From the IMG/VR virus record IMGVR_UViG_3300037589_000222, positions 1 through 34,468 of that record: a stretch of 34,468 nt of DNA. The stretch is one strand, 5' to 3'. Under the pieces are notes generated by a model. It worked only from the letters and a program-made list of their open reading frames with translations. It had not been told where the DNA came from and ran no database searches. This document shows positions 1-34,468 of the stretch, piece by piece. The DNA comes from a virus (Duplodnaviria; Caudoviricetes). The position numbers and the translations under genes are program-made. Each line of letters starts with the position of its first letter. Within the stretch, counting starts at the first letter, position 1.

Positions 1-246
1 TTAACAAATAGGAACTGTATTCGCGTCTACTTCAATCGTTTTACAACGGTTCATAGAGTTGTAGGTATCACATTGTACAAATACAGAACAATATACTGTT
101 TGACAAGTGTAAATTGTTGCAGGACCAGTTCCACAAACACGATAATCTGTTTTAGGAACAGCAGCTCCACCTTTTGCGAAATCTTTATTCAAATTAGAAA
201 TGGTAGATTTCTTTACGCTTAAATTTTTAAAATTCTTTTTTTTCAT
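1..246 (-). CDS. RiPP-like precursor peptide (double-glycine leader, 6-Cys core)
   Basis: MKKKNFKNLSVKKSTISNL...KGG leader resembles the Bacteroidota LxLxKx5L lanthipeptide-type leader; Ser/Thr/Cys-rich core ending PIC. Confidence 0.75.
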   Translation of the reverse strand: MKKKNFKNLSVKKSTISNLNKDFAKGGAAVPKTDYRVCGTGPATIYTCQTVYCSVFVQCDTYNSMNRCKTIEVDANTVPIC

Positions 247-292
247 GATAGTATATTTAAAATGGTTTGATAATTTTTCTAGGTATAAAAGA

Positions 293-529
293 TTAGCAAA
301 TTGGACGCGTATTGGTGTCTAGTTCATTGGTTTTACAAATATTCGCTGTGCAAATTTGCCTAGAGTCACATTCTGCGGCTCCTGAACATGTTGTAACTGT
401 TTGTTGCGGTATTGGACAGCGGCGTAATGTTGCAATAATGATAATATCTGTTCCACCAATCATTTGTTGGTTCAAACGAGAAACTTTCGATTTTTGTAAG
501 CGTAAGCTTTTAAGATTCTTTTTTTTCAT
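293..529 (-). CDS. RiPP-like precursor peptide (78 aa, start revised to MKKKNLKSL)
   Basis: Leader LRLQKSKVSRL...IGG, 6 Cys, C-terminus CKTNELDTNTRPIC paralogous to the 1..246 peptide. Confidence 0.75.
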   Translation of the reverse strand: MKKKNLKSLRLQKSKVSRLNQQMIGGTDIIIIATLRRCPIPQQTVTTCSGAAECDSRQICTANICKTNELDTNTRPIC

Positions 530-558
530 GATATACGTATTAAGTTTTATAAATATTT

Positions 559-717
559 CTAGCAACTCATATACGAATCGCAAGGAAACGTTTTGTCAAT
601 CCAGCAGCACATGGTACAGTCAGTTCGTTGCGTTTCTCCTCCTGTAATTTTTGAATATTCTAAAGAGGAAATTGCTTTTTTGTTTAAGCTCAATTTGTAT
701 GCGTTTCTTTTTTTCAT
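559..717 (-). CDS. RiPP-like precursor peptide, 52 aa, not in ORF track
   Basis: Hand translation: MKKRNAYKLSLNKKAISSLEYSKITGG-ETQRTDCTMCCWIDKTFPCDSYMSC*. Confidence 0.75.
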   Translation of the reverse strand: MKKRNAYKLSLNKKAISSLEYSKITGGETQRTDCTMCCWIDKTFPCDSYMSC

Positions 718-768
718 AATGATTAAGGTTTAAGTATTTCAAGATAAAAAGAAGTGTATAAACTCTGC

Positions 769-783
769 TACGGTTTTCCCGTA
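769..783. promoter_or_regulatory. Palindromic putative operator TACGG-N5-CCGTA
   Basis: Inverted repeat about 50 bp upstream of the 717 start codon. Confidence 0.35.
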
Positions 784-897
784 AAAGTGTAAATATGTGC
801 TGTAAATGAGGTGGTTATGTGTTATTGAGGCTGTTATCTGAAAATAGAAGATATTGCATTAAAAAAAGATGTTACTATATAGATGCCACAGAAATAC

Positions 898-932
898 AAA
901 AGCGAACTCTATGCAAAAGTTCGCTTTTTTTT
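898..932. terminator. Intrinsic terminator, probably bidirectional
   Basis: AAAAGCGAACT-N9-AGTTCGCTTTT hairpin followed by a T-run. Confidence 0.7.
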
Positions 933-934
933 AA

Positions 935-959
935 TAAAACGGGAGTTGGTAAGACTCCC
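935..959 (-). terminator. Hairpin downstream of the 977..1117 peptide gene
   Basis: GGGAGT-N7-ACTCCC stem followed by GTTTTA on the minus strand. Confidence 0.5.
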
Positions 960-976
960 AATCGTTGACGAAAACC

Positions 977-1117
977 TTACAGCGGATAACAACAATGTTC
1001 CTGAGTACCATTATGTGCATTAGAATGCGAATAACTTCCACCTTTTACTTTTGTAGAGGTTAATGTAGAAATTGCTTTTTTTCCTAACTGTAACGTTTTT
1101 AATTGTTGCTTTTTCAT
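977..1117 (-). CDS. RiPP-like precursor peptide (46 aa, start revised to MKKQQLKTL)
   Basis: LQLGKKAISTL...KGG leader; short core SYSHSNAHNGTQEHCCYPL. Confidence 0.7.
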   Translation of the reverse strand: MKKQQLKTLQLGKKAISTLTSTKVKGGSYSHSNAHNGTQEHCCYPL

Positions 1118-1264
1118 AATATTCTGTTTTAATGTTTGTGTGATAAAACTAGAAATTTTATGGCTGTCCAACATGCAAAAATGTGTAAAATAGGTACGTG
1201 TATGCACGCGGACGGGATTTTTGGGTGTTAGGTAGGTGTTTGGTTTTGGGGATTAGGGTGAAAT

Positions 1265-1341
1265 AGAGCCAAGTGACAAGAACCAAGAGCCAAGAGCCAA
1301 GAGCCGAGAGCCGAGAGCCAAGAGCCGAGAGCCGAGAGCCG
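1265..1341 (+). repeat. 7-bp tandem repeat AGAGCC(A/G), 11 units including 2 degenerate
   Basis: Read directly from sequence. Confidence 0.95.
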
Positions 1342-1343
1342 AG

Positions 1344-1421
1344 AACAAATCAACAAATTGACGAATTAACGAATCCACGAATCAACAAACAACAAATAAC
1401 GAACAACAAAAAACAAATAAC
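1344..1421 (+). repeat. Degenerate 8-bp then 7-bp tandem repeats (AACRAATY, AACAAAH)
   Basis: Read directly from sequence. Confidence 0.8.
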
Positions 1422-1496
1422 CTCCACAAGCACAGCAACCTATAAAAAAGTCTCAAAAAAACCGCAAAAATAATTTTCAGAATAAAAAAAGCTTTC

Positions 1497-1504
1497 TATA
1501 TTTG
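1497..1504 (+). promoter_or_regulatory. Bacteroidota -7 promoter element for tRNA-Ser
   Basis: TATATTTG matches TAnnTTTG, about 35 bp upstream of the tRNA. Confidence 0.75.
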
Positions 1505-1538
1505 CATCCGCAATCGGGAAATACCCGATGAGACACTC

Positions 1539-1623
1539 GGAGAAATGGCAGAGTGGTCGAATGCGGCAGTCTTGAAAACTGTTGACTGTAACAGGTCCGG
1601 GGGTTCGAATCCCTCTTTCTCCG
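1539..1623 (+). tRNA. tRNA-Ser: tRNA-Ser(TGA)
   Basis: GGAGAAA/TTTCTCC acceptor stem, GCAGT-CT-TGA-AA-ACTGT anticodon arm, long variable arm, GGTTCGAATCC T-loop; CCA not encoded. Confidence 0.97.
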
Positions 1624-1625
1624 CT

Positions 1626-1667
1626 AAAACCCTTGTAAACGTACTGTTTGCAAGGGTTTTGTTTTTT
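1626..1667 (+). terminator. Terminator after tRNA
   Basis: AAAACCCTTGTAAAC-N5-GTTTGCAAGGGTTTT plus T-run. Confidence 0.8.
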
Positions 1668-1721
1668 AAGGGAAAGAACAGGGGAAAGAAAACACTAAGA
1701 TAAAGCCTAAATTAATTACAT

Positions 1722-1982
1722 TTATTTCATGAAATTTTTCACCTTTGAATTCATCGAGATTACTCTTTCAAACATGTGAATTGTGTTGTTTTTATCGGTT
1801 CCAAGCAGTTCAAACTTCATTTCTTTTGGGTAATAATTGAACGTCGCCACTATTCTAGTGGTGAGCCTATAAGAATTTGATACAGCTCTTTCAATAGTGC
1901 GCTTGAAAGATTTAATGATTGGTAAATGATATTCTTCGGTTTCAAAAATATCTTCTGTGTATATGATTTCAAAGTCTAGCAT
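1722..1982 (-). CDS. Hypothetical protein at prophage edge
   Basis: 86-aa ORF with TAGTTTCG (-7-like) 4 nt upstream of ATG. Confidence 0.65.
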   Translation of the reverse strand: MLDFEIIYTEDIFETEEYHLPIIKSFKRTIERAVSNSYRLTTRIVATFNYYPKEMKFELLGTDKNNTIHMFERVISMNSKVKNFMK

Positions 1983-2054
1983 AACGCGAAACTAGGAAAC
2001 GTATTTTCAAGAATAATAGAAATGATTACTTGATTTCCTGTAGTTGCAGAATTT

Positions 2055-2576
2055 TTAGTTTGAAAGTTTGGTAGTGAACTTTTTTTCTAGTGTCCTTTTA
2101 AGGAAAAATATGGCAAAAATAAAAAGTAGAGCTAGAACAATTAAACTGACAAAAAAAGGTGTAGGATTGAATTTTTCTTCTTTCTGCTTCTCCTTCTCTT
2201 TAATTTCTTGCGTGATGAAAGAGTTATCACTCTGTTTGATTTTCTCTTCTATCAGTCTATAGATTTCGTCGGCAGTACATTCAACATCGACTTTTCCATC
2301 TGGACGATAAACCACAGTTTTTGTCAATCCTCCATTTTTAATGGTTTTGATTAACTCTTTAAGTTCTCCGTTTTCATTACGTTCACGTTTTTCAATTGGA
2401 ATAATCTCTGTTTTGATTTGTCCACCTTCGCGCTTTTCTTGAATGCTGCGTACTATTTCCGTGCTAACGTCTTTTGCTTCAACTTTTTTTACTTTCTTTT
2501 TAGTAGATTCTTTCTTTACAGCACATGAACAAACAAGTATAGAAAGTATTATGATTTTAAATATTGACTTCATCAT
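2055..2576 (-). CDS. Putative unimolecular spanin (lipoprotein with C-terminal TM helix)
   Basis: Lipobox-like LVCSC, C-terminal hydrophobic helix FFVSLIVLALLFIFAIFFL plus basic tail, last gene of lysis cassette. Confidence 0.75.
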   Translation of the reverse strand: MMKSIFKIIILSILVCSCAVKKESTKKKVKKVEAKDVSTEIVRSIQEKREGGQIKTEIIPIEKRERNENGELKELIKTIKNGGLTKTVVYRPDGKVDVECTADEIYRLIEEKIKQSDNSFITQEIKEKEKQKEEKFNPTPFFVSLIVLALLFIFAIFFLKRTLEKKFTTKLSN

Positions 2577-2998
2577 TTTGGATCAATTATTTGTATTGTG
2601 GTAGAGTTGATTCCTTTTAAAGCTGAGTGAAAGGATTTCATAGTATTTTTACTATTGGTTACATCGTAGTAGCCATCGCGATCAATGTCTTTAAGCTTTA
2701 GCCCTGGAGCAATACAACCGTTAAGTTGGTGCCAATGATTTGAAGAATGAATTTTACATTCACTTCTGTTTGGAACATTCTTTAATTCATAGAGATTTTG
2801 ATTAAATCTAGGAGAATACTCAAGAATCAAAGGATAAGTTCCTGCGGGTACATTGCTGACATTTCGTTGATTATCTCGGTCACCTCTTTCGATACAAAGT
2901 GAAGCGAAGATTGGCTGGCCAGTATTATCTACTACCATTAAAACTCCTGTACTTTGATTATGGTCCTTCCATAGACGTTGTAATATTACTTTTTTCAT
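2573..2998 (-). CDS. DUF5675-like protein, candidate endolysin
   Basis: Motifs ST-G-L, VPAGTY, YSPRF, VPNRS..KIH, GCIAPG; lies between holin and spanin. Confidence 0.75.
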   Translation of the reverse strand: MKKVILQRLWKDHNQSTGVLMVVDNTGQPIFASLCIERGDRDNQRNVSNVPAGTYPLILEYSPRFNQNLYELKNVPNRSECKIHSSNHWHQLNGCIAPGLKLKDIDRDGYYDVTNSKNTMKSFHSALKGINSTTIQIIDPK

Positions 2999-3642
2999 TG
3001 CTTTGGATTTATAATTTCTTCATCAGTTACTTCAATGTTATTTATTGATTTCTGGTCACGCTCTTCAACATCTAATTTTCCAGCAATCTTCTTGATAATT
3101 CCTTTTTCAAGAAGTGATATGATTTTGTCAAAAAATGACAAGAACTTTGGCTTTTTTCCGGAACGCCTCTTTATATTCTCGCCAATTGAATGAAGCTCAT
3201 AGCTCATGGCAAGGATGTTAAGTAAAACACCAATAAGAAGAACGCCTGAAGATACTTTGACGTATCCTAGTGCAATCAGAAAAGATGTAATGAATACGAG
3301 AAGTGCATCTACCAAAATTACACCTCCTATTTTTCCGAACGATAAATACAGTTTATCAGACTCTACCCAATCGGGATTCGACTTTGACTCATATTTTGAA
3401 GCAATCAATCCTGAAATAAAATCAAAAGCCCAGAATATAAGATACAACACAATACAACACACTATTGTTAGTATAGGTAGTTCCAAATCACTGGCATTCG
3501 CATTCTTAAATATTCGTTTAAATCCACTCGTGAATCCAAAACTAAAAGGTATTGAAAACAACAAAAGTGAACCATTTTTATAGGTAATAGCCTTAGCAAA
3601 TAAACTAAGTCCAAGTATTTTATGTAATAATGTAATTTTCAT
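2995..3642 (-). CDS. Putative holin
   Basis: Several TM segments, DFISGL and ELHSIGENI motifs typical of phage holin family 4, charged C-terminus. Confidence 0.7.
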   Translation of the reverse strand: MKITLLHKILGLSLFAKAITYKNGSLLLFSIPFSFGFTSGFKRIFKNANASDLELPILTIVCCIVLYLIFWAFDFISGLIASKYESKSNPDWVESDKLYLSFGKIGGVILVDALLVFITSFLIALGYVKVSSGVLLIGVLLNILAMSYELHSIGENIKRRSGKKPKFLSFFDKIISLLEKGIIKKIAGKLDVEERDQKSINNIEVTDEEIINPKQ

Positions 3643-4058
3643 TTTTTATGGTAGGTTAAAGTTTTAATAATCCAGTATATAGGTGTACTAACTATCAATC
3701 CAATTGCACGCAAGTAAGGTGTTGAGATTCCCTTTCCTAGTAGTTCCATGTCGCGACCATACTGCCAGTCAGCTTTTATTTTTTGTTTGATCCATTTGAA
3801 ACCAGAATATTTTGGTAGCTCATTGATGTAGAAATCATCATGAGCCATAGCTGAAAAATCTAGTCCTTTGATGTCATCCAAATCTTTTACGATTGTTGCT
3901 CCGTCGAATTCGTTTGGATTATAAACAAAGAAATCATACGCTTTTAGAAATCGTTCATTTGGAACTCCTTGCATTGAGAGTCTATTTACAACATCAATTC
4001 TTTTTTGCGCTAGTAATTTTTTGCTTTGATTAAAAAATGTTGATTTGCTCCAAAACAT
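3639..4058 (-). CDS. Phage protein, DUF1353-like (HD motif)
   Basis: FDGAT...AMAHDDFY...KAD pattern. Confidence 0.45.
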   Translation of the reverse strand: MFWSKSTFFNQSKKLLAQKRIDVVNRLSMQGVPNERFLKAYDFFVYNPNEFDGATIVKDLDDIKGLDFSAMAHDDFYINELPKYSGFKWIKQKIKADWQYGRDMELLGKGISTPYLRAIGLIVSTPIYWIIKTLTYHKK

Positions 4059-4059
4059 A

Positions 4060-4680
4060 TCATGCGGTTAATATAAGATTCATCGTATTTTGTATTTCTA
4101 CAATAGGTGTCGTGGTCTCAACACTCTTCATCAATTCTAACACGTACTCAGCTTTTGAGTAGTTATATCCTTCCATATAATCAATCACAATTCCTCTAGC
4201 AATCTCGATCATTGAGATAAACTCGAAATAAGCTTTTTCACCTGCCTTGTATCTGTTTATGATTAATTCTTTATAAGCTTGCCAAGTATAACCGTGATTT
4301 TCGCCTTCACGCTGTATCATTCCATTCACATCTTCCAGTTCTCCAATAGCGATTCTGTATTTGTGTAGATAGAGCTTCTCTTGTGAATCTATATATTCAC
4401 GACTTCCGTCTTTGCCAATCGCAATTTTCTTTGCACCGATCATCAAATTCGCTACTTCTTCTTGAAGCTTGGTAGTTAGTTCTCCTTTTCTGTTTTTATG
4501 GTAACTAACAAGTATTTGACCTTCGGCACCTTCCACTAAATCTTTTCCAACAAGTCTTGGCTTGAAAAAATTGACCGTATCTTCTTTTTTTCGTTCGTTT
4601 GATTTAAGAACGTAATCACTATCAACTGATTTATCACCAGCTACAAAACCTTTATCTATGTCAAATACTGATACTATCAT
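4060..4680 (-). CDS. Phage protein, possible tail fibre assembly chaperone
   Basis: Position after putative fibre gene with ATGA overlap; function positional only. Confidence 0.4.
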   Translation of the reverse strand: MIVSVFDIDKGFVAGDKSVDSDYVLKSNERKKEDTVNFFKPRLVGKDLVEGAEGQILVSYHKNRKGELTTKLQEEVANLMIGAKKIAIGKDGSREYIDSQEKLYLHKYRIAIGELEDVNGMIQREGENHGYTWQAYKELIINRYKAGEKAYFEFISMIEIARGIVIDYMEGYNYSKAEYVLELMKSVETTTPIVEIQNTMNLILTA

Positions 4681-5396
4681 GTCATGAATAATACTTTTCT
4701 AAAGCCTAAATTAGATGTGCTTCCGTGGTTGGTTTCAGGATCAATCACAACACCATAAGAATTTATACTATTGTCGAGTGTTATAACATTGATTTGATCT
4801 CCTGTTAGTTGTTTTATAAAATCATCACTATAAATTCCAAAATAATCGGTAGTTATGGAACCATGATTTTCTGAAGGAATAAAGTTTGGTGAAATGATTG
4901 AATATGTTTTATTTCCTTTGATACCAGCATTCCCTGTGTTAGTAACAGGATCTGAGGTTCCAGTTAAATTATTGAAAAAGTTTATGTATATAATATGTTT
5001 GAGCGGGTACGCTTTTCCAAACATATATACAAGTCGTTGATTTAGAAGTTCTCCAGTTAACCAACAATCTTGATTTTGACCTAAGATTGAAGGAGTGAAA
5101 GTTTTTATAGTGTGATAAGCTTTGTAATTGTTGCTTACTGCTGTGCTTTGATTTGTGTATGTGACAGGTATTATTTGACTTCCAGAAGTGCCACCTCCAC
5201 TATTAGGCACTGCATCAAGTATTTTTTGAATCTCTAACCACTCAGAAACACCCGCATTTGAAACTCTAATTTTCGAAGTAGGAACTAAAGGAGATTGCTC
5301 TGCAAACTCTTCTGTTCTTTTAGAATTTGCAATTATTTGATTTAACAATTCTGTGTTTGCCGCGACCTTTTCAGATAAGTAAGCTAAAGATGACAT
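4677..5396 (-). CDS. Putative tail fibre or receptor-binding structural protein
   Basis: N-terminal helix, GGGTSGS linker, beta-rich C-terminal domain; first gene after the late-promoter copy. Confidence 0.45.
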   Translation of the reverse strand: MSSLAYLSEKVAANTELLNQIIANSKRTEEFAEQSPLVPTSKIRVSNAGVSEWLEIQKILDAVPNSGGGTSGSQIIPVTYTNQSTAVSNNYKAYHTIKTFTPSILGQNQDCWLTGELLNQRLVYMFGKAYPLKHIIYINFFNNLTGTSDPVTNTGNAGIKGNKTYSIISPNFIPSENHGSITTDYFGIYSDDFIKQLTGDQINVITLDNSINSYGVVIDPETNHGSTSNLGFRKVLFMT

Positions 5397-5445
5397 TACG
5401 CATAAAAATTATATACGTAAAAATAGAATTTAATCGAATTTTCGT

Positions 5446-5467
5446 TCGAGGCAAATATTGAAAATTA
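5446..5467 (-). promoter_or_regulatory. Putative phage late promoter, copy 2
   Basis: TAATTTTCAATATTTGCCTCGA, 21/22 identical to 21781-21802. Confidence 0.65.
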
Positions 5468-5487
5468 GCTAATTATCACTATATTTG
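5458..5487 (+). promoter_or_regulatory. Host-type promoter TTG-N19-TATATTTG for the moron cassette
   Basis: Bacteroidota -33/-7 consensus with expected spacing. Confidence 0.7.
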
Positions 5488-5490
5488 AAT

Positions 5491-5712
5491 ATGGATTTTA
5501 TATTTTTATTAGTGGCTGTATTCCTTATTGGAAATCACCTTTTCAAATCTTTAGGAATATCGCTATTTTCTCCAAAGAAAGACTATGATTTTCCCAAAAC
5601 TAAAGATATCGAACCATCTATAACTGTCAATAATTATACTACTGAACAACATCTACACATTTCAAAAGAAGATTTAGAAAGACTAATTAACGAAAACAAA
5701 GAAAATGGCTAG
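5491..5712 (+). CDS. Small membrane-anchored moron protein (start revised to ATG 5491)
   Basis: N-terminal hydrophobic helix; antisense to phage late genes. Confidence 0.65.
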   Translation: MDFIFLLVAVFLIGNHLFKSLGISLFSPKKDYDFPKTKDIEPSITVNNYTTEQHLHISKEDLERLINENKENG

Positions 5713-5869
5713 ACCAGTTGAAATTTTAGAAAAGTATTTAGCTACTATCAAAAAAGTTGTTGTTACCTACCATGATAACGAAACAAAAGATTTTTCTCCG
5801 AATGAATGGTATTTATTTGAAGAAAGAGTAATTAAAGTTGCTAAAGAAATTCAGATTATTAATATATAA
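5705..5869 (+). CDS. 54-aa moron protein not in ORF track
   Basis: MARPVEILEKYLATIKKVVVTYHDNETKDFSPNEWYLFEERVIKVAKEIQIINI*, overlaps upstream stop and fills the gap. Confidence 0.6.
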   Translation: MARPVEILEKYLATIKKVVVTYHDNETKDFSPNEWYLFEERVIKVAKEIQIINI

Positions 5870-5873
5870 GATT

Positions 5874-6092
5874 ATGACAGGAGATAGTTTCATAAATAGT
5901 CTATTCGATATAGATGCAAGAGATATATGTTCAGCTACTCTTAAAGAAAAAGAGGTTCGTTTTAGTACTAAAATTCATTTTAAATCATTAAGTGGAATTA
6001 AGCATATTATAAAGAATGAGGTATTTACCTTTGAAAACAATGAAGATGCCACTTTATTTTTCTATAACATTACATCTGACTTAAAAAATTAA
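5874..6092 (+). CDS. 72-aa moron protein (start revised to ATG 5874)
   Basis: ATG 4 nt after the previous stop; convergent TTAA overlap with the tail gene. Confidence 0.6.
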   Translation: MTGDSFINSLFDIDARDICSATLKEKEVRFSTKIHFKSLSGIKHIIKNEVFTFENNEDATLFFYNITSDLKN

Positions 6093-8092
6093 TAAGTAAC
6101 AAATCCTCCATCACCAGAATCAATCAATCCTGGAATTTCTATAGCTCCTTCAGAAAACTCAAATCCACTATTTGAATTACTGTTATACACGTTTTCAGCT
6201 TTGATCATAGATGCTTTTACTACATACAAATTTGTATCTTCTAAAGCACCTTCCACCTCTATCGAATCATTTTTAGCATACGCAACTCCGTTTATCTGTA
6301 AATTATTATGAGATAGTGCTTGACATATTTTTCGCATGATCTCTTTGGTGACTGGTTCAAATTCAAACTCATCAAGTTCATGAATTTCTGAACTTAATAA
6401 TATTGCAGTAGTGTCTGTTTTGTAGCTTTCACTCTCATCTGATACCTGACCGTTTATTTTATAGATTGGTATTCTAATTTTATTCTCAATCCCTGTAGCG
6501 TAGAATATATCCGTATTGGTTGAATGGCTATATCTAATTTCAACAGTGTTTTCCTGTCTTACTTTTACATCAATCAACTCGCTTAAGTGTTCCAAATTAC
6601 CAAAAGAAGTATCATTATTATTGATACGAACTTGAATTTCTTCATTTAAGTAATCAACCATATCAATTGAAAATTCAAATACTTCATAATTGAATCGGTT
6701 GTAAAAGCAAGAAACGGGAACAATAACATCAGCTCCTAAGTATTCGGTATCTAGGACTAAGACTTCTGCATTTCTATCTTCATCAAAAACAATATTCTCA
6801 ATGAAATACCATGATAAATCCAATCGCATGTAATTTCCTATCACTCCCCACAACGGCAACGTTCCATTAAGAGTATAATCATCTCCAGTGTCTAAACCTG
6901 TATCATAGTCATAAATATTTCCACTTAAGAAATAAACACCCGTTTTTCCGTCACCTAAATTAAACTTTCGCGCGTCTCGCATATCTTTAAGGCGCATGTT
7001 AGCTGTTTTTTGTTCGACATTTAGAGGAACTTCTGTTCCATTAATTAAAACATGTGCTAAGTTTTCACTGTAATTTGATTTGAATTGAGTAGTGATAATG
7101 TCACAGCTTTGAAATTGTTGTATTTCAGTATAAGCAATTTTTACATCAGCTTCACAACTCAGCGTGTTTTCATCATTCTTGTAATTAGAACAATCTCCCC
7201 ACTCTATTCTGTTGGCATATCGAATCGAATTACTTTTAGAAATTAAGAAGTATGGACTGTTGATTCCAAATTCATCTATTACAAAATTTTTTATGATTGA
7301 GCATCCGTATTGATCTCTGACATGTAAAACATAATTATCAGGAGCCAATCCATTAAATGTATTGGATGACTGCCATGTATTTCCATCTAGCGAATACTCT
7401 AACTCTAAACCAAAGCTTTCGTTTAAGTCAATAATAACTGTAGCACCTTCTGGTGAATTGTTAATAGTGGGTGTAATATTGTCAGGATTAAGTGAAGCTG
7501 GTAAATTGATAGTTTGTGTGACGGTTTGACCGTCTGAACTCTCACAATTTATTATGATACCTACACTTCTTAGATAGTCAAAACTAAATGGATTTGAAGT
7601 ATTGTTTGAAATATTTACGGCTCCAGTAATTGTCTGAGCAACTTCACTTGTTTCTATACTAACTCTAATGTAATCACAAGGATTTGAAGCTTCTGAAAAA
7701 GTAATTGAACTTATACCAAAAGGAGTTTCTGTGTAGTTAGTGATATCAAAATCAACGGAACTTGGATTTGCTGGCTCTGCTCCAGTAGTATCAAATCTAA
7801 CTAATGGGTTTGTTCCTTTAATCAATACTTCATTATCATCTCTTGACACAACATAAGAATTATTGCTGTTGTAGTCTAAATTAAACGATGTAATAAAATT
7901 AATCGCGCTTCTTTCTCCTGGAACAGATGTAACTATTCCCAAAGAAACTTGATTCGAGGCTTGTCTGAAATTCACCCATTTTTCAAATACATGAAAAGCT
8001 AATCCATTTGGAACATCACCGGCAAAAAATGTTACTGTGTCATTAATTGACAAATCTTGATTGAACGTTATTTTAATTTCTGAATAAGTCAT
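6089..8092 (-). CDS. Tail-associated structural protein with SprB-repeat-like segment
   Basis: Second gene downstream of tape measure; contains YSLDGNTWQSSNTFNGLAPDNYVLHVRDQYGC. Confidence 0.7.
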   Translation of the reverse strand: MTYSEIKITFNQDLSINDTVTFFAGDVPNGLAFHVFEKWVNFRQASNQVSLGIVTSVPGERSAINFITSFNLDYNSNNSYVVSRDDNEVLIKGTNPLVRFDTTGAEPANPSSVDFDITNYTETPFGISSITFSEASNPCDYIRVSIETSEVAQTITGAVNISNNTSNPFSFDYLRSVGIIINCESSDGQTVTQTINLPASLNPDNITPTINNSPEGATVIIDLNESFGLELEYSLDGNTWQSSNTFNGLAPDNYVLHVRDQYGCSIIKNFVIDEFGINSPYFLISKSNSIRYANRIEWGDCSNYKNDENTLSCEADVKIAYTEIQQFQSCDIITTQFKSNYSENLAHVLINGTEVPLNVEQKTANMRLKDMRDARKFNLGDGKTGVYFLSGNIYDYDTGLDTGDDYTLNGTLPLWGVIGNYMRLDLSWYFIENIVFDEDRNAEVLVLDTEYLGADVIVPVSCFYNRFNYEVFEFSIDMVDYLNEEIQVRINNNDTSFGNLEHLSELIDVKVRQENTVEIRYSHSTNTDIFYATGIENKIRIPIYKINGQVSDESESYKTDTTAILLSSEIHELDEFEFEPVTKEIMRKICQALSHNNLQINGVAYAKNDSIEVEGALEDTNLYVVKASMIKAENVYNSNSNSGFEFSEGAIEIPGLIDSGDGGFVTY

Positions 8093-10305
8093 TATCTATT
8101 AGCTTTTAAAATTTTCCACTGTCCAGCGCCGTTAGGTTTTAGATTAAATAAATACCCGTGCTCAAGTTCATTATCTTCATTGATAAACTCAATAAGACCA
8201 TTCATGTTTGGGATTTCTTTTCCCTGAATTGTAGTAGTTCCTTCAACCATTTCCATGAGAAAGAAATCAACTTGGTGTTCAAATTCTATCCATTCAGGAA
8301 GATATCGAGGTCGGTCAAGATTGGAATTTCGAATCTTTCCATTCTCAGCATATTCGTTTCCTCCATTGAGTTTTGTTTTAAGATTGCTATTCGCTGAAGA
8401 GCTTGCGTATCTAATGAAATCATTCAGGTATTTTGTGAGTCCTGCGGCAATAACCCATCCATGTCTTAATAGTAAATTGATTGGACTGAATCGTAAGTTT
8501 GTTGCTGTTTCTGGGTTAAATATTCCTGAAGGTTCCTGTTCAAAATCATCCTGCCATTTTCTTTGGCTGAATGAGTCAAACCCTCTTTTTAAATCAAAGA
8601 CAAAAACATCTTTATCATATCTTGTATCTTCGGTTGGAAAATCTGATTTTGGTTTTCTGCGCGCGAATTCCGCACCGTATGAGTCAGCTCTATATTTACA
8701 TACTTTTTTGAATGATTTTTTTAGCCTATTGATAATAGTAGTAAATGTGGATTTCGCATTGAACTCATCAAGCCCCATAGCTTCTTCGTAATCTCCTCCT
8801 TTTGAAAAACCAATTTCAACCGACGAATAATAATATTCCTTCGCGACACTCCTTTTTAAGTTTTTCACTTGATATGGAAGCCTAATTGTTACATTTTTAT
8901 CGTAGAAATATTCTAACTTTTCAAATCTAACAATTTTTTTATATCCTTTCTTTTCAATACCAATACCAAGATTCCTTAAAACTGATAATGATTCCCTATA
9001 ATCTTTAAATGAAGTAGAGAACATTTTGTATTTATTATCATCCACTTGTGGGAACTTATCAAAGCCGCGAATCCAAAAACCGTGCGCAAATCCAGTGAGC
9101 GCTGCTTCACCGTCACTTTGATATCCTAATTCAGTTCTTCCAAGTGCTTCTGAGTAAAATGCATTTTCTCTGCCAGTAATAAGATGAACTAGTCTTTCTC
9201 CTAATTCATGAGCTAAAACAATTTTGCAGTTGGAAGGCTCGAAAAAACTATCTTCTTCAATAATTGCTGAGTTACAAACTATATCTCTACAATTTAAGTC
9301 AATATAGGCACTTCCTTGATTGAGTAAATCAAAATCAGTCCATAATTCTAAACTTAAACTTTCACCTTCAAGAATTTCAATAAATCCTTGAAATGATACG
9401 TTGAAACTATTTCCGGAAGCCGCAAAAAGCTCGTTTTTATCAATCCATTCAATGAGATTAATTCTTTCTTTAAAGTTGTAGTCTGATCCGTCTTTGTAAA
9501 TTGTAATAGAAACACCAGCTCTAGCATGGTCTATATCTTCCTGAGTCATATCAAAGATGAAATCAAAGTCGAAATCATGATATAGATTTCGCGTTCTATC
9601 TGATTGGTCAAAGTACATTATGCCTGAATCGCCTTGTTCTAGTTCTCCAATGGTATTAGGAATTACACTTACTGCTTGTTCATGAGAGAATTCGTTTTGA
9701 CCTAACGGAAAACCAACAGAGAGCGTCGCTGCATTTCCGCTTTCGGTCTGGAATAAGATGTGAGCATTGTTATTGATGTCACTTACTTTATACAACGTTT
9801 TTAAAAATATCCTTCTACCATCAAATAAAAAACTTTCTGTCTGTAGTTCTCCTACTGGAACCCCGTCCATGGTATCTAATCGCTCAATTTCAACTTCTTC
9901 AGACTCTCTAGCTTTTAACAATGATTCTATTCCGCCAGAATTGAATTTGATGGAAACTTTTTTGTTTTGAATGCTGTATGTAGATAGATCTAAATAGCCT
10001 TCATAAGATTTAGCCCAAATATCAGTTATTGGGTGTCTTTCATCAAGTCTTAATTTGATTTCTGCATTGATTCCGTCAAAATCTTTTACAAGTTTGATGA
10101 AGTCAGCGCCATCATTTATGAATTGAAGATTGTTTGAAAATTTAGCAAATACACCGTGGTAATCTTTATTCCTAGCATATTCCTTTTCATCCGTACGCCA
10201 ACCGATTGGTTCGGTAATTATCACAGGCTTGAAGTTTTTGCTCCAAAGGGAATACCGTTTTCTATCATAATATGTTGGATTTACTCTACTCATTATGCAT
10301 TCCAA
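8092..10305 (-). CDS. Tail tip / distal tail structural protein
   Basis: 737 aa, directly downstream of tape measure. Confidence 0.65.
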   Translation of the reverse strand: MECIMSRVNPTYYDRKRYSLWSKNFKPVIITEPIGWRTDEKEYARNKDYHGVFAKFSNNLQFINDGADFIKLVKDFDGINAEIKLRLDERHPITDIWAKSYEGYLDLSTYSIQNKKVSIKFNSGGIESLLKARESEEVEIERLDTMDGVPVGELQTESFLFDGRRIFLKTLYKVSDINNNAHILFQTESGNAATLSVGFPLGQNEFSHEQAVSVIPNTIGELEQGDSGIMYFDQSDRTRNLYHDFDFDFIFDMTQEDIDHARAGVSITIYKDGSDYNFKERINLIEWIDKNELFAASGNSFNVSFQGFIEILEGESLSLELWTDFDLLNQGSAYIDLNCRDIVCNSAIIEEDSFFEPSNCKIVLAHELGERLVHLITGRENAFYSEALGRTELGYQSDGEAALTGFAHGFWIRGFDKFPQVDDNKYKMFSTSFKDYRESLSVLRNLGIGIEKKGYKKIVRFEKLEYFYDKNVTIRLPYQVKNLKRSVAKEYYYSSVEIGFSKGGDYEEAMGLDEFNAKSTFTTIINRLKKSFKKVCKYRADSYGAEFARRKPKSDFPTEDTRYDKDVFVFDLKRGFDSFSQRKWQDDFEQEPSGIFNPETATNLRFSPINLLLRHGWVIAAGLTKYLNDFIRYASSSANSNLKTKLNGGNEYAENGKIRNSNLDRPRYLPEWIEFEHQVDFFLMEMVEGTTTIQGKEIPNMNGLIEFINEDNELEHGYLFNLKPNGAGQWKILKANR

Positions 10306-13300
10306 TCAGTGTTTTTTAATCTAAAAAGCTCATGTTCAAAGTCAGTAGATTTTGTTTGAGGAACAATGATATTTGGTTTACTCTTTTCAACTGCTTTTCT
10401 AGTCAATCTAGTTTCTTCAATCAAGGCATCATAATTGCTATTGAATTCATATTTAGCTTGAAACTGATTAAGTTTCCTATTGTCAGCTTCAACACTTGAT
10501 AATATTGATGCCCTCATTAATTTATCATACTCCTCTAAACTTGGTGTTACTTTGGTACCTGTCGGTAAATCTAAAAGCGAAGGTCTGTCAACAATGTAAG
10601 GTGCTTTGTTTGGCTCAGTAACAATTTCTGGTCTTTCTTCTCCAACCCAAGCAATACCTCCTGGATGGAAGTCAGTTCCTTTTGCATACTTTGGAATAGG
10701 CGCGGCTAGAGCTGCTGCTAATTGAATCGCACCTAAAGTGGCTACTAAAGCAGAGAATGGAATACCTAAAACAGCACCGCCTTGTGCTAATGCTTTTGAT
10801 ACACCTTGCGCTATATTAATACCTATTTCAGTGACCGCTAATGCTTTGTTTAAAACAGCTTGTTTGCGCTGTTCCTTGCGTTTCTTTTTTTCTAGTCTTT
10901 CTCTGGTAGCTTCTCTTTGTTCTTCGAGTGCCGCACGTTGTTCTTCTGTTAAGTTTTCGTTTTCAAGAAGTTTGTTAAACTTGTCATCTTCTCTAGCAAT
11001 CTCTTCATCAATTTTATTAATTTTAGAGTCCAGTATTGCATTGGCTAAATCCGATAAAGCGCTTGATAAATTATTAGATATGTCTAGTATTTCCTGAGCC
11101 TTTTCTTCAACACTCTTAGCTTCTTTATCATCATTATCAATGACGTGTTGTGTTTTTACGTCTGAAATATCGGCTTTCAGTTTGGCAAGTTTCGCCTCAT
11201 ATTCAGCTCTTTTTTCTGCACTGATGTTTTCACTCTCAAGTAATTGCTCTACAGCTTTTACCTGAGTTTGAAGAGCCTCAACTGCATAGCGTTTCTTTAT
11301 TTCAGCTATTCGTTTTTCGCGAAGTTCTACAGCTTCTTCTTCTTTTGCGTAGATTCCTTCTTTAGCTAGAAAAGCATTATTTTCCGCTTCAATCTCGTTA
11401 TTGAGAGCTTTTTCGCGTTCATTTGCTACTTTTTTGGCAGCGGCAACTATTTTTTCAGCCTCTACAGCTTCATCATTTCTTTTTCCTGCATTTAGAATTG
11501 CGCTTCTTTTTGCTTGATATTGTTCAATGATGAGTGTTTCTTCGTCACCTATTTTTTTCAGTGTTTCTTTTGAAACATCACCTTTTGTAATTAAAGCTTC
11601 AAGTTCTTTTTCAGAAAAGTTTTTAGACGCATCAAATTTGTTTTTAGCAGTTAGTTTAGCTAATTCGATTTCGAGTCTACTTTGTTCTTCTATAGCCTTA
11701 GAACGCTTTTCAAAAGAATTTTCTTGATTGCTAAAAATCTCTTCTTGCTCTTTGATTTGTTGTTTTAGTGAAAACTCAGAAAGTTTAAAAGCATCTTGAC
11801 GTAGTTTCTTTTCAGCAGCAGCTCTTTCTTTGGCGGCTTTATCTGCGTCCTTGTTTGCTTTTTTAACGCCAAGAATCGAATCAATTTCCTTTTGGTAAGT
11901 GCCAATTAAATCATTGATTTTTTCTGACCGTTTAATGTCAGATTGTGAACTATTTAATCCGTCTTGTTCTTCGCGAAGCGCTTTGATCTTATCTTTAAGT
12001 TCAGATACATTTAATAGCTCATCTTTTATAAGTCCAGCTAATACTTTTGATTCTTCAATTTGTTTTTGATTAGCCTTTTGTCTTTCGTCATAAGCTTCAC
12101 GCTGTTTTTCAAATTCCTTTCTTTGAGCAATTCTAGCTCTTCCTTCTTCAGTAAGGCTTTCAATCAAACGGTTCTTTGTGTTGATATTTTTCTGATTTTC
12201 TTCAATTTTTTTTCTAACTATTTTTAATTCTTCAGAACTAAGTGCGTTGCCTTCTTTTATTCTATCTGCATTTCTTCCAGCTATTACTTCTTGTTTTTTT
12301 AAAACACCATTGTAATTCGCAATCCGTCCAACACCTTTAACATAGAAACCAACACCTTCTTGACTTATCTTGTTAAATTGTTTCTGTTGTTTTTCAAGCA
12401 ACGCTAATTGCTCTCTATTTTCTTTTAATAAAGCTTTCTCTTCTTGGGAGCCAAACAATCTTTCTTTGTTAGCTTTCGCATTTTCCCTAACAATATCAGT
12501 ATTAACGGTTAGAGCTTTTCCGTAGTCATTGACTTTAGAGACAGCCTCTGGAAAATCCTTAGATAATTGGACAATGATATCATCCAGTTCTTTCTGCTCT
12601 TTTTTATTGAGTTTGGTTTTACCTCCTAAATTTTCCGCTTTGTCACTTAATTCGTCATATCTATCAGCCAAACTTCTAGTCGTACTAGATTGTTTTTCCT
12701 GTTCTTCTCTTTGTTCAATAAAAGCTCTTGTAGCTTCATTGGTTGTTTCAATATTCTCGGATAGTGATTTATTTGCTTCACTTAAATAGTAAATCAACGC
12801 AGCCAATCCAGTTGCTACTATTCCAAACAGATTTGCTTTTAAAACATCACCAAGTTTCTTGAAAGCTAAACTCGCTCGTATTGATGCTACAGACGTTTTA
12901 TTCAAGCCTTGCGCAGCTCTAATAGCTCCAAGTCTTTGCAATACCAAATTTCTATTTGAAAAAGCGACATTTGCCGCCATTATTTTCTGCTGAATAGAAG
13001 CCAAATAGACAGCCGCTTTGTATGCGAGCCACGCTTTTACTATGTAGGTTACAATAGGAATTAATGTATCTAAATTTCTAGCTAAGAATCCAATACCATC
13101 TTTTAGGGTGATTCCTGCTTCAGTTGAATCATTGAGCTTTAGAATATAGCCTTCCCAGGCAGATCGCAACAACTTAATCGAACCATCTAAAGTGTCAAGC
13201 TCTTGGTTTGCCATTCTTTCGGCAGTTCCTGCCGCATTATTCAAAGCATCATCTAATTCTTTAGTAGCATCAATATTGTTTGATAATACCGTAGCCGAAA

Positions 13301-14666
13301 CTGCTGCTCTTTTACCAAATTCATCATTGGCAGCAGTTAACTTGTCTTGATTTTTCTTGATTTTTTCAAGTATTTGCTCGTAGTTCAAGCCTTGTGCAGC
13401 AGATTCAATGAATATATTTCTTAGTGCAGTGGAAGAGCTTGATACGTCAATTCCTGAATCTGCTAATTTACCCATTAAGGCAACTAGCTTTGTAAATGGA
13501 ATTCCTGCTGCATTTGCTGCCCCGGCCACAATTGGTATCCCAGTTTCTAACTTCGAGAAGTTTAACGCGCTTTTTGCTGTAGATAGTGAAAGAATGTCAA
13601 TAATTTTAGGCGCATCGGTAGTACTTAAATCATCGAAGGTATTTACAACAGCACCGACTAACTCGGCTGTTTTATCAAGTTCCGAGTTCATTGCGATGGA
13701 ACCTGAAATAGTTGACTCAGTTAAATCAAGTATTTCCTGCTGCTCAAATCCTAAACGCGCATAGGCAATTTGAAGCTGCGTAACTTGTCCAGCAGTTTTT
13801 ACAGTTGTTTCACCTAATCTTACTGCATCATCAGTAAGACCTTGCATTTCTTCTCGCTCTACTTGAAGAACTGCGGCAAGTGTAGCGTTTTGCTTTTCAA
13901 AGTCTCGAATAACCTGAACAGCATCTTTTACAACTGCCGCTACAAGGAATGCACCGCCCATAACACCCATTGCGGAAGCCAATGAGTTTGCTGCCGCCCT
14001 TGCATTTTGCATGGCTTTTGTGTAGTTTCCAACGTTACGTTGGAACTGTCCAACATTGACATCTACCTTTTTTAGTGCTGCATCAAGTTCTAGGATTCTT
14101 TTTCGTAATCGTTTGGCTTCTTTACCACTTGTGCCTTGAGTGAGTGCTACGTCTTTGTACCTTCTTCGAAGTTTGGTAAGAATGATTGACTGCTTTTCGT
14201 ATTCAGTTGATAATTTTGACGAAAGTACAGCAGCTTCTCGCTTACCTCTGTTAAGGATTCTTAACTCATATTTTTCTTTTTCGGTTAATTTGATGCTTTG
14301 GCGCTGAACTCTGTTTTTTTTGCTTTCTAAGGAAATTCTTTGCTTTTCGGTCTGAATAGCGGCAATGATAGCTTTTTGTTTTGCTACAAGTGCGTTGTGT
14401 TCTGCCTTGATTGCTTCAGCAGCTCTTTTTCGCAGATTCTCTTCTTGCTGCTTGATTTGTAAAAATTCTTTTCGCCCATCAGCTACTTTGAATTGTTTTT
14501 CAATATTGGAATACTCGATTGCAACACTTTTGAGTTCTCGAAGTGCCGCCTCCCATTTTTCAGTAGCTTCTATTCCAGGTTGTAAACTTTCTGCAAAGTC
14601 CTTACCTACGGAGAATACTTTTTTTTCCGCTATGTCATTTCTGGTTATTCTACCTTTTCCCGACAT
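10293..14666 (-). CDS. Tail tape measure protein
   Basis: 1457 aa, Ala-rich and coiled-coil, QRNVGNY motif, TP901-like core, C-terminal YAKGT...VGE.RPE motif. Confidence 0.93.
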   Translation of the reverse strand: MSGKGRITRNDIAEKKVFSVGKDFAESLQPGIEATEKWEAALRELKSVAIEYSNIEKQFKVADGRKEFLQIKQQEENLRKRAAEAIKAEHNALVAKQKAIIAAIQTEKQRISLESKKNRVQRQSIKLTEKEKYELRILNRGKREAAVLSSKLSTEYEKQSIILTKLRRRYKDVALTQGTSGKEAKRLRKRILELDAALKKVDVNVGQFQRNVGNYTKAMQNARAAANSLASAMGVMGGAFLVAAVVKDAVQVIRDFEKQNATLAAVLQVEREEMQGLTDDAVRLGETTVKTAGQVTQLQIAYARLGFEQQEILDLTESTISGSIAMNSELDKTAELVGAVVNTFDDLSTTDAPKIIDILSLSTAKSALNFSKLETGIPIVAGAANAAGIPFTKLVALMGKLADSGIDVSSSSTALRNIFIESAAQGLNYEQILEKIKKNQDKLTAANDEFGKRAAVSATVLSNNIDATKELDDALNNAAGTAERMANQELDTLDGSIKLLRSAWEGYILKLNDSTEAGITLKDGIGFLARNLDTLIPIVTYIVKAWLAYKAAVYLASIQQKIMAANVAFSNRNLVLQRLGAIRAAQGLNKTSVASIRASLAFKKLGDVLKANLFGIVATGLAALIYYLSEANKSLSENIETTNEATRAFIEQREEQEKQSSTTRSLADRYDELSDKAENLGGKTKLNKKEQKELDDIIVQLSKDFPEAVSKVNDYGKALTVNTDIVRENAKANKERLFGSQEEKALLKENREQLALLEKQQKQFNKISQEGVGFYVKGVGRIANYNGVLKKQEVIAGRNADRIKEGNALSSEELKIVRKKIEENQKNINTKNRLIESLTEEGRARIAQRKEFEKQREAYDERQKANQKQIEESKVLAGLIKDELLNVSELKDKIKALREEQDGLNSSQSDIKRSEKINDLIGTYQKEIDSILGVKKANKDADKAAKERAAAEKKLRQDAFKLSEFSLKQQIKEQEEIFSNQENSFEKRSKAIEEQSRLEIELAKLTAKNKFDASKNFSEKELEALITKGDVSKETLKKIGDEETLIIEQYQAKRSAILNAGKRNDEAVEAEKIVAAAKKVANEREKALNNEIEAENNAFLAKEGIYAKEEEAVELREKRIAEIKKRYAVEALQTQVKAVEQLLESENISAEKRAEYEAKLAKLKADISDVKTQHVIDNDDKEAKSVEEKAQEILDISNNLSSALSDLANAILDSKINKIDEEIAREDDKFNKLLENENLTEEQRAALEEQREATRERLEKKKRKEQRKQAVLNKALAVTEIGINIAQGVSKALAQGGAVLGIPFSALVATLGAIQLAAALAAPIPKYAKGTDFHPGGIAWVGEERPEIVTEPNKAPYIVDRPSLLDLPTGTKVTPSLEEYDKLMRASILSSVEADNRKLNQFQAKYEFNSNYDALIEETRLTRKAVEKSKPNIIVPQTKSTDFEHELFRLKNTDWNA

Positions 14667-15228
14667 TACTCTCTAGTGCTTTAATCTTTTTATTTCCAAT
14701 ACTGATTAATGAATAATACTGTGTGAGTGTAATCTTATTGGTGTCGATAAATCCTGAACCTGTAAAAGCACTGTAGCTCATAACTGCTTCGTCGAAACTC
14801 AATGCGTTTTTATCTGCATTGTCAATCTTTGGCATTCGCTTTTGGATTTTATCAAGCTTAATTTTTATATCCTCACTTTGGCGATCAATTCGTTCTAAAT
14901 CTGCTTTTAAGTCACCTTTAAATTGATAGCTGTATTCTTTGAGTTTACTCATAAGCTCTTCATCTTCTCCATAGGTCAAACATCGTATTGAGATTTTAAC
15001 TGATTGGAGTTTTGCTCCGAGAGCTTCAATTTTTTTAGAAAGATTTAGTACTTTGATTGCGTCTTTATTTGGCGGCGACAATTGGTTATGAGCTTCTTCA
15101 ATTTGAATCCAAATACGCTGCAAATCTTCTTCAGAAGTGTTTTCTGTGGACAATAGTTTAATATCTCCAGTTTCTACAATCTTGAAGTATAATTTGGCTG
15201 GTATTATTTCAATTGAATCATAAGTCAT
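14650..15228 (-). CDS. Putative tail assembly chaperone
   Basis: Helical protein immediately upstream of tape measure. Confidence 0.5.
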   Translation of the reverse strand: MTYDSIEIIPAKLYFKIVETGDIKLLSTENTSEEDLQRIWIQIEEAHNQLSPPNKDAIKVLNLSKKIEALGAKLQSVKISIRCLTYGEDEELMSKLKEYSYQFKGDLKADLERIDRQSEDIKIKLDKIQKRMPKIDNADKNALSFDEAVMSYSAFTGSGFIDTNKITLTQYYSLISIGNKKIKALESNVGKR

Positions 15229-15665
15229 AGTAATTCCTTTCTAAAATATTTTAAGAAAAAAGGTAATATTCGAGCGTCTATTACCTTTTGTAAATCTTGA
15301 TCTTGCAAGCCGAAAATGTTATCAGATAACAGGTTGTCAAGTACTTCTCGTTTTTTTGAATCTTTGGTATCGAAAAAAATGCTATCCCTTGATACTTTTG
15401 CAAATAATCCATCAAGGAAATCGCCGCTTTCTAATAGATTGAATGGCTCACCAGCTTTTTTTCTTCCATCGGTGATGATTTCTGTAGCTACTGAGTAAAA
15501 GCCTATCGGTCTACCGAAAACATCTTGACTATCTTCATGAAGTGTAGCTACGTTGTAGGCAGCTAGTTCTTTTTCAATCTTCCTAATGAACCTAAAGAGG
15601 TCACTCTGTATTTTTCGACTCGTTAGCCTTTTCGCTGTTTTTTGTAGTTCTCTTATTGTTGCCAC
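15225..15665 (-). CDS. Putative neck / tail completion protein
   Basis: NLLESGDFLDGL resembles the L..TG.L..S motif of tail-completion proteins; position. Confidence 0.5.
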   Translation of the reverse strand: MATIRELQKTAKRLTSRKIQSDLFRFIRKIEKELAAYNVATLHEDSQDVFGRPIGFYSVATEIITDGRKKAGEPFNLLESGDFLDGLFAKVSRDSIFFDTKDSKKREVLDNLLSDNIFGLQDQDLQKVIDARILPFFLKYFRKELL

Positions 15666-15816
15666 GTATAGCGATTTTATGGGCTTTTTTCAATTCTGCT
15701 TCACGTTGTTTAGATGGAATTTGTTTAAAGATCCAATTTGAAGCGTATTGTTCTTTAAATTTCCCAAAGGGTTCATTATAACCCTTTGGGAATACAATTC
15801 CTTTATACGTATTCAT
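15601..15816 (-). CDS. Small basic phage protein
   Basis: TAATG-coupled to the major tail gene. Confidence 0.55.
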   Translation of the reverse strand: MNTYKGIVFPKGYNEPFGKFKEQYASNWIFKQIPSKQREAELKKAHKIAIRGNNKRTTKNSEKANESKNTE

Positions 15817-16673
15817 TAAGAAACTGTGATTTTCAACGGTTCAATTCCTTCGTAAAGCATTTCAGTAACTGAAACTACTCCGTTAATCTCAACCGTGTAA
15901 TCAGTTAGGAACCCTGTTCCTGTAAGTTCATAGACACCATTTGGATCAACTGGAACGTTTCCAGTAGAAACGACTGCACCATCAGTATCTTTTATCGTGA
16001 AATGAGTGTACTCAAGGCTCGAAATAGGAGAACTTGAACATGAGGTGTAAGCCTTGAATTTGATAGAAGTAGCTGTAGCACTTTCTAAAACTAAACTCAC
16101 ATCTTCTATACCTTCCAATTCGGAAGCCTCAAATTCTGGTTTAATGATTGAATACACATCGCTTTCATACTTCAAGAAAACATCATTGAAAGGAACATCT
16201 GAATCAGTAGCCTCATTTCTAAGACCTATAAGGATTGATGTTAAGTTTCTTCCTCCGAAACTTCCGTTTTCAAAAAGTTCTCCTGTCACTTCTTCAGCAT
16301 CAGTAATTTGAAAAACACGAGTGTAATCTGAATCTTCGTATGTTTTTAAATTTGCATACGTACAGATTGCTGTATCAATTCTATATTTGGAACCAGAAAC
16401 ACCTTCTTTGAGTTTATAGTCTTTGTATCGACCGTTTTTAATTTGAGCATCTGTATTGTTCGCTTCAACTCCTTCAATGTTTGGAAGAGGAACAATGTTT
16501 TTAGATTTAATAGCATCAAGCCATTTTGATTTGTCATTAGCATCAGCCTCAGAAGCGAATCTAAATCCTGACTTAGCCAATGCAATTGTTTTCACAGGAG
16601 CTTCAAGACACTGCTTTTTACCTCCTAAATTTTTTGTTGTGGATTCATTTCCACATGCGCGGTTTACTACCAT
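15816..16673 (-). CDS. Putative major tail tube protein
   Basis: 285 aa beta-rich, Ig-like C-terminus, position between head-tail genes and tape measure. Confidence 0.7.
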   Translation of the reverse strand: MVVNRACGNESTTKNLGGKKQCLEAPVKTIALAKSGFRFASEADANDKSKWLDAIKSKNIVPLPNIEGVEANNTDAQIKNGRYKDYKLKEGVSGSKYRIDTAICTYANLKTYEDSDYTRVFQITDAEEVTGELFENGSFGGRNLTSILIGLRNEATDSDVPFNDVFLKYESDVYSIIKPEFEASELEGIEDVSLVLESATATSIKFKAYTSCSSSPISSLEYTHFTIKDTDGAVVSTGNVPVDPNGVYELTGTGFLTDYTVEINGVVSVTEMLYEGIEPLKITVS

Positions 16674-16684
16674 GATGTTTTTTA

Positions 16685-17200
16685 TTAATAATTAATTTTC
16701 TTTTGTTTACAATTCGTAAGTTCTAACTCACAACTGAACTTTAACACATCCCAAATGTCAGTAGCTTTGTTAACTGTATCTCCTTGGTTTTTTTCTTTTA
16801 CTCCGTAGTTGTAATGAAGCTCATAACTTTCATCATCTCGGTTTCTAATCAGAGTAAATCCTGATTGGCTTAATGCCTTGACGATATTATCATAAAGAGG
16901 CACAAGAGTTGGCTTAACTGTTACTTCAAGCCTTTGTCTATTGCTCATTTCTGAATTTGTTAGAGTGGCTAAAATGAATTTGAATTTACCTCTCTTTCTA
17001 TTCCTTCCTGTTAATTTGGTAGGTGTTTCTAACCAAACCAATGGATAAACTTTACCGCCTTCCTTTGCTTTTTGGTCCAGATACCTCAATAAATCTTCAT
17101 GTGTACCGAAATCATATTGAGGTTTATATTCAGATTCACTGATAGTCATTACTGGCAGTGTATCAAAAAGAGCTATGAATCTTTCTTCAGCAATTATCAT
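16685..17200 (-). CDS. Putative tail terminator / head-tail joining protein
   Basis: YPLVWL motif and position. Confidence 0.5.
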   Translation of the reverse strand: MIIAEERFIALFDTLPVMTISESEYKPQYDFGTHEDLLRYLDQKAKEGGKVYPLVWLETPTKLTGRNRKRGKFKFILATLTNSEMSNRQRLEVTVKPTLVPLYDNIVKALSQSGFTLIRNRDDESYELHYNYGVKEKNQGDTVNKATDIWDVLKFSCELELTNCKQKKINY

Positions 17201-17805
17201 AATCCAAGAATATTTACGTTCTCAAATCTTTTAGGATGCCAATTAGCATACGTTCCAGGACTTACATTATTCATATCTTGAATGAAATCATATAGACTTC
17301 TAAAGCCATGAGTACAGTTAGTAAATTCAGTAAGTTTGTGAAATGTTCTAAACGAAGCCACGTACAAAGGATCTGCTGTTACATTGATAGAATTTTTGGT
17401 CTTCTCAATTTGCGCTCCAGTTCCTTTGAAACTAACTAAATTATTAGATAAGAACTCACAGAATACATAGTAAGCTATTAAGCTTCTATCAAGTAGTTTG
17501 TCTTTAAATATCAAGCCTCGCCACTTCACAGGCAAACCATCTATATCGTATTCTTTACCATTGAGTAAATCATCCCATTTTTGGTTCGCTGTTGATTTTA
17601 ATCCGTTTGAAGTGCTTGAATCCAATTCATTTATGAACTCACTGTATAATGGATATCCGAAACAATCAACTAAAATATCTCGCTCAAATTCCTCTATGTA
17701 ATAGTCAAGACTTGTAGCGTTTCCAATAAGATTACTATTTGGAGCTGTGTCTTGTGCGTTCGGAATTTGAACGATGGATTTGAAATATGAGCGAGATATA
17801 ATCAT
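17197..17805 (-). CDS. Putative head-tail adaptor
   Basis: Helical 202-aa protein two genes downstream of capsid. Confidence 0.55.
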   Translation of the reverse strand: MIISRSYFKSIVQIPNAQDTAPNSNLIGNATSLDYYIEEFERDILVDCFGYPLYSEFINELDSSTSNGLKSTANQKWDDLLNGKEYDIDGLPVKWRGLIFKDKLLDRSLIAYYVFCEFLSNNLVSFKGTGAQIEKTKNSINVTADPLYVASFRTFHKLTEFTNCTHGFRSLYDFIQDMNNVSPGTYANWHPKRFENVNILGL

Positions 17806-17813
17806 TGTGCTAA

Positions 17814-18209
17814 TTATTTTTTCAGTTTAGCTACTTCTGTATTTGCCTTTTTCAAAGCAGCTTCCGAAATTTTTAGTTTTCCTTGAGCTTCTGTCAGCGA
17901 AGCTTTAACTTTACCAAGTTCTTCGTTGGCAGTAGCTAGTTCTGTTTCCTTCCCACTTAATTGAGTTTGTAAATCCTCAATTTGTGTTTTCGCTTTACCA
18001 AGTTCTTCGTTGGCAGTAGCTAGTTGAGACTTTAGCTCTTTAACATTGGCATCGTCAGAAGTGTCATCTTCTTTTTTTACCTCTCCTACAATCTCAACTT
18101 TTTCGTTTTTAACACAAGCCTTAGCTGTGCTTTCTTCCATTTCGAGAGTATCATCTTTTTTATACTCTCCGAAACTTTCAACAATTACTTTTACTTTTAC
18201 TTTTTTCAT
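17814..18209 (-). CDS. Coiled-coil protein after capsid
   Basis: Small N-terminal beta domain plus heptads; LATANEELGK twice. Confidence 0.7.
   Translation of the reverse strand: MKKVKVKVIVESFGEYKKDDTLEMEESTAKACVKNEKVEIVGEVKKEDDTSDDANVKELKSQLATANEELGKAKTQIEDLQTQLSGKETELATANEELGKVKASLTEAQGKLKISEAALKKANTEVAKLKK
17909..18025. repeat. 33-bp direct repeat (17909-17941, 17993-18025)
   Basis: Identical copies 84 bp (4 heptads) apart. Confidence 0.9.
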
Positions 18210-18211
18210 AA

Positions 18212-19546
18212 TTACACAGTTTTAATCGCTGTTTTTACAGTTTCGATGTCATCATAAATAAAGGCTTGTCTATCCAACCTTTTTACAAAAGCATGAAATC
18301 TTGAACTTCCTAGAATACCAAACTGCCCTTTGATGAAATCTTCATTGATCCATCCAATTTGAACAGTGTAAGACTTGTAGTTTGTTGTGTTATATCTACT
18401 CATATCACACACAAATAATTTTCCAGCCGGAACATCTCTCTCAGGGATGATAGTAGTTCCTCCAATGTTTACTCTATTGAATAAGCTTGCAGTTGGATAA
18501 AGAGGTTTTCCGTCTCCGTCCTTTGCAGATACAAACTGTAAAAAGAAGTCTGTAGGATTCAACACAGTTAAACTAGGCATGTATGACATTTCATCCTCAT
18601 AGTTGTGAGTGTTGTAAATATCCGTAATACAAGCATTGATAACATCCATAATGTTTGGATTAGCTACTTTATTCGCCATCGTTCCAGCAACAAACGTTCT
18701 ACCGTATTTAGTTGCTCCTTTAGGATTTACTCCTAAACCATCTCCAAACAAAATTCCTTTTTGCTTTTTGAGATTGTGCTTTTTAAACAATAAATCTCTA
18801 GCAATGGAGTTAATTCCGGCAATATCTTGAATAGATTCCTCCGTTAATTTCATGTAAGCAGCAATCTTCTTAGGAGATGCGTATCTAGTTTCAATAGTGA
18901 AATCGATTTTAGAAGCAGCTTCTCCTTCTCCTAAGAATGTGAAATCTCCATCTTTAGGTAAAGTTTCTGTATATGGATAAGAAGCTAATGACGTGTTAAC
19001 GTTAGTAGTTAAAGCAAGAATATCTGCTCCTCTTAAATTCGCATTACTTGGAGGCGCAACTTGCGTACCAACCAACTCAGGAATTCCTTCCGGATTTGTG
19101 GCATTTCCTGTGGTAATATCTTCAGGAGCTTTTACAGTGATTTCAATAACACCGGACTTTGTTTCATAAAGAGACTTTATTTTGTCGTGATTCTTTTCAA
19201 TAAAGTTTTTGATTTGCTTGAAAATAGAATCTCCGCTTCCTCCGATACCACCATTCTCTTTAAGTTGATCGATTGATTCTTGTGCTTCCTTCAATTGCTT
19301 TTGCATTTTTGTTAATTCTTCAGCTTTAGCATAATCTTTTAAACCATCTTCTAGGTTTTTAATGCTAGTTTCCGCCTCTTTTAGTTTTTCGGCAGTAGGT
19401 CGTTTTTCTAGTGACTCTTTAATAGCTTTGAATTGCTCATTAAAGAATTCACTATGTAATTGGGCTTTCTCTTCGTTAGACTTCTCTTTGTAGTCATCTT
19501 CTGAAATGTTTTTGCCTTCTAAAAATTTTAAAAATTCTTTCTTCAT
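18212..19546 (-). CDS. Major capsid protein, HK97-type with N-terminal coiled-coil delta domain
   Basis: GEGEAASK, KKIAAYMKLTEE, ILFGDG...PKG, KDGDGKPL motifs. Confidence 0.92.
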   Translation of the reverse strand: MKKEFLKFLEGKNISEDDYKEKSNEEKAQLHSEFFNEQFKAIKESLEKRPTAEKLKEAETSIKNLEDGLKDYAKAEELTKMQKQLKEAQESIDQLKENGGIGGSGDSIFKQIKNFIEKNHDKIKSLYETKSGVIEITVKAPEDITTGNATNPEGIPELVGTQVAPPSNANLRGADILALTTNVNTSLASYPYTETLPKDGDFTFLGEGEAASKIDFTIETRYASPKKIAAYMKLTEESIQDIAGINSIARDLLFKKHNLKKQKGILFGDGLGVNPKGATKYGRTFVAGTMANKVANPNIMDVINACITDIYNTHNYEDEMSYMPSLTVLNPTDFFLQFVSAKDGDGKPLYPTASLFNRVNIGGTTIIPERDVPAGKLFVCDMSRYNTTNYKSYTVQIGWINEDFIKGQFGILGSSRFHAFVKRLDRQAFIYDDIETVKTAIKTV

Positions 19547-19554
19547 TTTTTGCT

Positions 19555-20409
19555 TTAAATTAAGTTTGTACTAAATAATTGTTCGGTTAGAGTGTTTTCA
19601 GCAAACGGCTCTGAGTCTTGAGTGTTTTCAGCAAACGGCTCAATATTTTTAGATATTTCTTGAACAGTAGTCAACTCATTAGCTCCAAATAAAACACATG
19701 AGTTTTCCAGTAATTGATATTCTACTACAGCCCAAAAGAAACCTCTTGATTCAACTTTATCTTTGTTTATTACATACTTGATGTACTTGTCGTAGTTCTC
19801 TTTTTCGCTTTTATAATCTTCTTCACTTGAATTGATACACAGATATATTTTTCTATACCTTAACCCAATTGAATGCTGCTTGATTTCATCGTCTAAGTAC
19901 AGAAAGTAGACTTTGCTGTCGTACTTTCTTCTTACAATGGACGAAACCATTAAAGCTTCCGCTTCTTTTAAGTCAGAATCTATATTGAATTGGTCAAGTG
20001 AAATTGTTTCTGTATTGGCAGCAACATCTCCACCAACAATACCATCCGTTGAGTAATTGTGATTTTTTAAATGATATAGGAGGTTTTTATTAGAAGCTCC
20101 TCTGTCTTTTAAAGTTTTGTCTGCGCTACCTGGAATAAGAACGTCCATATAAGAATCACACCAGCCATGCATGTTTCCGATAACCTTTACAGCAACTTCA
20201 TCATCTGAAAGGGTAGAGTCTTTACTTGTAGTTTTCTTTACAGATTTTCCAATTTTAGATAAATCATTAGTTTTTATTTCTACACATCCATAATCAAATA
20301 TGTCTGACTTAATAGGTAGTTTACATTTCTGTTCTATTAGGTTGGTTTTATTAGATTTTAAAAACCTGAATAGTTCTGATTTCTTTATTGCTGGCAGACT
20401 TACTCTCAT
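19555..20409 (-). CDS. Putative prohead protease
   Basis: DSYMDV...G...KT, HLKNH, QHSIG (catalytic Ser), ENSCVLFGAN motifs; between portal and capsid. Confidence 0.75.
   Translation of the reverse strand: MRVSLPAIKKSELFRFLKSNKTNLIEQKCKLPIKSDIFDYGCVEIKTNDLSKIGKSVKKTTSKDSTLSDDEVAVKVIGNMHGWCDSYMDVLIPGSADKTLKDRGASNKNLLYHLKNHNYSTDGIVGGDVAANTETISLDQFNIDSDLKEAEALMVSSIVRRKYDSKVYFLYLDDEIKQHSIGLRYRKIYLCINSSEEDYKSEKENYDKYIKYVINKDKVESRGFFWAVVEYQLLENSCVLFGANELTTVQEISKNIEPFAENTQDSEPFAENTLTEQLFSTNLI
19590..19641 (-). repeat. 22-bp direct repeat GAGCCGTTTGCTGAAAACACTC x2
   Basis: Identical copies at 19590-19611 and 19620-19641. Confidence 0.95.
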
Positions 20410-20513
20410 TTTTTTACAATTTTGTTGTGTTTAAGCACTTTGCTTTTTTCTGAAATCGACTGTTGTAAAGCTTTCTTATCAACAGTATTTTTTTTGTCAT
20501 TAGTTGTTTTCAT
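20406..20513 (-). CDS. 35-aa basic peptide not in ORF track
   Basis: MKTTNDKKNTVDKKALQQSISEKSKVLKHNKIVKK*; overlaps portal stop and has ATGA coupling to protease. Confidence 0.6.
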   Translation of the reverse strand: MKTTNDKKNTVDKKALQQSISEKSKVLKHNKIVKK

Positions 20514-21732
20514 TCCTAGTAGTATTAAATTCTAATTCCATTCCTAAAAACTTTGCAGCACTCTCGTGCTTAACACCTGACTTTATAAGCCTCTCCAAAG
20601 ATTTAGCATTCGTTTCGTTTACTTTAGCCTCTTCCTTCTTGAATACTTGCATAAATGGAAGGTGTGACCAATCAAGGACTATCTTTTTATTAGCTGTGTT
20701 GTATTCTAATCTCTTGGAAATATTATCTCCTAAATCAGATCCTTTTGGAGAAAGTGTATAACTAACATGAGAACCTCTAGCTTTTTCTTGGTTCTCGTAG
20801 GTGCTGCTTTCATAAGCTTCTAATACATCTCTAGGAATACCGTACATTTTCCCTATTTTGTAATAATCAGCTAAATAGCTATCATCTAAGTTTTTTAAAA
20901 CCTCTGATCGCTCAATAAATCTTTTGATATCAATAGGCGTTTTAACCGCATGTACTTTTTTATCTCCATCAATGCGCTGCTCAATTTCTTGCTTCTCATC
21001 AGCTTTCATCATTGGTAGATTAACATTCTTCTCGTCAATCTTTCCATTCACTATGTACTTACCTAAATACCTAGCATTTATATTTTTGCTGTCAATTCCA
21101 GCTTCTGAGTTTGAAATGATTTTGTAAAGAGCATCCAGTCTTGAGTTTCCTTTAAACCAATTCCCTGTGCTATTTGTTAAATCAGTTATAAAAAGAAGCT
21201 CTTTAACTTTGAATGTATTGTAAGTTCCATCATCATTGAGATACTTCACTTGCTCTTCTTCTAAGTCTTTAAGTCCTTTCTTGGATAGGATTAATTTCTT
21301 GACTTTTGCTTGTAGCTTGGTTGGGAAATAAATACGAGATGTATCTAAAAAGTACATCATATTGTTGTCTCGATCAATGTCTCCGGACTTGATATAGAGA
21401 ACTGCATTTCCTAACATTAGCCAAAACATATAATCCCAAAGAATTTGTCTCTGAGATTGAAAAGGGTTTGGATTGCTTAGAAGGTTGTATAATGGATCGT
21501 TTTCAACTGGCTTATCATTCTGTTTTACCTCTACAGTTGCGAGAGAAAACAAATCGCATTGAAGAGCAAAAACTTTTAACGCTGCTGGATTAGATAGAAC
21601 AGCAGCTAATTTGTCAGCTTCATCTGCATAATCATTGTATTGGGGTGTAGCGTTTATCAAAGAGAATAGGCTTTTACCGAAACTCTTCTTAAACTTATTA
21701 CTTCCAAAAACAAATGACAAACTAAAACCCAT
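20500..21732 (-). CDS. Portal protein (HK97-like)
   Basis: LLSNPNPFQS, LGNAVL, G.SRL, YGIPRDVL, STYENQE motifs. Confidence 0.92.
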   Translation of the reverse strand: MGFSLSFVFGSNKFKKSFGKSLFSLINATPQYNDYADEADKLAAVLSNPAALKVFALQCDLFSLATVEVKQNDKPVENDPLYNLLSNPNPFQSQRQILWDYMFWLMLGNAVLYIKSGDIDRDNNMMYFLDTSRIYFPTKLQAKVKKLILSKKGLKDLEEEQVKYLNDDGTYNTFKVKELLFITDLTNSTGNWFKGNSRLDALYKIISNSEAGIDSKNINARYLGKYIVNGKIDEKNVNLPMMKADEKQEIEQRIDGDKKVHAVKTPIDIKRFIERSEVLKNLDDSYLADYYKIGKMYGIPRDVLEAYESSTYENQEKARGSHVSYTLSPKGSDLGDNISKRLEYNTANKKIVLDWSHLPFMQVFKKEEAKVNETNAKSLERLIKSGVKHESAAKFLGMELEFNTTRNENN

Positions 21733-21780
21733 AAATACAAATGTTTACCTAACAAATTTAGGTGTTAACAAAAGGCTTCA

Positions 21781-21802
21781 TCGAGGCAAATTTTGAAAAT
21801 TA
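21781..21802 (-). promoter_or_regulatory. Putative phage late promoter, copy 1
   Basis: TAATTTTCAAAATTTGCCTCGA about 50 bp upstream of portal. Confidence 0.65.
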
Positions 21803-23146
21803 TAGTATGATTCCGTGTTCGTCTTTTAGTCCGCGGCAACCATACTCTTGACCGTCCATAATATGATCGTTTCCTTTCTTTGGTTTTCCGTCAATTGGCA
21901 CTTTGTTGATGTCTACTTCTAAGTAATAACCATTGTATTCTTTTTCAAGGTTAGTAGAATCTTCTGTGTAGTAATTCACAGCTCTATTGATGAAGTTGAT
22001 GTTTGACTTTTTATCTTTAGTAGCTGCTACAGCGTTGAAACCAGCTTCACGTAATTCAACTATCAAACCACTTTGAGCCGGATCACAAAACATCATCATA
22101 TCTCTGTCAACTCCTAATTCAGAAAACACATAAGAAAGTAATCCTCTATGTTTAGACCAAATATTGTTTTGCTGATCTTCCGGATGAGTTGCGATATTGT
22201 CACGAATGCTTTGTAAGTATTCCTTATGTTCTAAATTAAGCGCACGTAATGACTTGTACAACAACTCTCTTCTATAAAAAGCACCATCTTTGTACTTAAC
22301 ATGAGTTAGAGTGGTAGGAGCTGTATCTCCAAAGTCTACACCGTAACACTCTGCACCGTCAATATTATTAAATTCTTCAACGGTAATCTTTTTCCAACCA
22401 TAATACACTTTACTATCTCCGCCATCAGACACCAAGCCTTTTATTTGATTGTAGTAGTATCGAGGCTGTGTTTCTTTGTATCGTTCATAACGAGCAATAG
22501 TATTTGAATCAAGGTTCTTGATGTTGTCCTTATACGTGCCAAATATTGATAGATGGTTTGGTAAGTTCTTTGACTGTAGTTTATAATAACCTTCAACACC
22601 ACTTTCTAGTAAGTCATAGTAATCTGTTACAAGCCAATGGTCTTTAGGAGGAGCATTCCATGAGCGAATAATTTTTACAGGAGCTTTGATGGTTCTCAGT
22701 GAGTCGGCTAGCTTATTATACTCTTCCTGTCCGACTTCCTCACATTCCTCAATCATTACATGAGTAGCTCCAGCAATTGACTTCATGTTTGCAGTATTGC
22801 TTTTGGAACTTGCTTTAAATCCTTTCGACTTGATTGAGTTCCCTGTAGGCTTATGTACTGCCGTCATATCAGTATCATTGATTTTAAAGTCTTTTAAGTA
22901 GTTGTAATCATTGAGTTCTGAAACCTCATTGATTCTATCTTTAAAATCTTGCCATAATGAATCCCTTACAGTTCCTTGAATGGCTCTAACAAAATAACCT
23001 CTAAAGTAATTTGAAGTTATCATTGAAAGAAAAGCGTATAAAGTCATGTTGTGAGAACCGCCACGACCACGACCTCCCCAAATATCAGCTTCGTAAAAGT
23101 TTTGTGTGAATAATGGTTTTGCGTATTTACTAGGACGGATCAGCAT
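21800..23146 (-). CDS. terL: Terminase large subunit (PBSX-like)
   Basis: Walker A-like GGRGRGGS, Walker B VMIEECEE, GVDFG nuclease motif, NDHIMD. Confidence 0.93.
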   Translation of the reverse strand: MLIRPSKYAKPLFTQNFYEADIWGGRGRGGSHNMTLYAFLSMITSNYFRGYFVRAIQGTVRDSLWQDFKDRINEVSELNDYNYLKDFKINDTDMTAVHKPTGNSIKSKGFKASSKSNTANMKSIAGATHVMIEECEEVGQEEYNKLADSLRTIKAPVKIIRSWNAPPKDHWLVTDYYDLLESGVEGYYKLQSKNLPNHLSIFGTYKDNIKNLDSNTIARYERYKETQPRYYYNQIKGLVSDGGDSKVYYGWKKITVEEFNNIDGAECYGVDFGDTAPTTLTHVKYKDGAFYRRELLYKSLRALNLEHKEYLQSIRDNIATHPEDQQNNIWSKHRGLLSYVFSELGVDRDMMMFCDPAQSGLIVELREAGFNAVAATKDKKSNINFINRAVNYYTEDSTNLEKEYNGYYLEVDINKVPIDGKPKKGNDHIMDGQEYGCRGLKDEHGIIL

Positions 23147-23714
23147 CTTCTGAGAAATCTACAAATTCAACTTTGACACTTGTAATGTCCTTTCTTTTTT
23201 GCTCGTTGTCTTTTTCGTAGAATCCAATGTGTTTAGCTATTTTCTCTATAGTCCAATCCTTACCATGCAATTTGAGTTCTACTCCGTTTCTTCCTTCCTT
23301 TATGGATTCAATACACATCAATTGCTCTTCTGTTAGTTGGTCGAATGGTTTAAATTGTAGGACGCTTTCAGTTGCAAAGACTTCTTTTCCGGTTTCTTTA
23401 TCTGTCCCAACAGGCATTTTGATTTGAACGAAATCAACATATTCATCAATGCGAGACTTACGAAGAATGTTCAAATGTTTAAGCAACTCCCTTGAATCAC
23501 ATTTGAATTCTTTTTCAGCTATTTCGGCAGCAATTGCTTGAAGTTCTTTTATCCTCGCCCTGACCTCGCCCTTTTCAGATAGAGCGTAAGCTTTATTATG
23601 CACTGTCTCATCCTTCATTCGTGAGGTATTGTAAGCAATGCGATAAGCTTGTGTTTTATTACCGCTTTTCACATACTCTTTACAAAATATTTCCTGTTTC
23701 TTAGTTAGTGGCAT
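23130..23714 (-). CDS. terS: Terminase small subunit
   Basis: LTKKQEIFCKEY...GNKTQAYRIAY HTH; KHIG near C-terminus; upstream of terL. Confidence 0.9.
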   Translation of the reverse strand: MPLTKKQEIFCKEYVKSGNKTQAYRIAYNTSRMKDETVHNKAYALSEKGEVRARIKELQAIAAEIAEKEFKCDSRELLKHLNILRKSRIDEYVDFVQIKMPVGTDKETGKEVFATESVLQFKPFDQLTEEQLMCIESIKEGRNGVELKLHGKDWTIEKIAKHIGFYEKDNEQKRKDITSVKVEFVDFSEDADPS

Positions 23715-24088
23715 AATTCAAAAAATGCTGTTTTAAATAATTTTTGGTTCTCGTCAACTCTCTTGATGATATTGGCTTCAATAAGTAATTTGAAAGTGTA
23801 TCTAATTGTTCTTATAGAAACACACATTTCTTTTAGTACTCTGATGTGTATTGTATCATGTGTGAATAAACCTTTTTCAACACATATCTTTTCAAGAGTT
23901 TTGAATCGTTCCGGTGTTCGGCTGAGTCCTTTGCTTACTAAATATTCAGTGAATTTATTTTTGATAGATTGATATTGCTCCTCATTGGGTTGGTTAGATA
24001 GATAACTATTAACTTCAGACAATAGCAATTCAGCGTCTCCAGTTTCAATAGTCGCCTTTCTTACCTTTATTAATAAAATATCACTCAT
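23705..24088 (-). CDS. Fur-like winged-helix DNA-binding protein without the dimerisation/metal domain
   Basis: FTEYL..KG..RTPERF..LE.I...VS.RT..YT..LL.E..II.R matches the recalled Bacteroidota Fur N-terminal domain. Confidence 0.7.
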   Translation of the reverse strand: MSDILLIKVRKATIETGDAELLLSEVNSYLSNQPNEEQYQSIKNKFTEYLVSKGLSRTPERFKTLEKICVEKGLFTHDTIHIRVLKEMCVSIRTIRYTFKLLIEANIIKRVDENQKLFKTAFFELCH

Positions 24089-24092
24089 TCGC

Positions 24093-24179
24093 TTAGTAAG
24101 TCATTATGAACAAAACAAAAAGGAATACAAACCATAATACTATGGCGATATTAGGATTCACATTCCTGTATTGCTTCAT
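24093..24179 (-). CDS. 28-aa single-TM peptide not in ORF track
   Basis: MKQYRNVNPNIAIVLWFVFLFVLFIMTY*, fills the gap with 4-bp spacers. Confidence 0.55.
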   Translation of the reverse strand: MKQYRNVNPNIAIVLWFVFLFVLFIMTY

Positions 24180-24183
24180 AGTT

Positions 24184-24447
24184 TTACGCTGTTAGAACAA
24201 TTTTTCCAGTTTTGGCCTTTTTAAATGATCTAAAACTCTTGTCAATGGCTGGGGCTTTTCGGTACCATCCTTTGCCGCCTGTTGGGTTTAAGTATCTACT
24301 GGCTTTCTTTTGCCTTCCAATACGAAATCTTCTAAAATTCTCATTTACTGGAGCTGGAGGATAATACTTTGAAGTTGTTGTTGCTTTGGTCTTTTTTTTT
24401 GTTAATAGGGGTTTAACCCACTTACCAATGTTTCTAATGACTTTCAT
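24184..24447 (-). CDS. Highly basic hypothetical protein
   Basis: K/R-rich 87-aa ORF overlapping the HNH gene. Confidence 0.6.
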   Translation of the reverse strand: MKVIRNIGKWVKPLLTKKKTKATTTSKYYPPAPVNENFRRFRIGRQKKASRYLNPTGGKGWYRKAPAIDKSFRSFKKAKTGKIVLTA

Positions 24448-24751
24448 ACATTAATATTTTGCTGTTGATATATTCGAAGTCAAAAGGAACTCCATTTCGT
24501 TCCAGGAAGTCTTTGTGTCTTTTGTAGAGAAAGGCTTTGTGCTGCCTTTTATCTCCGTAGAATATGTGTTCTTGTCTTGTTAATGCTTGTAGGTTTTCTA
24601 TTCTGTCTTTATTACCATTGGGATCACCTCCCATACCTTTGCAATCAATATGGTGTATATCGACTGCTTTTTTTCCTGATAGTTCAGATGGTATAAAATC
24701 AGTAATTGAATATCCTAAAGCATCCAAGTAAATTTTGGTATGCTTCTTCAA
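24434..24751 (-). CDS. HNH endonuclease-like protein (probable TTG start at 24751)
   Basis: AVDIHHI...GMGG...DRIENLQAL....H motif; upstream of terminase genes. Confidence 0.7.
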   Translation of the reverse strand: MKKHTKIYLDALGYSITDFIPSELSGKKAVDIHHIDCKGMGGDPNGNKDRIENLQALTRQEHIFYGDKRQHKAFLYKRHKDFLERNGVPFDFEYINSKILMYESH

Positions 24752-24815
24752 TCTATATTCTTTTAGAGAAGTCTTTTTTTGAAGTCTAAATGCGGCGGAA
24801 TGCCTTGAAGTCAAA

Positions 24816-24846
24816 CAAATATAGCGATTTTTCAGTGAATTACGAA
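24816..24846 (-). promoter_or_regulatory. Host-type promoter TTCG-N19-TATATTTG upstream of the HNH/terminase block
   Basis: Consensus -7 element at 24816-24823. Confidence 0.55.
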
Positions 24847-26321
24847 GCTATATTATTAGTAAATAGTTGGAAAAGTTGATCTGATAATTTTGAGCTTTTT
24901 TCAGTAACTACAACTTCTTTTTCTTTTTTTGGTTTTGATGTTGATTTCTTCTTTGTGTACTTATCGCTTAGAGTGAATCCTTTGATTTCTCCGTATGCCT
25001 TATTGAGTAGGTACCAGTCTTTTTCATTTTGGAATTTGATGTGCAATGTACCTTTGTTAAATCCTTTGATTTCAAAGAAAGACCATTTGTACCACTTGTT
25101 TCTTTCAAGTCCTTCGTTAGAGTTGAAAAACTTCCATAAAGTTTCATGATCGTCGTAGTTCCCACCTGTAATATTGCAAAGGACTTTTACTAAATCATCA
25201 AGCTTCTTTTCTCTACCGTGATAGCACAATTCAACTTTTCCTGCCCTCCATGCTGGTTTTACAGTATAATTGATGATGAACTTTTTATTAAGCATGTGTC
25301 CAGAGTTGGTTTTCCATCCCTCAACACCGAATCTATTTTCATGAGTGTGTTTTGTGAAGTTGTCAATCACTTCTTCAAGAGCTTTGTTCATGGTCTGCTG
25401 TCTGGTTCCTATTATAATGTCAAACATTCTGTAAACGTTTTTCATAGTGAATGGGTACTTTTCTTGAGTCTCAACAAATCGGTTGATATCTTCCATTACT
25501 CCAGAAGTGACGTATTTACTAAGGTTCATTTTTGAAAAGATATAAGCCCAAGATCTTTTTTGCAACGTTTTAGAAAATTCTTCTTTGCTGGTCACTACTT
25601 CATTGTACGATACGCTGAATGATATTTTTTCAATTCCAATTACTGAGGTATTTCTTGTTAGATCATTGGTTAGTTCTTGCAACTTATCAAAAGTTTTCAT
25701 TGCACCAACATAACGATTCACCAAAGCACGTACCTCATTAAATTGCATGATTCCGTTTTCTTGCTGATCTTCTTCGTCTTCATCCATGAAAAAGCCTTCA
25801 AACTTTTCTTCTTGGCTTAATACTGGTTTGAATAAGCGAATCAAACCAACTTCAACACCTGTCTTTCTTTCAGCTTGAGAAAAACAATCTCCTAAATTTT
25901 CAGTTACTCCATACTTACTAATTAGTGAACTTAATTCGCGGTATCTGTAATCTTTGCTAATGGTCTGCCAATTACATAAAGAAATGATTTCGCAGCCTTC
26001 AGGAGCGATATTGTATGCATGAACTATATGCTTTTCAGCATTACTAAAAGGAGGATTCATAATAATCATGTCTACATGACTTATCTGCTCTGAAATACAA
26101 TCGAAAAAATCTTCTCCTATTAACTGAGCTTTATCCATTACGATTTTTTGTAATTCTTTGTTTTTCTCAATGGCTAGTACTTCCTTAGCTCCTAAAGATT
26201 TACAATAATCAACAATATTCTCTTTTCCAGCTTGAGGCTCTAGTACAATTTTACCAAAGCAATCAATTTGAATAGATTCTAATACGTCTTGTGGTGTTGG
26301 AAAAAACTCTCTGTCAAACAT
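24840..26321 (-). CDS. N6-adenine DNA methyltransferase with DUF4942-like C-terminus
   Basis: FFPTP, LEPQAG, DFF, IIMNPPF motifs; GWKTN and KGTLHIKF in the C-terminal half. Confidence 0.85.
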   Translation of the reverse strand: MFDREFFPTPQDVLESIQIDCFGKIVLEPQAGKENIVDYCKSLGAKEVLAIEKNKELQKIVMDKAQLIGEDFFDCISEQISHVDMIIMNPPFSNAEKHIVHAYNIAPEGCEIISLCNWQTISKDYRYRELSSLISKYGVTENLGDCFSQAERKTGVEVGLIRLFKPVLSQEEKFEGFFMDEDEEDQQENGIMQFNEVRALVNRYVGAMKTFDKLQELTNDLTRNTSVIGIEKISFSVSYNEVVTSKEEFSKTLQKRSWAYIFSKMNLSKYVTSGVMEDINRFVETQEKYPFTMKNVYRMFDIIIGTRQQTMNKALEEVIDNFTKHTHENRFGVEGWKTNSGHMLNKKFIINYTVKPAWRAGKVELCYHGREKKLDDLVKVLCNITGGNYDDHETLWKFFNSNEGLERNKWYKWSFFEIKGFNKGTLHIKFQNEKDWYLLNKAYGEIKGFTLSDKYTKKKSTSKPKKEKEVVVTEKSSKLSDQLFQLFTNNIAS

Positions 26322-26344
26322 AATTCTAACTTTTAAAGAAGAGC

Positions 26345-26731
26345 CTATTGGATAGGCTCAACTTGATGGTTACTAAACAAATTTGCAATCCCGAAGAACT
26401 CGTATTCATCTTTTTTGCCTTCTTCATTCTCTTTTTCAAATTTTCTAGGCTTTGACCAAATAAAGAATGATTTAGAACCTCTTACGACTTTGAATCCTTT
26501 TTCTTTCCAACCTTTGAATGTATTGAATTCTGTATGCTCTTCGTTTTTATACATAGTGTTCAGAATTACTTCGTTTACTGTGCTGTATAGCTCTGCTATT
26601 CCAGGAACTTCTTCAAGCATCTGCTTTGCTGTTTTACTAAATGATTTTAGTAATCTCTTTTTTTCTTCGATTCCGCTAGTTGAGAAAATTAAGTTGTAAA
26701 AGTCTTCTTTCGATTGTATTTCAGTACTCAT
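26345..26731 (-). CDS. ArdC N-terminal-like (DUF1738) ssDNA-binding domain protein
   Basis: FNTFKGWKEKGFKVVRGSK...LFSNHQV motif. Confidence 0.7.
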   Translation of the reverse strand: MSTEIQSKEDFYNLIFSTSGIEEKKRLLKSFSKTAKQMLEEVPGIAELYSTVNEVILNTMYKNEEHTEFNTFKGWKEKGFKVVRGSKSFFIWSKPRKFEKENEEGKKDEYEFFGIANLFSNHQVEPIQ

Positions 26732-26839
26732 GATATGTGTTTTTGTTTTACTTTGTAAATATACGTTACTTTTATTTACAAAACAAATATTTTTATAAAT
26801 TTTAGTAACTTTTATTTATAATTTATGTACTTTTACGGT

Positions 26840-27058
26840 ATGGCACTAAAAGCAAATAAGGTTTTTACAGCATCTTTAAAAGGTGAAGGGGTTGTTTTAT
26901 GGGATACTACTCTCAGACCTCTCTGCGTTCAACTTAGAGCGTATGATCCTGAATCACGCGGGTACATTACAATATTTAATGGACTGAAAGACTCTGGGAA
27001 ATATGAGTTTATTACGAAATCAGGAAAACAATATATTATTCAAGAGCTTACTCGTTAA
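26840..27058 (+). CDS. Antisense hypothetical protein (start 26840 or 26825)
   Basis: Fills the gap, divergent from the ArdC-like gene; TACTTTTA 4 nt before ATG 26840. Confidence 0.6.
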   Translation: MALKANKVFTASLKGEGVVLWDTTLRPLCVQLRAYDPESRGYITIFNGLKDSGKYEFITKSGKQYIIQELTR

Positions 27059-27363
27059 CTAGATTCAGTTGGTTTTACTTCCTCGCTGACTACTTCGATA
27101 TTATTGACGCTATTTGCGGTCTCAAGGAATACTGTTTCAGTCATATCAAGCCAAACAGGAGGCTGTGTTCTACCGCTATAAACTCCAAGCCATAGCTTTC
27201 CATGAAATAGGAATTTTAAACGTTCCCAGAATGATGTAGTCCAAAGGGAAATACATTCACCGCTTTCGGTTCTGCATACCCATAAACTTCCGCACTGTTC
27301 GTCAGTCATTGAATCTGGTTTTTTCAATTCTACATTTGCTTCTTTAATTTTTTTTGGTTTCAT
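27055..27363 (-). CDS. Hypothetical phage protein
   Basis: Tightly packed ORF, Trp-rich. Confidence 0.7.
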   Translation of the reverse strand: MKPKKIKEANVELKKPDSMTDEQCGSLWVCRTESGECISLWTTSFWERLKFLFHGKLWLGVYSGRTQPPVWLDMTETVFLETANSVNNIEVVSEEVKPTESS

Positions 27364-27367
27364 AATT

Positions 27368-27592
27368 TTAAAAGTTTAAAATGTTGTCTAATTGTTTGAG
27401 CTGATCGAATGTTACTACCTTTCCGACAACTTCATCAATAGTCACATCAACAGTAACTAATTTATTCAATCCTAATTCATAGGTAAATTCGATTAGAATG
27501 AATCCTTTCTTATATCTTAAAGTTTCCCATTCATCATGCTCGTAATGCTTTACTAATTCAAAGCCTAAATCAACGACTTGTTGCTCTTCCAT
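27368..27592 (-). CDS. Hypothetical phage protein
   Basis: Tightly packed ORF. Confidence 0.65.
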   Translation of the reverse strand: MEEQQVVDLGFELVKHYEHDEWETLRYKKGFILIEFTYELGLNKLVTVDVTIDEVVGKVVTFDQLKQLDNILNF

Positions 27593-27599
27593 GCTATAG

Positions 27600-27998
27600 T
27601 TAAAAGTTTTTGCTTAATATTTTTCCAAGTTCTAAACAGAAGTATTTTTTGTTGTATTCTGCACCCCATTCGGTAAGCCCCGTATCCACATCTATACCTT
27701 TTAATTCAATCACAAATTGATTCCTGTTTTTAGAAAATCCATTTGAAAAAGTTATGGTCTCAAATTTTTTGATTTCAGCCCAATAAGCTTTCATAACAGT
27801 TTTGAAATCATGATTATTCAATAAGTCATATACAATGTCTTCTGAAATCCATTTATTATCGTTTTTGGCTTCTTCAGGATAATCAACTTCAATAAGCCTT
27901 TTAGTCCAATAGGGTGTTAGGTTTCGATACTCCTCTTTCTTCTCTCCAGAAGCAATCATATCAAACCACTTCTTTTTTAAGTTTAGATGTAATGTCAT
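27600..27998 (-). CDS. ASCH domain protein
   Basis: LHLNLKKKWFDMIASGEKKEEYR signature. Confidence 0.8.
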   Translation of the reverse strand: MTLHLNLKKKWFDMIASGEKKEEYRNLTPYWTKRLIEVDYPEEAKNDNKWISEDIVYDLLNNHDFKTVMKAYWAEIKKFETITFSNGFSKNRNQFVIELKGIDVDTGLTEWGAEYNKKYFCLELGKILSKNF

Positions 27999-27999
27999 A

Positions 28000-28193
28000 C
28001 TACAGGTTTAATGCTACTGTTTTTGAGTTTTATAATGAATATTTCTACAATTCCAACAAACTAAATGACCTGTTTTGGTGTCACGGAATCCATTGAATAT
28101 ATGCGGACTGTGTGCCTTTGGTTTTGGCTGCAAATTGCAGTAATTACAGGTTTTTATGTTGGAAAATAGATTGCTCATTTTCTACAGTTTTAA
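28000..28193. repeat. 194-bp exact direct repeat, copy A
   Basis: Identical by eye to 30304-30497, offset 2304. Confidence 0.95.
28014..28178 (-). CDS. 54-aa CxxC...CxxC Zn-finger protein, copy A, not in ORF track
   Basis: MSNLFSNIKTCNYCNLQPKPKAHSPHIFNGFRDTKTGHLVCWNCRNIHYKTQKQ*. Confidence 0.75.
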   Translation of the reverse strand: MSNLFSNIKTCNYCNLQPKPKAHSPHIFNGFRDTKTGHLVCWNCRNIHYKTQKQ

Positions 28194-28399
28194 GGCAAAG
28201 CATCCCAATTCCAAGGACGATTTACTTTGCGTATTTTATTAATTCTGATTTGCTGTACTTTTTGAGGAGAAATCATCAAATCATTTTCAATCATAAAATT
28301 TCTAACTCTGTTATATGATAGATCGAGTAAATTAGCTATATCCATCATTGATAGTTTTTCTCGATTTTCTTTTATGAATTCCTTCTGATCGTCGTTCAT
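28190..28399 (-). CDS. Small HTH protein
   Basis: MSxxDIA.LL-type HTH pattern (LSMMDIANLLDLSYNRVRNF); paralog of 28644..28919. Confidence 0.65.
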   Translation of the reverse strand: MNDDQKEFIKENREKLSMMDIANLLDLSYNRVRNFMIENDLMISPQKVQQIRINKIRKVNRPWNWDALP

Positions 28400-28402
28400 T
28401 AT

Positions 28403-28657
28403 CTACAGTTTTAATAATTTTTCAATTCTATTAATGTCTGCTTTGATACTCTCCAGATGGTTGAGTCGATCTTTGTGTGCAATCTCTCTTTCAAGCACAT
28501 TTGATCTTAATGGATTTCTTGAATACCATTCGATATGTTTGAAAGCAATCTCTTGATCTGCTTTTCTTCTGTCGAGTTGTTCTTGCAGTGGTCGTTCGTT
28601 TCCATCCTTATCATACTTCCATATTAATGTTGGACATGATTTGTCAATACGCTGCAT
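28403..28657 (-). CDS. Hypothetical helical protein
   Basis: Tightly packed ORF. Confidence 0.6.
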   Translation of the reverse strand: MQRIDKSCPTLIWKYDKDGNERPLQEQLDRRKADQEIAFKHIEWYSRNPLRSNVLEREIAHKDRLNHLESIKADINRIEKLLKL

Positions 28658-28919
28658 TTGTAAAGCCTGTTATTGGATTCCAACCATATTGATAAAAAGG
28701 ATGATTCAATTTTTGGTAAATACCGCTTTTTTCCTTTTGAATCCTTTCTTGATGAGCTTGCTTTCTAAACTTCTGGATTAATTCAGGAGGTGCTTTTAAT
28801 TTTTTAGAGTTACAATAAGATAGAACTAGGCTAAATCTTACATTAAGAATCTGAGCCATTTTATTTTTACTCATTTTCAAGTAGTTTTCTTCTACAAATT
28901 TCTTTTGCTCGTCGTTCAT
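28644..28919 (-). CDS. Small HTH protein
   Basis: MSKNKMAQILNVRFSLVLSY HTH pattern. Confidence 0.65.
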   Translation of the reverse strand: MNDEQKKFVEENYLKMSKNKMAQILNVRFSLVLSYCNSKKLKAPPELIQKFRKQAHQERIQKEKSGIYQKLNHPFYQYGWNPITGFTNAAY

Positions 28920-28924
28920 GATTT

Positions 28925-29137
28925 CTACAGATTAAGTGTTAATTGTTTGTTTGATTTTCCTCGATAATATTCTCCCGTCAACCGATTGTATTGAAACCAA
29001 TTATTCGAAAATTTTGATTCGTAAGTTTTGAGATTAATAGCTTTAATCCATCCACCGCAATCAAGACACCTTGTGTCAGATTTTTCACAGTTATGATAAA
29101 CTGCTTCACACTGTGGATCTGGGCAAACTTTAATCAT
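28925..29137 (-). CDS. Zn-ribbon protein (start revised to MIKVCPDPQC)
   Basis: CPDPQC...CLDCGG; ATG follows the recurrent motif. Confidence 0.65.
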   Translation of the reverse strand: MIKVCPDPQCEAVYHNCEKSDTRCLDCGGWIKAINLKTYESKFSNNWFQYNRLTGEYYRGKSNKQLTLNL

Positions 29138-29142
29138 GATTT

Positions 29143-29328
29143 CTACTGTTTTACTGTTAGTGAATCTACTATTTGCATTCTGCACTTCTGAATGTTGTCT
29201 AAGTCTTTGTCATTACAATCAAAATATTTTTGCAAATCCTCTTTTTCTTCAATGTCTGTTATTGCATGCGCTAATATTGTGTTGATTCTTTCTGCCGTTC
29301 TTACAGACATTTTTAATTTTACTTCCAT
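29143..29328 (-). CDS. Hypothetical protein
   Basis: Tightly packed ORF preceded by a motif variant. Confidence 0.6.
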   Translation of the reverse strand: MEVKLKMSVRTAERINTILAHAITDIEEKEDLQKYFDCNDKDLDNIQKCRMQIVDSLTVKQ

Positions 29329-29337
29329 ATTCTACTA

Positions 29338-29943
29338 TTAATTTGTTATTTGATCTAAGATTGATATTTGCGTTTCCTTCTTTCCCCACTGTTTGGCAAT
29401 TGCTTTGGCAATACCTGGAAACGTTCGGCTTCTTAATTTTTGTCTTTCAGGACCTGGTGGTAACTTCCAAATTCTTTGTTCTCTACCTTCAACAATATTT
29501 GTTGATTTCAGTTTATCAAGTCCTTTAAGCCAGAAACATGTTGCTTTCGTTTCACCGTGACCATATTGCCAAGGTTGTATTAACTGATCGTACTTTCTTC
29601 CTAGAAGCTTTAGAGCGTATTTATGTGGAATTGGATTTTCAATTGCTATTCGTTCACACGGATGGTCTAAAAACAATTTAAAGAAATCACATGCTTCATA
29701 CATCTTTATCCAGCGTTTTGCGTCTTTATGCAAGTGCTGAACACCAGAATTGGCAATGTATGTGCATGGCGGGTGTGCGATAATTAAGTCCCAATCATTA
29801 TACAAGATGTCTTTTACATTTCCTTGATAATGTTGTCCAGGTATCGCGGTTTCTTGAATGTCACAACTCCATGCATCGTGACCAAGTTTTTTAAACTCTT
29901 CACGAACAATTCCGCTTTCTTCGCATGCTATTAGTACTCTCAT
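29338..29943 (-). CDS. Short phage C5-cytosine methyltransferase-like protein
   Basis: VLIACEESG, WSCD, DLIIAHPPC (catalytic PC), IENP, TFPGIAKAIA. Confidence 0.8.
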   Translation of the reverse strand: MRVLIACEESGIVREEFKKLGHDAWSCDIQETAIPGQHYQGNVKDILYNDWDLIIAHPPCTYIANSGVQHLHKDAKRWIKMYEACDFFKLFLDHPCERIAIENPIPHKYALKLLGRKYDQLIQPWQYGHGETKATCFWLKGLDKLKSTNIVEGREQRIWKLPPGPERQKLRSRTFPGIAKAIAKQWGKKETQISILDQITN

Positions 29944-29962
29944 GAAACTACAGGTTTTTAGA

Positions 29963-29978
29963 GCGCCCCGAAAGGCGC
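29963..29978 (-). other. GC-rich hairpin with UUCG loop
   Basis: GCGCCT-TTCG-GGGCGC on the minus strand, no U-tract after it. Confidence 0.6.
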
Positions 29979-29986
29979 GTTAAGTT

Positions 29987-30253
29987 TTAGCTGTCAATTG
30001 AATTTTTATAGGTGTTGACGTTTTTATAATTCACGTCAAACTGTACCGCGTTCTCTGAATGCACCTTTCCAGTAGTTTCATTTTTTAAAATGTAATCTCC
30101 TCTGTTCACTTTACCGAAATCAGTATTAACTGTACCAGAACTTACGTCTAAAAGATAATTACCAGACATATCCGTCCACCATTTAGGTACTTTTTCTTCC
30201 ATCCATCTAAATGCTTGAAAATTTTCGTTTTTGTCATTAATTACATGTTGCAT
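29987..30253 (-). CDS. Hypothetical phage protein
   Basis: AFRW...VNRGDYILK pattern. Confidence 0.65.
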   Translation of the reverse strand: MQHVINDKNENFQAFRWMEEKVPKWWTDMSGNYLLDVSSGTVNTDFGKVNRGDYILKNETTGKVHSENAVQFDVNYKNVNTYKNSIDS

Positions 30254-30303
30254 AATGTTTTATAATTTTGATTGCGTCCTTTGAAATAGGCGGTACGCGA
30301 TAC

Positions 30304-30497
30304 CTACAGGTTTAATGCTACTGTTTTTGAGTTTTATAATGAATATTTCTACAATTCCAACAAACTAAATGACCTGTTTTGGTGTCACGGAATCCATTGA
30401 ATATATGCGGACTGTGTGCCTTTGGTTTTGGCTGCAAATTGCAGTAATTACAGGTTTTTATGTTGGAAAATAGATTGCTCATTTTCTACAGTTTTAA
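30304..30497. repeat. 194-bp exact direct repeat, copy B
   Basis: Identical by eye to 28000-28193. Confidence 0.95.
30318..30482 (-). CDS. 54-aa Zn-finger protein, copy B
   Basis: Same sequence as 28014..28178. Confidence 0.75.
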   Translation of the reverse strand: MSNLFSNIKTCNYCNLQPKPKAHSPHIFNGFRDTKTGHLVCWNCRNIHYKTQKQ

Positions 30498-30507
30498 ATC
30501 TATTTTG

Positions 30508-30574
30508 CTCTGTGGGTAAGAGTCGAACCTACCGTTGTTTAAATTTACCTTTTAAACCAAATCGCCATCACAGA
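30508..30574 (-). ncRNA. tRNA-like structured element lacking a proper D-arm
   Basis: TCTGTG/CACAGA acceptor-like stem, GGTAGG-TTCGACT-CTTACC T-arm, GTTTAAA-N7-TTTAAAC arm. Confidence 0.55.
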
Positions 30575-30698
30575 TAACCATCTTTCGTCGTTGAAAGTAA
30601 AGTCACGTTCACGTATCTAACTTTTGCATCGGGATTCAGCAGAACTCTCTTTTAGCCCGTTTAATTTCTACTTATTAAAACCTGTTTTTGGTTTTAAG

Positions 30699-30890
30699 TT
30701 ATTTGATACAGTATTTTATAATTTGTCTATGAATACCATCGTGAACGGTTATTTTCTTTTCTTTGAATAGCTCGTTTAGAGCTTTTTTAATATCTCCTAG
30801 ATTTCCAACAAAATCAGAAATGTATAATCCACAATGACCGCCTGAGCCTATATGCTTTTGTTTGATTTGATCTAGTAGTTTCTGCTTCAT
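30699..30890 (-). CDS. Small hypothetical protein, possibly winged-helix
   Basis: ATGA-coupled; KKALNELFKEKKI helix followed by a beta hairpin. Confidence 0.55.
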   Translation of the reverse strand: MKQKLLDQIKQKHIGSGGHCGLYISDFVGNLGDIKKALNELFKEKKITVHDGIHRQIIKYCIK

Positions 30891-31693
30891 TTTTCTTCTG
30901 TACCAGCATACCTGTTATGAATTTCCTTTTCTACGATTTCATAAACTTGTGCATCATAGTTTTCCGAGTTTTCACCATTGAGTTTTAAATATTCTCTTAG
31001 TTTATCTTCACTCACATTTTGGGCTTCAATACGTACTTTCTCTAAATAATCCGTTCTATTGGTAACGATTCCTTTTTTCTGTAATCGCTTTTTATGTCTT
31101 GAGCCTAAGCCCGATCCGTTTCGATTATGATTTACTTTTTCGTCTCCAATACCTTCAAACATTTTAGAAGCTACTTTAGGATCGATTCCATTCAATGTGA
31201 TTCCTTTGAAATCATCTTTTGCTTTTTGATGTTGGTTTTCTCTTTCCTGAGCTTTTAGTTCTAAGTATGCGGGAATCCATTTGTGAAACACAGTTTGGCT
31301 ATCAAGCCTAAAATCTTTACCGTCTCCGATTTTTCCTTGACGAGCATATTTAAACATCAATGCAACATCTTCAAGAGTTTCATATCCAAAGACCTCGAAT
31401 AAATCTAATGCCATCATTGAAGCTTGAGTTGGCGTGAACTTTTTACCAACATTGAAATTCTCAGATAATCTAAGCGCTAAGTATGCTATGGCTTTGATTA
31501 CGTTCTTTTTTTCAATTTGAGTGGAAAGCTTATTGAGTTGAATTCCATCCATTGCTTTTGATACAGTAAGTTCACTCTCAAAAACAATAAGCTCACTCGT
31601 ATCATTTTTAGCCAAGCAACTCATCAACTGCATGGTTGACTTCTGACTTAATGTCGCTATCTGATTTGGCGTAACTTGTATTCCTGTTTCCAT
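30887..31693 (-). CDS. Replication-associated protein, possible helicase loader
   Basis: Overlaps and follows the initiator gene; function positional. Confidence 0.45.
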   Translation of the reverse strand: METGIQVTPNQIATLSQKSTMQLMSCLAKNDTSELIVFESELTVSKAMDGIQLNKLSTQIEKKNVIKAIAYLALRLSENFNVGKKFTPTQASMMALDLFEVFGYETLEDVALMFKYARQGKIGDGKDFRLDSQTVFHKWIPAYLELKAQERENQHQKAKDDFKGITLNGIDPKVASKMFEGIGDEKVNHNRNGSGLGSRHKKRLQKKGIVTNRTDYLEKVRIEAQNVSEDKLREYLKLNGENSENYDAQVYEIVEKEIHNRYAGTEEK

Positions 31694-32447
31694 TGCTAAT
31701 TATTTCGTCTTTCCAAGACTGGTTGTTTAAAAAAGTTTCAGGGTTCTTTCGGTATTGCTTGTTTGGTTGAGCTTGTTTGTAATTTGGAATGTAAATCATG
31801 ATTGCTTCCTTAGTTTGCTGAGAAAGCTTTTCCCATTTAGCTTTTATCTTTTCTTTTCTTCCAACTTTTTTATCATACTCATTCCAAAAATCATCGAACG
31901 TCGGATATATTTCTACATCTACATTTTCATTTTTAATTACATTTCCATCTTCATTTGCATTTGCATTTGCTTTATTGTTAACCATTTGGTTAACCATTTT
32001 TTTAAACCACTCTCTAACCTTTGATTTTATTAGGTTTTCATCTTTAATTACTTCACCATTTTCTTTGATGAAATCGTCCATGATGAACAATTTTTTTATT
32101 TTTTCTTGCTGCTTTTTATTTAATTTTGATCGAGAAATTAAACCTGCAAAACAAGCTGCGGCGGTTTTTTTTGGTTTGTTCGTTGACCGTTTGGCTATCT
32201 CTTCGGCTAACCTAACGTTTAACCAACCGTCAACCATTTGGTTGAACTTTTGGTTAAGCACGTCCTTAATGGTTTGTTCAGTACAACCTGAACAATACAT
32301 TAATAATCTCCGTGTGTCGTTCGGGATTGTTCCATTTTGGTGCTGGTAGATTAATAAGTCTACGTAGCATGCGCGTTCCTCTGGAAGCATCATGCGAGTA
32401 CCTTCATAGAAGTCTTTAGAATAGAATAAGAATGCTGGATCTTTCAT
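31608..32447 (-). CDS. Replication initiator (DUF1376/YdaU-like N-terminus)
   Basis: PAFLFYSKDF...EERACYVDLL; C-terminal FDDFWNEYDKK...NPETFLN..W.DE. Confidence 0.8.
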   Translation of the reverse strand: MKDPAFLFYSKDFYEGTRMMLPEERACYVDLLIYQHQNGTIPNDTRRLLMYCSGCTEQTIKDVLNQKFNQMVDGWLNVRLAEEIAKRSTNKPKKTAAACFAGLISRSKLNKKQQEKIKKLFIMDDFIKENGEVIKDENLIKSKVREWFKKMVNQMVNNKANANANEDGNVIKNENVDVEIYPTFDDFWNEYDKKVGRKEKIKAKWEKLSQQTKEAIMIYIPNYKQAQPNKQYRKNPETFLNNQSWKDEIISNGNRNTSYAKSDSDIKSEVNHAVDELLG

Positions 32448-32453
32448 GAATGG

Positions 32454-32657
32454 CTATTCAACAATTGTTACTGTTATTTGCTTCATAATTCTTTCATAGA
32501 TAAAGGCGCGTTCCTTGGGGGATAGCCCTCTATCTGAAATTATTTTGTTATCTATTATTTCGAACTTTACTTCTATGTTGTTACGAAGCCTGAATAGATA
32601 ATACACTGAAGGTAGATCCAGACTTGCAACGACATAGAAAGTAGGCTGTTCGTTCAT
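32454..32657 (-). CDS. Hypothetical protein
   Basis: ATGA-coupled ORF. Confidence 0.6.
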   Translation of the reverse strand: MNEQPTFYVVASLDLPSVYYLFRLRNNIEVKFEIIDNKIISDRGLSPKERAFIYERIMKQITVTIVE

Positions 32658-32944
32658 TCCAGTTTTTTTACACTGTCGAAGATTACATTGTCAAACCTCT
32701 GTATTTGGCTGTCTCTCGGTACTTCGTTAAATTCCAATGAGAAAAAAACTTCGATATCGTCGTTAACTTTAAGCCCTTGCACAAGTATCATTTTACTTTT
32801 GCGGACTTGAAATCGTGCTGGTTTAATTGATCCTATTGGTTGAATAATTAAATCAACGCGCTCAGTGTCTGGAAGATTCTTTTTCCTCTTAGTTACTTGT
32901 ACTGTTTCTATCTGTAATATTGTGCCTTTAATTGATGGTGTCAT
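32654..32944 (-). CDS. DUF3127-like OB-fold protein, putative SSB
   Basis: IKGTI...FQV...LKVNDDIEVFFSL...FDN pattern; replication module. Confidence 0.55.
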   Translation of the reverse strand: MTPSIKGTILQIETVQVTKRKKNLPDTERVDLIIQPIGSIKPARFQVRKSKMILVQGLKVNDDIEVFFSLEFNEVPRDSQIQRFDNVIFDSVKKLE

Positions 32945-32968
32945 TTGTTGTAGGTTTGGAGGTTCTAC

Positions 32969-33715
32969 TTAATTGCTTTGATTCTCGAAATATGTTTTGG
33001 AAAAAGTATGGCTTACAACATCATTGCATGAGATTGTTTTTGCGGAAAGGATTGTGACTTGAAACGTTCCTGTTTGATCGCTATCCTGTCTTAATTTGGT
33101 CAGGAAGTTTATTATGTACACTTTGGCTTTTTCCGCGTCTGTAGCGTTTAAAATGAAGTTCTGAGTTATTAATCCTTCATCTTCATAATTTACTTCAACT
33201 TCTACCTTATAATAATGTTCTTCTTTCTTGGTTTCCTCTGAAGAATTGGAAGAAATTAGGTTACTGTAGTCCAGCTCTCTAATTCCCTTGAACTTGAATA
33301 CTCCTGAATACTTTTGCTCCACAAAGTCTATGGCTATATCTCGTGCAGTTTCAATTGAGTTTGCGTATAAGTAGATATTTTTCTTTTTCGAGTTTAATTC
33401 AAAGGTTACTACCCAAACAGAAGCATGATTTTTAACTAGCTCACATTCTCTTTGCTGGTTGCTTATTTCTACTTCTTTAATATCTCCACTTTGTAGATGG
33501 AAGTTTATTTTTGAAATTGCATCATTATTAAGATGAGTACCTCTTTCAAAGATTAACTCATTTCTTTCGATTGAAACTACATCTCCAGTATCTTCATCTA
33601 CAAAATCTTCATTCCATGTACGGAGTAGCCTTTTAGCTAGATACATGTTTTTCATTTCCGAGATGTCGGAAGTTGTTATGATTCTTTCTTCAAACTTAGT
33701 TTTCATATTTACCAT
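32969..33715 (-). CDS. Phage protein with RpoB-insertion-like N-terminal domain and two DUF4494-like repeats
   Basis: LAKRLLRTWNEDFVDEDTGDVVSIERNELI; C-terminal half has two similar units (LYANSIETA, LNATDAEKA). Confidence 0.75.
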   Translation of the reverse strand: MVNMKTKFEERIITTSDISEMKNMYLAKRLLRTWNEDFVDEDTGDVVSIERNELIFERGTHLNNDAISKINFHLQSGDIKEVEISNQQRECELVKNHASVWVVTFELNSKKKNIYLYANSIETARDIAIDFVEQKYSGVFKFKGIRELDYSNLISSNSSEETKKEEHYYKVEVEVNYEDEGLITQNFILNATDAEKAKVYIINFLTKLRQDSDQTGTFQVTILSAKTISCNDVVSHTFSKTYFENQSN

Positions 33716-33730
33716 TTTTTATGTAGAATA

Positions 33731-34468
33731 TTAGAAAGAAATTAGGTTCTTAAATTTTTGAAAACCGTATGCATTTGTTTTTTCTAGGATCGGGTATAAT
33801 TCTTTTGCGGTGATGCTTTCAACGGTAATGTTGTTTTGCTCACGCCAATTTTTCACACCTAATTCACATGCTCCTGTAATAATTCGGTAGTAGTTATCTG
33901 TGATTACTGTGTCTTCATTTATTGGTTCATTTTGAAGTTTCTCAGCAACTATTTTAAACTGCACGTCACTTATAGCCTTTTTAACGGTACTACCATGAGC
34001 AAAATGACTTTCCTTTTCAGCCACATAACAATCGGTCTTTTGAATATTACCTCTTCTGATTCCATAGAAATTGAATCCTGAGTAAATTTTTATTCCTTTA
34101 GAAGTCTTCTTTGATGTTATAGCAAAGATGTAACCGTCTACTATTTTCACATCGTACTTCTTTCCTTTGATTTCAACCGCAGTCAATTGGTTTCCGTCAA
34201 ACGCCCCTGAGCCAATGTGAGTGACACTGTTAGGGATTTCAACCGCAGTCAATTGGTTTCCGTCAAACGCCCAGTCGCCAATGTGAGTGACACTGTTAGG
34301 GATTTCAACCGCAGTCAATTGGTTTCCGTCAAACGCCCAGTCGCCAATGTGAGTGACACTGTTAGGGATTTCAACCGCAGTCAATTGGTTTCCGTCAAAC
34401 GCCCCTGAGCCAATGTGAGTGACACTGTTAGGGATTTCAACCGCAGTCAATTGGTTTCCGTCAAACGC
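33731..34468 (-). CDS. BspA-type leucine-rich repeat protein, 5'-truncated by window end
   Basis: 22-aa repeats NQLTAVEIPNSVTHIG(DW/SG)AFDG; frame open to the window edge. Confidence 0.88.
   Translation of the reverse strand, partial: AFDGNQLTAVEIPNSVTHIGSGAFDGNQLTAVEIPNSVTHIGDWAFDGNQLTAVEIPNSVTHIGDWAFDGNQLTAVEIPNSVTHIGSGAFDGNQLTAVEIKGKKYDVKIVDGYIFAITSKKTSKGIKIYSGFNFYGIRRGNIQKTDCYVAEKESHFAHGSTVKKAISDVQFKIVAEKLQNEPINEDTVITDNYYRIITGACELGVKNWREQNNITVESITAKELYPILEKTNAYGFQKFKNLISF
34169..34468. repeat. 66-bp tandem repeat, at least 4.5 units
   Basis: Units start at 34169, 34235, 34301, 34367, 34433; two alleles differing only in two codons. Confidence 0.95.

Follow-up and report, generated by a model that had tools for sequence, protein, structure and literature searches.

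A 28-bp boundary site in phage gene-cassette arrays and its probable link to a clade of small serine recombinases

The cassette array of the window

The 34,468-nt stretch of Caudoviricetes DNA analysed here (the window) is an incomplete provirus (record 66% complete) in which a run of small minus-strand genes (27583..30502) occupies a nin-like accessory region, with a replication module on one side and late genes on the other. A short motif recurs between these genes, raising the question of whether it is a recombination site that shuffles cassettes or a signal for translation or RNA processing, the two roles offered in the original prediction. We find that the motif is genuine and delimits cassettes. 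All ten minus-strand positions first listed are present in the sequence, and nine of them lie 1–5 nt before an ATG, the exception being 30304. The original prediction saw no motif before structural genes, and here a site stands 0–20 nt before 8/11 array genes and before 0/34 of the other window genes tested.

Exact matches to TWAAAMCTGTAG number five, all within 28000–30497, while up to two mismatches yield 33 matches across the window where 19.6 are expected, only a mild enrichment (2/100 shuffles reach 33). A 28-bp site matrix trained without the window and then run on it placed its 12 top-scoring matches inside the array. Sites scoring at least 11 bits number 12 in the 3,170 nt of the array, one in the remaining 31,298 nt of the same strand and one on the plus strand; shuffled arrays at this cut-off contain a mean of 0.24 sites (maximum 3). 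The site reaches ~13 bp either side of a central GT, longer than the motif as first described, and two sites beyond those first listed are centred at 30321 and 28017.

Read along the minus strand, which carries all features below, the first strong site (30475..30502, centre GT at 30489, 18.1 bits) opens a 194-nt site-bounded cassette (30304..30497) with a 54-aa cysteine-rich ORF (30318–30482). This motif-to-motif unit recurs exactly at 28000..28193 (ORF 28014–28178; site centres 28185, 28017 and 28003), a duplication that had not been noted before, and its assembly piece has ~2x the depth of the flanks. The 54-aa ORF terminates inside the site at 30307..30334 (centre 30321, 15.2 bits), and the adjoining site (30293..30320, centre 30307, 17.9 bits) has no ATG directly after it. 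An 88-aa cassette gene follows (29987..30253), separated by a GC hairpin from the next site (29937..29964, centre 29951, 12.9 bits), and then a DNA methyltransferase cassette (29338..29943, PHROG 757) whose homolog in G001 is also preceded by a site. Beyond the site at 29321..29348 (centre 29335, 13.8 bits), a 61-aa gene (29143..29328) and a 70-aa cysteine-rich gene (28925..29137) each have their stop codon inside the following site (29132..29159, centre 29146, 20.1 bits, and 28914..28941, centre 28928, 16.8 bits, respectively). A cassette with two genes, of 91 aa and 84 aa (28403..28919), is succeeded by a site (28392..28419, centre 28406, 20.4 bits) and by a 69-aa gene (28190..28399), which is a paralog of the 91-aa gene and weakly matches a DNA-binding protein. 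After the second 194-nt copy comes a 132-aa cassette gene (27600..27998, PHROG 625), whose homolog in L413 also lies between sites. The final site (27583..27610, first listed at 27594) is degenerate, with AT at its centre and a score of 0.4 bits, and is predicted to be inactive towards GT sites.

On the other side of the array, ~200 nt of non-coding DNA (30498..30698) occupy the position of the recombinase gene in the relatives L643/L644, followed by anchor genes (30699..32447: replication initiator, 268-aa gene and 63-aa winged helix) common to recombinase-bearing relatives. Rfam gave no match in 26000–31500 and PADLOC none for ten window cassette proteins; an atlas search with the 54-aa protein returned only unnamed phage proteins.

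Boundary sites and cassette exchange across arrays

Other prophages, and Tenacibaculum chromosomes too, have arrays of the same site on one strand. The consensus of 159 boundary sites is a ~28-bp imperfect inverted repeat with a GT dinucleotide at its centre, where the symmetry score peaks (0.46, vs 0.26–0.35 for eight alternative centres). Position −10 is a pyrimidine in 119/159 sites and position +10 a purine in 137/159, including 53 of the 69 that no ATG follows; the AG of the right arm is fixed by the way sites were selected. In sequence pattern it matches the ~28-bp crossover site of small serine recombinases, whose inverted arms flank a 2-bp centre. The site is also AT-rich and low in information content, which we count against the crossover-site model. 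Gaps between genes are shorter than 20 nt at most boundaries. Only a subset of cassettes has a hairpin or long conserved end of its own, and some start with GTAG and a hairpin, an arrangement that we take to resemble REP elements.

Related arrays were used to ask whether breakpoints fall on the motif, a check put forward with the original prediction. In 12 pairs of near-identical cassettes, 22/24 ends lie no more than 30 nt from a site in both partners, against a background of 16% of array positions. Sequence identity between paired cassettes switches within G-T-A, consistent with serine recombinase exchange over a 2-bp overlap. At cassette 5′ ends the right arm is kept (11–13 of 13) and the left arm diverges from −1 or −2 in 7/11; 3′ ends show the converse, the left arm being intact (13 of 13 in 8/11) and the right arm diverging from its second base in 5/11. 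Homologous ORF pairs have the same downstream family in only 12/55 cases. Three cassette ends deviate from clean exchange: in L643/L644 there is a difference inside the inner left arm, and the partners in L585/L586 and in L426/L587 do not share a site at their 3′ ends. Target duplication was rejected as a model, since the left arm moves together with the upstream cassette. Eight pond assemblies contained no excised-circle or deletion junctions at the contig level, at which assemblies drop rare variants.

A linked recombinase clade and competing explanations

In close relatives of the window phage, the gene just upstream of the array encodes a small serine recombinase (PF00239, E 2e-32). An array follows in 11/12 loci of one clade of intact small serine recombinases vs 0/14 loci of other resolvases, scored as at least three downstream same-strand sites with a matrix trained only on arrays without an adjacent resolvase; the Fisher p of 1.6e-6 overstates this link because the loci are kin, three of them from one genome. 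Clade loci have 0–1 sites upstream and 0–1 on the opposite strand, so that arrays stand only downstream of the clade gene. The array-linked enzymes all fall on one side of a single branch (quick tree, SH-aLRT 82). The sister enzyme L684 has no array. Serine and arginine residues of the catalytic region (R9, S11, R69, R72) are kept across 34 homologs, and the predicted structure of the clade enzyme (pLDDT 84.7, three C-terminal helices) finds its best fold matches in gamma-delta and Tn3 resolvase. The relatives' enzymes possess the N-terminal catalytic domain, long E helix and C-terminal helix-turn-helix of small serine recombinases, together with a basic C-terminal tail conserved in the clade. 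Enzyme and array are found behind the large terminase, behind replication genes and in a chromosome.

The window itself contains no resolvase gene and no PF00589 match. Among five array-bearing genomes compared with the clade profile, four gave no match and the fifth a weak one elsewhere. A Dokdonia query retrieved no clade-level recombinase from 401 Flavobacteriaceae genomes (best 45%), and cultured phages yielded no close recombinase relative (all <60%). An exact 16-mer occurs in 5 of the 401 genomes, the four outside G011 by chance. Loose motif scans of viral contigs returned near-exclusively chance matches (no array in 116 loci, one in 118), anchoring on the terminase, initiator or 268-aa gene gave short or distant loci of which G001 alone was informative, and visual inspection of the first 44 of 80 methyltransferase homologs revealed no upstream site.

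We favour, with a probability of roughly 75%, a reading in which the motif is the centre of the ~28-bp imperfect inverted repeat that bounds cassettes, and this repeat is the crossover site of the serine recombinase clade encoded at the head of many arrays. On this sequence-based model, one recombinase dimer would bind each site and half-sites would be swapped across the 2-bp GT overlap, removing cassettes as circles that are then inserted at other sites. As GT is non-palindromic it would fix a single orientation for all sites, and the outcomes would be excision, insertion and duplication, not inversion. New cassettes could arise when the enzyme acts on chance look-alike sites in foreign DNA, with genes in either orientation, and the window may be an orphan array that is served by an enzyme in trans or was left by an ancestor with the recombinase gene. 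We infer catalysis, circular intermediates and directionality. The proposal of a shuffling recombination site, integron-like yet unlike attC, has strong support and can be made more specific, the likely enzyme being a small serine recombinase; its one-gene cassettes are not strict, because some cassettes hold two or more genes.

Another trans-acting enzyme, such as a tyrosine recombinase or HUH/REP-type transposase, might move cassettes between real crossover sites, the resolvase being a passenger that marks variable regions. This is unlikely, even though arrays are present in genomes without the clade enzyme and some cassettes have the presumed REP-like GTAG and hairpin start. Small serine recombinases are also general markers of anti-phage defence islands, Bacteroidota included (PMC13552941). 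Against it, Y1 transposases were not linked to arrays (a 19-site array stands in G012, which gave no Y1 match), an array accompanied 0/22 tyrosine-integrase loci from three array-rich genomes (maximum 3 sites, in L612), other resolvases had none (0/14), and sites lie exclusively downstream of the clade gene. Partners have at most 3 bp in common across the exchange point, whereas the overlap of tyrosine recombinases is 6–8 bp. We give still less weight to a short linker at which phage or host homology drives shuffling, as in the PeSL of T4-type phages. The nin-like accessory location would suit it, and PeSL cassettes yield mini-circles with no recombinase named in the portions of PMC2839356 that treat them. 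PeSL homology, however, spans ~100 bp with a variable crossover position (PMC2839356), while partner arms here differ and exchange occurs at G-T-A; a linker also leaves the dyad symmetry, the chromosomal arrays and the linkage to one enzyme clade unexplained.

A translation-initiation or RNA-processing signal, or an operator for a resolvase acting as repressor, is very improbable. An ATG lies within 14 nt of 90/159 sites, and the single orientation and overlap with upstream stops recall the SAS elements of cluster K mycobacteriophages (PMC3203893). Yet the other 69 sites have no ATG within 14 nt, 15/159 adjoin the stop of a gene that runs the other way, and in L426 many genes lie on the strand opposite its 19 sites; reverse-oriented genes and sites without an ATG argue against a translation signal. 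Nor is the motif common before host genes, which the original prediction had named as grounds for abandoning the cassette idea: only 1/244 has a site before its start. Segments of three cultured Flavobacteriaceae phages (Leef_1, Harreka_1 and phi46:3) have no array, and a signal would not be expected to produce an identity switch at the motif centre.

It also seems likely from the sequences that the crossover sites and clade enzyme form a second, independently evolved cassette system. In it a naturally deregulated small serine recombinase would capture, excise, duplicate and insert genes at lone 28-bp sites, in arrays common to unrelated prophages and marine Flavobacteriaceae chromosomes, and would move methylases, Tad2-like anti-defence genes and host accessory genes. 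Integrons are the textbook cassette system, and to our knowledge Bacteroidota mostly lack them; a serine-recombinase counterpart, if true, would mean that gene-cassette arrays evolved twice. Our literature search found no description of serine-recombinase gene-cassette arrays. Phage mosaicism in nin-like regions, usually put down to shuffling by chance recombination, would gain a specific enzyme and site. The arrays are also a searchable source of small phage genes, with several methylases, ASCH/DUF3850 proteins and a Tad2-like anti-defence domain among the cassettes. A wild-type small serine recombinase acting on lone 28-bp sites would, if confirmed, inform how resolvase catalysis turns on and could serve as a compact tool. 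It may also give a mechanistic basis to the association reported between small serine recombinases and defence islands.

Comparison with known systems

Recombinase-linked arrays of short gene modules also occur as the rAID immunity arrays of Bacteroidales and as pdif modules, which differ in their Xer-type tyrosine recombinases and their sites; lambdoid phages have nin "linkers". PeSL likewise places a conserved intergenic element around small, variable phage genes that undergo excision and insertion, but is a ~100-bp promoter plus stem-loop driven by homology (PMC2839356, as far as its PeSL portions go). Our boundaries do not each carry such an element; they consist of a short dyad in which the exchange point is fixed, and they are linked to an enzyme. 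SAS are short one-orientation motifs a few nt before the ATG of non-structural genes, sometimes containing the upstream stop; the SAS portions of PMC3203893 interpret these elements, which contain a Shine-Dalgarno core, as translation signals and do not describe cassette exchange. Our sites lack the combination of such a core with a near-constant position before a start codon. Defence-island recombinases are likewise small serine recombinases linked to variable accessory genes, for which the main text of PMC13552941 only postulates mobilisation and does not contain the terms "recombination site" or "integron".

Tn3/gamma-delta resolvases and Hin/Gin invertases share the protein family and fold, and their crossover site has the same size and likewise a central dinucleotide (Tn3 site I, 28 bp; parts of PMC2602789). 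These enzymes are confined to resolution or inversion between two fixed sites and rely on accessory sites or an enhancer; here up to ~19 lone, directly repeated sites surround passenger genes, and the clade has its conserved basic C-terminal tail in addition. Wild-type Tn3 resolvase requires accessory sites and carries out resolution only (PMC2602789, same parts), so lone-site insertion requires an unusual enzyme. Tn3 cointegrate resolution takes place at a 114-bp res that includes accessory sites II and III and lies next to a transposase; here the sites are lone, often with coding sequence on their flanks, and no transposase-like ORF was recognised by eye beside clade loci, some of which a family scan covered.

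Integrons (IntI, attI, attC) and integrase-less clusters share compact, mostly promoterless gene arrays with one site each, like-oriented sites, a recombinase gene at one end, orphan arrays and duplicated or reshuffled cassettes; these features are general background (see also parts of PMC4792948). Mobile cassettes between like-oriented sites are found here too. The integron enzyme is a tyrosine integrase and its site a long single-strand hairpin, whereas our arrays are linked to a small serine recombinase (PF00239), whose gene lies upstream and co-oriented, and their site is a double-stranded dyad of ~28 bp around a 2-bp centre. No IntI was found beside an array in the window or in three array-rich genomes, and the 159-site consensus has neither the attC hairpin nor its RYYYAAC...GTTRRRY ends; many sites fill the stop-to-ATG gap, with no room for a hairpin. 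The system is integron-like in its working, yet built without the integron's defining features.

Site-bounded gene cassettes in the provirus and in other genomes

The minus strand of the 34.5-kb, 66% complete provirus carries the terminase, portal, capsid, tape measure and holin genes of a tailed temperate phage, and its relatives lie within Flavobacteriaceae. The site-bounded small genes (27583..30502, minus strand) are positioned between the replication module, with the replication initiator at 31608-32447, and the late genes. All ten motif sites of the original prediction are present, five as exact matches. A 194-nt motif-to-motif unit occurs in two copies with 100% identity. In each of five pond assemblies, any of which could be where the record came from, this unit is a single piece at about twice the depth of its flanks (54 vs 30-34; 1400 vs 717-750; 2269 vs 920-1051; 1010 vs 498-543; 1174 vs 592-619), ruling out an assembly error as the source of the duplication. 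No cassette joints were seen in the pond assembly contigs, which lose rare variants. Iteron-like short direct repeats are found within the initiator gene (31977-32269), a DUF4942 methyltransferase gene and a gene with an ArdC-like N-terminal domain (24840-26731, without sites) lie just downstream of the array, and the contig ends within the 66-nt tandem repeats of a BspA-type leucine-rich-repeat gene (33731-34468).

Scanning viral contigs with a 17-mer gave 118 loci, one of which (L231, in provirus G006) has an array; its 16 sites span 6 kb in the genomic position that corresponds to that of the window's array, and a single array-flanking gene is common to both. A genome scan returned 120 loci with arrays in L475 (Tenacibaculum caenipelagi), which is the same prophage as G006, and in L496 and L426 (both Tenacibaculum sp.). 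A pattern search of the Tenacibaculum genus group matched 10 of 161 genomes, and extending the loci revealed more arrays, in several prophage kinds and in chromosomes. All 19 sites of the chromosomal L426 array lie on the same strand, many of the genes being on the opposite one, and the 12.2-kb insert of L426 is absent from the orthologous locus in genome G489.

Long cassettes in L426, L587-L591 and L594 share an ~86-nt 3′ end (a terminator-like hairpin plus the left arm) and a ~55-nt 5′ leader, so some of them may come with expression signals of their own. Individual cassettes include a Tad2-like anti-defence gene in two copies (L595:8652-8864 and 9449-9661) and a gene with a weak PADLOC match to UzuA (L231:3278-4090). 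The arrays of L641, L680, L682, L683, L583 and L587 are followed by a shared gene set, unlike tailed-phage morphogenesis genes, that possibly marks another provirus class.

Site structure and the point of exchange

Collecting each GTAG that coincides with an ORF boundary across 24 arrays gave 159 distinct sites, with flanks arranged as an imperfect inverted repeat around GT. Positions 4-7 are A/T on both sides, C occupies −2 opposite G in 100 sites, a pyrimidine occupies −10 in 119 (background 0.36) and a purine occupies +10 in 137 (background 0.60). The symmetry score is 0.46 for the GT centre compared with 0.26-0.35 for eight other centres. The right-arm AG is fixed by site selection and is thus not evidence. 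With the centre left free, and a matrix trained on GT sites of the same arrays, GT was present in 157/206 arm-only matches in arrays vs 5/79 in host DNA.

From 20 alignments at ≥82% identity we kept 12 at ≥88% identity and ≥150 nt; one coding tandem repeat was dropped. In these near-identical cassette pairs, both partners have a site no more than 30 nt away at 22 of the 24 ends; 16% of array positions are this near to one. The ends are not all independent, since three of the 12 pairs concern one cassette. At 5′ ends the partners have the right arm in common, and divergence begins at −1 or −2 of the left arm in 7/11; at 3′ ends the whole left arm matches in 8/11, and divergence begins with the second base of the right arm in 5/11. 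This pattern places the exchange within G-T-A. Three of the ends are poor fits (L643/L644, L585/L586, L426/L587). Reshuffling is evident in the recombinase-bearing locus L595, where three cassettes are each present twice, each copy with new neighbours. Across all arrays, 197 families are represented among the 246 ORFs, and the downstream neighbour is kept in 12 of 55 homologous pairs.

The motif had alternatively been proposed to be a translation or RNA-processing signal, and an ATG does follow nine of the ten listed sites by 1-5 nt. Against a translation signal, 69 of the 159 sites have no nearby ATG (the purine at +10 persists in 53 of these) and 15 abut stops of reverse genes. The motif is not as common before host genes, a site preceding the start in 1 of 244. 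The feature in the window is a real cassette boundary.

A linked serine recombinase

The array in L595 has a PF00239 resolvase gene directly upstream of it, as does a site in the relative G001 (79% identity between the two). Homologs at E ≤1e-40 number 78, from Tenacibaculum, Dokdonia and Winogradskyella. Fifteen of 267 Tenacibaculum genus genomes contain a match; the 11 loci at ≥48% identity plus G001 were scored as 12 clade loci. Controls were 13 of the 21 resolvase loci from a Dokdonia-query search of 401 Flavobacteriaceae genomes, plus L645; L646 and L696 were dropped, as tblastn did not recover the gene. Using a matrix derived from 91 sites of arrays without an adjoining resolvase, we counted between 3 and 15 same-strand sites in the 6 kb downstream in 11 of 12 clade loci, one site in the twelfth, whose sequence is only 597 nt long, and none in any control locus (Fisher p 1.6e-6, which overstates independence because the loci are kin). 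Upstream of the clade gene there are 0-1 sites. A quick tree has a branch (support 82) with all 12 clade loci to one side of it; L684, which has no array, is their sister. Active-site residues are conserved, and the predicted model of the enzyme matches gamma-delta and Tn3 resolvase folds.

In L643 and L644 the initiator is followed by a second replication gene, then the winged-helix gene, the resolvase and the array. The window has homologs of the L644 initiator and the L643 winged-helix gene, with ~200 nt of non-coding DNA at the resolvase position. No resolvase was found in the window, an incomplete (66%) provirus, and four of five other array-bearing genomes gave no match to the clade profile, the fifth giving a weak match located elsewhere; such orphan arrays are therefore common. 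The non-coding segment (30498-30700, minus strand) contains a tRNA T-arm-like hairpin, with no Rfam match and a folding z-score of −0.2. In G001, a tRNA-like gene with an undefined anticodon lies upstream of the terminase genes (L119:444-529).

Proposed mechanism and comparison with known systems

The best supported reading, at a probability of roughly three in four, is a cassette system worked by a serine recombinase; the site, its symmetry, the exchange interval, the reshuffling and the enzyme linkage are all in evidence. The recombinase would exchange half-sites over a GT overlap, with the asymmetric GT centre enforcing one site orientation and circular cassettes as probable intermediates. 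New cassettes may be captured at look-alike sites, aided by stop codons and start regions that fit the AT-rich arms. The main difficulty for this mechanism is the accessory sites required by wild-type Tn3 resolvase; activated mutants are described as recombining a lone site I in all modes, intermolecular included (PMC2602789). Arm-like sequence, mostly with a different centre, occurs upstream of the clade gene and may be a regulatory element.

A full-text literature search, with most subscription papers outside its coverage, found neither these sites nor any serine-recombinase cassette array described; supplements of PMC13552941 list Bacteroidota loci that may include members of this clade. 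In the Polaribacter phage Leef_1, small genes adjoining an annotated integrase have different, mutually similar boundary words (L698:7886-11000), and five methyltransferase homologs (L362, L367, L368, L382, L389) have another conserved upstream element in common; together these may represent a second, attC-like cassette system in Bacteroidota phages.

The ~28-bp site resembles Tn3 site I in size, the latter being a 28-bp crossover site with ends bound by C-terminal domains (PMC2602789). The proposal that the motif is a recombination site shuffling cassettes with integron-like logic is strongly supported; the system works like an integron, but it is not one.

Follow-up and report, generated by a model that had tools for sequence, protein, structure and literature searches.

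The window, the whole 34,468-nucleotide stretch of DNA that was analysed, has a GC content of 34.4%, and its terminase, portal, capsid, tape-measure and holin genes all lie on the minus strand. The window is likely a prophage because its left end consists of host-like DNA and a tRNA-Ser, the latter being, from its position, the likely attachment site. In comparisons aimed at the host genus, the tRNA region alone gave a match. The gene under study is a 248-amino-acid (aa) open reading frame (ORF) near the right end, flanked by a gene for an LRR_5 protein that is cut at the window end; a replication initiator lies three genes on, in agreement with the placement of the ORF in an early/replication module by the first-pass annotation. 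Met4 is the start in many homologues of the ORF, and the closest named homologue is from Tenacibaculum (64%). The features are as follows.

1539..1624, plus strand: tRNA-Ser, left edge of the phage genes (from position)
31608..32447, minus strand: DUF1376/primosomal replication initiator, three genes downstream of the 248-aa ORF (domain and family matches)
32969..33715, minus strand: 248-aa ORF of the phrog_35807 family, an RpoB-derived domain plus two DUF4494-like units (family match, E 5.5e-65)
32972..33220, minus strand: DUF4494-like unit 2 and C-terminal helix, residues 166-248 (AlphaFold model, fold comparison)
33254..33430, minus strand: DUF4494-like unit 1, residues 96-154, beta-beta-alpha-beta, eL20/PurS/Gp2-like fold (fold comparison, Pfam matches in the family)
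33458..33694, minus strand: complete copy of the RpoB beta-i4/SI1 (BBM2/BEAN) insert, Bacteroidia type, residues 8-86 (sequence and fold match)
33557..33616, minus strand: acidic long beta-hairpin, residues 34-53 (90% identity to the host consensus in the window copy, 73% family-wide)
33575..33601, minus strand: hairpin tip VDEDTGDVV, residues 39-47 (helicase-interaction motif but with Asp for Glu at position 45)

Several other elements of the window were recorded. The LRR_5 protein directly upstream of the 248-aa ORF (33731-34468) is of the BspA type and is encoded with near-identical 66-bp repeats. A 194-bp segment occurs twice without a mismatch (28000-28193 and 30304-30497, 2,304 bp apart), each copy bearing the same 54-aa ORF, through either a recent duplication or an assembly artefact. 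An ArdC N-terminal-like anti-restriction protein adjoins a DUF4942 methyltransferase (26345-26731). On the host side of the tRNA-Ser, about four short ORFs on the minus strand (1-1207) are alike in their Lys-rich leaders and Cys-rich ends and are putatively lanthipeptide-precursor-like, and tandem 7-bp repeats at 1265-1348 have similar runs in some genomes of the genus sample. A loose family of 22-nt repeats (1694, 4693, 27552 and 28825; 77-82% identity) may be the "22-bp promoter" of the first-pass annotation; we saw no link between these repeats and the 248-aa ORF, and nothing was found that ties the protein to such a promoter.

The N-terminal domain is homologous to the beta subunit of bacterial RNA polymerase (RNAP). 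When the 248-aa protein was compared with the PDB by phmmer, the two matches at E <= 1 were both Bacteroidota RpoB chains, 9n9p_C (residues 226-291, E 1.6e-11) and 8dkc_C (residues 226-285, E 2.2e-4), and the family profile matched the same chains with E-values of 2.2e-17 and 7.3e-8, respectively. The AlphaFold model (mean pLDDT 90.9, pTM 0.75) had RpoB 9n9q_F as its top Foldseek match (E 1.5e-4), and VIA-align superposed residues 6-91 of this predicted model on residues 217-312 of 9n9q_F with a Z of 7.6 and an rmsd of 3.2 Å over 81 aligned residues (38% identity). Other BEAN-fold matches were MoeA (Z 6.4) and an Orn/Lys/Arg decarboxylase (Z 5.2), and the E. coli RNAP lobe chain of PDB 7EGS aligned to residues 10-86 (Z 5.0). 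The peptide that had been quoted as evidence of RpoB ancestry does lie at residues 26-62 (33530-33640), and the match is significant and covers the whole beta-i4/SI1 insert, beyond the motif alone. It is limited to residues 8-86; Pfam and NCBIfam scans gave no RpoB match, and the catalytic and core RNAP domains are absent from the 248 aa.

The beta-i4/SI1 insert is described as built of BBM2 modules (PMC2939025) and as a type 4 BEAN domain with a TGD/E motif (PMC11515920), and the TGD at residues 43-45 of the phage protein conforms to this motif of RNAP-beta BEAN domains. Structures 9N9P and 9N9Q come from a study of the F. taeanensis RNAP (10.1101/2025.06.10.658880); about the inserts, that study says no more than that they can be seen at lower resolution and probably contact transcription factors. 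In the model, strands 30-39 and 46-56 with a turn between them (pLDDT above 90) place the motif at the tip of a beta-hairpin; the tip is probably exposed, judging by its weak coupling to the C-terminal part. The phage protein thus has the sequence, the fold and the long TGD/E-tipped hairpin of RpoB beta-i4/SI1 (CATH 3.90.105.10; PDB 9N9P/9N9Q, 8DKC); unlike it, the phage copy is free of RNAP, is fused to two DUF4494-like units and retains 23-29% identity in its body.

The capture of beta-i4 is real, old and selected. A word search gave 188 matches among 493 candidates, an exhaustive profile search yielded 761 clusters (50% identity), and family membership was confirmed for 427 of 519 stretches from viral contigs. 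The 259 proteins in hand were reduced by 70% thinning to 198, whose mean pairwise identity is 34%. In a quick domain tree built on 82 columns from 60 of the 198 phage and 40 of the 77 host rows, phage and host sequences fall on either side of a single branch (SH-aLRT 99); this is consistent with a single old capture of the whole family but does not prove it because the tree has no outside root. At residues shared by phage and host, 57% of codons differ synonymously, and the closest of 80 host rpoB stretches is 79% identical at the nucleotide level, so that the near-verbatim peptide reflects selection on the protein. Recent capture or a chimeric assembly is ruled out by this nucleotide identity together with the size of the family. 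At strict E-values no chromosomal host gene was found in 201 family genomes or 81 genus genomes, in a search that had no positive control. A search for shorter forms returned eight matches, which look like either fragments of RpoB or truncated members of the family, and a strict DNA pattern in viral contigs returned 14 loci, the 11 read comprising nine full-length members and two small proteins; the tally of architectures is a lower bound, as these searches covered only shorter forms and the strict pattern. Our literature search, outside of which most subscription papers fell, found no paper on the phage family or on a phage copy of beta-i4, and the word "phage" does not occur in the main text of the BEAN survey (PMC11515920). 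Host-protein mimicry by captured domains is of a known kind; an RNAP surface insert as a phage module is new as far as we found.

The host version that was copied can be narrowed. The insert had been ascribed to Bacteroidota in general; the RpoB assignment stands, and the phylum-wide scope does not, as the family profile matched 95 of 101 genomes of the class (94 of 100 without the unpublished G505) vs. only 37 of 151 phylum-wide. The class matches lie at profile positions 8-69 on RpoB-sized frames of about 1,270 aa. The lobe was fetched for five non-matching genomes of the phylum, and the four readable inserts, two of which are identical, have a short hairpin in two cases and a different long hairpin in the other two, with D-x-x-T-G-E in all. 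The D-x-x-T-G-E tip is ancient, an older constant than the stem, because these sister-lineage inserts keep it while the stem differs. A stem of the form W-x-E-D-F...S-I-E-R-N-E is typical of Bacteroidia, and the phage copy is of the Bacteroidia form. One genome has a second domain match (G380:C32:23153-23338) within a 340-aa frame, either a duplicate fragment or another fusion.

Conservation in the captured domain is concentrated in the hairpin. Relative to the host consensus, the 198 phage proteins showed 73% identity at residues 34-53 and 79% at the tip (40-47) vs. 23% at residues 9-29 and 29% at residues 57-70. The corresponding values for host proteins were 97, 100, 68 and 67%, where the selection of the host set by a first-strand pattern inflates the first-strand columns but not TGE. 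Bias from the word seed is not the explanation, because the 133 sequences obtained by the exhaustive search alone show the same pattern (68, 75, 22 and 28%). Judged from these alignments, a focus of selection on the protruding hairpin fits mimicry, and the captured RNAP surface domain proposed in the first-pass annotation is borne out by homology and fold. Mean-field coupling, weak at an effective 179 sequences, linked the N-terminal arm, the linker, the unit-1 helix and the last helix (coupled pairs F8-Q134, E9-T241, Q134-F238 and G77-A118); the hairpin gave little signal. The four linked elements may form a rigid base that holds the hairpin out.

The hairpin was also detected on another body. 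A tblastn search of 50,697 phage records matched four, three of them F. psychrophilum phages, and in the one F. psychrophilum record that was opened the match was a 100-aa protein. This Flavobacterium phage/prophage protein (L161:4884-5186; L164:3001-3303) matches the family over its residues 55-84 only, which is the hairpin on a non-BEAN scaffold; with a charge of about +10 counted over the first 57 residues, its N-terminal part is strongly basic. Its relatives number 38 matches, most of them 76-100% identical, and three distant ones (P0300-P0302) keep W-x-E-x-F-x-D-E and E-R and have lost TGE. Since an unrelated 100-aa scaffold carries the hairpin alone, the hairpin is the portable unit.

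The acidic character of the hairpin (net charge -6) and the many tip variants tolerated would also suit a domain that serves the protein's own fold or acts as a generic acidic arm, imitating nucleic acid or hooking a phage protein, without any partner of host RNAP being involved. Consistent with such a structural role, the highly fixed R89, F72, G59, D130, E10, F238 and E133 lie outside the hairpin and resemble an internal core. However, 73% identity to the host despite 57% synonymous codon change is more than a generic acidic arm would require, as is near-verbatim recurrence on an unrelated scaffold, and we regard this explanation as improbable.

The two DUF4494-like units described in the first-pass annotation hold at the level of the family, with Pfam DUF4494 matches in 22 of 79 aligned members at E <= 0.01 (best E 4e-6), but not for the window protein itself, which has no Pfam DUF4494 (PF14902) match. 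The best viral fold matches of the C-terminal part were DUF4494 proteins, and an Atlas DUF4494 model aligned to residues 96-242 with a TM of 0.70 over 130 residues, both sides being predicted models; the profile matched one host DUF4494 protein weakly (probability 37%). DUF4494 (PF14902) and the C-terminal part are thus predicted to have a tandem beta-beta-alpha-beta two-unit fold in common, although DUF4494 proteins, unlike the phage protein, are without the RpoB domain. The literature search found no papers on DUF4494 function. Host DUF4494 was also considered as the hairpin's natural partner and discarded, since it was found in one of five host genomes and the hairpin is class-wide. In a Prevotella genome (L162:1480-2686), a host DUF4494 gene lies directly upstream of a 224-aa gene that is presumably YggS/PLP-binding-like. 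The net charges of the two units (+1 and -5) do not suggest plain nucleic-acid binding, and the units may instead serve as a protein-binding handle.

Among solved structures, the units aligned with eL20/LX (Z 6-7.3), PurS (Z 6.0), T7 Gp2 (2wnm, Z 4.8; 2lmc, Z 4.2) and B. subtilis epsilon (6wvk_E, Z 4.2). The last two alignments and the early position of the gene could point to a transcription hijacker, whose C-terminal units would dock on RNAP like T7 Gp2 or epsilon while the beta-i4 copy supplies an extra lobe contact or dislodges an existing one. The Gp2 and epsilon scores are below those for eL20/LX and PurS and within the background range of the tool, and the domain scans gave no sigma or Nus domain. 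Transcription hijacking, which the first-pass annotation had offered, has this weak fold likeness (Z 4.1-4.8) as its one basis, and we think it quite improbable. T7 Gp2 and other phage RNAP modulators resemble the 248-aa protein in being early phage proteins with a weak fold likeness to its C-terminal units; to our knowledge, modulators of this type bind RNAP and are not copies of RNAP domains. Pfam and NCBIfam scans of the protein and the family detected no sigma region 2 or 4 domain, and Atlas clusters of up to 2,739 members carry the label "RNA polymerase subunit sigma" without a sigma domain, a label that the present finding corrects.

In the literature that we read, the only partner connected with this hairpin is the Tudor domain of UvrD/PcrA, which the first-pass annotation did not name; the partners it did propose (sigma factors, Nus factors and defence sensors) received no support. 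In B. subtilis, the PcrA Tudor domain binds the exposed SI1 hairpin with the consensus [VIL]DxxTGE[VIL][VILT], replacement of the motif Glu by Ala or Lys causes a severe loss of pull-down, and UvrB has the same motif, with free UvrB competing with RNAP for PcrA (PMC8318588). According to its title, PDB entry 7EGS combines the lobe of E. coli RNAP with the C-terminal domain of UvrD. The motif carriers reported for PcrA/UvrD (RpoB, UvrB, YxaL and YwhK; PMC8318588) have an exposed D-x-x-T-G-tipped hairpin, as does the phage protein, and the cognate Tudor domain is present in the phage's host phylum; unlike these carriers, which are all host proteins, the window copy is phage-borne and has Asp for the key Glu.

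The host side of this interaction is well represented. The strict motif was present in 75 of 77 distinct host insert segments, and a UvrD Tudor domain was present in 61 of 61 genomes of the host phylum, where it matched 7egs_B with an E of 2e-17. An invariant Lys, which we take to be PcrA K727, occurs in all 30 aligned UvrD Tudor domains. On the phage side, the tip is the part of the family that has stayed closest to the host consensus. From sequence comparison, we estimate a probability of about one half that the 248-aa protein captures host UvrD/PcrA through its hairpin, and UvrD/PcrA is the candidate partner.

The tips of the phage hairpins are more variable. Among 194 of the 198 rows (four were dropped for gaps), position 45 is Glu in 147, Glu or Asp in 162 and Lys or Arg in eight; the strict motif occurs in 37, TGE in 88 and [TSN]G[ED] in 131. 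The window copy, VDEDTGDVV, fails the strict pattern as it has TGD rather than TGE. The eight Lys or Arg tips, which have the change that blocked binding in B. subtilis, count against UvrD as the partner, as do the loss of TGE in P0300-P0302 and the better conservation of the stem (W34, E36, F38, D40 and R51 kept at 90-98% vs. 76-82% for T43, G44 and E45). Host UvrB lacked the helicase-interaction motif in five of five Bacteroidia genomes (L213-L217, about 1501-1800), so recognition of the motif by the Tudor domain may differ in Bacteroidia, and the literature that we read held no report of UvrD binding to beta-i4 in this class. A predicted complex between residues 1-95 and the Tudor domain of a Polaribacter UvrD, run without controls, scored 0.19 and 0.01 vs. 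a mark of 0.32 and weighs neither for nor against binding. A simple motif match would make the case for UvrD, which survives, look stronger than it is, and a UvrD-binding function has probably been lost or changed in some family members.

The same stem conservation could reflect a decoy for another binder of the long hairpin, such as a regulator of the DksA/TraR or Gre type, a factor particular to the class, a defence sensor or a rival phage's effector. The stem face (W34, E36, F38, I49, R51 and E53) is nearly fixed in hosts and is the best-kept part in phages, P0300-P0302 keep the stem without TGE, and in E. coli TraR is reported to contact SI1 and T4 Alc resistance to map beside it. However, the reported Alc mutations fall outside beta-i4, and no such factor was identified in our analysis. 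Furthermore, the R32-I55 and R32-E53 couplings imply cross-strand pairs (W34-E53, E36-R51 and F38-I49), so stiffening of a long hairpin may be the sole reason for the stem's conservation. A decoy of this kind is unlikely, if still worth considering.

Gene neighbourhoods lend weak support to a link with recombination and replication. We examined 81 family loci, with the full ORF in 77, and 32 were left after 80% thinning. A recombination or replication gene was no more than three same-strand ORFs away in 19 of these 32 non-redundant loci, a count that had no control and was made in early regions that are rich in such genes. NinB/Orf genes were one to four genes upstream of the family gene in nine of 32 loci; the window itself ends 750 bp upstream of the ORF. 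Neighbour labels were taken from one representative per cluster, and two of them (an initiator-like and a resolvase-like cluster) were partly inferred. UvrD strips RecA, and Orf helps load RecA. A reverse transcriptase and a gene of 98-105 aa lie within five genes of the family member in three of 32 loci (L082, L086 and L134).

If UvrD/PcrA is the partner, Bacteroidia UvrD would bind the hairpin on host RNAP, and the protruding hairpin of the phage copy would bind the C-terminal Tudor domain of the same UvrD, drawing the helicase off RNAP and toward the phage early recombination and replication machinery. The DUF4494-like pair would provide the rigid base and a second handle. The captured helicase may be used or merely held; we lean to an adaptor role because the hairpin recurs on other bodies. 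Such a protein would keep the anti-recombinase UvrD off phage recombination intermediates, or would borrow UvrD for replication. A broader proposal, which we make tentatively from the two scaffolds, is that Bacteroidia phages took the beta-i4 hairpin more than once, on different bodies, as a hook for UvrD/PcrA or for a class-specific RNAP factor.

Known phage transcription factors bind RNAP, whereas the 248-aa protein is built from a piece of RNAP. With UvrD/PcrA captured, the phage would have one docking site by which to control R-loop clearance, anti-recombination and transcription-coupled repair. Should the partner be another, the protein would be a bait for a nearly invariant RNAP surface of Bacteroidia. 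Repeated acquisition of the hairpin, if true, would define a class of adaptors that phages build out of an RNAP fragment and would offer a ready bait for the partner of the invariant Bacteroidia hairpin.
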